DNA from: Podarcis melisellensis
Taxonomy: Eukaryota
Reading direction: 5' to 3' (one strand)
Assembly (NCBI GenBank): GCA_964234715.1
Contig: OZ174279.1
DNA length: 64,000 bases
Below, piece by piece: positions 1 through 64,000 of this stretch; position 1 is the first letter of the stretch; each line of letters begins with the position of its first letter. The notes below the pieces were generated by a model. That model was given only the letters and a program-made list of their open reading frames with translations. It did no database searches and was not told where the DNA came from. Position numbers and translations under genes: made by a program.

Positions 1-1097
1 GCAGTTTCCTTGCCGAAGAGCAGGGAAGAAAAAATGCTGGTAATTTGTGTACCATCCCTGAACAATCTAAAGACTACATGCCATGCGCAAGGGGGAGGAG
101 AAGCACCTAGCAAATGAAAACGCAAGAAGGAAGTTGACTGACTGGGCATTGGTATAGTTGGTATCGCTCCAGCTGGATCACAGAGTCAGATCTGACAGTT
201 TCCACAATGAATAGCCTCCCACGCGCTTCTCATATTAGTAGCTATTATGAAATAACAGAATAAAGTTCAGGTTTGTGTGATAATACAGGCAAATACTTAG
301 GACCCTCCAGTTAAAAATATTCATATTACGAAAGCTTTTTTTTGTTAAAGCTGTTTCCATCACATTCATTTTTTAAAAGCAACACTTTCCTTATTACATG
401 TGTTTATTATATTTATAATCCTGCTTTTGAGGAAAACAAATAAATATATACCCAAGCAGATTACATAACTTGAAGTACAATACTCAATGCAGTGTTTCTG
501 TTTTTTAAAGAGGAATTCAAGGCACAAAATTAAACCCAACAGTACATTTAGGCATTTGTGGGTGCCAGACACTTAATCCATGGACTCAACAAGTGTTAAG
601 GGAACAAAGGGAAAGGCCATTAAGAAGGCAAATGCTCTGAGCCAAATAGCAAAGAGGTGGGGCCCCTCCTCCAGCTCTTAGATAGTCAGGAGGACAAAAG
701 CCAGAGTTTAGAGTCTGTGTGTAATATGAGCTAGAAGTAAAAGCTGCTGGCTGAAAAGCCAGAGAAGCAGAACATGATGTTTGATTTCTGTTTGAATCCA
801 AGGCTGCAGCTGTAACAGAAACCAGATCCTTTTGGGGTGTTAATGCTGTGAACCCCTCCATTGTAGGCTCAGGTTGTATATATGTGTAAATAAACTATAT
901 ATCATAAACATACAACAATCTCTGCCGTGCCTCATTGACAAAAGGAAAACATGAACCCTGGGTGAGTGCCTGGAACCCTTAGAACCTCACACTGCAACAA
1001 TACTAGTTACAAGATAGGTAGCCGTGTTGGTCTGCCATAGTCAAAACAAAAAAATTCCTTCCAGTAGCACCTTAAAGACCAACTAAGTTAGTTCTTG

Positions 1098-1135
1098 GTA
1101 TGAGCTTTCGTGTGCATGCACACTTCTTCAGATAC
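1098..1135 (-). ncRNA. Minimal type I hammerhead ribozyme motif in PLE pLTR
   Basis: Minus strand reads GUAU-CUGAAGA-A-GUGUG(CAUG)CACAC-GAAA-GC-UC-AUAC: stem I GUAU/AUAC, CUGANGA and GAAA core, palindromic AGCU in place of stem III. Confidence 0.8.
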
Positions 1136-1380
1136 ACTGAAACAGAAGTTTCCAGACCCTTGTATATAGTGAGAAGGTGGGGAGGGGTATTACTCAGAAG
1201 GGTGGTGGGAATGGGTGATTGGCAGATAGCTGTGATGAGCCTGTTGACGACTCTTAACGACTGCAATAGGTCTTACAGGAAAAAGCAAGGGGTGAGAAGG
1301 TGGAAAATGGCTTTGTCGTGTATAATGAGATAAGAATCCAATGTCTTTGTTCAGACCAGGTCTCTCCATGGTTTTAAACT

Positions 1381-1416
1381 TATCTGAAGAAGTGTGCATG
1401 CACACGAAAGCTCATA
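1381..1416 (+). ncRNA. Minimal type I hammerhead ribozyme motif (inverted copy)
   Basis: TAT-CTGAAGA-A-GTGTGCATGCACAC-GAAA-GC-TC-ATA; core intact, stem I only 3 bp. Confidence 0.75.
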
Positions 1417-2313
1417 CCAAGAACTAACTTAGTTGGTCTTTAAGGTGCTACTGGAAGGAATTTTTTTTGTTGTTGCAACAATACTAGACAGAGACAGCAG
1501 AATGTTAGGAAGATCCCTTATACTGGTCCCTGTAGAACGGACTTGCAGCAGTCCTCAGATAAACATATTAAACATATTAAAATAAAAAATCTGGCACTGA
1601 TACATAGAATTGCATCATTCCAAAAATGAATAGTCCCTGAAATATATTTTGAAAGTTCAGGTTCTGAAGGCGGATTAAAGGAAGGTCTCCAGCAAAAACC
1701 TTTTCCAGCCCTGCTAGCAGAGATCATTTCTAAATAGATATGTTGGGTAATGAACTTGAGATGTTCTGCATCCCAAACATGTTACTAAGCCTTTGTAATG
1801 CTAGAAGGATATAAAATGTGGCCTTAGTGAAGGACATTACATAGTGTGTGTGCGTGTGTAAAAAATGGTTTGGGGGATACTTGACAAAGCTGAGTAGCTT
1901 TTTAAAATAGAGCAGCTGAAGAGATAAGGAGAAACAACTAAGTTGAGAAGCTTAGGAAGAGAAGGAAGCAGATGGACAAAGATTCAGAAAGTAGAGGAAC
2001 CATGAACATTGGCAACAGACTGTGACAGAAACAGCAACATGCTTTCTCCTGAGTCAGATCATGGGTCCATCTAGATCAGTACTGTCTATTCTACATTGCC
2101 TGCCAGTAATTCTTCACGGTTTTATTTTGGAATTTTCTAGCCCTGGCTGGAGATGCCAGAGGCTGAACCTGTGACATTTTGCATGCAAAGCATTTACAAT
2201 TGCTTATTCAATACATTTGTTATAATTAAATTAACTGGGTGCATGTTGGGATACTGGGGGTTTTGCTGCTTTTTCCTCTCTGGGGGGTCTGGGCTGAGGT
2301 TGCGGCTGCAGAG

Positions 2314-2673
2314 ATGGACGTCTTTTTAATGATCCGACGTCACAAGACGACCATCTTCACAGACGCCAAGGAGTCCAGTACGGTGTATGAGCTGAAAAGA
2401 ATTGTTGAGGGGATACTTAAGAGACCCCCAGAAGAACAAAGGCTATACAAGGATGACCAACTGTTGGATGACAGCAAAACCCTCGGAGACTGTGGCTTCA
2501 CCAACCAGACGGCACGACCTCAGGCCCCAGCAACAGTTGGCTTGGCCTTCAGAGCCAGTGAAGATGCCTTTGAGCCCCTCCGCATTGATCCCTTCTCCAG
2601 CCCCCCGGAGCTCCCAGACGTGATGAAGCCCCAGGACTCTGGCAGCAGCGCCAACGAGCAAGCGGTGCAGTGA
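2314..2673 (+). CDS. ELOB: Elongin B processed retrocopy, intact 119-aa ORF (retrogene or very young processed pseudogene)
   Basis: [39 protein letters not shown]...SSANEQAVQ is elongin B. No introns; AATAAA at 2898-2903; A-rich tail 2927-2937; perfect TSD ATAATTAAATTAACTG at 2222-2237 and 2938-2953. Insert spans 2238-2937. Confidence 0.9.
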
Positions 2674-3434
2674 GAGGCCAGAGGGCGACAGAGCGAGCTG
2701 CACAACCCGTGGCGCCCCTTCCCCACCACCCACTCCCTCCCTCAACCCTCCGGCGTGGAGAGAGACATGGCACTGTCCCACCCCTCCAATCCAGATCCCC
2801 CTTTTACTCCACCCCTCTCTATACAAGACCACACCTCCTTCCAAGCCCCTCCCCACTCATCAAACAGAGCAATGTTTTCATTTTTGGTTTTGAAAACAAT
2901 AAAAGTTCAGCTGTTGTTTTTTTTTCAAAAAAATAAAATAATTAAATTAACTGTTCTGAATTTAAAATATACATGTGTTTGTGTTAATTAAGACTTCAAA
3001 GTGATTGTGTTCTGCCATTTCTCATCCATTGTACTGTGCTCATTACACCTTAATGTCTACCACATGTTCTTTTGGGGCATTCTCCCCTCACACAATTACA
3101 GTCCTGTGAAAGGAAGAGCAGGGCTGCTCCTGCTGCTTCCACCCCCAATGTTTGCATCCTCACTGGTCCTGTCTTCTGGCATTCATGCATTTAACAGGGA
3201 ATGTCTGAATTGGGCAGTTTGCTATATATAAACAAAGGTTTCCTATATGATTTAGAACTCAGCAAGCATGGTTGCAATCTCTTTCTCACACAAGTGTGAT
3301 TACTTGAAGGTAGAATTCCTGAAAGGACTATTGTTCGTGCTGGCTAGGGCTGATGGGATTTAGAGTCCAACAATATTTGGAAGGCTACAGTTTAGTCACC
3401 TCTCCTTTATTGGATTTAAGGCTGCAATGTTATA

Positions 3435-3664
3435 CAGTGGTACCTCGGGGTACAGACGCTTCAGGTTACAGACGCTTCAGGTTACAGACTCCGCTAACCT
3501 AGAAATAGTACCTTGGGTTAAGAACTTTGCTTTAGGATGAGAACAGAAATTGTGCGGCGGCGCAGGAGGCCCAATTAGCTAAAGTGGTACCTCGGGTGAA
3601 GAACAGTTTCAGGTTAAGAACGGACCTCCGGAACAAATTAAGTTCTTAACCAGAGGTACCACTG
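3435..3664. mobile_element. Tc1/mariner-pogo (Tigger-like) MITE
   Basis: TIRs CAGTGGTACCTC...GAGGTACCACTG flanked by TA; close relative at 31899-32113. Confidence 0.85.
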
Positions 3665-3934
3665 TACAGAGTTGTTTTGAATACTGTATTTACCCCCTGC
3701 CCACTAACCCAACTTCTGGAGGCAGCTTGCAATATTCTTATGGGTTTTCTATCATATTTCTGTTAATAGGACTACCAGTGTGGGTTGGACTTGACAAAGG
3801 AGTGTTAATAGCTTGAGATGTTCAGGTGACATGTCTTATGAGAGCTAATTGCCATATGAAAGATTACTGTGTGACAAAGGACTAGCCCGGGATATTGTGA
3901 ATAGAGGAAAAATATGAGAGGTAGGCAGGGAGCA

Positions 3935-4289
3935 GGTGGCGTTGTGGGCTAAAGCCTCAGCGCCTAGGACTTGCCGATTGAAAGGTCGGCGGTTCGAATC
4001 CCTGCGGCGGGGTGCGCTCCCGCTGCTCGGTCCCAGCGCCTGCCAACCTAGCAGTTCGAAAGCACCCCCGGGTGCAAGTAGATAAATAGGGACCGCTTAC
4101 CAGCGGGAAGGTAAACGGCGTTTCCGTGTGCGGCTCTGGCTCGCCAGATGCAGCTTTGTCACGCTGGCCACGTGACCCGGAAGTGTCTCCGGACAGCGCT
4201 GGCCCCTGGCCTCTTGAGTGAGATGGGCGCACAACCCCAGAGTCTGTCAAGACTGGCCCGTACGGGCAGGGGTACCTTTACCTTTACCC
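3935..4289 (+). mobile_element. Sauria SINE, near full length
   Basis: tRNA-like head (GGTGGCGTTGTGG...GGTTCGAATCCC), (ACCTTT)n tail, 13-bp TSD TAGGCAGGGAGCA at 3922-3934 and 4290-4302. Confidence 0.9.
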
Positions 4290-5759
4290 TAGGCAGGGAG
4301 CAATGGGAGTATGCTTTCTTGTCTAGCTACAAATGATGTATTCTAGGCCTCCGTGTGTGAATAAAGGAGGCAGGTTGCAATTTTTGGAGAAGTGGAAAAG
4401 ATAAACAGAGGACTTGTTAAGCTCCAGAAAGTACCATTTGGAGAGGGAATCTGGAGATCTGATGTGGAACAGTGGATTTGGCTGACTGTTGGAATGTTAA
4501 GTTGTCCCTCTTGCTCAATCTGTGTACTTACAAATAAATTAAAATATTACAAAACAGCAAAAGCCTCCAGTGACCTCATTCCAAAGAAAACTAAATCTGG
4601 GTAAGTGCTGTGTCCCTGGAACTTCCACAGCACTTGGAAGCTTTCCAACAGCAAAGCATGCTTGTCCAATTGTCTAGAGGTAGATATTTACATGCATCCA
4701 GGGAGTAAGCTAGTGAGTAATTACAAATCTTTCTCCAACATTTAAAAGAGAGAGAGAGAGAAATAGAAAGTGATTATATAACATATTCCATTTTATTTTA
4801 ACAATCAAAAGAGCAATGCTTCGTATGATGCTTATAGGAATCAACATCCAACATTTATTTCAGTACATATTTTGAAATACCAGCCTATGTCCTTGAACTC
4901 TTAAGTGCTGCTTAGGTTGCTCTCTTCTTCTCTTTAATTTCTTGAGCTCTTATGTGTTCCATGTAAGTTTTTTAAAAATCAAAGCTTTACTACTTGCATA
5001 TGCAGTTCCATGGGTTACACATATGAGTGCATTTGTTTTCAGGTACTCAGCTGCAGGCATAAATCAGGAGTAAATATGCACAACACAAGAAGCACTTATC
5101 CAAGATTGGAGGGGAAGATACTGAAGAACAGTTGTATTTCCCAGCAATCAGTAACTTCCAGAGGATATTTGGACATCAGTTCACAAACTCACAGATGATG
5201 CAGGACATGACAGTGGTCCCCAGCTTGTGCCACCTCTAAGTCTCCCTTTAAAAAGCTGGGAAGGGGGGGGGGGATGTGAAGAAAACCTGTAGCAACTAAC
5301 AAGATCTGACCCAGGTGGAGAAGCAAAGGGTGAGATTAATTTCCTGTTCTCTACACTGTGGACTCTTTAGTTGCCAAGACTAGTCTGGATCCCAGGAGCA
5401 CAGACAGATCATAATTATCATCGTACTCACGATTATTCTGAAATGTGTTCCAAGTCGAGCAAAAGGGAAACCTTTAGAGAATTCTGATGTAAGTGGTCAG
5501 CATGAAGTCAGATAGTATAAAACATGTAGCTACAGCCCTGGTTTAATAGTGTGCTGAAAAATGCATGAGCTTCACAGAGCCCATTTGCGGTAAAAGATGC
5601 TAAGAGAAAGCTTCCGTTTTTCATTTGGAAACCAAGCAAAAGCAGAGCCAGGAGAGTAGTAATATACGGTTTTACCAAGTTCCGCATGAAGGTGGACCGT
5701 GTGCAATGCTGATCGCAAATATGTCAAAGTTGCCAGCTTTATTTAGTTTAATTGGTAGG

Positions 5760-6670
5760 TGTCATGACCCTCACCCTGAGCAACAGCTTGTTTCCCAATT
5801 TTGACTCAGGTGAGGAGGGACCAGCCAGGTAAGGTGGAACAGCAGCACAGGAGCCAGAGGTGGCACACACCAACCCAGGCAGCAACATTACACCAGAGAG
5901 CTCATAAGCCAGGACCCATCAATACAAGGACCCCTGAATTTGAATCTCGAGATGAAGAAACTTCTGAGCATGTATGTCGCAGTGATCTACACAAACACAC
6001 GGGGGGGGGGGCTGACAGGAGCGAGCCTGCAGGTGGAGTTTATTACCAAAAATGGGATTCACACAGGAGTGTCAGGCCTAATGAGCACAGCAACTCAACT
6101 CGAGCAGGTCTTGCCCCTATGAAGCAGTTGCTGAGACTGGATGGCCTCATCTCCCCACAGCTGCTTAAGTCCCCACCTCTCCATGGTTTCCCCAATCTGA
6201 GGCTGCACCTATGTGAAGCTAACTTCTCTACCCTCTTCATGCCTATCCTGGTTCTGGGAGACTGGGGGGAGGAAAGCTTGTTGCAGCAGGAGGGTGAGAC
6301 ATCCATGCCTCCACCAGCCAGATTCAAATCTTCCTCTTGGACTCCTTCCTCTCCTGCTTCAACTTCTAGACTTCTCTCTGCCACAGATTCCCTCCACTCA
6401 CTATGCACTCTTCAGCTTCCAGCACGTCCTCCCAGTCTTCTCCCTCCGACCACTCATTGTCATCCCACCCAATCCCATGGCTCTGGGCCCTCTTCTCTTG
6501 GGAGTTCCCCAGCTGGTTCCTCCCATCATTCTTCTGTGTTCAACCAGTTCACGCCAGAAGTCCATGCCTGGCAGTCTATGCCAACAACAAACCTAGGGAG
6601 AACTAACAGAGAGCAGGCAGAGTGCTAAGAACCAGGCCACAGGACTGCTGCTTTAAGGCCTTATTATCCT
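5760..6670. mobile_element. Probable degraded LTR-retrotransposon (Gypsy-like LTR) relic
   Basis: Starts TGTCA; minus-strand AATAAA near 6039-6044; composition differs from flanks. Boundaries uncertain, no TSD found. Confidence 0.35.
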
Positions 6671-6676
6671 CTGAGA

Positions 6677-6981
6677 GGGATGCAGGTGGCACTGTGGGTT
6701 AAACCACAGAGCCTAGGACTTGCTGATCAGAAGGTCGGCGATTCGAATCACTACGACGGGGTGAGCTCCCAGCTCCTGCCAACCTAGCAGTTCGAAAGCA
6801 CATCAAAGTGCAAGTAGATAAATAGGTACCGCTCTGGCGGGAAGGTAAACGGCATTTCTGTGCGCTGCTCTGGTTCGCAAGTAGTGGCTTAGTCATGCTG
6901 GCCACATGACCCGGAAGCTGTACGCCGGCTCCCTCGGCCAATAAAGCCAGATGAGCGCCGCAACTCCAGAGTCGGTCACGA
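6677..6981 (+). mobile_element. Sauria SINE, 3' end missing
   Basis: Shares diagnostic blocks with 3935-4289, e.g. CCTGCCAACCTAGCAGTTCGAAAGCA and GTGCAAGTAGATAAATAGG. Confidence 0.88.
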
Positions 6982-8029
6982 GTGGATCTGGCGTTATCCA
7001 GGAAAAAGCTCCAGATATTTGAGCTTCCCGGGATTCTGTAATGCTGGGCTGCCTTGTTGAATGTCAGACAGGACAGAATGTTAAGCCATTAATGCTTTAC
7101 TGATTAATTTCATATTCTGATTGGAAACTGCATGTTTAGAATTAATAGTTAGATAGCGTTGATTGACTGGGACTAGAATAGGGATCCAGAAGAAGTGTAT
7201 ATACGGCCAAGTGCTGGTCACCAGCAGTTAGTTAGTTGGATTGGCAGCTCATGTTGGTTGGTGTTCCTGGTAGACAGCCAGAAGGAAGAAGACCTGAAAA
7301 GAATAGAGGGTGACTGGAGAACCGCTGGGGTCACTGAATGACTTGGCTTAGGGTTACAAGTCAATGGGAGAACTTGAATTGACAAAGGCAAGTGTGGCAA
7401 GGGGCAGAATCACACACAAAAGCCTCCCCACATCCTTGGGCACATCAGTTCCCTGTCTGTCAACTTTCCACCTGTTCATGGGGCAAACCTGCACTGGGGC
7501 TTCTACTTGTGTTTGTCTGGACGTGAGTAGAATCCCTCACATGATTAGGGAACCTTCTTTATCAGGATCCCAGATAGCACAAAAGTTCTACCCACATTCA
7601 AATGAAGTCAAGTAGAAGTGCCATGCAGATGTTTAGAATGAGGGTGGAGGAGGAGATGCCTGAGGGTGTTGGGGTGGGGCTTCCATGTGAGCCTCTGCTT
7701 CCACCTTGACTGGAAGGTGTCAGTAGGTATGTCACTGAACATGCCTATGGTCTACAGCCATCCAGTCTCAAAAGCTGGAAAGAATACGGCCACTTGTGCA
7801 CCAAAAATAGCCCACAGCCAAAAGCACATAACTCCAGATCCAGAATTAGGGAAGAAGTGCAGCTAAATCAAAGGCCAAAACAGAAAGGAAATCAAGTATC
7901 CTGGAAGGAACTCAAAGGACAATTCTACATAGCAACCAACCAGGTAACTGAAAGAAAGTCAGAATGTTCTGGTAGGAAGCCCTAAATGCCAACATGGAGT
8001 CAGGAGAGGCTGTGCAAGTCTTGGACTAG

Positions 8030-8296
8030 GGTCTTGCAATGGTGGACTAGATAAAGGTCAAAAAACTGAGCTTAAATCCTGGATAAAAATGGAGATTTTG
8101 TGGGTGAGTGGTCAATTGCCTGTTTTGGATGGGGTTTCTCTCCCTCTGAAGGAGCAGATATGCAGACTGGGTCTACTGCTTGAGCCATCTCTGTCACTAG
8201 AGACCCAAGAGACCAGGAGTGCTTTTTGCCAGCTTCAGCTGGTATGCCACTTGCAACATTTTCTAGACCAAGACATCCTGACTACAGTGGTCCAGT
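8030..8296 (+). mobile_element. L2-like LINE fragment (post-RT region)
   Basis: Degenerate translation LNP..K.EILWV...VLDGVSLPLKEQICRLGLLLEPSLSL...AFCQLQLV, typical of squamate L2 ORF2. Confidence 0.7.
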
Positions 8297-9223
8297 AAAA
8301 GGTTGCCCACAAGAGAATGTGGCCCAGGGGCAGAAAAAGTTCCTGCAACCCTGCTACAGAGAACTGAATTCCAGGTTTGGGGGTATGGTCTCACCTAGAG
8401 AATATGTACATCTCCACAGAGAAATGCCAGACTAAATACCATGTTGAGATGATAGGATTTAAATCACACATTTTAGTAGTGTATTTTCTGAACACAAACA
8501 ATATTTTTAAAAGACTGTTCATGTTAGGCAGGGGCAATGTATCATGCAGAGTCATGGATGCAAATGTTTTCACCTTCCTTCCTTGGTGCTGTGATCAGGG
8601 AAACTGTGGCTGCATGTGTTAATACTGGCACTACAAATTATCTACAGCCAAACACTTCCTCCTAAGAACACTCCTGCAGTCCTGCTGAAATTCATTCTGA
8701 AAACCACATTTACATATTCTTATCAGACTGAGTTGTTCTAATGAAATAGTATATTCCCCCAGTTTAAGAGCACAATATGTTAACGCAATATGATAACAGG
8801 ATGCAACTACAGTTTTGCAGGATCTTCAAGGTCCTGCTACACTGCAGTATGTTTAATATACTCTAATCTTCCCATTCTAAATTCACTCCCTTAGCAAATC
8901 TAGGACACTCCTGTCTTTCTCTTCTTCCTCACTGCAGCAATCAATAAGTGTTACCCTCCAGTCTTCTTTACTGTTTGTGCACAGTACAACAAAGCAAATG
9001 TTCTGACTGAATTGAAGAGCTCCATTATTTAACACACACAGGCCTACCCTGAGAAAGAAACTGGTTCTATGGTTCGGAGAAACAACAGCATTGGGAAGCT
9101 GGTTAAGGGATACGGATCCTAGCAGTTCTGTATATCATAACTGTCTATCTCCAAGAGCCAAAACAGCTTGCGCTGGGTGGAACCGTCCCCAACCTTCAGC
9201 GGCAGCCGGTTGGAAGAACTGAC

Positions 9224-9252
9224 ATCAGCACTGCGGCAAAATGGACAGCTCC
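9224..9252 (+). promoter_or_regulatory. Candidate non-canonical (wide-spaced) RE1/NRSE REST site
   Basis: ATCAGCACT-N10-GGACAGCTCC: both REST half-sites, ~550 bp upstream of the start codon of a neuron-specific gene. Confidence 0.5.
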
Positions 9253-9599
9253 ATCAGCATTTCTCCCTGTCATGCTTCCTAGCAAAGTCAGTCGGGAATG
9301 CGAGGCTAGGACCGGAAAGATGCACCACCAGCACTACCAGGTCCCTCCAAGCCTTCTATCCTTCCTCAGACGTGAGCCCCAAGATTTCAGCCAGCAGCGC
9401 CAGCTGCTTCCCATTCCCCAATAGGCGTTGTCTGCTCTGCCTTCTTCCGTCTTAGTCAGGGAGAGCCCAAGTTTCTCACCTCCGCTTACCTCCGCTACTC
9501 TGCAAACCAATGACCATCGTTCCTACATATACCAAGCTCTCTCACCCTGTAGAGGAGCAGCCCTTCTCCCACTTGCACCCCTAAATCCGCTGCATTCCC

Positions 9600-9802
9600 T
9601 TCCTGCTTACGCCCAATGGGGCTGCCGGAGCGCCCCAGCATCCTCTCATCCCCCGCCTGTCCCTCTCATCCCAATCTCCTCCCCTCGACCGCGCCCTAAA
9701 AGTGCAGCTTCCCCCCACCCCCGCCTTTCTGCGGCGCGACGGGCGACCCGCCTCCCTATATAAAGCAGGGACGGCGCAGGGAGCCTCTCTACTGCCTCCA
9801 GG
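9600..9802 (+). promoter_or_regulatory. INA core promoter: CpG island with TATA box
   Basis: TATATAAA at 9757-9764, CCAAT at ~9613, GC boxes; CpG-rich from ~9600 to 11000. Confidence 0.75.
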
Positions 9803-10813
9803 ATGAATTTCGGATCGGATTCTCACTACTTGGCCTCTTCCTACAGGAAGATCTTCGGGGAGCCTCCCCGCTACTCCTCCCGCCTGGGCAGCTCGACGGC
9901 GGGCAGCAGCTACCGCTCGCAGTCGGTGTCCCGCAGCAGCCATGCCGCCTCGTACCGGCTGGCGCAGGCGGAGAGCCTGGACCTGAGCCAGGCGGCGGCG
10001 GTGCACGACGAATTCCGCCTGACGCGCACCAACGAGAAGGAGCAGCTGCAGGGCCTCAACGACCGCTTCGCCGGCTACATCGAGAAAGTGCGGCAGCTGG
10101 AGCAGCACAACCGGCTGCTGGAGAGCGAGCTGGGCGCCTTGCGGCAGCGCCACGCCGAGCCCAGCCGGCTGGCCGAGCTGTTCCAGGCCGAGCTGCGCGA
10201 GCTGCGCGCCCAGCTGGAGGAGACCGAGGCCTCCCGGGCGCAGGCGGCGCTGGACCGCGAGCGGCTGGCCGAGGAAGTGCAGCGCCTGAGGGCGCACTGC
10301 GAGGACGAGGCCCGCGCCCGGGCCGAGGCCGAGCAGGCGCTGCGGGCGCAGCAGCGCGAGGTGGACGGCGCCACGCTGGCGCGCCTGGCGCTGGAGAAGA
10401 AGGTGGAGGCGCTGCTGGACGAGCTGGCCTTCGTGCGCAAAGTGCACTCGGAGGAGCTGGCCGAGCTGAGCGCCTCGCTGCAGGCGCCCGCGCTGGCCGC
10501 CGTCGAGCCGGACTCCCCCAAGGCCGACCTGACGGCGGCTCTCAAGGAGCTGCGCGGCCAGTACGAGGTGCTGGCGGCCAAGAACCTGCAGGCGGCCGAG
10601 GAGTGGTACCGCGGCAAGTTCGCCAACCTGAGCGAGCAGGCGGCGCGCAGCAACGAGGCCATCCGCGCCAGCCGCGAGGAGATCGGCGAGTACCGCCGCC
10701 AGCTGCAGGCGCGCACCCTCGAGGTGGAGAGCCTGCGCGGCGCCAACGAGTCCCTCGAGCGGCAGCTGCACGAGATGGAGGAGCGCCACCACGCCGAGGC
10801 CGTCGGCTTGCAG
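9803..10813 (+). CDS. INA: Alpha-internexin exon 1
   Basis: Type IV IF head ([15 protein letters not shown]) and rod start ([25 protein letters not shown]); donor CAG|GTGAGG. CDS join 9803-10813,13115-13239,14624-14936 = 482 aa; synteny with PCGF6/TAF5. Confidence 0.93.
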
Positions 10814-11449
10814 GTGAGGGCGCGCGCGCGCGGGCGGAGGGGAGGTCGCCTTTCCGCGCAGGCGCCGCGTCGTCATTCTCCGCACCGCGTCCGAGGACAC
10901 ACCTCGTGGCCAGACGCTGTCGATCGCCTTAGCGCGCTCGCCCCCTATCGCGCACGTAAGCGCCGCTTCTCCACCCACCCCTCCCCCGGTGGCTTCCGAT
11001 CACTAGCCGCCGAAAGCTGCAGGAAACGGATCTCTGGGTTGGCTCAGGATGACACTTGTCGCCTGTCATGTGCTGAATCAGACCGTTGGTTCATTCACAG
11101 CAGACTTAAGTCCAGTGCTTGGAAGCCTCCAGCTGCCCTCAGACGTTTGAGAATCTCGTTTCCAAAAATCTGCTAGGAGGGGTGGGGGAAAGTCTGTCAA
11201 CACATTCCGTCTGGATGGGGTGTTAAAACAGGCTAGGAGTTTTGCTTTTTGTGCAGGTGTCTTTTAGAAAAGCCATTCAAGGGTATCACTTGCATGCTTA
11301 TTTCTCTGGGCACCTTGAAAGCTCTTAACAGTTTACCATGGAGCTCTTGACTGTAGTGCAGTTGGGCCCATAAACAGAACCTCTTATCCATGAAGTGTTT
11401 TGATTGTGTGTCCATCTGTCCCGCCAGTCTCATGGTAATTCGTTGTGCA

Positions 11450-11568
11450 CATGGGCATAGCCAGAGGGGGCAGGGGGCCGCTGCCCCCAAATAAAAAAAA
11501 ATCAAAACAAATCTGAGGTTCTGCCCCCACCCTAACAAAAGCCCCCCAAAATCCTGGCTATGCCCCTG
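11450..11568. mobile_element. hAT-type MITE
   Basis: TIRs CATGGGCATAGCCAG / CTGGCTATGCCCCTG; perfect 8-bp TSD GTTGTGCA at 11442-11449 and 11569-11576. Confidence 0.85.
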
Positions 11569-13114
11569 GTTGTGCACTGGTTTCATACTGAGGAATAACT
11601 GATTTCCACATCTGGATACTGTGCCTGCTTAGTGTTTTCACAGTTCCTGGGTTTGAATAGTGAAAAGGGTGGTGTCAGCCTTGAGACATCCCTCCCTCTA
11701 ATCTGTGAGGAATTATACCTCTTCTAACATCTCCCTGCTTCTTCAGAAGAGTAGAGCTCAGCCTGAACTGAAGCTAAAAGACAGTGGAGGAAACTATGCC
11801 TCTCTCCATGGTACTGAACAAGATGCATTGCAACCAATCTACCGTTAGCTAGTGGAGCCAGTAAGAAAATATGGTATGCTTCTGTTCAGGGTGCCAGCCA
11901 GACATTGGCTCTTCCAGGATAGTCCATTACTTTTGTTACTCCTCCTCGCTTTTCCCTCTTGTACAGTCATCATTCCTTGGCAACTGAAAATGCTCTGTCA
12001 TCATTGGGCTGTTGGGAGGAAATTTTAGGAATATTTTGTCTATAAGTTTCTTGTGTATGGGAGGTACTGTTTTGGCTATATAAAGGATACACACATTCTA
12101 AGTTAAGCTTGCACTGCTCCCCCTTTAACATAGTGCAAACTGAAGCTGTATTACATTAAAAGAGGAATTATAGGATTGCATTTTATGTAGGTGAATCTGT
12201 TGATTAGTTTTAAAGGCATACATATCAACAGCTAGGGCTTAAAGTAGGGCTGAAAATTGTGATGATTAAAAAAATCCCCCCAATTATTTGGCAATCTTCT
12301 GTAATACATGCATACATCATTTAAACGGGGAAAGCTTTCTTCATAAGAAAGACTGCCATATTAATAAGCAAATTTAACGAGTTAATAACTTACAAGTCCT
12401 ATGATTAATCAACTAAGATTTTTATAATCAAATGGCGGCCCTAGTTAGCAACTGTACAGGTGTAGCAGGAGCATTTACTTGGCCAAGATTCTGAATGCGA
12501 ATTTGTTAGCGGAAATGTGCAACTTAAGCAATGCAGAAAAACAGCCTCTGATTCAATCAGAGATACAGAATCATTGCTGCAAATACTTGACACTGAGCTT
12601 TTGGTATATGTGAAATAAAGGTGTCCTTTATACATTGCTGGTGTGAACCTTTTCCCTTAAGCAGATCCCAAATGGCTGGGGTCTTCATCTGAGTTTACAA
12701 ATTTGGGGCACTGTAGCTGTAAGGGTAGCTATCGCTGATCATCACCCACTTCTCCTCCAGCAGTGTATGCTTGTGGAGGGGGTGGGGGAGAATCCAGAGA
12801 AAGTCCTCCAAGGATAAATAATAATATTTGAATAGCTTCATATAGGAGAGGGTTGTGTCTGTGTTCCGGAACACTGAGAGAAATCCCATCCAGTTTTCCA
12901 CATAGGACTTCATGGTGGTTGTACCCAGAAAGCTGTCATGCAGGCTTATACATGTTTTAATGGTAGACCTGAATTTGCATGTTGTTTTGTGCAAATGCAT
13001 GTTTATAAAATATTGCTGATTTTGCCACAGTTCCATTCTAAGAGGAAAAGAAGCTGCTCAGCAACATCTTTGGCTTTAAAATATCAGTTTTATATCTGTC
13101 CATCTGAATTACAG

Positions 13115-13239
13115 GACACTGTCAATCAGCTGGAGAGTGATCTGAGAGACACAAAAAGTGAAATGGCTCGGCATCTGAGAGAATACCAAGATTTGCTGAA
13201 TGTCAAAATGGCCCTGGATATAGAGATAGCAGCATACAG
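13115..13239 (+). CDS. INA: Alpha-internexin exon 2
   Basis: [42 protein letters not shown]; ACAG| acceptor, AG|GTAACA donor; 125 nt. Confidence 0.95.
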
Positions 13240-13540
13240 GTAACAGTGACTATCAAAGCCCTGCTTGCCTGTTGGTTATGTAAACAGCATAGCACCAAAA
13301 TAGGCTGTGATGAAATCCAACCCTATCCTAGTGGCTGGTGGGAGTCAATTTAGCGCTGCTCACTAGGAAGCTTTACCACCATTTTGCATTGATGGTAATG
13401 CAATGCATTGAGAGTAGATAAAGTACAGTAAAACTAGGTGTTTTCAGTATACATTTTATAAATTAACATATTCTAGTTCATATAGTGACACCTAGAATAA
13501 CAATGAAATTTTTTGTGGGATAAGCTTTTATAGCTTATAC

Positions 13541-13733
13541 GAAAGGTGAGGCACCCGTGGCCGCTTAGATGTTGGTTCCAATTCCCATCAGCCCCAGCCA
13601 GCATGGCTTATAGTCCAGCAATACCTGGAGGGCCATAGGTTCTCCACCTGTGGCTTATATCATAATACATTTGCTGGTCTTTAAACAGCTATAAGACTCT
13701 GTCTGCTGCAACAACAAAAAAAACCCCTCTGGA
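13541..13733. mobile_element. Palindromic hAT MITE (13541-13652) inserted into an old PLE-like pLTR relic
   Basis: 8-bp TSD GCTTATAC/GCTTATAT at 13533-13540 and 13653-13660; the downstream flank loosely resembles the pLTR sequence that follows the hammerhead in the young copies. Confidence 0.5.
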
Positions 13734-13959
13734 AGATGTGGTTGTAAGTAACAGGGTATAGTTTATGCTCTTAAAAGCTGCTGTGACTTTACAGAATCCC
13801 TTAAGTAGAGGAAATAGCATATGTACAGATGCTACAGCCTCTGACACCTCTCATTTGATCATGCCTGACAGTAGGTCTTTTACCCAACTCCACCCTGCAC
13901 CTATGAGTTGTATTCTTCATGACTGCCACTAAATTTGGCAGCAGCTGCAGTTTATAAAT

Positions 13960-14430
13960 TGCCTTTCAAAGGCAGCCCCACATATAATGCACTACAGTAA
14001 TCTAACCTAGAGGTTACCAAAGTGTGGGCAGCATATGTACAGATAGGAGCATAGCTGGGCCACCTACTTAAGCTGATGGAAGGCATTCTACATCACTGAG
14101 GTCACCTGAACTTCAAGCACCAGTGATGGATCCCAAGTTATGTACCTGCTCCTTCAGAGTGAGTGTAACCCCATTAAGAGCAGGCCAGCTCTAATTCATC
14201 CAGTCTAGGGAACCACGCACTAACAGTTCCTCAGTTTTATCTGGATTGAGCTTCAATTGAGCGTCCATTATTGAAGCAAGACATTCGTCCAGTACATCTA
14301 CTGCCACACTTGTAGATGTCAATGAGAAGTAAAGCTCTGTGTCATCAGAATATTCCTGACTACGTGCTCAAGATTCTAGGTGACCCTACTTAGCGATTTC
14401 ATACAGATGTTAAACAACATAGGGGATTTT
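13960..14430 (-). mobile_element. L2-like LINE RT fragment
   Basis: Minus strand gives a degenerate YADD region (EYSDDTELYFS, ~14320-14360) and LKLNPDKT. Confidence 0.65.
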
Positions 14431-14623
14431 TAAAAATCTGCAAATATTTTCAAATTCCTGTGGGTCTTTGGGGCATGAAAAAATGCTTGGTTACTCACCC
14501 CTCTTTTAGTCTTCTGCTTTTAACCAACATAAGGACTAGAAATGGTCCCACCTCTTCATAAATGTGCTTAATCCTGGATTGAACCCCAAATAATAATAAT
14601 CTCTCCTTCTCTGGTGTTTACAG

Positions 14624-14936
14624 GAAACTGCTGGAGGGTGAGGAGACACGTTTTAGCACTTCAAGCATCAGCATTTCATCAATGAATCCCCCTTCCAACC
14701 CCACTTACTCCTTCCAACCCAGGTTCTTCAGTTCCTCTATGGCCAGCAGTTCCAAAATATCCCCCACTTTCTCTTTTAAGAAAGAGGAGAAAGAAGAGGC
14801 TAAATTGGCTTCAAAAATCTCATCAAGCCAAGTAGGGGAAGCCTTTGCTGAAATGATTGAGGAGACCATAACATCCACTAAGAAAACTGAACGAACAAAT
14901 CTGGAAGAGGGGGGTGCTGCAAACCAAAAAGTGTAA
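14624..14936 (+). CDS. INA: Alpha-internexin exon 3
   Basis: (R)KLLEGEETRFSTSSISIS...EMIEETITSTKKTE...QKV*; acceptor TTTACAG|, phase matches exon 2. Confidence 0.93.
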
Positions 14937-17900
14937 CCTTTCACCTTAAGTACAATGAACCTTTAAGGAGGGAACAATATAGCTTAGACCTTTAAATTGC
15001 CTATGCCTGAATTAAGGTGCTTACCAGCTCATGTACACATAAAGTTCTAATGTTTCACATCACTAGACTAGTTTAGTAAGAGCACCACATCCAGAATCAC
15101 TAGGAGAAAAGAAAGGGGAGGGGGCTCAAAGTTTGATTATTTTCCGGGGGCGGGGAGGGACTCTATAGGAAAACTAGTTGGCAAACTGCAGAGTTATGTA
15201 ATAGCCAGATCTCACAATTTCTAAATTAAGCAAAGAGGGAAGTCTCAGAAGTGCAGCTAGTAGAAAAAGTTAAAAGTTACACATTATAGTTAATGACTCA
15301 GGGCTCCTTCATGATGTCTGACTTAATTGCTGAACCTGCTATTCAGAATCAGTTGAAAAGTGAACCTCCTTCACAGGTAAGATACAAAATATCCAGCAAT
15401 TGCACCTTGTCGATTAATCTTCGTTACCCGCCTCTTGAAGGCAAGTAATTAGATGATTTATTCTGTTTCCAGTTCTTCTGGACCACAGGGGTAGAGAAAA
15501 CAGGGCATTTTGTTTGCCTTGCTGTGTGGTTGGTGTACTCTAGAAAGAAGCACAATGCATTCAAAAATACTAGGTGGAAGCTACTGACATTTATAAGGTG
15601 CAAATGTCTTTAGGAAGATAAATACTAAGCCACAAAATAACTGTGGACCAACTTTCTGTACCAATGCACATGGGAGCTCTCTGTCATATGATAGCACATA
15701 GTGAAGATGCACTTAAATATATCTTTGTTATCTCACTAGCTAAACCTGGTGCATTCTTCCTTTTTTAAAAAACCTACATGATAATTCTTTTGGAGTATTA
15801 GAGCCCTGTTTTTCTGTTAGAAGCATGGACAGACATTTCTGTGATTACATTGTGAACCATTGTGCTGTCCATTTCACTTTGTGCCATATTTGTAGATTTA
15901 AAATAGTAATTGCTTACAATCAGTAGTGCCAGCAATTTAAGAATAAAGGAAACAGGTGTGTTGTAATCAGTTCCTAGATTTTAGCTTTAGCCGTGTATGA
16001 AAATAAGGCTAAAAGAAAAAGGATCCACTCTCTTGAGTCTTCTAGAGCACAGATTCCTAACGTCGTTTCAAAAGCTTAGATATCTGCTGTTTCCTATCGC
16101 CACAATCGGCAACTCAAAACCATGGATATCCTGGCTTTTGATTCACCATTAGAAAAGGAGTGTAGAATTATGCCAGCTGCTTATTTCTCTATTATGGAAA
16201 GCAATATGGATTCTATGTGCTGTATTAGAGACAAAGTTTCTTAATAACATACTATTAAGGTATTTTTTCTTAATGTATTTTCTTAAATGTACTCACTGCC
16301 ACATGATAACCACACCAGTGAATTGTAGTGGTTCTTCTGACTTTTCTCTAATAGACTTAGAGGAGCATATTTGTTAGCCTTGCCAGCCAGACTTGGAAAT
16401 GATGCAGCTACACACATACACAGAATCACTTCTGCTTGGTAAAATGGTGCTGTAGATTGATTAATGAAATTCTGACCATTTCAAGACACTGGCAGACTAA
16501 ATTCACATGTTTGCAAACAAGTAGAGTCACAGGGAGGAAAGATTCACACCTACTATTTTCTCAAAAAGGAATCCTGATGATAGAATCCAATCCTCCATCT
16601 GGATTTGCTAACCTTCAGTGTACCTTTTCAGTCTACCATTTGAATATGTGCCAAGTTTTATATAGAACTTACTAGTGTGGATTTTCTTTCAATGCCTTAA
16701 AATTGCCAGCAGAATTTGCTTTCTGCAGAAGCTGAAGATTATGTTATTGTGATGTGTTTGCATTAATGCATCCTGCCACAAGGTTTGAGCACACAAAACC
16801 ATCATGTCCTATCAGTTTCACTGCAATAGTTTCCTGAACTAAAAGAAACTGTTTTGCTCACATTCTTTCCTCCTCTTCTGTAAGGCACAAATAAATAAAG
16901 ATGACATGTCTTGAGGCAGCCTGTTTGTCCTTGGTGATATTCTGACTTCAAACTTTTCTGAGTTATAATCTCTTTCCAAATCAATTACCGCACATTCAGA
17001 CAAATCAGTGTTTGATGTTTGGGCAATGTCTAGAGCTGGGTGGCCCAACTTTTCATCCAAAGTGGGTTGCAAGAGGACTTCAACACGGAACCCACAGGCT
17101 GCACACTGCCTTGTGGGAAGGGGAGTGTGAATATTTGACACACACACTCTCAGCCCTTGGGCTGCCTTCCCAGTTAAGCTAGTGAAGCATTTGGCTTTGG
17201 GAAGGAGGTGTGAGGCTCTGGCAGAGTCCTAGAGCCCTCCCCACCTCCTTCCCAAAGCTGGGAAAGCACTAACTTGGGTTTAGGAAAGAGGCACAAGGAC
17301 TCAAGGTCCCTGACAGAGCCCTCATGCCTTCCTCCCAAAGCCCAGCACCTGGCTTACCAGCTTTGGGAAGGTAGACAAGGGCTGCGGGAGAGCATCAAAT
17401 GTTGTGGAGGGCCACCAAAAAGGGACTAATAAGCATGGTTCATTCTCATTATTCCTACAGCTTTGGTCAGTTTTTAACATCCCTTCCCAGTAAGATCTTC
17501 TTAAACTGGACCGTTATTGCCCAACAAGAAAGGAAAGACTGGCTCTAGTAAGTGCTGGGTTGCTCACTGCAAATGGCTCGCAAGTACCATGAATGTGGGT
17601 ACCACAGAGCAAATGCATCTCACCAGCTAATACAATCTTCAGTGGATGACATTCATTCTGACACAATGATGGGACAGCCCAAAGGAATAGACATCATGCA
17701 ACATTTACCCTAGCAAGGACCTTGCGCTTCTCTAAGCAACTCCTGTCTGAAAGCATAGATTAATTTCTCTGCCTTTTTTTATCCCATATCTGAGAACTTC
17801 TTCTCAGAACAAGCTGGTCCAACGCCTTGCCCAATAAATAACTCCCTTATGAGGAAATGTTACAACATTCGGAGCTTTTCAGTTGAGAAAAACAAAACCT

Positions 17901-20900
17901 AGTAAAGAGAGTATATGATGGAGGTCTATACTATTATGCAGGTGTGGGAAAGGATAAGAGCAGGCATGGCCAAACTTGGCCCTCCAGCTGTTTTCGGACT
18001 ACAGTTCCCATCATCCTTGACCACTGGTCCTTGTCCACAACTCTGTGTGCATTTTTAATGGCAAATATAAGAATAAATTCCAAAATCTATATCAAAGCAA
18101 CACTTTTATTAAGGCGATCAAAGTGGCATGTAAGCTTTGAAGTCTCCCAGAACCTGCATGCTATTTCATGACATTTGGGTTGGCTTAATATGATCTTTGG
18201 AAGTTTCCTTATGAGCAAACATGGCGACAATTACTCTGTGTGTGTATCAAAAATAAATGTTCACTATGTATACAGCAAGGATCCAATTTGATTGGTGCAT
18301 GCCTGCTGATGACAGTCTAGCTGTGCTGCAGTGAAGAGGTAGAGAAAGAGGCATGGCTTACCACTGTGCAAGCAATGCTTTGTAAGAGTGTTCTTGTTTT
18401 GGAACAAAGAGGGGTAGTTTAAGCCCTTAAGAAAGGGTACTGAAGCCATTAATAAGAGCTTTCTTTATAAAGTCACGATCTGCTGTAAAACGCTACATAC
18501 TTACCCTTCCTTTCCTATGGAAACCAAGAAAAATAATCACAAAACAAATACTATAGGGTCATTGTCATCTCCCCGAAGCTATTCAAGATGAGACCCACTA
18601 ATTAATGGGAAATTCATCAAGCTGAACAATGGGTCATTTTATGTGTTCAAGCAACATGTGAAGTACTGAGCATTTCTGGAAGTCATAGAACTGCAATCAA
18701 AAACTGTTTTAAGTGAGTTTGGAACTGCCTATGTTATATGGTGAAAAGTGAAGCTTGGAGAAGCATCATATTCTTGGTGCTGTGCTTGAAGGAGCTGGCA
18801 TCTGTACTGGCATCTGTAGTCTTGGGACAGACGTTGCCTTTATTACTATGTTCATAGAATCTACTGAGGCAGGAAAACTCAGAACCCTTCAAAGCCCTAC
18901 AGCTGTCAGACGCTATGATACACAGCAACTATAAGATGCAGTTATACATGGCTATAATACATAGGAACGACTGAAGGAAACCCGAGTTTAATATCTAAAT
19001 ACAGATTTTATTTTTATGATAAAATATGATTTCCTCCTTTCTTAACTTGTACACTTCAATATTAGTTTGGACTCGTAATTCCTTTCTTTTCATTTCTCAG
19101 TTCATCTTGATTGATTTATTCTTCTCTGCTCTCTTTCCCTGTATACGAAACACTCTAAAGAAATCAGTTCAGAGCAGTTACTATGAAAGTGTGATAGAAG
19201 GCAGTTACACTTCAGAGGACAACAGGGAGCAGAATAAAAGCGAGATTTTACATCTAGTTTACAACATTCTGAATGTTCATAGTCCCATGCAATTTCACTC
19301 AGAGTGAATTTTGGAGTCATTCTTTGAACCCAAGTTCACTCAAAGCACACTTAAGCAGCCTAAATACACAATTCTTTTCCACTTAGTGTGTTATTCCAAT
19401 TTGAAGGAAAAATGCCTGTTCACCAAAATAATCAAATGCCAAAATATACTGCACCTGTGTTCTTTGTAATATTTTATGATCAAAGGATAAACTAACCAAT
19501 TACAGCTAGAACATGCTTCCTTCACCAGTGGTATGTCTTGATGATTTTGAAATTGTACACACATTGGGTTGAGCTAGAATTTCATATCATCTCACCAGCT
19601 CAGCAGCAACTTATTCAAACCAGCTTCAAATTACAACTAGAACAATGAATTAATCCAGTTCACCTAAAGTATCATTCCATAAACAAAGACCTACACTATA
19701 TAACAAACTATTAAATCTGGGGTCCCAGGATGGCACTGCCCTTGCCGTCCACCAGTCCCCTGGTCAATTTTTTAAATGAATTGTATCGGTGTATTTGTGT
19801 CAGCTGTTTGGTTGCAGGGGTTTGCCTTTGGGCAGGGGGTTGTTGTTGCCTGCTTTTTGTGTTTTGACTGGTGTGTTTGTGTGATTTGCCTGGTTTTGGA
19901 GTGGGAGTTCTGAGCAGTGTCAGTTTCTCTTCTGTGAAAGCAGTATTGTGTGGTGTCCACAAGTTTCTTAGATTTCCAGATGTGTTCCTTAGCCTAACAA
20001 AAGTTGGGGCCCCTAAATTAATCTAATGCATCAATTAAAAAGTATTTACGTGCACATAAATTCTAGCTGACAGAAGATGTGTCAGAACACAATACCTAAG
20101 CAGAAGTGGTAAAATGTTGTATTGTGGGGTAACGTGTTAACACTTCAAGGAAAATGTGCAGGAGGCAAAATATCATCACCATCTTGGTATGTCTGGGAAG
20201 TGCAGCTGACAAAAGGTTTAGGAAGATGATAGGAGTAGCAGGCAGTCTTCACAAACTCACTAGAATCAACGGGAATATAAAGGAAGAGATCCTGATAGGA
20301 GGAAAGACATAGCTAATTTCCCAACCCACATAGATATGCAAAATAATTAGCTTATTACCCAAATGGCACAAATTTATAACGGTTTGCTCAGTCGTATTCT
20401 GAAGGATTGGGCCTGTGTTTTGCAAAAGGCAGCACTTGTTGAACAGTGGTGGTTAGGTAATTTTAGACTCTGTCCTTAATGGGCTTTTACTTCAACATGT
20501 GGTAAGCCATCCCTCTTGTTCATTTTGCCAAGTGGGTCCTGGACGTCTGCCCAGAATCCTGGTACCACTGTTTAGCTAGCAGATGCTGAAAAGTCTCCTG
20601 ACTTAATCTTTCCTAGCATGGGTCAAGGCTGTATCAGAGGCACGCTGCCACAAGCAAGGATGTTAATATTCATTTTCCTAGAATGTAAAAGCTTAGTTGG
20701 GTGCCAAGAGATTTATTTACTTGGTAACTACAGTTTACTTTGAGGCTTCAGCCACAGATTCTGCGGAACAAAGTGTTCCTTTTGGGAGCAACACTCTAGA
20801 AAGGGACACATTCCTAGTACAGCGGTTTGTACTTCCCTTAAAGCCTTTATTTTTGTTGGCCAAGGCTCCCATTATTTTCAGGAGCTTGAGCTAATGGTTA

Positions 20901-23099
20901 ACAAAAACTGCACACATTGGATTGTGCTCTCATTGGGCACAAAGTCTCAAGGCAAGTTACTTTTTCCTGTGTATGAATGCTCCTTAACACTTTTGCTCAA
21001 ATAAATCAAGAATTGACAATGCTTGGATTCAAGGTTACACAGAACATCCACACATCCCAACCCCAAGAAGACCCTGTACACATAGTAGAGTAAATCTGGT
21101 ACAGTTCACTTGCAAAGTATTTCTGGAAATTGCATATGCATACATAGACAAAAGAGCTTTAAGATTACAGTCTAAGGTAATTATAGCTAGGGCATTCTCA
21201 CACCACCTCATAATTTTCTTGGCCCGAGAATCAAGTGACATTGAAGAGCCAATATAAAAAGACTCTCACATCTGCAGCCTCCCCTTAACATGGACAGTTT
21301 ATTTCTGAACAAAAACATGTGATTCTGCCTCTCTGCCACCAGACAACCAGCCTTAAAACAGTCTGACACAGGGTATGCTCAGCTGTCCTCAAGCCTGAGG
21401 GCCTCATGCATTACAATTTAGTCTTGAAAGAAATGTGAAAGAGAACTTTGGTTTCTTGACCATATATGAATGAAGTTTCATTCTACAATAAAAGAGAGTA
21501 GGAATTCAGGTGTTACCAATTTGTTTATTTTAAAATATTTTTAGCCTGCCCTTCATTACAAAGCAACCCCAGGTCAGGATACAACAGTTAATTAAAACCA
21601 CAATTAAAAACACAGATCATAAAACAGGAAGAACTACTATATCAGTGATAAACAAACTCAAAACTTAGCAGGGGCTATTAACATGCTACAAAGGCTCTTA
21701 CATCTGCCATAATGATTATACCACTGTATGGTATACTCACATTGGAGGTAGCAGTATCAAATAGACAGAAACAGTTGGAAAGCACTAGAAAATTTCATTG
21801 CATTGTTGATTTGGGTGGGGGAATTGTTTCACTATTTATTTTCCAGAAATAAATAAATACTGGTGTAAAGCTTTAGCAGCACTGGTACTTACAAAGGTGT
21901 ACCCAGGGCCCCTTGTGTCTCTGGCAAGGAGCTCTATCAGTGCCCCCACTCACCCCCCCCCATCACTTTACCATAATAGCCACATTAGAAATTATGACAT
22001 TTTATGGGACCCAATTACTTGAAGCATCCAGAATGAAGGCGAGGCAGAAGGATGAAAAGAAATACACTGGTTACCCATTTGTTTCCAGGTTCATGTTACA
22101 GCCCAGAGCAGCTGTTTCTAGGTTCAATTTAAAGCCCTTTTGGAGAAGCCGTGTTGATTCTCTCTCAGCAAGACATGTTCTTCTATGTTGCATAATAATA
22201 GCTCTAATATATTTAAGGCAATGGCCTTTCCTCTTAAACCCTTTTACAAATCAATGTTTCATTGATTTTTGTCAGATGAGTTTTAAACAAATTTAATATT
22301 TTTTGTTAGAAAATATTCAATTGGACCCAGTGATTTGTAGATAGTTCTACAACTTCAGTTTTCATCACTTCTATTTAGCTTTGTTTTTCAGATACCCTTC
22401 TTGGGGTCAGTGGGGGAATCAGACATAGCACCTGCCCATCATCTTCCACACTGAAGTTCAAAGCAAATAATAGAATTAATTTCTCTACCTTTCTTTAGTA
22501 ATCATGTCTTAATGTATCTTTGCTATGTAATGATCCAAATATCACCCTGGCTATTTTCCTGTCTCTAATGTACCTTCAGTGTTCTGTTCATTGTTTTGAG
22601 TGGGATTCAACTAACACGTCACACTAATGGAGGCTCCCACAAGTGGCTAGCTAGCAAAACAGGGCTTTTCTGCCTCTTCCACTGCCCCTCCAGCTGGCTC
22701 AGGGGAAGTGTTGGGAGAAACCCCAGAATAGCATGCAGGGGAAAGATAGGGGATATTGTTCTGTCTGGCAAACTGAAATGTTTGTGCTGACAGAACTATT
22801 GCCATAGTGCTTTGCTGAATTTCTTCTTTTAGCAATATGTGCCTCAAATTCTTTTTCACTTGCCTGCTAGTTTTGCTTTTCCAGCATGTTTATTATACTT
22901 CCTCTTTTCTTTTCTTTTTTAGTTTTGGAAGGCTTCTACTTTTTAACACTTTAAATACTTCATCTCTTAACACATTAGACAAAAATATTTACAAAAATAA
23001 TTTTTTGTTCCATTCTGTTGTTTATAGAAAAACTGAACACAAACTGGATATTTTGAATATAAAACAGGTAGATATTTATGAATATCCCTACATCAAAAA

Positions 23100-23105
23100 T
23101 TTATT
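23100..23105 (-). other. Probable PCGF6 polyadenylation signal
   Basis: Minus-strand AATAAA ~1.7 kb past the PCGF6 stop, with T-rich sequence downstream on that strand. Confidence 0.45.
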
Positions 23106-24779
23106 GTAACAAAAGGCATTTTCAAAAGCAAAACCCTTCAATACACATTTGGTCTAAAAACAAGCTTTTCAGGTCACCATAAATGCGCATCTAAGCCTCT
23201 TTAAGATTATGGAGTAGCAGTTCCACAATAGGACAGAATCTTTAAGTGCACAGGTAATGAATTAAGAATTAGCAAAAGAAAATCTGACACCTTCTAAAGA
23301 GGCACGGGAGTTGCATCAGTAATGTGTCTTCCATCTACCCCTCCAATTGCATAAACTTTGTTTGCTGCCTATGTGATAATGGATTAAGCCATTGATCTTC
23401 AACTGGTGGTTTGAGAACCACTATCACAGGGGTGGGGAACTTGTGACCCTCCAGATATTGCTGGATTACAATTCCCACCATCCCTCTCCACTGGCCACAC
23501 GGGTTGGGGCTGATGGGAGTTGGAGTCCAAGGTCATCTAAAGGGCCACGGGTTTCTCACACTTGCACTATTATATCATAGCCTGGTCTATGGGAGGTCAC
23601 AACAGCAGCACTACTAGATAAATTTTTGGTTAAAAACTATGAAATGGATCTCCAGGTGCATGTCTGGGTTAATGGTGGATTCTGGGTCTGCAAAAGTTGA
23701 AGATTAAGCATTGTATAGCAAGGTTTAATGAAATCTTTGTAATAAGACCATTGCTGTGGCTATGTTACAGGAAATGTTAAAAATGAACTTCATTGTGTTG
23801 TTGTTTAACCAGAGCTTTTTTTTATTGTTCACTGGCTGGGAAACACAGGGCATTGTCTCAAGCTCGTATGCATGGAAGGGGGATAGACATAGTCATTTTT
23901 TACAAAGGTGGCAAAACAAAAGCTGGGGGAGGGAGTAGAATATAGTGGAACATCTGCAAGAAGGGGTGCTATGACAGAGGCTGCAAGGGACAAAGGCAAA
24001 CATGGTAGAGACTGCAAGAAGAAGTGGGCTTAAAGGAAAGTAGCAAGGGATAGACTGCCGCCCTTCTGATAGACTTTCATAGAACAAAGTCTGGTTATTG
24101 TCTTCAATAGGAGTATAATCAGTTGCATGATGCCTTCCAAAGGGACCTCAAAGGCAGCCCTGTGCAATCTACTGTCACATCCACGCTGTGTGAGTAGCAT
24201 CGGTATTCTGGTGTTTGGTTAACATGCGCACAATTTCTCTCCAATTTAAACTAATTTATAGGATATTGCATTTTTTAATGCTATTACTCACATAAACCAT
24301 GAGATACAATGCTTGCGGTTTTTTGAAAGGTGATTACCCCCCCTCCCCCCATTTTAGGCACACAACTGAAAGGTTTCCCTTTCCTATTTCTAAACCAAGA
24401 CAATAAACGTCTCTGAGAAGAACACATCTTTTCCAATAAAACACTGCACACTGGAGATAATCCCTGAGAACACCAGTGAAACTGTCTTTCAGATAAATAC
24501 TCGTTTCAAGCTTAAGTCCTGGGAGTCAGCTGGGAGTGCTGCCAATACCCAAACCGCATTTAAGACAAATCCAGTCATATTGACACATTTGCTCTTCCCT
24601 GAACTAGCTAGGTGTTAATGAAATAACAGCACTGCAGTATTTATAGCTGTACTTGCTGTACAGCATTCCTTTTTCAGATTCTAACTTCCTATGCAGAGTG
24701 AAAACTGTGCATTAATGTTCATCATGAACTTCCCAGAATGAGGATCATTTGTTTCTTCAAAGCCCCTCCATGTTGGATT

Positions 24780-24848
24780 TTAACAAATCCTTGAAAGCGT
24801 GGGATCTCTGCTAAGAATCAGCCCATAGTGAAGTACAAGTAAGCCATC
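24780..24848 (-). CDS. PCGF6: PCGF6 exon 10 (last coding)
   Basis: DGLLVLHYGLILSRDPTLSRIC*; acceptor TTTCTAG|. Confidence 0.9.
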   Translation of the reverse strand, partial: DGLLVLHYGLILSRDPTLSRIC

Positions 24849-26717
24849 CTAGAAAGTAGGAGAGAAAAATCACACTTGTAAACAAGTCAAAATCAATGCA
24901 AAAACAAAGCCTTGCCACACATAAGTCTCTTTATGCCACCTAATGAAAATTTGCTCTTGATTGTGAATAATAAAATGCAGGATCTCCCAGTGTGCTATTT
25001 AATGAACAGAGGATCAAGGGAGTCAACAGCTGAGTATGAAGCCCACTTGTAATTTCTTTGTGAGTACAGTCCCATTTAGAGGTGGTTTGAAAACAACTGA
25101 ACAAGTCATTCAGTTGTTTGCCTGTGTCTGAACACTGTAATACCCCTTTTAAAGAGAGGCTAACAGTCAGAATGCACAACCCATTGTTGAACTGTTCCAC
25201 ATCATATTGCAGCCACTTTTGTCTTTTGACTCAGCTTCTCCATCAAGCCACGGTTATTGCAGAGGCTCCTTAGGATCCAATCCTCCCTTCCAGTAAGTTT
25301 GAGGGCTGCTTTGCACTTTACAAGGCAGTGTTTGCTGCAGTAAAACCAGTGTTCAGCTTAGCAAAAATGCCAAGTGTTAATGGCAGATGCATCATCCTGA
25401 ACACCTAGGTATGTATTGGAGAAACCTGACCGTCTGCATATTCCTGTTGTATGTACAGTACAGTACATGCTTTTTCTGAAGATGACAAACACACTATGAG
25501 TCATTCTCCATAAGCAAGCTTCAGCTTTCGATCCCAGGACAATGTGTTATAGAAGGCAATTTCCCTGAAACAAACTGCTGGAGTAAATGAAAAAGCAGGC
25601 ACTGCTTTGGGGTTATATATAGGGTTGGTCCATACTTATGGGCAAGTCTGTACAAAAGCCATAGGGAGTCAACTGGCAACCTCCATTTGACTGCATAATT
25701 GGTGTGAACTGAGCCATTGAAATCAGCCAAATCACAACAGTTTTATATGTAGCCCTAGCATGGAAGTTTGGATACACAGAGATGGTGCCTTATGATAGGT
25801 TTAGCCTTGCCATAAGTCTGCCACAATTTCCTGACAGGCTACTATTAGGTGTGAAAGGCAATGCAGTGATTGTGAATTCTTCTGACATATACTGTGTTCA
25901 AATGTTGGAGATGTGTTGGCTAGAAAAGATCTACAACATCACACAAAACATCACCTATGAGCAAAATAAATTTTAAAAAATGTACTGCTGTATAACACCT
26001 TTCTCTACTGATTACACTTCATTCTGACACCTTGTCTAGAATGCAAAGTTAGCACTTATGCACCAAACTGAGAAATGAACAATTCAACCTGTAAAACAGG
26101 TTATTTTAATTCAGCAAGCTATCCTCAGATTTGATTAAAAGAGCCACCGGATTATAAACTGTATCTTATTTTTTTATTTTCAATTGTCCTTATATTGTAC
26201 AATTTTAAAAAGTGGTAAGAATTCTACATTACTGCTGTGACCAAGCAGAGACAATATGTGTGTAGAAAGAGGCTTCTACAATGACTGCTGTTCTAGATGT
26301 GACCAGAGTATGCAAAATAATCCTGCCCTACAATGGGCAGCGGTTGCACCCAGCACCTGCTATCACTATGTGCACAATACTCTTGAATGCTAAAGTACAA
26401 GATCAGCATTGTCAATTCTGATTCCAGATGCACACTCTACCCACCACTGTCCTAACAAATGATTAGTGCATACAAAGCAGACAGAGCCAACCACCTGTTC
26501 AGCAGGGTTGATCTGTGAATGCAGAAGCACATGCTTAGCCTGCAGTATGCAAGGATGCCTAGATCAGAGCACATTCACCAAGGATAACAGAGTTGGTGAA
26601 TTTTGCTTTTCCTCAACCTACTAGGAGATCCATGATATACCTTTTTGTGTCTTTAGACTGGGAGAGATTGCTTTCATTAAAAACAACAACGCTCTAAACC
26701 ATAACAGCCTGAAATTT

Positions 26718-26848
26718 AGATTCAGGTAGGTAGCCGTGTTGGTTTGATGCAGTCAAAATATATTAAAAAATTGTCCAGTAGCACCTTAGAGACCAACTAA
26801 GTTTGTTCTGGGTATAAGCTTTTGTGTGCATGCACACTTCTTCAGATA
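26718..26848 (-). mobile_element. Short PLE pLTR insertion with mutated hammerhead (26811-26850)
   Basis: 10-bp TSD CCTGAAATTT at 26708-26717 and 26849-26858; homologous to 1016-1135; hammerhead GAAA changed to AAAA. Confidence 0.85.
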
Positions 26849-27729
26849 CCTGAAATTTGTTTATTTTTTAAAATTAATGTGCTGGTAGAAGCCATTTAAA
26901 CACTACATGAAGACTCAGCTAGACTTAAGAAGCAGTCCTATACTTAAGTTCTGTTGGCTAAGATGCTATAGGATTTGGCTGAAGGCTATCCTGGCCAGCT
27001 TCTAAATATGCCAGCAGCACAACAGAATGCTGTCAGAACAGATAAAATGGGATGGAGGAGGAGCACACTTGCGCTGTATCCTATAGCCCTTCAATCCTGG
27101 TTGATAGGTAACTTTGCATCAGTGCCAGACCTGGCATAAGATTTCCCTCTCGCTTAAGTCACCACTCTGTCCACATCAAAAGAGCATTAGATGCACTTGG
27201 CCTCAGAACACACATGGGAACCTGAACACATTGCTAATGCTTCTTATCTCATAATCCTAATATGTATCTCACCTCGGTACTCCGGACACATACTATACAT
27301 CCAGCCCCATTCCACTTCAACAGCTACACCTCACACAGGTAAGCAAGAGAAGGAGAGACACATGCTATGATGTTTAACTGGTGCACCTGACGCCTGTCTC
27401 TCTTCACCCCTTTTTGCTATACTTGAATACTCTTGCCCTGCCTCAACAGTGCTGCTCCACCATTCCTCCCCACAACAGTGGGGAGCAGTGCCTTCCACAC
27501 AAAAGGGAGGTGCTCATCCGTACACACAGGCAAACTTGCTGTTGGTAAAAGCCAGGCGCTCCACTTCAGCCATTGCCACTGCTGGACTCATGCACAGTTT
27601 TGCCTTAAAGGTTCACAACTCAGAAGCCTTCCCAGTAAATGCAGTGCTTGGCTATATCCCCAAGGGGTGTGTGGGAGGCCGAGGCAGGAGACCAGAGGCA
27701 ATTCCATTGCAGTTGTGGCATCAACTTAC

Positions 27730-27816
27730 CTGCACTGCACTCTCCCCTAGAGCTCGCTGGATTTCCCTCAAAGTCTGATAGTGCTCCAGCAGGTGATCAC
27801 CACATATTATGTCTAC
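27730..27816 (-). CDS. PCGF6: PCGF6 exon 9
   Basis: [29 protein letters not shown]; AG/GT boundaries; 87 nt. Confidence 0.93.
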
Positions 27817-28874
27817 CTAGAAATAAACAGAAAAAAGTATCAAAAGCTGTTTTCTTTAGCTCCAGCAAGCTAGGGGCTTTAAAGTTTTAATTCAATGGCT
27901 GTTTGAGAACACATTTTATGTATCTATTTCATCTCCAGAAATGCTCTCCAGGACCTCAAAGCTACTCTTTTATAGTCCCAATTTCAAAAAGCAATTTGAG
28001 GATTTGGCAAGAGATCTCTTCAAAACACAAGTTTTTATTGCTATCAAGAACCCATTGTCTGCAATAGCACTGTAAAGTAACAAGCAGCTATGAACACGTA
28101 AAGGACACTCCTAAACAGATTGAGTTCGTTTGAAGACAGAACCCCCTGTCCCAGCTTCGTAAGACTTATTGCTTCTCTGTTAACTACTTTAAATATCCTT
28201 TTCCTGTCTTATTAACTCCAATGACTTTGGACTTTGTTCAAATATTAACTTCATTTTGTACTGTTCAGTGGATGTACCAATAAATATATCAAGAAATTCT
28301 ATGTTCAAAGCAAATATCCCTTCAGAACAGGTGTGGTTAAACTTGTTAACATGAGCAGGTGTCCAAGTATCATTTTAATTAAATAACGCAGGAGCTCCTG
28401 GGTGCCAGTTCTCAGTGGACACTGTGTACATGCCATTTGCAATCTGTATCTCATTTGACACTAACAAGTCCCAGAGATACTGATCATTGGCAACTCTCTG
28501 AATGATTCTTTAAAACTAAACAGAGGTGCACAGTCCATTCATGTAAGAATTGCATGCAACTATTGCATGATATTGCTTAAGTCATCCACACCACCAGCAA
28601 ACAGAAATCTCAAGTGATGCAACTGAAACAAAGATAGGATCAACAAGTCATGATCATGTCCATGTTTAATATCTAAGTCGGTAGAGTTCAGTCTTTCTAG
28701 TGTCAATGAATTGTTTCTGTGTTGATCAATGTGCTGTGATTTTGTTACCAACAAAACACTTTTGCATTACCGGGGATTTGGGGTTGTGTACTAGGGTACA
28801 ATTTTAACTCCTGCAGTTTCAGGAGTTTGCAAGATTTGCAAGAAGCAAGTGGCAGCAGCAGACAAGTTGTCTTT

Positions 28875-29016
28875 AGGTTGTTTGTTTTGTTTTATTATGT
28901 ATTTTGTGTTTTCATTTTGTATTTTTATGTTGTGAACTGCCCTGAGATCTGTGGATGAAGGGTGGTATATTAATGTAACAAACAAACAAACAAACAAACA
29001 AACAAACAAACAAACA
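28875..29016 (+). repeat. LINE (L2-like) 3' end with (AAAC)n microsatellite tail
   Basis: TGTGAACTGCCCTGAGATCTGTGGATGAAGGG terminus followed by ~9 AAAC units; the same terminus occurs reversed near 38800-38845. Confidence 0.65.
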
Positions 29017-29609
29017 TTTTTTACTGACAATTTCACCATCAATCCTTGATAAAAGCTTCCTCAGTGTGAAAATGGCTGACTGGGTTCATAACAATGAGCT
29101 GTGCATCTTTGACTTATCTCTGGTGCTATTCTATGGTGGGTACGAATCTGTTCTGAATAACAGGAGGCAGATTATACTCAAGATGTTTCTGGATATTTTC
29201 AGAACCACCTCTCCCAGTCAGCAGGTGATTATTTTAGGTTTTTTTAAAAAAATCCAACAAAAACAAAACACATCCTGGAGACCAGAGTCAGAGATATCTT
29301 CACTGTTTGAAATGTTTGAAGTTAGTTCTGTTTCCTTCACTGAGGATTTTATTGACTTAGTCTGCTAGAGGATGTTCACCTTCCTAGGTTTCATAATTAG
29401 GATTTTTAGGAAGAAGGCTTCTGGTATAACTCCTTTGCTTGACACCACAGAATTAACTTTCTTTTAAGGATAAAAATTATGACTTATGTGCTCCCCCCAT
29501 TTGAACAGAAATGAAGTTCCTTGGTCTTGTATTAAAGAGCATGTAGCAGTGTTGGTATTCTCCGATAACTCAATATTCTATAGGTGTGGGAGAGACCACC
29601 TTGAAATTT

Positions 29610-29790
29610 AAGATTCAGGTAGGTATCTGTGTTGGTCTGACGCCGTCGAAATAAAAAAAATTAAAATATTGTCCAGTAGCACCTTAGAGACCAACTAAGT
29701 TTGTTCTGGGTATAAGCTTTCGTGTGCATGCATAAAGAAAGCTTATACCCAGAACAAACTTAGTTGGTCTCTAAGGTGCTACTGGACAAT
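29610..29790. mobile_element. PLE pLTR insertion folded back on itself
   Basis: 10-bp TSD CTTGAAATTT at 29600-29609 and 29791-29800; perfect 54-bp inverted repeat 29668-29721 / 29737-29790. Confidence 0.85.
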
Positions 29791-31898
29791 CTTGAAATTT
29801 GTGATTGTTTTGGTCAAAAATAGCATCTAGGGGCAGAATTTATCATATTTAAACCTACCAGGTATACATTTCCAAATTATCTGCCCGGCTCGCTCAGTAT
29901 TTATTCCTACATATTTCCCCTTTATCATGCTAAATTAGTACAAACATTTTTACAGTAATAGAAATCTCAAGAATCTTTAGAGGAGTCAACAAAGTTGGCC
30001 ACGTTTGGCAGAAGCAGAAAAACATCTGATTGCTAGGGAAGCAGAAATCCTAACAGACATTTCAGGTACATTTTTTGAACAGCCTGTCTCCTGTTTGTCA
30101 GAGTGGATTACCGCCCTTTATCTAATGACACTAGAGATAACAGCAAGGACCTTGGATGTAGATAAAACAGAAAGAGGAGAAAGAGGGAGCTAGTAAGAAA
30201 AGAAAGGCGAAACAGAATATGATCAAGTGAAATGTCCTAAGTCCAGTCCATTAGAAACTGGACATTAGAGCTGCATTTATTTCTATGTATTTCCCCCACT
30301 TCCCCCTCTTTATCTTCCTAACTTATTACAAACATAAAAAAATGGCAAATTAGCATCTAATTGAAACACCAAGGTGCAAACACACACATTTTATCTGCAT
30401 TTCAGACCACCTGCCTGTTTCCTATGGGCAGAATCCGAGGCTGTGCTCACTTTTCTCTCCTTCCCATTGCAGTCCCAAGTGGCCTCAAAATCTGCTCTGC
30501 AGAGCCCAACCCTCCAGAGCACATTTTGAGGGTGCATGGAAGGCTTCAGAGGACGGTGAAGTCACTCTGTACATGTGGAAGCCTGTTCTGCGCATACAGA
30601 CAACACTAGATACAACTCTATGTATCCACACCATTAAATGCCACAAATTATGATCAGATGGAATTTATTCCAGTTTATTAACACTGGAAGCAAAATGTTA
30701 ACCAATTCCATTGTAAAACAATTCTTCACAGTCCTGAGATTCAAAAGTGACTGCCTAGAGATATCCTGATGTGACCTTCGCTGCTGCAGTTCTAGACTTC
30801 AGATATTAAATGTTTCAGTGGCTTTAAATAAATGATTGCAAAGCTGCTTCCCCTCTACCTCAAAGTGCTTGGAATATTAAATGCCTAATTCTGCTACTTC
30901 AGTGCTAAGTCCTAAAGCTTCAATACTAATTGTTCGGGTGGGATTCAGGTGATAGCTGTAAAACTCAAGGGAATAGAAATACAAAGAAAAGAAGCAATTT
31001 GTTCTCAACCACCCTTTTAAGAAGCATCTATAGCATTTGTGATGACATCCATTAATCTCTGTGATGTAAGGAAATACATTACAGATAAGGGGGTGGGAAT
31101 CCCATCTGCCAGCAGTGTTCTAAATCTATTTTAGACTTTTAAGTTTGGAATCAAATCAGTGTTACACTAGTGTTGCAACAATGAATATAACTGATTTGAC
31201 CCTTCCTGGAAACAGGAAGATCATTATATACTGTAACTGTAAATATTCCCCTAATGAACACACTAAAGTCTAGTTAAAGCAAGGGAAAGAAACCTTTCTG
31301 ATGTTTTTAAAGAATCACATGCCTTGATTGGGTGCATGCAAGTTATTTCCCTGACACCCCAATCCAATACATATGTATCTCAGAAGTTCCACAAACGTTT
31401 TATGCAGCTTACTCCCAAGTAAGCATGCCTGGAATTGGAAGGAAAAATAGATGGAAATGAGACATAAGGGATGCAACTTGTGCATTAAGCACTGGATCTG
31501 TCAAGTTTTTGTCAGGCTCCAACACCTTGCTCTCCTGACCACCCAGCAGCATCTTTGGCAAGAGTTGCACACTAACTTACGTTATCCCGAAGTGTCATCC
31601 CGGTTGCATTACAAGAGCCACCAGCTGACACTGTACCGCATTAGATGACTAGGGGGATGAATGCAACTCTATCTGGCTCTATAAAGTCTCAGCCTCAGGG
31701 CCTGTTCTTCAGTCTCCTTGTAAGCAGATCCGGTCAGGCTGACCTCCTACTCACCAACTGCCCTTCCTGGAACTTTTGTCCGCCTGAGACCATGATGCTT
31801 TTCTTTGGCTCCCTGCCTTGCAAACAATTTGTTCTTTCTTGTTTTGGGGGTTCTGATACTGGTTCCATTTCAGATGCTGAGCATTAACTTTAGATATA

Positions 31899-32113
31899 CA
31901 GAGGTACCTCGGGTTACAGACACTTTAGGTTACAGACTCCGCTAATCCAGAAATAGTACCTTGGGTTAAGAACTTTGCTTCAGGATGAGAACAGAAATCA
32001 TACGGCGGCAGTGGGAGGCCCCATTAGCTAAAGTGGTACCTCAGGTTAAGAACAGTTTCAGGTTAAGAACGGACCTCCAGAATGAATTAAGTTCTTAACC
32101 TGAGGTACCACTG
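31899..32113. mobile_element. Tc1/mariner-pogo MITE (same family as 3435-3664)
   Basis: TA-CAGAGGTACCTC...GAGGTACCACTG-TA. Confidence 0.85.
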
Positions 32114-32116
32114 TAC

Positions 32117-32281
32117 CATAGGTGTCAACCTTCCCTTTTTTTGCGGGAAATTCCCTTATCCCAGCGCCATTTCTTGCTGCTTCCCGCTGCTATCCCAGAT
32201 TGTTAGATATCCCATAGACTGTCCCTGGGACAGGTGAGGCTGCTGATCCCTTATTTTCAAATATGAAAGTTGACAGCTATG
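32117..32281. mobile_element. hAT-type MITE
   Basis: TIRs CATAGGTGTCAAC / GTTGACAGCTATG; 8-bp TSD CACTGTAC/CATTGTAC. Confidence 0.8.
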
Positions 32282-32288
32282 CATTGTA

Positions 32289-32542
32289 CAGTGGTACCTC
32301 TGGATGCGAACGGGATCCGTTCTGGAGCCCCGTTTGCATCATGAGAAGAACGCAACCCGCGTCTGCACGTCTGCCTGTGCCGCGATTCGCCACGTTTGTG
32401 CATGCACGTGACGTTATTCTGAGTGTCTGTGCATGTGTGAGCAGCGAAACCCGGAAGCAACCCATTCCGTTACTTCCAGGTCGCCGCGGGACACAACCTG
32501 AAAAGATTTAACCCGAAGTGACTTTAACCCGTGGTATGACTG
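32289..32542. mobile_element. Tc1/mariner-pogo MITE (second family)
   Basis: TA-CAGTGGTACCTC...GTGGTATGACTG-TA; CpG-rich interior. Confidence 0.75.
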
Positions 32543-35034
32543 TACATGGTAAACACAGCTACTGAGGAGCCAGATGAAAAACTGCATCGGCTATTTATAC
32601 AAATTATTGACCCCAATTCTCCCTTTGTTTATAAATTGCTCTCATTGTGCCGTTACCGTGCACCAGATATTATATTGCGCCCAATCACACTCTGATTTCT
32701 AGCAGAATATGCATCAAACCCATGCTACTTCTAATTATCTCCCCAAAGCCCGTCTTCATTTACAATAAACACTTTCATCTGAGAGATTCCTCTGACAAGG
32801 GAACACTTCTGTAAGCTATATTAGTACATCTAAAGCAGTGAAATAGCAAATTCCTTTATAACTGTCGCTCTCTCCCCATACTAATTCTCACTCAAAAGGC
32901 AGGCAGAAAGCAGCTTTTGGAAGTCCTGATATTAGGATGGCAAGGCACTTACTATTTCAGATATTTTTCAGACATTACTACAACAGTCTTATCAAGTGAA
33001 GACAGCAGCTCACAAGCTGATTTCAATAAGAATATATGAGTCCAGGGGGCAAGATGGCAACTAAGGGGTTGGGAAGACGTGGTTTATTCAACTTTTTTTT
33101 AAAAAAAGAATACAAATACTTAATGTAACACTTTTCAGTCCAAAGACTTCTAGAGTGCCTCAGCAGATGCCTAAAACAATAGCAGTCATAAAAACTTTAA
33201 AACCAGGACAGCTGAGACTACAGAATGAAAAAAGAAAAAAAAACGTAGTCTAAAAGGCATGAGCACCTGGTGCTGAAAGAACATCTAAGCTGGCACCAGG
33301 CAAGCTGCCTTGGGGAGAACATCCCAAAGCCAGGGCCACAATAGTAGCCAAGGCCCTACCTCTAATAATAATGGGGCTCATAAATTTACACAGGAAAGCA
33401 GGGGTGGCTAGCCACTTTTGGGCCAATGGCTGCAATTACCTTTGGCCAACCACTTGGGGTGGGTCACCCCCCCCCAAAAAAAAATCCCAATCCCATCCTC
33501 AGTGATCTATGCAGATGAGAAGGGAGGAGAAGTTGGAATCTCCACTGTAGTGCTGGGAAGAGAGCTGGGAACTTCTCCTGCCAGCCTAGTATTCTGGCGC
33601 TCATCCAATTTGTCTGATGAGCAGGGACAGGGTGATTTGAACCTCCAATGAAGTGCTTCTCCCAGCCCAGCACCATAACTCCTTTTTTCTTTTGCCATTG
33701 CCAGAATCAGTGTGGTTGGAAGGACAGCACACAAAAGAAATTATTTGACAGGCTGTGTCAGGCCTTCAGGATAGGGGCTTCCTGCAGTACAGCAAAACTG
33801 AAGAGGGATATGAGAATAGTAACATCAACAATATGTTCTGACAAGTAGTTACTGAAGCTGGACATTCTAGATATACTTCATTGCAATTAGTGAGCAAACA
33901 AGTATGAAAAGGTAGAAATATTGTTTTCGGATTGACCATGTTAAAATTAAATAACACCTGATAACATTCAAAAATCATGTTGCAATTATGTCTCTTTGCT
34001 GCAGGCATAAAACTAATCATTCCCTCAGTGACCAAGACCAGGACTTTTGAGCATCAATAACAATAATAAATAAACTGCCAGCCTATGGAAAGAGAGAAAA
34101 TCAAGGCTCTCTAGTGCCGTGTCCTAGCAAAGAACTCCTCTGGACTCAACCACAATTAAGCTGGGAATCCTTAGGGGCCTACTTCCAAGTAAGATATCTA
34201 GGAAACAAGTGCAACATCAACTTTTATGTTCAACTGAAGTCTGTGGCATACAAGGCTTTTAAAGAGAGTGTTGCATGTTTCAGTAACAATGACAGAAGAT
34301 GGAAGTTTTGCATTTACTCTTTTAGCATGGGATGGGGTTTAAATATGCATTGTCATATCTTCTATCTGCAAATTAATCTAGGCACACTTTGAAAATGAAC
34401 AGAAGGTATGTCAACAGAAACAAATAAACCTGAACAATCAAAGGCATTTGCAGACACAGTTGAGAACAAAATATGTCTATCCCATCTTTGGAAAACAGAT
34501 CACAACATATCACAAAATCAGTTCTGTAGGTTTTACAAATGTGCCCAATGAATTCACTTAGTGTACATTTTCATTACAAGAGAGCAACAAAACACACTCT
34601 GGAGTCTTAACACATCAGACCATTTGGGCAGATTAATGTTTTTAAAAGGCAGAATCAGAAACCTTTCTTTTAATTAGATGTGCAAATGCATCACGTGTAT
34701 TAATGCAACTACAAGGACACATAATCCTTGAATCCTTTTCACCTTGCACATAATTGCCATTAAATCCTGTATTTTATAAAATGTGAAATCCAATATCAGG
34801 TTGTACCTGCTGAACAGCTGCACAATTTGGCAGAAGCCATGCTACACTCCCAGAACAAAAAATATGCCACCACCACGATGAAAGATGTAGCAGTGCAATT
34901 TTTCTGCCAGTGAAGATGGACGGAGTGATCAGTGGCATAAGGGAAGAACATTAGTACTTACGATTGTTTTATAATCTTAAAATATCATGACCACACCCCC
35001 CATTTATGGTGAAGTTTTAGACTAGACCTAGAGC

Positions 35035-35510
35035 TGTTGACACAGAATTTCTATCCTATTGACCTCCCAGACCACAACCAAACATAAGGTATGGTGTGAT
35101 CAATCACAGCATAGAACTACCAGTATATAAACCCTGGACAGGGAGACCATAACTCAGACAGACAAGGTGCAGGCCTGGGCTTGTACAGAGAGAGTTCCAC
35201 CTCATTAGCAACAGCAGTGATGAGGCTGCTCCTAGCTGTTCCTCTGTAAGAATATCAACTTATTTGCTCCAGGCATGGCTGCTGTATCCTTTGTTCCTAC
35301 CATGGAACAGAGTGCCATCATGGACACTACAGCTGATATTCAGCTACATTTCAAGCAATGGCCCAAGAGTCCTGGTGGGCTGACTTGTTGGAAACCCTAA
35401 ACATGTGTACTTCTTCAGAATCGCCTCCATTTTGGAGGCTGTTCAATAAAGGGTTATGACTTTGCCACATTTGTTGCTATGGTTTGGTAGATGGGGATCC
35501 CTTTCTCACA
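35035..35510 (+). mobile_element. Possible solo LTR
   Basis: TATATAAA (~35124), AATAAA (~35445) and a CA end in LTR order; 5' boundary and TSD not resolved. Confidence 0.4.
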
Positions 35511-36272
35511 CTCTAGAAGGCTATAGCTTCATTTGGCTTCGGAATGACACTACAAGGTGGGGAGATGGTCAATATGCTTGATGGGCTCAGGACAGTGGTC
35601 CCATCTCACTACTCATTCAGGTTCCCTGGACTGAGACGGAGGCAGGATTTTCAAGGTACACAAGTGCATAGCTGTTGCCACCAGGATGTTAGAGGGAGGG
35701 ATGCTGAAGGGGAGAAGGGCCAAATCTGAGTGGCTACATGGCAACATGACACGTTGCCTATGTGATCCTGAAATGAGACTGCCATAGAAGGAAGCTATTT
35801 TGTTTTTAAAAATGGTGCTAAAGCTGCAAACCAGAGACAGCAAACAGCACATGTAAAAGGTAAACAAAAAGATATGTTGTCGAACATTTCACTGAAAACT
35901 CTGTTTTGCCCCTCAAAACATCACAGAGAGAAATACGGCAAAGTGCTATTTAAAAATCTATGTGGAGGAGTGGAAATAACTTTAAAGCTCTTATAATACA
36001 ACACATTGGCTTGCCCTCTTACATTTGACTTTTCTTCTTTGGTTTCTTCTTCTGTGCTTGCTTGCTATTGCCTCAGTGTGTGTTACATAAATTCTTTGAT
36101 GCAACAAGTGTGGCTTTTCCAAGTTACATAATGCCTTGTGAAATGCACTGCATGGAGAACGGTAAAAACCTCACTCGCATTCTTGCTGCTAGGAAGCAGA
36201 CTTTCAGTGTGAGCAAGAGAGTAGAGGAGTGTCATAGCCAACGATATGGTGCAAACAATTAGCACAGCATAC

Positions 36273-36371
36273 CTGGCAGCCAGGATCAAGGTCCATCTTT
36301 CTTCTGAGAAATTTCTCCACATGTCCAATTGTTGCCTCTCCTGAAACCCGTACAAACTTCTTTTCCAGTGG
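36273..36371 (-). CDS. PCGF6: PCGF6 exon 8
   Basis: [33 protein letters not shown] (RAWUL domain); 99 nt. Confidence 0.95.
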
Positions 36372-37274
36372 CTGGAAGGAGGAAACACATTTCATACTGT
36401 AAGGCTGTTCAGTAATGAAGGGGGCAATTCTAATCAGGTTCTTTAACAAGGACTTTATCCTTGTTGTTGTTGTTGTTGTTGTTAGATGAAACCAGTAAGT
36501 CATTTTCACAAATTTCCCCCTTAAACAGCTTTTTTCAGCAGTAAGACGATGTTGTTCAGCTGCAACCCACAGTTCCACTATTTTTCCTCTTCCACCCACA
36601 ATCTCACTGCACATGTATCTTGTGTATTTAGTTCTTCTTCCCATAAGCTAAAGGAGGCATAGATGGTTCTCTCTGTTCCATGTTATCCTCACCACAATGC
36701 TGTGAGTTAGGCTAGGCTGAGAGCTAGCAATAGGTTCAAGGGTCCCAGTGAGCTTCATGGCTGAGTGGTAATTAAAAGCTGGATTGTCTCAGTCTGAGGT
36801 GGTAATCACTACACCACATTGGCTCTCAAATACATATATGTACCATTTTTATTTATTTCTTTACAAATTTCTACCCTTCACAGATAGCTCACAGACATAA
36901 TTAAAAACATGATGTTCTGGGCATTGTTTAATCACTAGCTCTTTCTATAGAATACAGTCTAGCTGTTCACTCTTTAAAACAGGAGCAACTGACCAGTAAC
37001 TCTTCAGATGTTGTTTGACTGGAGCATCTAAAAGGCTACAGGCTGGCCACCATGCTTCAGAGGCAGTCATAATGTCCAGTGCGCCTGGTCCCTCAAACTA
37101 AAACATTACATCCCTGCCTTTGCAACATTCCTTATCTTTATAAATTACAGATTTGCAAAAAAGCAGTATATACTCCAGGACAGAATCATTGGCTTTCTCA
37201 ATGCAACATTTAGTTTTACTTATGCATGTCGTAACAATGAAGCAAAGGAAGATAAATTTTAGCAGTATTTGTAC

Positions 37275-37302
37275 CTTAAATTTCCCAGATAGATCATTAG
37301 CT
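37275..37302 (-). CDS. PCGF6: PCGF6 exon 7 (28-nt micro-exon)
   Basis: (G)ANDLSGKFK; TTTCAG| and |GTACAA; phases join exons 6 and 8. Confidence 0.85.
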
Positions 37303-39848
37303 CTGAAAGAAAAAGAGAATTAACATAATAAATATGTCTGAGCTACATCTGGATTTGCAGGCTCAAACTGCTAAATCAATACAATGCCATTAGTTACAGA
37401 GTTTTTCTGTGATATATGTGTGTGTAATTTATATGCTCTTCAGGTCCTTGGATTATGCTTGGAAGCTTAGAACATTACCAGTTATCATCATTATCATAAT
37501 CTCCTGTTAAAAGCAGGCAGCAGCACTCACCACAAGTTGTAGCAATTAGACAGGCTTCAAAAGTAGTGAAAGGAAAAACTGCAGTAGTTGATTCAAGTAG
37601 TTCCTAAGGCATGCACCACAGGGGTAAGTTTCCTATCTTCCAGGAAGGGGAAACATTTTCTGAATCAGATGCAACCCATAAGAAAAAACTATCATCACAG
37701 AAGTTCCTTAAACTGGATTCAGGAACAACCCTAATTAATAGACCTGCTTAGAGAGTGTGGATGACCCTACCAGGAAGAGCCAAGGTCACCTCATTTAAGC
37801 CAGGCAGGTTGTTAATCACCACCATTTCAATTCCATCTGCACTCCATAGTTAGTCCTCATTCAGTCTGGTTCAGCATTTAGATACTGCTTTACACTTGCT
37901 ATTGCTGCTCTGCTGAGAACGCATATTGGTGTAATTAGAATACTGATAACACCATTCCTCAAGTTTGAGATTATTTCACCACATATTTCATATATGTTTA
38001 GATCAGCGCACTTTGAGAATTGGTCTCAAGAGAAGACAATGGCCCAGTTCAGACAAACATATATAGGCTTCATAGGCACAAATATGCAGTTTAATATCCT
38101 GGCTTGCTTTGATCCAGGTAGGCACAAGCTTCCTGGTTCAGGAGCAACTGGAAACTATTGAACTAGGCCAGTGTATTTAAAATATACATGCATATTTTTA
38201 AAAGCTTCAATGACAAACTGCTTTCTTTATACTGACACAGAAACAAATAGAATTACAGCCACTGTATTACCTTTATATTGAAGAATTCTGTATTAGGAAA
38301 AACAGTGAGCTTGACTTTAGTAGAACTAACCATGTAATTTAAGTCTACTTCTAGACATCAATCTAAAAGTGTGCAAGACTGGGTGCTGAGCAGAACAATC
38401 ATATGTACAATCAGCTGTCAAATTGTATTTCAGAGGATTGACTGCTTTTCCTTTAGATACATGGAGGCAAATTCACTTGCAGACAAGAATTTTATCTTTC
38501 AAAAAACTGTAAGTCAACCCTTTATCTTCATGAATGTCTAAAAGGTTAACAAAGACAGATGGAAAAACCATGTTATTTCCAAAGCAGAAGATATCACAGT
38601 TTTTCCATTCCCAGGATTGGGGTGTCTGATACCCTTTTACTACTATAGGAAGGACTGGACCATTTCAAGATATAAATTGAATGATATGGAAGAGGTAATA
38701 AACAAAATTGCTCCCAGAAAATGACAAAATGTAAAACAAAACAAAATGTGTAACAGATATACATATACTACTATGACAACAACTATTGGTAATTACATTT
38801 GTAAACAACCCTTCATCCATAGATCTCAGGGCAGTTCACAACATTAAAAGTTGCTCATTAAAAGTACTGTTAACTGGCACACACACCATTACAAACAGCA
38901 ATTCTGAACCAGGGTGATGCTGGATTAAGGCCCATTGAGACCCACGATCAGCACAGATGCTCCCTGAGCCAGTCACCATCTCTCAGCCTAACCTACCTCA
39001 GAGGATTGTTGTAAGAATAAAATGGGGGAGGGGCTTAAAGAGAACCACCTATAGTATTCAAAATGATTTTTGACTTATTGGAAATTCTTTTGATAAGTGC
39101 TTAAACTAAGGTTGCAGTAGTTCATAGCATTACAAGTGTCTCATTTTAAAAAGCGGGGAAAGTACAGATCACCATTCTTTTGGACGACAATATCCAATGT
39201 GACACCCTCAAGAAGTTTGAGTCTACAACCAACCTCTACCATTGACCAGGCAACTTTGTTGGATGCAAAATGGATATGTTAAATTAGAGAAAAACTAGTA
39301 CTGCACATGTCCAGAAACACATTGGCTTGTCTTTTAGCAATAGTTACTTCAGTGTTTGCCAGTTGTCACTGCCACCTAGTGGTTAAAAACAGGCAAAGAA
39401 GGTTAGGCACCCCAAGTTACAGAACGTTTGGTCGGGCATGGTTTGATAAAATAGAACTGTCTTTACACATACTGTACACTTCATCAGAAAAGGTATAATG
39501 AGGGTTCTACATGTGCCTACTATAGAAAATTGCAGTCTGTTTCTGTAAGAACTGAACTTTTATTCAATAAATCAATCTGTAGAGATAAGAAAACCTTTCA
39601 GACCAGTGCAGAAATTCAAGATGAATCTACATCCACAGGGAAAGGAGAGATGGTTTTTGTAAGCCAAGAGTTCTACAAATAAAATTGCTAATCTGAATGT
39701 CTTCCATTAGCTCTCGATCTAATTACTGAAACAAAAAAAGCTAATGTTGCAACTGAATGCCAAGGCCAACATATCCTTTTACGTCCATGTCTTAAAAACA
39801 CTACTTGTAAGTTAAAACTCAATCTACTAAATGTCTGCTTTTACTTAC

Positions 39849-39957
39849 CCAATGAACTCGAGGAGTAGTGACATGTCAAGCTCTGGAGGGATACGGAAAA
39901 CCGAGCCTACAACTTTACGGGGCCTCCCCCGGGCTATAGCAATTGGCTGTGGAACAG
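39849..39957 (-). CDS. PCGF6: PCGF6 exon 6
   Basis: [37 protein letters not shown]; 109 nt. Confidence 0.93.
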
Positions 39958-40439
39958 CTAGGATAATAGAAAGAAAAACAAAACTAGAAAACAAAGAATA
40001 TATTTCCCACCTACAACAAGATACATGATGAAAGAACAAGTTACACGGACTTGTATCTTAGTTCAGAAATGCACTGCCTAATTCCTATCGGGGCTATTAA
40101 AATGTTTTTACTAACTCAAGAGTGACAACACTGTTTTTTCTGTGATTAATGTAGCATTTTGTTACAATTTTAACCCACATTTTCTTTCAACCCACTGGCC
40201 TGGTTCACGTGACATGGTAAGCCAAACCATGCTTACATGGATTACAAGGGCTGCTGGAGAAAGGACCTTGCAACCACTTTGTTCCTTTCCAATCCTTTTT
40301 ACTTCTGTGCTATGCTGAGCTAAGCCAAGGTTTGGCTTAGCATGTCATCCAAACTGGGCCTTGTGTTTTAGAGCTTATCTTACTAAAACACAAGCTATAG
40401 CCAAGAACCTATAGTTAACACAACGCAAGTAGTTGTCCC

Positions 40440-40730
40440 AAGGAAGATGGAGCAAATGTTTTATTCTGCTCTGGAGACTAGGACCTGAACCAATGGATTC
40501 AAGTTACAAGAAAGGAGATTCTGACTAAACATCAGGAAGAACTTTCTGCCAGTAAGACCTGTTCAACAGTGGAACAGTTTTTCCTGGAACTCTCCTTCCT
40601 TGGAGGTTTTTAAACAGAGGTTGGCTGGCCATCCACCTGTCATGGATACTTTAGCTGAGATTCCTGTATTACAGGGAGTTGGACTAGACTCTCAGGGTCC
40701 CTTCCAACTCTACAATTCTGATTCTATGAT
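40440..40730 (+). mobile_element. CR1 LINE 3' end
   Basis: Typical CR1 terminus GGTCCCTTCCAACTCT...ATTCTGATTCTATGAT. Confidence 0.88.
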
Positions 40731-40771
40731 ACAGCATGAGCACAGTTCTCTGCCATTTTAACAAGAATCAC

Positions 40772-41291
40772 TGTTAACTTAGTAACTGGCTAGTAAGCCA
40801 AAGTTATCGGTGGATGCAAGTATTCTCCTATATTAGATGAATTTGGACAGGCCTTGATGTTGTCATAAATGCACAGGAAGAGTTCATAAGCAATGGATAT
40901 CCCAAATTCCCAAAGGGTGCCACAGACAAGAAAGTCTAGCATCATTGTGGGAAAATGATTGCTTGTACATAAGAGCATGAGCAAAGTTCTTAATGTTGCA
41001 AGGTGATTTCATAGCAGGAGGCCCGCTTGGAGCATGATCAACGCGTGGACAGCTCATGCTGTCCCAATGATTGGTCCACGTAGCATAGCCTGATCGACTA
41101 CGTGGCCTGGTGTGATGGCATGGCATTGTCCTTATCTGCTGGCTGAGAAAAAGTTGCTTTCCTTGTATTTGTATCTTTTTGAGTTCACACAATAAAGTGT
41201 TGGCTGCAGCCGCTGCAGCAGCAGCCAGAATTCTTCAACCCATCTCTGTGTGAGACTGATTATTACTGATGGCGAGCAGGTTCTCGTCACA
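40772..41291 (+). mobile_element. Probable solo LTR (ERV/Gypsy-like)
   Basis: TG...CA termini, AATAAA at 41191-41196 with a U5-like tail, imperfect 4-bp TSD TCAC/TCAT. Confidence 0.5.
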
Positions 41292-41895
41292 TCATAGCAC
41301 ATTTGCTATGATGGTCTGATCTAATCATATATATTGTGCTGTGCATGCATGATCTAGTAATCCTTTCTCTACTCTTCACTCTATTTTGAGCCTTAAAAAC
41401 CCTAGCTGTCTTTCACAGACATGAACAAAATCACTACACAATTCTTCTTAGCAAAAAATGCTGACTACATAATTCATTTGTGAATATCACAACTCTAAAC
41501 TGCCCTGCTATCTTATAGCACATTAATAAGAGAATCTTTAAGCTAGTTAATTAAGCTTAATAATACTCTTGTGGGGCAGATAAGTTACTGTACTATTATT
41601 TTCATTCTGGTGGGGTAGGAAAAGGAAACATTAAACAGCTTAATCAGGTTCAATGAACAATGACAGTTGCTCAGTCAATCATCTGTCATCCTTCTAAATA
41701 CTGTACCAATTACACTATCCTACTTGGAACACGTTTCATGATCATACCCATGGGACATCCCCTAGCATCAGCCTGACCATAGTCTGTGGTTAGAAAGCTG
41801 AGCTACCTGATCCACTGGAATAAAGCGGCATGACAATTCTTACATACATATTTTTAAATAGCAATGCTGCTACTATAGTTGTTATAAAAACTTAC

Positions 41896-41955
41896 CAGGC
41901 TTAGGTATTTCCAAACCTCTCTCTCGGTAGAAATCATGCATTTGCTTTTTCTCTC
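41896..41955 (-). CDS. PCGF6: PCGF6 exon 5
   Basis: (R)EKKQMHDFYRERGLEIPKP; 60 nt. Confidence 0.93.
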
Positions 41956-42336
41956 CTAAAAAAATGCAATACAAAATATTTTTGCTATGTTTGCTCCACA
42001 TAGAAAATACAATGCATAGATGTGTGCAGAATCTGTGGCTCTCAGTATGTTATTGGGCTCAAACCCCCTCCGGCTCCAGCCAGGAAGGCGAACTATCAGG
42101 GATGATGGGAGTTGTAGTTCAACAACAGCTGGAGAGCACAGGTTCCCCCAACCCCAGTATAGATATATTTTCTCAAACTACCGGTAGTTGGTTAGAGATA
42201 CAAAACATGCAAACTAAAGAATCCATCATTATCATTCAGCAGGATTTTCATACATTTATAGTATTGTGTCATCTAAAGATTCTTAAGTCAGCAAAAAGAG
42301 AGGAAAAGTCTTAAAACAGAAGCAGTTAAGATATAT

Positions 42337-42646
42337 AAGGTAAAGGGACTCCTGACTGTTAGGTCCAGTCGCGGACGACTCTGGGGTTGTGGCGCTCATC
42401 TCGCTTTATTGGCCGGCGTACAGCTTCTGGGTCATGTGGCCAGCATGACGAAGCCGCTTCTGGCGAACCAGAGCAGCGCACGGAAATGCCATTTACCTTC
42501 CCGCCGGAGCGGTGCCTATTTATCTACTTGCACTTTGACGTGCTTTTGAACTGCTAGGTTGGCAGGAGCAGGGACCGAGCAACAGGAGCTCACCCCGTCG
42601 TAGGGATTCGAACCGCCGACCTTCTGATTGGCAAGCCCTAGGCTCT
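42337..42646 (-). mobile_element. Sauria SINE, 5'-truncated
   Basis: Reverse complement of the family at 3935 and 6677. Confidence 0.88.
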
Positions 42647-42900
42647 AGAATCAGACTCCTTTGTCCAGCCACTGTTCACAATATTTAAAGCTCTTCTCTA
42701 CAACCAAAATGCCTACCAACAGCTGAGGATCTCAGATGGTTGTGTGACAAACTACATGATGGGGTTCATGCTTCTGCAGTCACAGAAAACAGACACAGCC
42801 CTTATATCAAGAACCAAGGCAATTTAGGAATTATCTAATTTGCAGCTAACACATTCTCTGGTGAATCTAAATAGCACTAGGCTCAAAATAAAAGACTTAC

Positions 42901-42956
42901 TTTCTTCCAAGCTGACAACTAATTTATACACTATGTCTTGCAACTGTCGATCCAGC
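42901..42956 (-). CDS. PCGF6: PCGF6 exon 4
   Basis: LDRQLQDIVYKLVVSLEE; 56 nt. Confidence 0.93.
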
Positions 42957-43478
42957 CTGCAGAAGTAGAATAAAAATATTAATTAAATTAGTGATTGAAT
43001 ATGGGTTGTGGTAGTGAACTGTTGAAGAGCCGCAGGAGAGGAACTAGAAGCTATTTTCAATGGCATACCTAGATTTGCAGGTTTCCCTATCTTGGGAAAG
43101 ATTTGAGGTTCAAGCCAAAATATCTCAGTTACAAAAGCAACTTTACAACCATCTTTGAAGCAATGCAGTGGCGCACCAGAGGAAATAAGAAGTCTCAAAC
43201 AACCCTTGTGTGGGAAAGTTTCAAGACCAGGGAGGCAAATCTTTTGGATATGCAAAACTTTTGTTGGTAAACAATAAAGCGAATTGTGTGAGGTGCTAGA
43301 CCTTTTATGAGACAGCAACGTTTCCCTCCAGTGCATATAGCAAGTTAGAAGTATTTTTCAAGTTCCAATAATATATTTTAGTCCAAAATAGAAATATCAG
43401 TGTTATCTGAAAACCATTGCTTCTTTTACACACACACACACAAAATATAGATAAACAATTATAATTAAAATATATTAC

Positions 43479-43575
43479 CTGATATTATAAAGGGGTTGCG
43501 TCTGATGTACTACAATGTTGCATTTTGGGCATCTGTTACTGTAGTAAAAATGTCTTACTATGCAGCTTTTACAGA
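43479..43575 (-). CDS. PCGF6: PCGF6 exon 3
   Basis: (F)[37 protein letters not shown]-terminal half; 97 nt. Confidence 0.95.
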
Positions 43576-43921
43576 CTGTAGGAGATAAATTTTGCAGTTA
43601 CAGGCCTATAATGTAGTAGTACACAAGTTCCAAAGATAATACAGAATACAGTATATAGCATGTGTCACCTAAAATGCAGAGCAACTGTAGAATGTGTGTG
43701 TGTGGAGGATAAAAACTTTTTCAATTGATTTCTGCCCTACTTTTTGATACAAAATTTCAAAGGCTTACTAAAATCTTACTGAAAAAACTTATTAAGAATA
43801 AGTCTTGAATAGTGGTATGCAATATGTATTTACTTGATATCAATCTCTCCCTTTTCATACTGAAGGATCCACAACATGTTTACATAAAATAATACAATTT
43901 TTATTAAGGTTGATTCTAGGT

Positions 43922-44057
43922 CAGGCATAGGCAAACTCGGCCCTCCAGATGTTTTGGGACTACAATTCCCATCATCCCTGACCACTGATCCTGTTAGCTA
44001 GGGATGATGAGAGTTGTAGTCCCAAAACATATGGAGGGCTGAGTTTGCCTATGCTTG
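43922..44057. mobile_element. Palindromic hAT (Charlie-like) MITE
   Basis: Near-perfect hairpin; 8-bp TSD TTCTAGGT/TTCTAGCT (NTCTAGAN-like). Older copies near 17961, 23427, 42020, 48950 and 55140. Confidence 0.85.
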
Positions 44058-45140
44058 TTCTAGCTGCTCCAACTCCCAATGCTACTCTGAGGTGGTATAT
44101 AACCCTCCCCCTCAAATTACTGCAACTCTTCCCACTGTCTTTTATCCCTCTTACTTTCCCAGCTGCTGCAAACGGAATGGTCTGTTGCCTGGCTGGGCAC
44201 TCCTTATTCCTTTCACTGTCAAAATGCATATCATCTCACAGTCCAAGAACCGAAAGGGAGGAGCCAGGTGCAGCAGCTGCACCTAAAGCAAGCTACTTTG
44301 AGCATGTGCTTTCATGCAGAAAGCCCTGGGTTCAATCTTTTGCATCTATATTGTGTGTGTGTTTAGGATCAAATACCAGAGCATGTGAAACACCTCTACC
44401 AGAACTTAGAAAGCTGCTGTCAGGCAGAGTAGATAAACAAATACTCTGCCCCGATTAAAGGCAACTTCCTAGGTTCCTAACCAGCAGGCAATATGAAGAC
44501 TCTGGGCTGGGCAAGTATGGAATAAATACAAGGAAAACTACTATTTCTTGGACTGCACAGCAGTAACATCTGTGTGCAGTACCTCAGGCTTCAGCTGTCA
44601 CCCAATGACTCCAGGGATTTTGGATTACAGCATATTTCTACTGTTATTTGTAGTACAATACTACTTTTAATGTCATATTTTTTATAAATTGCTTTCTGGT
44701 CACTGACCGTATTAAAGATATTTGATTTTTGGATTACAGAACCCACTCCAGATCTGCATCTGCATATGGTCATCTACAGCCTAGCCATGACATTCAGGTT
44801 AAGGAGCAGCAGAAGCTGAAGTCAGGGTAGTTATTTAAGTAGAAGAAAATGTGCTAAGATCTATTTAGGAAGCTGAATATGAAAGGCAAATAAAGGAATG
44901 ATTTATTTTAATTTATTTCAGAACATGATCATGGAGAATTTTGGGGTGGGGGTAGTATAATCCAAGACATACTGTAGCTGGATTGTTTAGAATTTCCAGG
45001 GCCCCTCTTAGAGGCATCCACCACTATGCAGTTACCACAATTAATACAACATTGTTTTACATTATCACCAAAATGTACTTAGGCTTGATATTTCTGCATA
45101 GATAACATCAAAGCTTCTGTTGAGTAAGAAATTAATATTA

Positions 45141-45323
<183 letters not shown>

Positions 45324-45456
45324 TTATTGTTTGATTAAAGCACAGCATTAGAAGTGAAGTGGGGATTTTCCTGAACACGGTCTTTTTAATTTTGTTGTGA
45401 ACTGCTTTGTGAACCATTTAAGTGAAAACATATGTAAACATATAGAATAAATGAAA

Positions 45457-45925
45457 TTAAGAGCATAAGAAGAGCTTCCTGGAACAGGCCAATGGCCAAT
45501 GGCTCATCTTGTCCAGTATCCTGTTATCACAGTGGCCAACCAGATGCTCATGGGAAACCTGCAAGCAGAACCTGAGCATCAGAACATTCTCCCTTCCTGC
45601 AGTTTCCAGCAACTGGTATTCAGAAACATTACTGTCTCTAGCCGTGGGAGATGGTGAGGAGTATTTCACTGGAGACACACAAAAGATGTCACATTGTGAG
45701 AAAACACAGAGCAAGCAAAACGTATATAGGAAAGGGCCATAAACTCTGTGGTAGGTCGTCTGCTTTGCATGCAGAAAATCACAGTTCAATCCTCGACATC
45801 TCTAGGTAGGGCTTTGGGAGACCATTGCTCAAAACTCTGAAGAGTTGCTGCCCGTCAGTGTGCACAATATTGAGCTAAATGTACCAATGGTCTGACTTGG
45901 TATAAGCAAGCTTCCTATGTTCCTG
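45457..45925. mobile_element. Two adjacent tRNA-derived SINEs (minus ~45457-45660, plus ~45730-45925)
   Basis: Plus copy has a tRNA-like head (GTGGTAG...TTTGCATGCAGAA...GTTCAATCC) and a TTCCTATGTTCCT tail; related copies near 2030-2190 and 44280-44480. Confidence 0.65.
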
Positions 45926-46357
45926 ATCCCACCGTTCCCAAGGAACTCACAGGAGAAGATTAGGTAAGAGAAAGAAGCCCAAGAGGTATCCAAGGAAAGT
46001 CAAAGCTGAGCAAGGATCTGAATCTGAAATCCCTAGCCAGCTCTCTAGCCACTGCACCACACTGGCTATATTTGGCACAGGGCATCATAAGAAGCGCTGT
46101 TTACATATTTATATCCCCATCCTTTCATCAGTGAGTTCCAGGAAAAAGTATATGTGTTGCCTGCTCCCACTTCCACCTTCACAACAAGCCTGTGAGGTAG
46201 GCTAGGCTGATAGATGGTGATCGATCCAAGGCCAGCGGAGGGAGGATTTGAACCTGCTTCTTCTCCATCCTAGTCCGACGGAATCTCACCCCATGGTGTC
46301 TGCTTCACCCAAGGGTGCCCCTGTGCTCCCCCTTAAGCGCACTGCCTCTTGTTTTAC

Positions 46358-46648
46358 CTCATCCTCATCTTCGCCTTCCTCCATCCCAAACCCCCCGAAG
46401 GGGTCCGTGGACCCCCCTCCTAAAGCTGCTGCTGCTGCTGCTGCTGCTGCTTCCTCCACCTCTTCTTCCTCTTCCTCATCCTCCTCCATCTCTTCGTTGC
46501 TGGACTCTGAGCGGCTTCCCGCTTCGAAGCGGGAGTTTTCCCCGGAGCAGCCCGGGGCTTCCAGACCCGCTATCGCTTCTTCATCGTCGACGTCCTCCTG
46601 CTCTCCCGCGCCCAGCCCCTCACCGGCCGCCTCCACCTCTTCGCTCAT
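46358..46648 (-). CDS. PCGF6: Polycomb group RING finger 6 exon 1
   Basis: GCGGCG-ATG start; acidic N-terminus MSEEVEAAG...EEGEDEDE; phase-0 donor GAG|GTAAAA fits exon 2. Ten exons total 996 nt = 331 aa. Confidence 0.85.
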
Positions 46649-47787
46649 CGCCGCGCCTTTGAGGGAAACAAATGCACGGGCCGCCTCGACCGACAAGGAG
46701 CAACCGAGGAAGTGCCTGGGGGGCGGCGAGGGTGAACGTAGTTCACACCCAAAGGAACTATTCCTGTCCTTTCTTTCCTATCTCTATGATCCTTCCCTAA
46801 ACGTGACTACAGCTTCAAGGCGCGTGCGCAAAGCCTCTTGGCGCGCACGCTTTCAGGGCATCTGCCTCGTTCACATACAACCCCTATGTACTCTGGGAAA
46901 CTGAGTTTTTTCTCTCTCTCGCAACGGTGAGCCAGCACTCTAGGTGTTTTTTTTACCTGTAAGCCGCCTTGAGTTCCAGTTACGGGGAAAGGCGGGGTAC
47001 AAATAAATATATAACAACGACATCAATACAGCAGCACTTGGTCTTAAAACTGAATTTTGATTCCTATTGTAATAAAATACATAAAATGGTTTTCTTAAAC
47101 TTAACGCTCGCTACTGCTTAATCACAGTTTTGATTAGACAATTTAAATGGGTGCATAGTGAAATCATTCTGATGCCAGTGTTGGTGAAAGGGTCAGTATT
47201 TAGTGCTTGCACAACATCATTATTGTTACATATTTGACTTTTTAGTCACTCGATACGAAAAATCTAAGCAATTTACAGAAGGGGATTATATAATATCCCG
47301 AGGTTCAGCTAAATCAACAAAATAGCCAACACGTTGTTTAGAATTGGCTTTTAAGTGTGTGAGGGTGCAGAAGACAGAAATACACCACCATTCGAGTTTC
47401 ACAGAACTCTCTCAAAGACATCTCAGAATCCTGCTCACTGACAACTTAAAATGTGGTATACGTTACACTTTTCACCTGTTATATTTGTCATAGGATATAT
47501 ACAACTGGGGAATAGACCCCTCTGTACAAGCCGCACCTATAATCTCTTGTAAACTTATAAACGGTCGCAGAATCATCGGGAGCATTTACCTGCGCTAGAT
47601 AGTTCTCCTTTTATTTTACAGTACAGTATTCTATTTGAAATCATTTCCCTCCAGTGGAACAGGAAGTGCCGTAAAGCGCCGCCCTAATTGTCGCGAGCAG
47701 CCCTTGGCCTCACGGCTGGATACCGTGCCCTCACTGTCGCAAAGCCGCGGGCTGCCTGAGTTGGAGGCGAGGCTGTCGGGTTCCATT
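46649..47787. promoter_or_regulatory. Head-to-head PCGF6/TAF5 promoter interval
   Basis: Two CpG-rich ends; ZNF143/THAP11-like motifs (ACTACAGCTTC ~46806; CTGGGAAACTGAGTT ~46893), NRF1-like GCGTGCGCA ~46822, ETS CAGGAAGTG ~47660. Confidence 0.6.
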
Positions 47788-48361
47788 ATGGCGGCTCTGC
47801 CGGAGGAGCCGGCCGAAGCAGTCACAGTGAAGCCGGACCCCGACGCGGGAGCGCCGCCGGCACCACCCCCTCCTCCTCCCGCTCTCCCTCAGTCGCCGGC
47901 CGCAGCAGCGGGAGCGACGGCGGCAGCGGGAGTCGCTGCCGCTCCCTCTGCCCCCTCGGCCGCCGCTCCTCTAGCGGAAGGGGGCGAGCCGTTGGCGGCA
48001 GGAGCCGACGCGAAGCCGCCGGTGGCGCCCAGCCCTGCGCCGCCCGCTTCGCAGCTGCCCACCGACCGGCAGACGCTGCTGGCTGTGCTGCAGTTCCTGA
48101 GGCGCAGCAACCTCCGCGAGTCCGAGGAGATCCTCCGCAGGGAGGCCCGGCTGCTCGCCGACGAGGTCGCGGCGGATCCCGGCTCCTCGGCGCCCGGAGT
48201 CCAGGCGTCCCATGGCGGGGAAGGGCAGGAGCCCGGCGGCGGCGCCCCCGGCTCTGGGGATGTGCTGCTCAGCTCGGTCACCTTTGGCCAGAGCGGGGCC
48301 ACCATCTCTCCGGGCGCTGCCGCGGCGCCTCCCGCAGTGGCCTTGGGGCCACCTGGGAAAG
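47788..48361 (+). CDS. TAF5: TFIID subunit 5 exon 1
   Basis: MAALPEE...; LisH motif DRQTLLAVLQFLRRSNLRESEEILRRE; donor AAAG|GTGAGC. Eleven exons give ~805 aa. Confidence 0.92.
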
Positions 48362-49352
48362 GTGAGCGAAGGGGTCGCTCGCAGGAGGGACCTTTGACAT
48401 TTGCACTGGCTGCTTTGTGACAGCTGAGGTCAAAATCCAGTTTTTTAATTCGCATGCTGTGGTCACCTAGTGTTATTGCAAAGGATTCGTTCTGCGAATT
48501 GTAATGACTTGACCAATTTATGTGTTTAGGGAAGCTTTTAAATGTTTGACAGACTATTGTATTTTAATATTTTGTTGGAAGCCGCTCACAGTGGCTGAGG
48601 AAACCCTGCCAGATGGGTGGGGTATAAATAATATATTATTATTATCATCATCATCATCATCATCTTGGAGTACACATTACTGTATATATTAAAAATTTTT
48701 TTTGTTAATCTGCTTGCTGTTTTGGGGCACTCCTATAAAGCTGTTGTTTATATTTTTATTCTCCCAAGCAATCAAAGTTAAAGTCTACAGTAAAATTAGA
48801 TTTAAAACCACACATAATACAGAAGGAATACAAAGTGTAGGCTACAGCTTCAGTTTCAAAATAACTAGGTGAGAGACTTAGTTATCACCTTTTATAACTA
48901 CATTTTGGGAAGTAGTATAATAGGAGGAATTGACGCCACTAATAGAATATTCTGTAGAGCAGAACTCCCATCAGCCTTAACTAGCATGACCAATGGCATA
49001 GGATGATAGGAGTTGTAGGTAAGGGGCTATACTGACTGCATAACCTGCTTATGAATGATATTTGATCCTGGATTATAATAATACAATTGAGCTTAGGGTA
49101 TGATTGAATGATGTCAATTTTTCATGTAAACATTTAGTTGAAAAGAAATTTGTTGCAGCATGTTTCTTAGTCATTTTCTCCGTGTCATTACTTATTAAAA
49201 GTGATAAAAATAGCACTGTTGCTGTACATGAAAATTTATGAAGCAGTATAAAGGGGAAAGAGGTTATTGTCTCAAGAAGCTTACACAGTTTAGAACTGAA
49301 ATAGTTACACAGAGTGCAAACATTGATTTACCCTTTATATGTTAATGCCTAG

Positions 49353-49590
49353 CAGTTGGAGTCTTTGTGGAAGATCAGCCAGATGTAAGTGCAGTACTGT
49401 CTGCCTACAATCAGCAAGGAGACCCAGCGCTTTATGAAGAGTACTACAGTGGACTGAAACACTTCATTGAATGTGCTCTGGACTGTCATCGAGCTGAGTT
49501 ATCGCAGCTTTTTTATCCTCTCTTTGTACATATGTACTTGGAGCTAGTCTACAATGGGCATGAAAATGAAGCAAAGTCCTTCTTTGAAAA
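49353..49590 (+). CDS. TAF5: TAF5 exon 2
   Basis: VEDQPDVSAVLSAYNQQGDP...FYPLFVHMYLELVYN; NAGNAG acceptor (start at 49353 or 49356). Confidence 0.92.
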
Positions 49591-50912
49591 GTAATACCAT
49601 TTTGTTCATTTAGTCTCCATTTTCATGTTCTCACTATTAGCTAGATAAATCTATAAATTTGTTGGTTGCAGATGTTCTGAGTTAAAGTGTGTGAACTGGA
49701 AGTACCCCCTGTAACATTTACGCTAAGGCAGGCATCCAGAGGAGGAACAAAATAATCCTGAGATGTTGAAATATTTTTAAGCCCCTCTCCTGGCAGTTAG
49801 GTCTTTCCTGCAAGTGTGGGCTACTGGAAGCCTGCAACCACAAAATATATGCAGTATTTTAGGAGGATATTTATAGATGCCATATAACATGACTTAAGGC
49901 ATTCCCAGTTATTACATAGATTATTGCATTCCAATGACTAATTATTATTCTTATGAGGCAGCATTTGTTTATGTGTGTGCTAATTTGTTTAATTATGAGG
50001 TTAAATGCCAGTTCTAGTGATGTCTGCAAAGTTCTGAAACTTCTAGGCCTGAACCATTTGATAACATTGCTCATTTCAATGACTTAAGGGAGTTGAACCA
50101 ATGAAATACTCTGCATTGTCTCCTGTTATGGGCAGCAAGCAAATATATACATGGCTTCTTCAGAGGAAAATTACCTGTGCCTAAGGCTGGAAAATCCTAG
50201 GTATTTGGTACTTGAATTCCTAAACATTTATGTGGTTACTTAGGAATCTGAAATGTTTTTTCCAGCCTTGTCCATTCTGGTTTTATGGGCTAATACAAAA
50301 GGCTGCTGCTTGTAAAAGCTAGCTATTTCTCACAGCACCTGTGCTTCTGTGCTTTAGAATTGTGGCTTTCTTCTGGTATAATGAACTATGTGGTAAGGGT
50401 TTACCTTGAAAGTCAAGTAGTTTATTAAATTACTGCTATTTCAAGATGTTCTGTTAGACTGACTGCACCAGCAATTGATTGAGAAAGATCTGGGACATTA
50501 AGGGTGACGTAGAATGATTACGCTTGCTTGTGCAACAGGACTTAGTTTTTCTTCTCTTCAGCCTCCAGAGCAGATTTTGGAGTGAGTGGGGGAGACGGGC
50601 AGATGTAGACAAGGAAGAAGCTCTGTTGTGCAAGTGGACACCCACTTGCACTATGTTGGATCTCACCCTTAGATAATGAAAGAAATTATGAGATAAAAGC
50701 AGTTATGGGAGTGAAAAATTCAATTGAAATGAATTTTTAACAAAACTATTGATAAAACATAATTTTTAGATATATTAAATATAAGATGGTGATAGTACAT
50801 AGATGTCATGTGTGAATATAGAAAAATAAAAAATGCTGAAGATCACAGAACTTAAGTTGTTTAGACAGTTGTCCCCCGACACATCTTTTGTGTGATTCTA
50901 ACCTTTTTCTAG

Positions 50913-51228
50913 GTTTCATGGAGATCAGGAGTGTTATTATCAAGATGACTTGCGTGTACTATCAAGTTTAACCAAAAAAGAGCACATGAGAGGGAATGAG
51001 ACAATGCTGGATTTTCGAACGAGCAAGTTTGTGCTGCGAATTTCCCGTGATTCTTATCAGCTATTGAAGAGACACCTTCAGGAAAAACAGAACAATCAGA
51101 TCTGGAATATTGTTCAGGAACATCTTTACATTGATATCTTTGATGGAATGCCTCGCAGTAAACAACAGATTGATGCTATGGTGGGAAGTTTGGCAGGAGA
51201 GGCAAAACGGGAGGCTAATAAAGCAAAG
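50913..51228 (+). CDS. TAF5: TAF5 exon 3
   Basis: FHGDQECYYQDDLRVLSS...REANKAK; 316 nt. Confidence 0.95.
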
Positions 51229-51824
51229 GTATGAGGTTAATAAATACGTAACATCATGAACATTTTGTCAGGGATGTCTAGGTTGTCAGTTCTATGAGAG
51301 TTCTTGGCTTCTTTAGATCTGCAGTTGGTTAACAGTGTATGCTTCTGGATAAGGAAGAATTAGCTAAGCACTCTTACATATCATTACTCCTGACTGCAGC
51401 TCCTTGTGCTAAACTGGATGTTGTTCTGGATAGATCTCCAATTTTCCAAAGCAGTTTAAATTTATGTGCCCCTTACTTGCCAAAATGGCAAGTATCTCTC
51501 TGACCATTGTCTTGGCATTAGAGATGACTTACATCGGATGTTTTCATATGTTCTTTTTTTTAAAAAAATATTTATTAAAGTTTTAGAAGTACAAAAATAA
51601 TAATAATCATCTGTTCTGCCTTTGTTCAATATATGATACAGAAAGGCTAAGGAGTTACATTTGTCACTGACATCTGTGACAGATTAGTGTTCCAGTTTAC
51701 ATGTCATTTTAAAGCACAGTTAAAACTTAACTGTTGTTCCCACCCCCCAATTACTTGAAAATAGCTGAGAATTTTGGTGGACCACTCTTCATAGAGATGT
51801 ATGTCTTAAATGAAAGCTGTTGTG

Positions 51825-52151
51825 TGAAAGATAGAATGATGTTGGACAGAAATTAAATGGTTACCAGCTGTAATGTAAAGGTGGAAAAATAAGCTAAGAT
51901 AAGTTATATTAACGTGGTAATAAGGACTTTGTTGAAATTTAAGTTTAAACTGGAATACAAAAGGGGGAGGTGAGAGGAAGTCCGGGATATAAGGTAATGG
52001 AGATAAGATTTTGGGAATTATATCTGTTTTGTTTTGTTGTTAAATGTATATTTATGTTTTCTGTTTATGTTTATGTTTTTCTGTTGTGTTAATTGGATTT
52101 TTTTTTGTTTATAAAATTGAAAAACTTTTAATAAATATTTATATTTAAAAA
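51825..52151 (+). mobile_element. L1-like LINE 3'UTR insertion
   Basis: AATAAA plus A-tail; 17-bp TSD AAATGAAAGCTGTTGTG at 51808-51824 and 52152-52168; TT/AAA nick site. Confidence 0.8.
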
Positions 52152-52306
52152 AAATGAAAGCTGTTGTGGTCCACAGAGAAACATTCATATTTTTAAAAGT
52201 AATTACATTGATCTAATAAAATTTATTATTCTTCTCTACCAGTTCTCTGTTTCATTAAACTTTTCTTTTTTAAATTACATGACTGTTTTCTTCTTTTGGC
52301 TTGTAG

Positions 52307-52470
52307 GTCTTTTTTGGCTTATTAAAAGAACCAGAAATTGAGTTGCCTTTGGATGATGAAGATGAAGAGGGGGAAAATGAGGAGGGCAAGCCAAAGAAGA
52401 AGAAGCCAAAAAAAGACAGCATGGGATCAAAAAGTAAAAAGCAAGATCCAAATGCTCCTCCACAGACTAG
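52307..52470 (+). CDS. TAF5: TAF5 exon 4
   Basis: VFFGLLKEPEIELPLDDEDEEGENEEGKPKKKKPKKD...PPQTR; 164 nt. Confidence 0.95.
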
Positions 52471-52822
52471 GTAATGCTAAAAGTAGAAACATCTCAATTC
52501 ATTTTCCATCTTGCTTTTTTAGTCTGCGCCAGTTCAGACTGAAGTGGGCAGCTGACATTGCTGAATAGAAAACTAGATATCACAGAAAAGGTTTCTACCC
52601 CAGTCTTTTACCTGACATCTAGCTTTGTGTGTGGAAGGTTGGCTTTTTTTCCTTCTGCATGGAGGAGCATTCAGTCATGTGAGCCCTCATGCACTCTGAT
52701 GTGATACAGAGCAAAGGAGAGTTTACCATCTAGGAACTAGACTATAGTCAATATTTTGATAAGCATTTTCTCAGTTAATTTGATTCTTAAAAAATGTTTT
52801 GGAGGTTCTCTTTCTATTAGGA

Positions 52823-53076
52823 TAGGGGTCAGCAAACTTTTTCAGCAGGGGGCCAGTCCACTGTCCCTCATACCTTGTGGGGGGCTGGACTATATTTTTT
52901 GTGGGGGGGGGGATGAATGAATTCCTATGCCCCACAAATAACCCAGAGATGCATTTTAAATAAAAGCACACATTCTACTCATGTAAAAACATGCTGATTC
53001 CCAGACTGTCCGTGGGCCAGATTTAGAAGGTGATTGGGCTGGATCCGGCCCCTGGGCCTTAGTTTGCCTACCCATG
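52823..53076. mobile_element. hAT-type MITE
   Basis: TIRs TAGGGGTCAGCAAAC / GTTTGCCTACCCATG; perfect 8-bp TSD TATTAGGA at 52815-52822 and 53077-53084. Confidence 0.85.
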
Positions 53077-53387
53077 TATTAGGAGATGCGTTGCACTGAT
53101 GTAAAAAGCTTGTATCATTTGAAGGAAAACCTTCCTCTATGAATATGGAGGTGTACGTAAAAGTAACTTCCCTTATATTGTAAAAGAATTGGTAGTTAGG
53201 ATTTTCCTAATTTTGTCATCTTTTAGTTATTACTACTCAAGGAGCTTGTTCTCTGGGTTCTTTCCCCCCCCAGACATTCAAAAGTTGAGTTCTTTTTCGG
53301 CCTCTGTTCAGTGTGCAGGTGTGATTTCCTCACATCAATGAGTCTTTTGTTTCGTTTTTGGTTTTAAGTATGTTCTTCTGTATACAG

Positions 53388-53523
53388 AATCCCGCTTCCT
53401 GAGCTAAAGGATTCGGATAAGTTGGACAAAATAATGAATATGAAAGAAGCCACTAAACGTGTACGTCTTGGTCCAGACTGCCTGCCTTCCATTTGTTTCT
53501 ACACATTCCTTAATGCATACCAG
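53388..53523 (+). CDS. TAF5: TAF5 exon 5
   Basis: IPLPELKDSDKLDKIMNMKEATKRVRLGPDCLPSICFYTFLNAYQ; 136 nt. Confidence 0.95.
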
Positions 53524-54578
53524 GTCAGTTGTGGGATTAGTAGTGATACCAAAGTATGACATTAGGCGGAGGGCAACTGGAGGTGGCTTTGCCAAAATGG
53601 CCTCAACCAAACGGGGGAGGCAATGGTGAGCTTAATTCTCCACTCCTTGTCTATAGCAGTGGCTCCCCAGTTTCAGACCATTCTCTCCCTGCCCTACCTG
53701 CAGATGTTGAGGGTTAAACTTGGCATGCAAAATATATTCTGTATAATCCAGCCCTTCCCAGATACCTGTTCTATCAAATCTTGGCAAAGTTTAAAAAATG
53801 GATTGTGCCCTGACTTTGAATGAGTGGGACACTGCTTGCACAGTGTGGTTTTTCATCCTCTTTCCTCTGGCCCTCAGGACAGCTGTGGAAATAAATAATG
53901 TGGGCTGCAATGGGAGATGGAAGCATAAGAAATTGGACAGAGACCACCTGCCTAATGCGGAGCTGGAAGGCCACTTGTTGTAGTCAGGATATAACACATA
54001 GTTAATACCAAAAATGTGGAAGTGCCTTGTGAAGGCTGCTTAAATAATAGGTAGCTGCAAATCTTTTACTTTTAATGATGGCTTGCTGTTGCCCCACATG
54101 AAGCAAGATTCCTTCCCTTCTCTGCTTTTCACTTATTGAACAAAACATGGGCAGGAAGGCTTTGTCTTACTTCAGGTTGGGAGGCAGAGATGGACAGCAA
54201 GGGAGTCTCACTATTTCGAGTGTCTCCAAATACTGGTGTAAAGTGGAAAATTAACCTCTTCCCCTTCTCTCAAGTCCTCTGCATTTCCAGAGGACTCAGG
54301 AGGGTTGGGTAAATGGTGACTACAAAAAATCAGTGCCAGCCAAAAGGTGGATCCTTTCTTTAAAAACAAAAAACTTCTGCCCAGATTTAGCAACATTTGC
54401 TTTACATTTTTTTTAAAAAAATGGCTATACAGTATAGTTAATTTTGTAATATGGTAATTCTCACCTCTGTGTTCAAAACTAATGGTAGATGGCCAATTCT
54501 CGGGGAACAACACTGTGTGGTGATTACATTCTCAGCCCACATATAGAACTTGTTCAATGGTGATTTTTGCATGAACAG

Positions 54579-54699
54579 GGCCTTACAGCAGTGGACATTA
54601 CAGATGACTCTAGCATGATCGTTGGAGGCTTTGCCGACTCCACTGTCAGAGTGTGGTCTGTGACACCCAAAAAGCTACGCAGTGTGAAATCAGCAGCAG
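54579..54699 (+). CDS. TAF5: TAF5 exon 6
   Basis: GLTAVDITDDSSMIVGGFADSTVRVWSVTPKKLRSVKSAA; WD40; 121 nt. Confidence 0.95.
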
Positions 54700-55389
54700 G
54701 TAATCAGAATGAACTCTCGTCCTAATTTACACACTAACTGTTCTGATGGAGGATCACATGGAGGAAGGTTGCTCAGTTTAAATCTTTCCATTGGAATAGC
54801 AATCCTACCCAAATTAATACAAATTGTTTTTACATATAACTACTGACATCAGGGGAAAAACTATACATAAGGATCAATACTCTATTTAGGGAAGATGTTG
54901 TGATACTTTGGAAATGAGACGATATTTATTTTGTGTTATTCTACTTCCTTATCGTAGAACACTGTGTTTTTGCTAAGGAAGATATGCTAATGCAGAGATT
55001 TTAAAAATCAAGTGGTTCCAGGAATGGAGCAGAAAATACAAATGAAAGTGTTCATGCTTGTCAGCCTAGCAAAATGGTTGCCAGTGGTACTCTGGTATAA
55101 GCATCACAGATTTCAGATTTCAGTGAAGGCCTTTCCCAACCAGATGCCCATCAGATATTTGGGACTGCAGCTTGCTTCAGGCATAGCCAGCACATCTCTG
55201 TTGGCTGGAGCTGATGGAGGTTATAGACAAACACATTTTGAGGGCGTCTTGATCTGTATCATTGAAATTGACAGAAAATCATGATTTAGGCCATGGTGGT
55301 ATTCTGATACAATCAAAAAGGCATTTGCACTTTGGCAAGCACTACTAGCGATCTACATGAAGATAAACTTTAGGGTTTTTTCTTTTCAG

Positions 55390-55519
55390 ATCTCAGTCTC
55401 ATAGATAAAGAATCAGATGATGTTTTAGAAAGGATCATGGATGAGAGAACAGCAAGTGAGTTGAAGATTTTATATGGTCACAGTGGACCTGTCTATGGTA
55501 CCAGCTTCAGTCCTGATAG
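55390..55519 (+). CDS. TAF5: TAF5 exon 7
   Basis: DLSLIDKESDDVLERIMDERTASELKILYGHSGPVYGTSFSPDR; 130 nt. Confidence 0.95.
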
Positions 55520-56820
55520 GTAAAACAATAGTTATTTGTGGGGGGATCTCTTAATACAGTATTCTTTAAGCAGAGTATCCACACTTACAAAAAGTATTTT
55601 TCTGGAGACTTTTGTACAATTTGAGTCTACCACCTCAGGATAGATGAATGAGACCTGATCCCATGGACTATGTAATTTATGTTGAGCATCAGAAGGAACC
55701 TCATGAGCTCGAAGCCTCAAACTGCTACAGGCGGTGGCCATTTTAGACATGTCCAGTTAACATGTGATTGCTGACATATGAGTCCTTTTGGACCTGGAAT
55801 AGAACGGAACGAGAGATGTGGCATGCTTATGTACACTCAACCAAAGCATGCAGAGGCCGGGAACAGAACCCCCACACGAAATGTTCCGTCTGTACTAGCA
55901 TATTTTTAATCTGAAGGTCCCATCCTTCAGCTGAGCTATGTACAATATCAAAAAGCTTAGAGTTGAAATAGTACTGCACATTTATTGTTTACAAAAGTGC
56001 AGTGGGTTAAGCCAATGTCCACTTAATATCTATGAATCTCAAACCTACCTCTAGCTATAGTCTCTGAAATGTTTTTGTGTATTGGACAATGAAATATATA
56101 CCTGTCAAAATAATGGTTTTATTTCTTTAAAGCATGATCAAGCTTTCTAAGATGCAGGAGGCTTTTCACATATTTTAAACTAGTAAATTATATATGGGGC
56201 AATAGATCTTCACATGCACATGAATAGATGAGTGTTCTATATTTCATATTATATCACTGTTTTAAAAATATTGTATGGAAAACATGAATATGAAATAACT
56301 TCTAAGAAACAATGGGGATAACATTCCGAGGAGCATGTTTTAAAGTGGGCAGCATCCCACTTTGCGTGAGTGGACTTGAGCTCTTGTAATTGGGCTTCAG
56401 CTACCTTTTACCCTTCCCTCCAAAACCCCTCCATCATCTCTGGACAAACCTGTAATTCTCCAGAGCAGTTTGAGGGTGTGTGGAGGGTGGGGGCTACAGG
56501 CAATGTTGGATACAACCTAGTAGTTTATAATTTTGAGGTTATATTGTTAAATTTTAATTCTTAAAAACAAATCAGGCGTCAGCCAAGCATCAAACAGTAA
56601 CCAATCAGTGTGATGGCTAAGAGGATGTAAACATAAGAAATCCTTAGTTCCTGTGTCATCTCAGCTGTGATCTTATTCTTTTAGCTTCTTAAATGCAAAA
56701 TGGGGATAATACTCTCCTGAAGTGTATTAAAAGCTTTGATGTCTTGAAATGTGTTATTGAGAGGTTTAAGATTGAGTATAGCTTCAAAAATACCTTTTCT
56801 GATTTCTTTTTTTCTGTCAG

Positions 56821-56985
56821 GAACTACTTGCTATCATCTTCAGAGGATGGCACTATCAGACTGTGGAGCCTCTTAACCTTTTCTTGTCTAGTCGGATACA
56901 AAGGACACAACTACCCTATATGGGATACACAGTTCTCTCCCTATGGATATTACTTTATATCTGGAGGTCATGACAGAGTGGCTCG
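56821..56985 (+). CDS. TAF5: TAF5 exon 8
   Basis: NYLLSSSEDGTIRLWS...GGHDRVAR; WD40; 165 nt. Confidence 0.95.
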
Positions 56986-57082
56986 GTAAGAGTCAGCATG
57001 AGTTTCCCATCTCAATGTAAATCTGCAGTTCTGTCTTGTCAGTTGGTGATATTTCCTTGTTGCTATCTGCTATATTTTAGGG

Positions 57083-57654
57083 CAGGGGTAGAGAACCTCT
57101 AACCCATAGGTCAATTTGGCCTGCAAGGTCCTTTCCCCCAAACAACACCCACTTCTATCTCAATAGATATCACTGGGTGATGTCAGCTGATGAAGGGGGG
57201 GGCAGGGTTCAATCCTGCAAGGATCTATTTTGCCACTGTGTTCCCTGTGGGGAACATGCTGGAGAAGTAGACTCCTTCAGCCAGCAGGACTGAACTATCT
57301 GCTTATCAGCTGGTGATTGGAGATTTTAGTCCTTATAGTTGTTGCTTTGCCAGCATGTTCCCAGCGGAATGGCACTGGTGAAGGAGACCCCTGCCCCTGC
57401 GTCAGATTAACTTTGATAGGTGAATCCACCTATCAGTCACCTGACATTAGATGATTTGATAGGTGGGTGGCCCCACCCACCTGCCAAAGTTAACTTATTT
57501 TGTATATGGTATATGGTATACGACCCTTATATAAGACGACCCCTACTTTTTTTAACCCAAAATTAAGGCATCAGGTTTTCGGGAGGACAAAATGCAAAAA
57601 AACACACGCCATTGCAGGTCTGGCCTGCTGTGTCAAAAAGGTACCTCATCCCTG
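57083..57654. mobile_element. hAT (Charlie-like) non-autonomous element
   Basis: CAGGGG...CCCTG termini; 8-bp TSD TTTTAGGG/TTCTAGGG; a possible nested fragment at ~57500-57615. Confidence 0.65.
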
Positions 57655-57875
57655 TTCTAGGGAATATCCTCTAAGAAACTTGACTAAAAATACTACTAAT
57701 TCCCATTTAGATTTTTTTATACTAGAGGGAGAATTAACCCCCCCCCTTCTCTCGACTCCTCAGCTTAGTTTCGAGGTACTTGTGAAGCACACATTCCCTT
57801 GCCGTCAGGACATCAGTAGTCTTGTTATGTATTTCTAGTTTCACATTTTTGAAATGTTCTTTGTACTGGTTTAAG

Positions 57876-58053
57876 CTTGTGGGCTACGGATCACTACCAG
57901 CCTTTGCGGATCTTTGCTGGCCATCTTGCTGATGTCACATCGACGCGTTTTCACCCAAACTCCAACTACGTTGCTACAGGCTCAGCAGATAGGACTGTGC
58001 GGCTGTGGGATGTCCTGAATGGGAATTGTGTCAGAATTTTCACAGGACATAAG
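57876..58053 (+). CDS. TAF5: TAF5 exon 9
   Basis: LWATDHYQPLRIFAGHLADV...RIFTGHK; AAG acceptor; 178 nt. Confidence 0.93.
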
Positions 58054-58472
58054 GTAAATTAATGTGAGATTAACACTGAAATACATTAGTTGCACAAAAA
58101 TGGTAACAGGAGATGGCTGAAACCTTTGCACACAGTACTAGAAATTAGTTAAAAACTGACCTGTTGCTCAAAGTTTCCTTTTGAATAGATACTGTTTCTC
58201 CATAGGACCACAACCTAACTTTTGACTTCCCACTGGGAAATAAGAGGTCACCTCAGAAGAGGTGGTGCAGAGTGCTCTGAAATGACATTATTTATTTGAA
58301 GGGTGCTTGCTAAGTAAAACAAGGCATACCGTTGACGGTTTTGTTTTTGGATTTTATATATAGGATTTTCTGTAGCTTTGAATTGTTATCATTTCTAGTG
58401 TAATTTACCTTGAGGCTTCTTGTAGAAGGTGATGCATAAGTGTTGTTGTTAATAGGCTTATTTTTGTTCCAG

Positions 58473-58650
58473 GGACCAGTTCATTCATTGGCATTTTCTC
58501 CTAACGGAAGATTCTTGGCAACTGGGGCAACAGATGGAAGAGTGCTTTTGTGGGATATTGGGCATGGTTTGATGGTTGGAGAATTAAAAGGTCACACAGA
58601 CACAGTTTACACACTCAGATTCAGTAGAGATGGAGAGATCTTAGCATCAG
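58473..58650 (+). CDS. TAF5: TAF5 exon 10
   Basis: GPVHSLAFSPNGRFLATG...DGEILAS; 178 nt. Confidence 0.95.
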
Positions 58651-59738
58651 GTATTGAAGTCAATTTTGCTCTGTTTAGTGGAACAATACTAAAATCTGGA
58701 ATCATAGACTTGTCTCTATTTTGACATCTCAGTCTTCCATTTAGTGAGCAATTGTTAAAGCATATTCATTTAATACTTTAATTTGCTAGCATTGTCTGTT
58801 AACTAGAAAAACTGAACCTAAAGGACAAGATGGTGCCACACCCAACTTTCCATGTGTAGAAGCAGACATCACTTGCAAATGGTGAGGGGAGGTATCGTGT
58901 ACTGCACCTGTGGGAAGCCAGGTAGCTTGGGGGCTGCAGGAGAGGCCGCATGGCGCACAGCTTTGTCCATAAACACACTGCTTCTACACTGCATCCCCCA
59001 GCATCCACCACCTGAGGCTAATAGGCCAGGCCCAAACTTCCTTTTATGCAATTATATACCTTTTGAAGCAAAGCTACTATTTATGTATTTACCGAAGTGG
59101 GCATGCTAAATTCGAGCAGGCTTTGCAGAATACTTTTAATATTTCCCCCCTCAGAATTTGGCTTTTTTTTTTTAACCTATTATGAACAAGGAGTGGGTCT
59201 TTTTGAAAAAGTAAATGGGTTTAGAAGTTTTGCCTTCCTGCTTATTCATGCTCCCCCACTGTAATTTTATTAGCATCAGCCCCCAATCTACCCAGTGAAG
59301 GGATTTCATACTATATAATACAAATATGACTTAATTATAATTCCATTTATTTTTTACTATTACGAGGGTTTCAGATTGTATCTTTTAAACTATAAATTGT
59401 GAGAGTGGGACCTGCATTTTCTGTCCTGTTACCAGAATTTTAGAAACATTGGGTCATATTCTACAGAGTCCATGCATGAGTGAAATGGGTTCCGACTCAT
59501 GCATTAGGACTTCCTCTCCTCCCTGCAAGCAGGTTGAAGGATCTTTGAAAAGGCTTTATCTTTGAAAGGCTATTAACTACTACAGAGTACTTAGCAGTGA
59601 ATATAAGAAGTGATTAGTAGTTTTGTAGATCCTCAGCTTGACGAATGGGTTGTGATGTATAGCAGAAGTTTTTTCTTTATATTCAGAATTAAATGTTATG
59701 TCCTTTTAAATTAGAAGAGTTGCTTTCATTTTTCCTAG

Positions 59739-59956
59739 GTTCCATGGATAACACGGTAAAGCTATGGGATGCTGTGAAAGCCTTTGAGGACTTAGAAACA
59801 GATGATTTTACCACAGCCACTGGACATATAAACCTGCCTGAAAGCTCCCAAGACTTGCTGTTGGGTACATACATGTCCAAATCGACCCCTGTCACACATC
59901 TTCATTTTACCCGCAGAAATTTGCTTCTTGCCGCTGGAGCATACAGTCCTCAGTGA
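59739..59956 (+). CDS. TAF5: TAF5 exon 11 (last coding)
   Basis: GSMDNTVKLWD...HFTRRNLLLAAGAYSPQ*; probable AATAAA at 60878-60883. Confidence 0.95.
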
Positions 59957-62354
59957 ACTACCAAACTACAAGACTTGATTGTACAAGTCTCATGTATATC
60001 TTAGAATAACTTGAATTAATGAAGACCACAATGTACATATTATACAAATGAACTGAACTTGTCTGCCAGAACAAATGGTGCAAACTGATGATGATTCAAG
60101 CAACACCTTCAGAAACTGCTATTTTAAACCCCACCCCAACCCCAGTGTTAGTGCTGAGACATTGACATCATAAAAATAGGGGAAGAAACATATAATGTGG
60201 TATGGCTTTTTAAAAGAAGTAAACAGTATGTGTGAATACCTTGCTTAACCTTGTCCACAAAATGACAACAGGCACTACAAAACTGTAGTGCCAGTTGCAT
60301 AAAGCAAAGTTGTTTGAACAACAATTTAAAAGCACTTAGATTGGCATTAACACAGGTTTAATAAGTACCCAAAATTTTCTTTCGGAATAAGGCTTGTTCA
60401 TATAAGAGTGGAATTTGTCTCTATGGAGCTGTTACTTCTTTATAAAGCTGTGAAGAGGCCTAAGTAGTTATCTGACTTATGTGAGTAACCTAGTTTCTTC
60501 AAAGCTGAAAAGCACAAATTGAACAAGATTGAACATTTCTAAAACTTCAATTACCAGTAAGCGGCATTTTAGGAAACGCAAACGATACTTGAAACCTTTA
60601 AAACTGAATTTTTGCGTTCCTAACTATTTTGGATACAAAAAGTAGACCAACCTCCCACCACAAGAATCTTGATTCACCCCCTTAAGTATTTGCCAGGGGG
60701 AGAAATACTTTTTGAGCCCTTTCTAGAATGACAAAGCATAAGTATCATTTATGCTTTCTGTGAAAAATTGTGCCACAGCTATACACAATTTGTTGAAAAC
60801 TAGTATGGATCCATTAGTTTAAAAACATACTGCCGTGGTTTTGCATTATGTACAGTTTTATACTTTTGATATTTTATAATAAAATATATTTTGTGCCTGT
60901 CTTTCAGTTTCATTTGCTCACAAGGGCCTTGTTTTTACCCATCTGAACCTATATTCTGTAGTTCCAGCAAAAGCAGCCCTTGTACTACAAGCTTTTATCT
61001 TCAAAGACAAAGCAAATGAGAGAATCATGATTTTAAAGAAAAGAAAAAAAGTGAGGCTGTTAAATACTACTTGTGGAAGATTTCCACTTACATAATTCCA
61101 GAAATGGTGTAATGCTTTGTCAAGTTTACAACTGGATTTTTAAAAGGGTTGTATGTATAGAAATCAGTGTTTCAGGGAAGCCTGTTAGTCACATCTTTAA
61201 AATGGGGGTCGGGAACCACAGGCCTGAAAGCCAAATGCAGTCATCTGGGCCTCTCTGCTTGGCCTTTGCAAGTCTTCTCAGACCACAAGCCTACCGCAGC
61301 CATATTCTAGTGGCTGTGCTTTGTACTCTTGAACAATGGCTAGAGGGATGTGTGTAGAAATTAGCAAACTGTACAAAAGTAAAAATTGCATTCTTTGACC
61401 CTGCTCACTACTAGCCTCTAGGTGACTGATCAGAACATTTGTCCATCAGAAGGGGCCTGCAGGTCACTGGAAGTACATCATCTGGGAGGAAATGTATATG
61501 CAGCATCATAAAGGATGTTTCCTAAGAGGCAAACTGCAGAAAGTGGTGGAATTTAGGCCTGGTTTGAGTCTCAACACTAAATTATGTTTTTGCATTACAT
61601 AAATAAGCAAGCTACTTCCTGCAGGACTGCAAGATTAGAAGCTTCCCTTTCTACTTTCAATTTAATTACAGGTACTGTTACATTTGAAGCCTAAACAGTA
61701 GTTGAATCTTTGCTATGGATTGGTGAATGACCAGTTCATAAACCATAGTTAAGACTGCCCATTTTGTCTCCATTTGGACATAATAAACCACAATTGGTTA
61801 AAAGCAAGTGAAAGCTTTGTTATCCCACAATGGATGCAACCCACGATCCCAATTACCTATCTGCATTTCACTTTGGGTTGAATTAAGGCTGTGCAGAGTG
61901 GTGCAGACACATATTTGCTCAGAAATAAGATCAGTCAAGTAGTCTTAACACCTATCATTCAGCATTATCCTCAATGTAAAAGCAGCCCTGCCACATCATT
62001 GAATTCCATATGTTGACGAATGCCTGTAGATTAAACAGGTTATATTAACATTTAGTATTAGTGCCATACTCTGCTCAGCACCATCCACATGTTTAAGACA
62101 CAGGAAATAGGATCATGTTTGTTCCTCTCTTACTACAAATGGAAGACAAATGGTTGTAATGAAAGCCATAATTTACTTTTGGAACAGAATGCAGAGTAAC
62201 ATTTATCCCAAAGATACAGTAATGCCTAAGGACGTATTCATCATTTCTCAACACAGATTGAAAGGGCTCCTTAACGGAATTGTACACACTAGAACTCTGC
62301 ACGCTGTTTATATTTAGGACCGTCACTTCTGTAGTGACAATGTGTACAGATGAC

Positions 62355-62439
62355 AAACTTCATCACTGTTCATGATTTATTGAAGTGTACATCAACTTCT
62401 AGTTATATTATGTGCATGGTCCAGTGTCAACATGTCAAC
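62355..62439 (-). other. ATP5MK: ATP5MK terminal non-coding (3'UTR) exon
   Basis: Acceptor TTTTTTGACAG| at 62440; minus-strand AATAAA at 62376-62381; 3' end approximate. Confidence 0.65.
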
Positions 62440-63327
62440 CTGTCAAAAAAATAAACATCATTCAGTTACTACATCTTGCACAACTTATTTATTAACACAC
62501 AGTGGCAGTATTTTGCCCAAACCAGGAAAATTCATATACCGGCTCGTTCTGAAGCCATTAACCAGTTTCCTGGCTCAGACAAAATGGGAAATTACAGTTA
62601 ACAGAAGACTTCCTGGTTGGTTTGCTGGCTCACACATTTAAGGCTTATTAAAAAGATATATGATCATACAAATGGGGATACACTGCTGACATGAAATAAC
62701 ATGCTATTTAGTTGGGCAGAACTTAAAGGCATGCTCACAACTGGATGTCAAGAGGATATGAAAGCAACCACTTTCCCTTATTTCTGTATTTAGATATTCT
62801 TGTCGTGCCACTCAGTGAAGAACTGAGTGACATAAAATAGGATAAAAATGCACATGCTGAGCAATTGCTGCTATCTGAACTATCAACTTTTCCTTAGCCA
62901 ACTCTATTAAGACATCTATGAAATTTAAACTCATGGCAAACATCCCAGGTTTCAAAAACAAGCAAATTAACCTTACATGTCCTGTATCAAAATTCTGGTA
63001 CTATGCATCTGCTCCTGGTGTTTGATTAGCTGAAGAACAGAGTGTTACACAAATTCAAGATCACTACACTTTGTTATGCCATTTAAGAAAGCCCTATGTT
63101 GAGATTAGAGAGACAGCAACATATGATAACATTCCTGGTAAGAAATAACTTTATTCATGTTGTAATCTGCTTAAAGCCCTATGAAATTATTTACTTGTAA
63201 CAATACAAGTGCTTAAGATCCTAAACTTGCATTTGACATTTCATGTACAGATACAGAGATTTACCTGGATTTCTGGAGGTTTTAAGCCCTACTGGCATCA
63301 GTAAAATATGGCAAACACTTACCCATC

Positions 63328-63420
63328 TTATTTCTGTGTCACGGCTGGAGTTTGCTTCTTAGGCCTCAGTTTAAAATACAGGATGATACTTGCAACCGTT
63401 GCATATGTAGCTATAACATA
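63328..63420 (-). CDS. ATP5MK: ATP synthase membrane subunit k (DAPIT/USMG5), last coding exon; earlier exons lie beyond the window
   Basis: YVIATYATVASIILYFKLRPKKQTPAVTQK* matches the DAPIT TM/C-terminus; donor GG|GTAAGT 5 nt after the stop; expected position after TAF5. Confidence 0.9.
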   Translation of the reverse strand, partial: YVIATYATVASIILYFKLRPKKQTPAVTQK

Positions 63421-64000
63421 CTAAAGACAGAAAAGGGTATTATTCCTCAGATCAAACACATTTCAAAGGGTTGTTTTTCTGTTATTTAAGTGCAGGAAAG
63501 AGAGAAATGAATTATTAAAAGTACCTGAGTTTATTAAAGCCCAAATCTGACAGGAAGGCAGGGCTGGCCACCTGTCAAATCACCTAATGTAATAATGTTA
63601 TCAGGTGACACCACCTTGGGTGCTAAGACATCACCTTCTGAAGTGTGTTCCAAGGAGATTTCATTTAAACTTCTTAGAAACACTTTCAAAGTGAAGGCCA
63701 CACCACAGGATACCAGAGGCAGGGCAAGTGGTTTGTGGAATAGAGCCTTGCAAACCAAATTAGGATCCCTGCCAAGCCTAATTCGGTCTGTGTGCCAGAT
63801 GTTCCCACCATACACATTCCCAAATCAATTCAGGAACTTTTGAGAATCAACTTCTTTGTTTCTTAGCAGTTATTTAACTGGACACTTACATTTCTTCTGC
63901 CTGTTATGGTGTAGGTATTGAAGTATTTATGAAACCCTGTGAATTGGTGTTGTGACCCAGCATCGTGTCCTGCCATCACTATTAGTCCTAGATTTTAAAA

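Follow-up and report, generated by a model that had tools for sequence, protein, structure and literature searches.

Introduction

Processed copies of mRNAs mobilized by the L1 machinery are known in mammals and have been surveyed in non-mammalian chordates (PMC3136929). The gene for elongin B has given rise to a whole family of such copies in mouse, where 12 Elob pseudogene loci are described (PMC7102984). The mouse family includes Elobl, an Elob retrocopy that has a retrotransposon promoter, is translated and is highly expressed in oocytes, as well as the lncRNA Sirena1, which contains an antisense Elob pseudogene and is a source of siRNAs against Elob (PMC7102984).

Here we describe an intronless copy of the ELOB mRNA in a lizard of the genus Podarcis, located on the plus strand at positions 2238-2937 of a contiguous stretch of 64,000 nucleotides (in the following, the window). 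The copy resembles L1-mediated retrocopies of housekeeping genes: it is intronless, poly(A)-tailed and promoterless, is flanked by a target site duplication (TSD), is inserted at an A/T-rich target of the endonuclease type, and derives from a highly expressed parent. It differs from the typical case in its Podarcis host, in being unusually young and clean, and in the empty sites that are found in several congeners. With the mouse Elob family it shares the parent gene and the repeated retroposition. Elobl differs in having gained a retrotransposon promoter, and Sirena1 in transcribing its Elob copy in antisense.

We regard the copy as an ordinary, if clean, example of gene retroposition, of a kind already well known. 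It leaves the knowledge of elongin B and of retrocopies unchanged, and would be notable only if it were found expressed in RNA data. The insertion is a datable squamate retroposition event for which the parent, the empty sites of several congeners, and copy-specific marker alleles are all in hand. The copy is therefore convenient as a presence/absence marker in Podarcis systematics and would be a witness to recent L1-type mRNA retroposition in the lineage.

Structure of the ELOB copy

The copy consists of a 5'UTR, an ORF, a 3'UTR with the signal AATAAA, and an A tail (Table 1). The TSD pair brackets the insert exactly: homology to the parent mRNA begins at 2238 and the A tail ends at 2937. The parent homology itself ends at 2926, 23 nt past AATAAA, where the parents run into unrelated sequence and the window runs into A7TA3. 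The GC content rises from approximately 40% in the flanks to 52-63% within the element.

Table 1. Features of the ELOB copy and of its target site (positions refer to the window; parent positions to the ELOB loci of P. muralis, L003, P. lilfordi, L004, and P. raffonei, L005)
Feature	Position	Strand	Remarks
Left TSD, 16 bp, ATAATTAAATTAACTG	2222-2237		Perfect direct repeat; P. raffonei and P. lilfordi have one copy of it at the empty site
Exon 1 equivalent, 76 nt of 5'UTR plus ATG	2238-2316	+	Parent L003/L004/L005 7925-8003; GT follows in the parent
Intact 119-aa elongin B ORF plus stop	2314-2673	+	Only S64N relative to Podarcis ELOB (P0130), codon change at 2504
Exon 2 equivalent	2317-2451	+	Parent L003 11224-11358, AG/GT on its sides
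Exon 3 equivalent	2452-2560	+	Parent L003 12035-12143; contains a copy-specific G>A (2504)
Exon 4 equivalent, end of CDS plus 3'UTR	2561-2926	+	Parent L003 13056-13419; AATAAA at 2898-2903; copy-specific G>A (2893); TT inserted (2914-2915) in comparison with the congeners' parents
Poly(A) remnant A7TA3, 11 nt	2927-2937	+	Parent loci have no A tail
Right TSD, 16 bp, ATAATTAAATTAACTG	2938-2953		Perfect copy of the left TSD

The ORF product matches the ubiquitin-like domain PF00240 (E = 3.3e-9), and its residues 1-119 align end to end with residues 1-118 of the solved elongin B structure 2fnj_B (E = 9e-69). The product shows the features of the elongin B family, namely an N-terminal ubiquitin-like domain and a conserved C-terminal tail, and is 99% identical to Podarcis ELOB.

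The insertion point can be read from the empty-site sequence (..TTGTT|ATAATT..); at the priming nick, the bottom strand reads TTAT/AA. The consensus of the L1 endonuclease is TTTT/AA, and the target in the window is thus one mismatch away from it. An earlier note, made from the letters of the window, had listed an uninterrupted 119-aa elongin B ORF, a 3'UTR with AATAAA and A-tail, a perfect 16-bp TSD, a TT/ATAA nick site and many intact CpGs. All of these were recovered: the ORF by translation and by the two protein matches, the polyadenylation signal and the two repeats at the positions in Table 1, the nick site on the bottom strand, and the CpGs by comparison with the parents (see below). 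The tail is shorter than the term A-tail may imply.

The 5' ends of a transcript contig from a relative and of a processed copy in Zootoca lie 25-31 nt beyond the start of the ELOB copy. These longer 5' ends indicate that the copy in the window begins in the start-site region or just inside it, and hence carries no promoter. An upstream ATG is located in the 5'UTR (2243), and its frame of 28 codons (2243-2329) overlaps the main start codon. Since exon 1 matches the Podarcis parents at every position but 2263, the upstream ATG is a trait of the parental mRNA.

The parent gene

The parental ELOB gene consists of four exons that extend over approximately 5.1 kb in P. muralis, P. lilfordi and P. 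raffonei. Each of these loci adjoins a gene for a trypsin-like protease, and the chromosome differs from the one that carries INA. Compared exon by exon with these congeneric loci, the copy aligns in four collinear blocks whose borders correspond to GT-AG introns, with identities of 98-100%. Lacertid ELOB proteins were recovered by a protein search, and an exact look-up of the product of the copy matched no record. The product of the parent (P0130, 119 aa) and the product of the copy differ at residue 64 (S versus N, respectively) as the sole difference. The statement of the earlier note that vertebrate ELOB contains introns therefore holds for the three Podarcis assemblies, each of which has a four-exon parent. 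The window's own taxon is represented by the sequencing run X1, whose contigs common to parent and copy stop exactly at the exon borders. These breaks show an intron-bearing parent in the same sample as the copy.

Presence and absence among related lizards

The INA loci of three congeners were compared together with 10-kb flanks. The flanks of P. raffonei (L006) and P. lilfordi (L007) can be aligned as far as 2237 and again from 2937/2938, and the two parts overlap by the 16-bp target, of which there is a single copy; both are clean empty sites. P. muralis (L008 3955-3965) lacks the sequence corresponding to window 2083-3460, approximately 1.4 kb of which approximately 0.7 kb is flank, and the junction is occupied by SINE-like sequence. 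Because the target-site region itself is missing, P. muralis is uninformative for the insertion. In two further organisms, B and C (runs X4 and X5), one contig joins 2221 straight to 2938 and represents an empty site; the flanks of these organisms differ from the window by 1.3% and 1.8%, respectively. The copy is therefore absent from the four informative taxa (P. raffonei, P. lilfordi, organisms B and C).

All public runs were compared as contigs. Runs X1-X3 represent organism A, the window's own taxon; they contain 84-90% of the words and derive from one sample. This is probably the sample from which the assembly was made, and the runs therefore do not provide independent support. One contig of X1 (1500-2267) runs unbranched over the left junction and 30 nt into the copy, which is the limit in a 31-mer graph if the sequence from 2238 onwards is also present at another locus. 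A further contig (2863-3460) spans the right junction. Both junction contigs are at single-copy depth (126-135), no contig for an empty allele was found in X1 (one sample of the window's taxon), and the sampled individual is apparently homozygous for the filled site. The check for presence or absence in related lizards that the earlier note had proposed thus results in a site that is filled in its own taxon and empty in four relatives.

Divergence and age

Over 6,529 aligned intergenic sites, the window differs by 3.25% from P. raffonei, by 3.78% from P. lilfordi and by 4.06% from P. muralis, and 1.76% is private to the window's lineage. The window belongs to none of the three species.

The copy differs from the parents of all three congeners by six substitutions (2263, 2504, 2511, 2690, 2752 and 2893) and by the TT insertion at 2914-2915. 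Four of the six differences appear to be common to the parent of the same species, an assignment that rests on Logan contigs of X1, which lose minority variants. At 2511, 2690 and 2752 the shared X1 contigs match the letters of the window; alternative contigs are missing there, and the depth does not fall. The contig over the left junction stops at 2267 and not at 2293, which implies that another locus also has T at 2263. The two remaining positions behave differently: at 2504 the letter of the majority contig of X1 is G and that of the window is A, and the copy-specific contig begins at 2863, that is, at 2893 minus 30. As a best estimate, the copy-specific changes amount to two G>A substitutions (2504 and 2893) per 689 nt, or 0.29%, perhaps together with the TT insertion; the divergence is approximately 0.9% if the parent of the same species differs at all six sites. 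Of the 20 CpGs common to the three Podarcis parents, 19 are kept in the copy, and the one that is lost (2689-2690) appears to be lost in the parent of the same species as well. The retention of CpGs fits the youth of the copy.

The major clades of Podarcis split about 16.7-9.8 Mya (PMC8114931). Under the assumption that the private branch of the window dates from these splits, a divergence of 0.29% translates into approximately 1.6-2.8 My, or roughly 1-3 My with a wide error (Poisson range approximately 0.2-10 My). The empty sites place the insertion after the lineage of the window had separated from every relative examined. Of the description as a very recent copy, the youth stands, with approximately 0.3% divergence from its own parent and four relatives with empty sites; the copy is not necessarily 'very' recent.

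We also observe that the shared X1 contigs that cover window 2316-2823 have a depth of 330-407, compared to 126-135 in the flanks, approximately threefold where twofold is expected. Another X1 contig joins 2676 to 2785, that is, it lacks 2677-2784, at a depth of 117. The excess depth and the skipping contig may reflect a third near-identical ELOB copy, or GC-dependent coverage.

Coding constraint and expression

Among all possible single substitutions in the ORF, 4.4% create a stop or destroy the start (computed). With approximately one substitution in the ORF, and only 4.4% of substitutions disabling, an intact frame is expected under neutrality. The intact ORF is therefore no evidence of constraint. 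The branch of the copy itself has one non-synonymous and no synonymous change, too few for a dN/dS ratio. Asparagine at residue 64 is native in 31 ELOB homologues, and those checked by name are all from ray-finned fish; from this comparison, S64N is probably harmless. The sole amino-acid change being conservative, any protein made from the copy would probably be functional.

The 5' flank of the copy is AT-rich (CpG o/e 0.23) and consists in part of an old multi-copy SINE fragment; nothing in its sequence suggests a promoter. Run X15 (organism G, guessed to be RNA) contains a contig of 703 nt that corresponds to an ELOB mRNA of the parent type and has 8 differences from the copy in the window. 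We assume that the copy is not expressed.

Further processed copies of ELOB in lacertids

At least two further processed copies of ELOB are found in lacertids, one in P. lilfordi (L001) and one in Zootoca vivipara (L002). Both are 94-95% identical to the copy in the window and, like it, are intronless and derive from the same parent; they are located on other chromosomes. In contrast to the copy in the window, which is the only intact one of the three, they are independent, older and damaged. L001 and L002 were considered as orthologues of the window copy and rejected, as their flanks share only repeats with the window and likewise with each other. Together with the mouse loci, the three copies identify ELOB as a frequent source of retroposition.

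L001 (8028-8474, P. lilfordi OX395133.1) is truncated at both ends, has lost the start codon, and is annotated as a 145-aa 'elongin-B isoform X1' (CAI5782898.1). The annotated protein takes its N-terminus from an out-of-frame reading of the 5'UTR and bypasses the true ATG; the locus is probably a mis-annotated pseudogene. L002 (7894-8603, Zootoca vivipara OY735904.1) is a frameshifted processed copy annotated as 'LOW QUALITY PROTEIN elongin-B-like' (XP_034966616.1). Its 5' end lies 31 nt beyond that of the copy in the window, and its 3' end lies 13 nt past AATAAA in a long (AAC)n tract with approximately 25 units; the sequence GTGACACC is repeated at both of its ends.

Origin of the copy

We consider it highly probable (roughly 85%) that the locus is a neutral processed copy, a pseudogene in waiting. 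According to this reading, a mature ELOB mRNA from the four-exon parent on another chromosome would have been reverse-transcribed into AT-rich, repeat-rich intergenic DNA. L1-type machinery would have nicked the target at TTAT/AA, with priming at the poly(A) tail, and the duplication would go back to a second nick at a distance of 16 bp. The insertion would have taken place in the Podarcis lineage of the window, after its split from P. raffonei, P. lilfordi and the taxa of X4 and X5, and after the parent had gained several lineage-specific changes. No promoter would have come along; the only changes since then would be two G>A substitutions and, perhaps, an insertion of 2 nt, and its frame would be open by youth, not by demonstrable conservation. 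The earlier note had proposed L1-type TPRT, and the exact exon joins, the intron-bearing parent, the poly(A) site with its A tail, the TSD and the four empty sites bear this out. That L1 was the source of the enzyme, and that the copy is neutral, is what we infer from these observations.

The same intact ORF, with a strong start context from the parent, would also be expected of a functional young retrogene, transcribed from a promoter that happens to lie upstream, or by read-through upstream of INA, and serving as a second source of elongin B similar to Elobl in mouse oocytes. The earlier note had raised such an expressed second ELOB, with an added dosage, as its other possibility. For such a retrogene there is a precedent in mouse, S64N as the only amino-acid change is tolerated in nature, and the copy is apparently homozygous in one individual. 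At such an age, however, an open frame is expected by chance, and one non-synonymous with no synonymous change is no sign of constraint. The reading is unlikely also in view of the start inside the 5'UTR region with no promoter carried, the 5' flank with its AT-richness, its old SINE fragment and its low CpG o/e, and the lack of the copy in all four informative relatives. Under this unlikely reading, the locus would be a newborn functional gene, that is, an expressed, species-specific second elongin B in its first few My, before any regulatory or coding divergence.

Slightly less probable still is a copy made by a reverse transcriptase other than that of L1, for example from another LINE clade or from a Penelope-like element. 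Many LINE clades are active in lizards, and a young Penelope-like insertion is located 750 bp from the copy. The A tail is short and interrupted, and the Zootoca copy ends in (AAC)n and not in poly(A), a hint that other machineries act on ELOB mRNA. Against this, the end at the poly(A) site with its A tail, the 16-bp TSD and the TTAT/AA target jointly constitute an L1 signature, and the copy has neither LINE-derived 3' sequence nor a microsatellite tail. The relocation of a sole copy, which the earlier note had kept as a fallback, a DNA-level duplication and an assembly or cDNA artefact are refuted by the intron-bearing parents in congeners, the contigs of the same sample that break at exon borders, the short-read contigs that span both junctions, and the TSD with its empty sites. 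Nothing was found in favour of these three after testing, and their probability is close to nil.

Genomic surroundings

The copy is located approximately 6.9 kb upstream of INA and on the same strand. Exon 1 of INA starts at 9803, and its product is 99% identical to the alpha-internexin of P. raffonei. A RAWUL fragment on the minus strand (36.2-36.6 kb), a sub-threshold Pfam match, is consistent with PCGF6; a Pfam search of the putative first exons of PCGF6 and TAF5 resulted in nothing beyond this match. Of the INA-PCGF6-TAF5 block that had been proposed for the region, INA is therefore confirmed, and the RAWUL fragment fits PCGF6.

Window 1007-1473, a Penelope-like element with hammerheads according to the earlier note, is missing in P. 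raffonei, P. lilfordi and P. muralis. In all three congeners the flanks abut at 1006/1474, and these empty junctions indicate that the Penelope-like insertion is also specific to the lineage of the window. A GC-rich repeat of approximately 360 bp is present in two copies (3914-4289 and 6677-7018), both of which are absent from the orthologous positions in the congeners. The same repeat has matches elsewhere in the congeneric loci, for example in P. lilfordi (L007 22256-22622) and P. muralis (L008 20913-21281). The two copies are therefore lineage-specific insertions of one repeat family. Window 3433-3666 is a very high-copy repeat with sharp edges at 3432/3433 and 3666/3667, and its summed contig depth is in the millions in all DNA runs; it is probably a SINE.

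In addition to the ELOB contig, run X15 contains a contig of 708 nt from the left flank (window 1517-2236), which ends 1 nt before the insertion point; on the right flank, no contig was found in this run up to 3275. The stretch that corresponds to 1517-2236 is covered in the P. lilfordi annotation by a minus-strand gene model of 91 aa.
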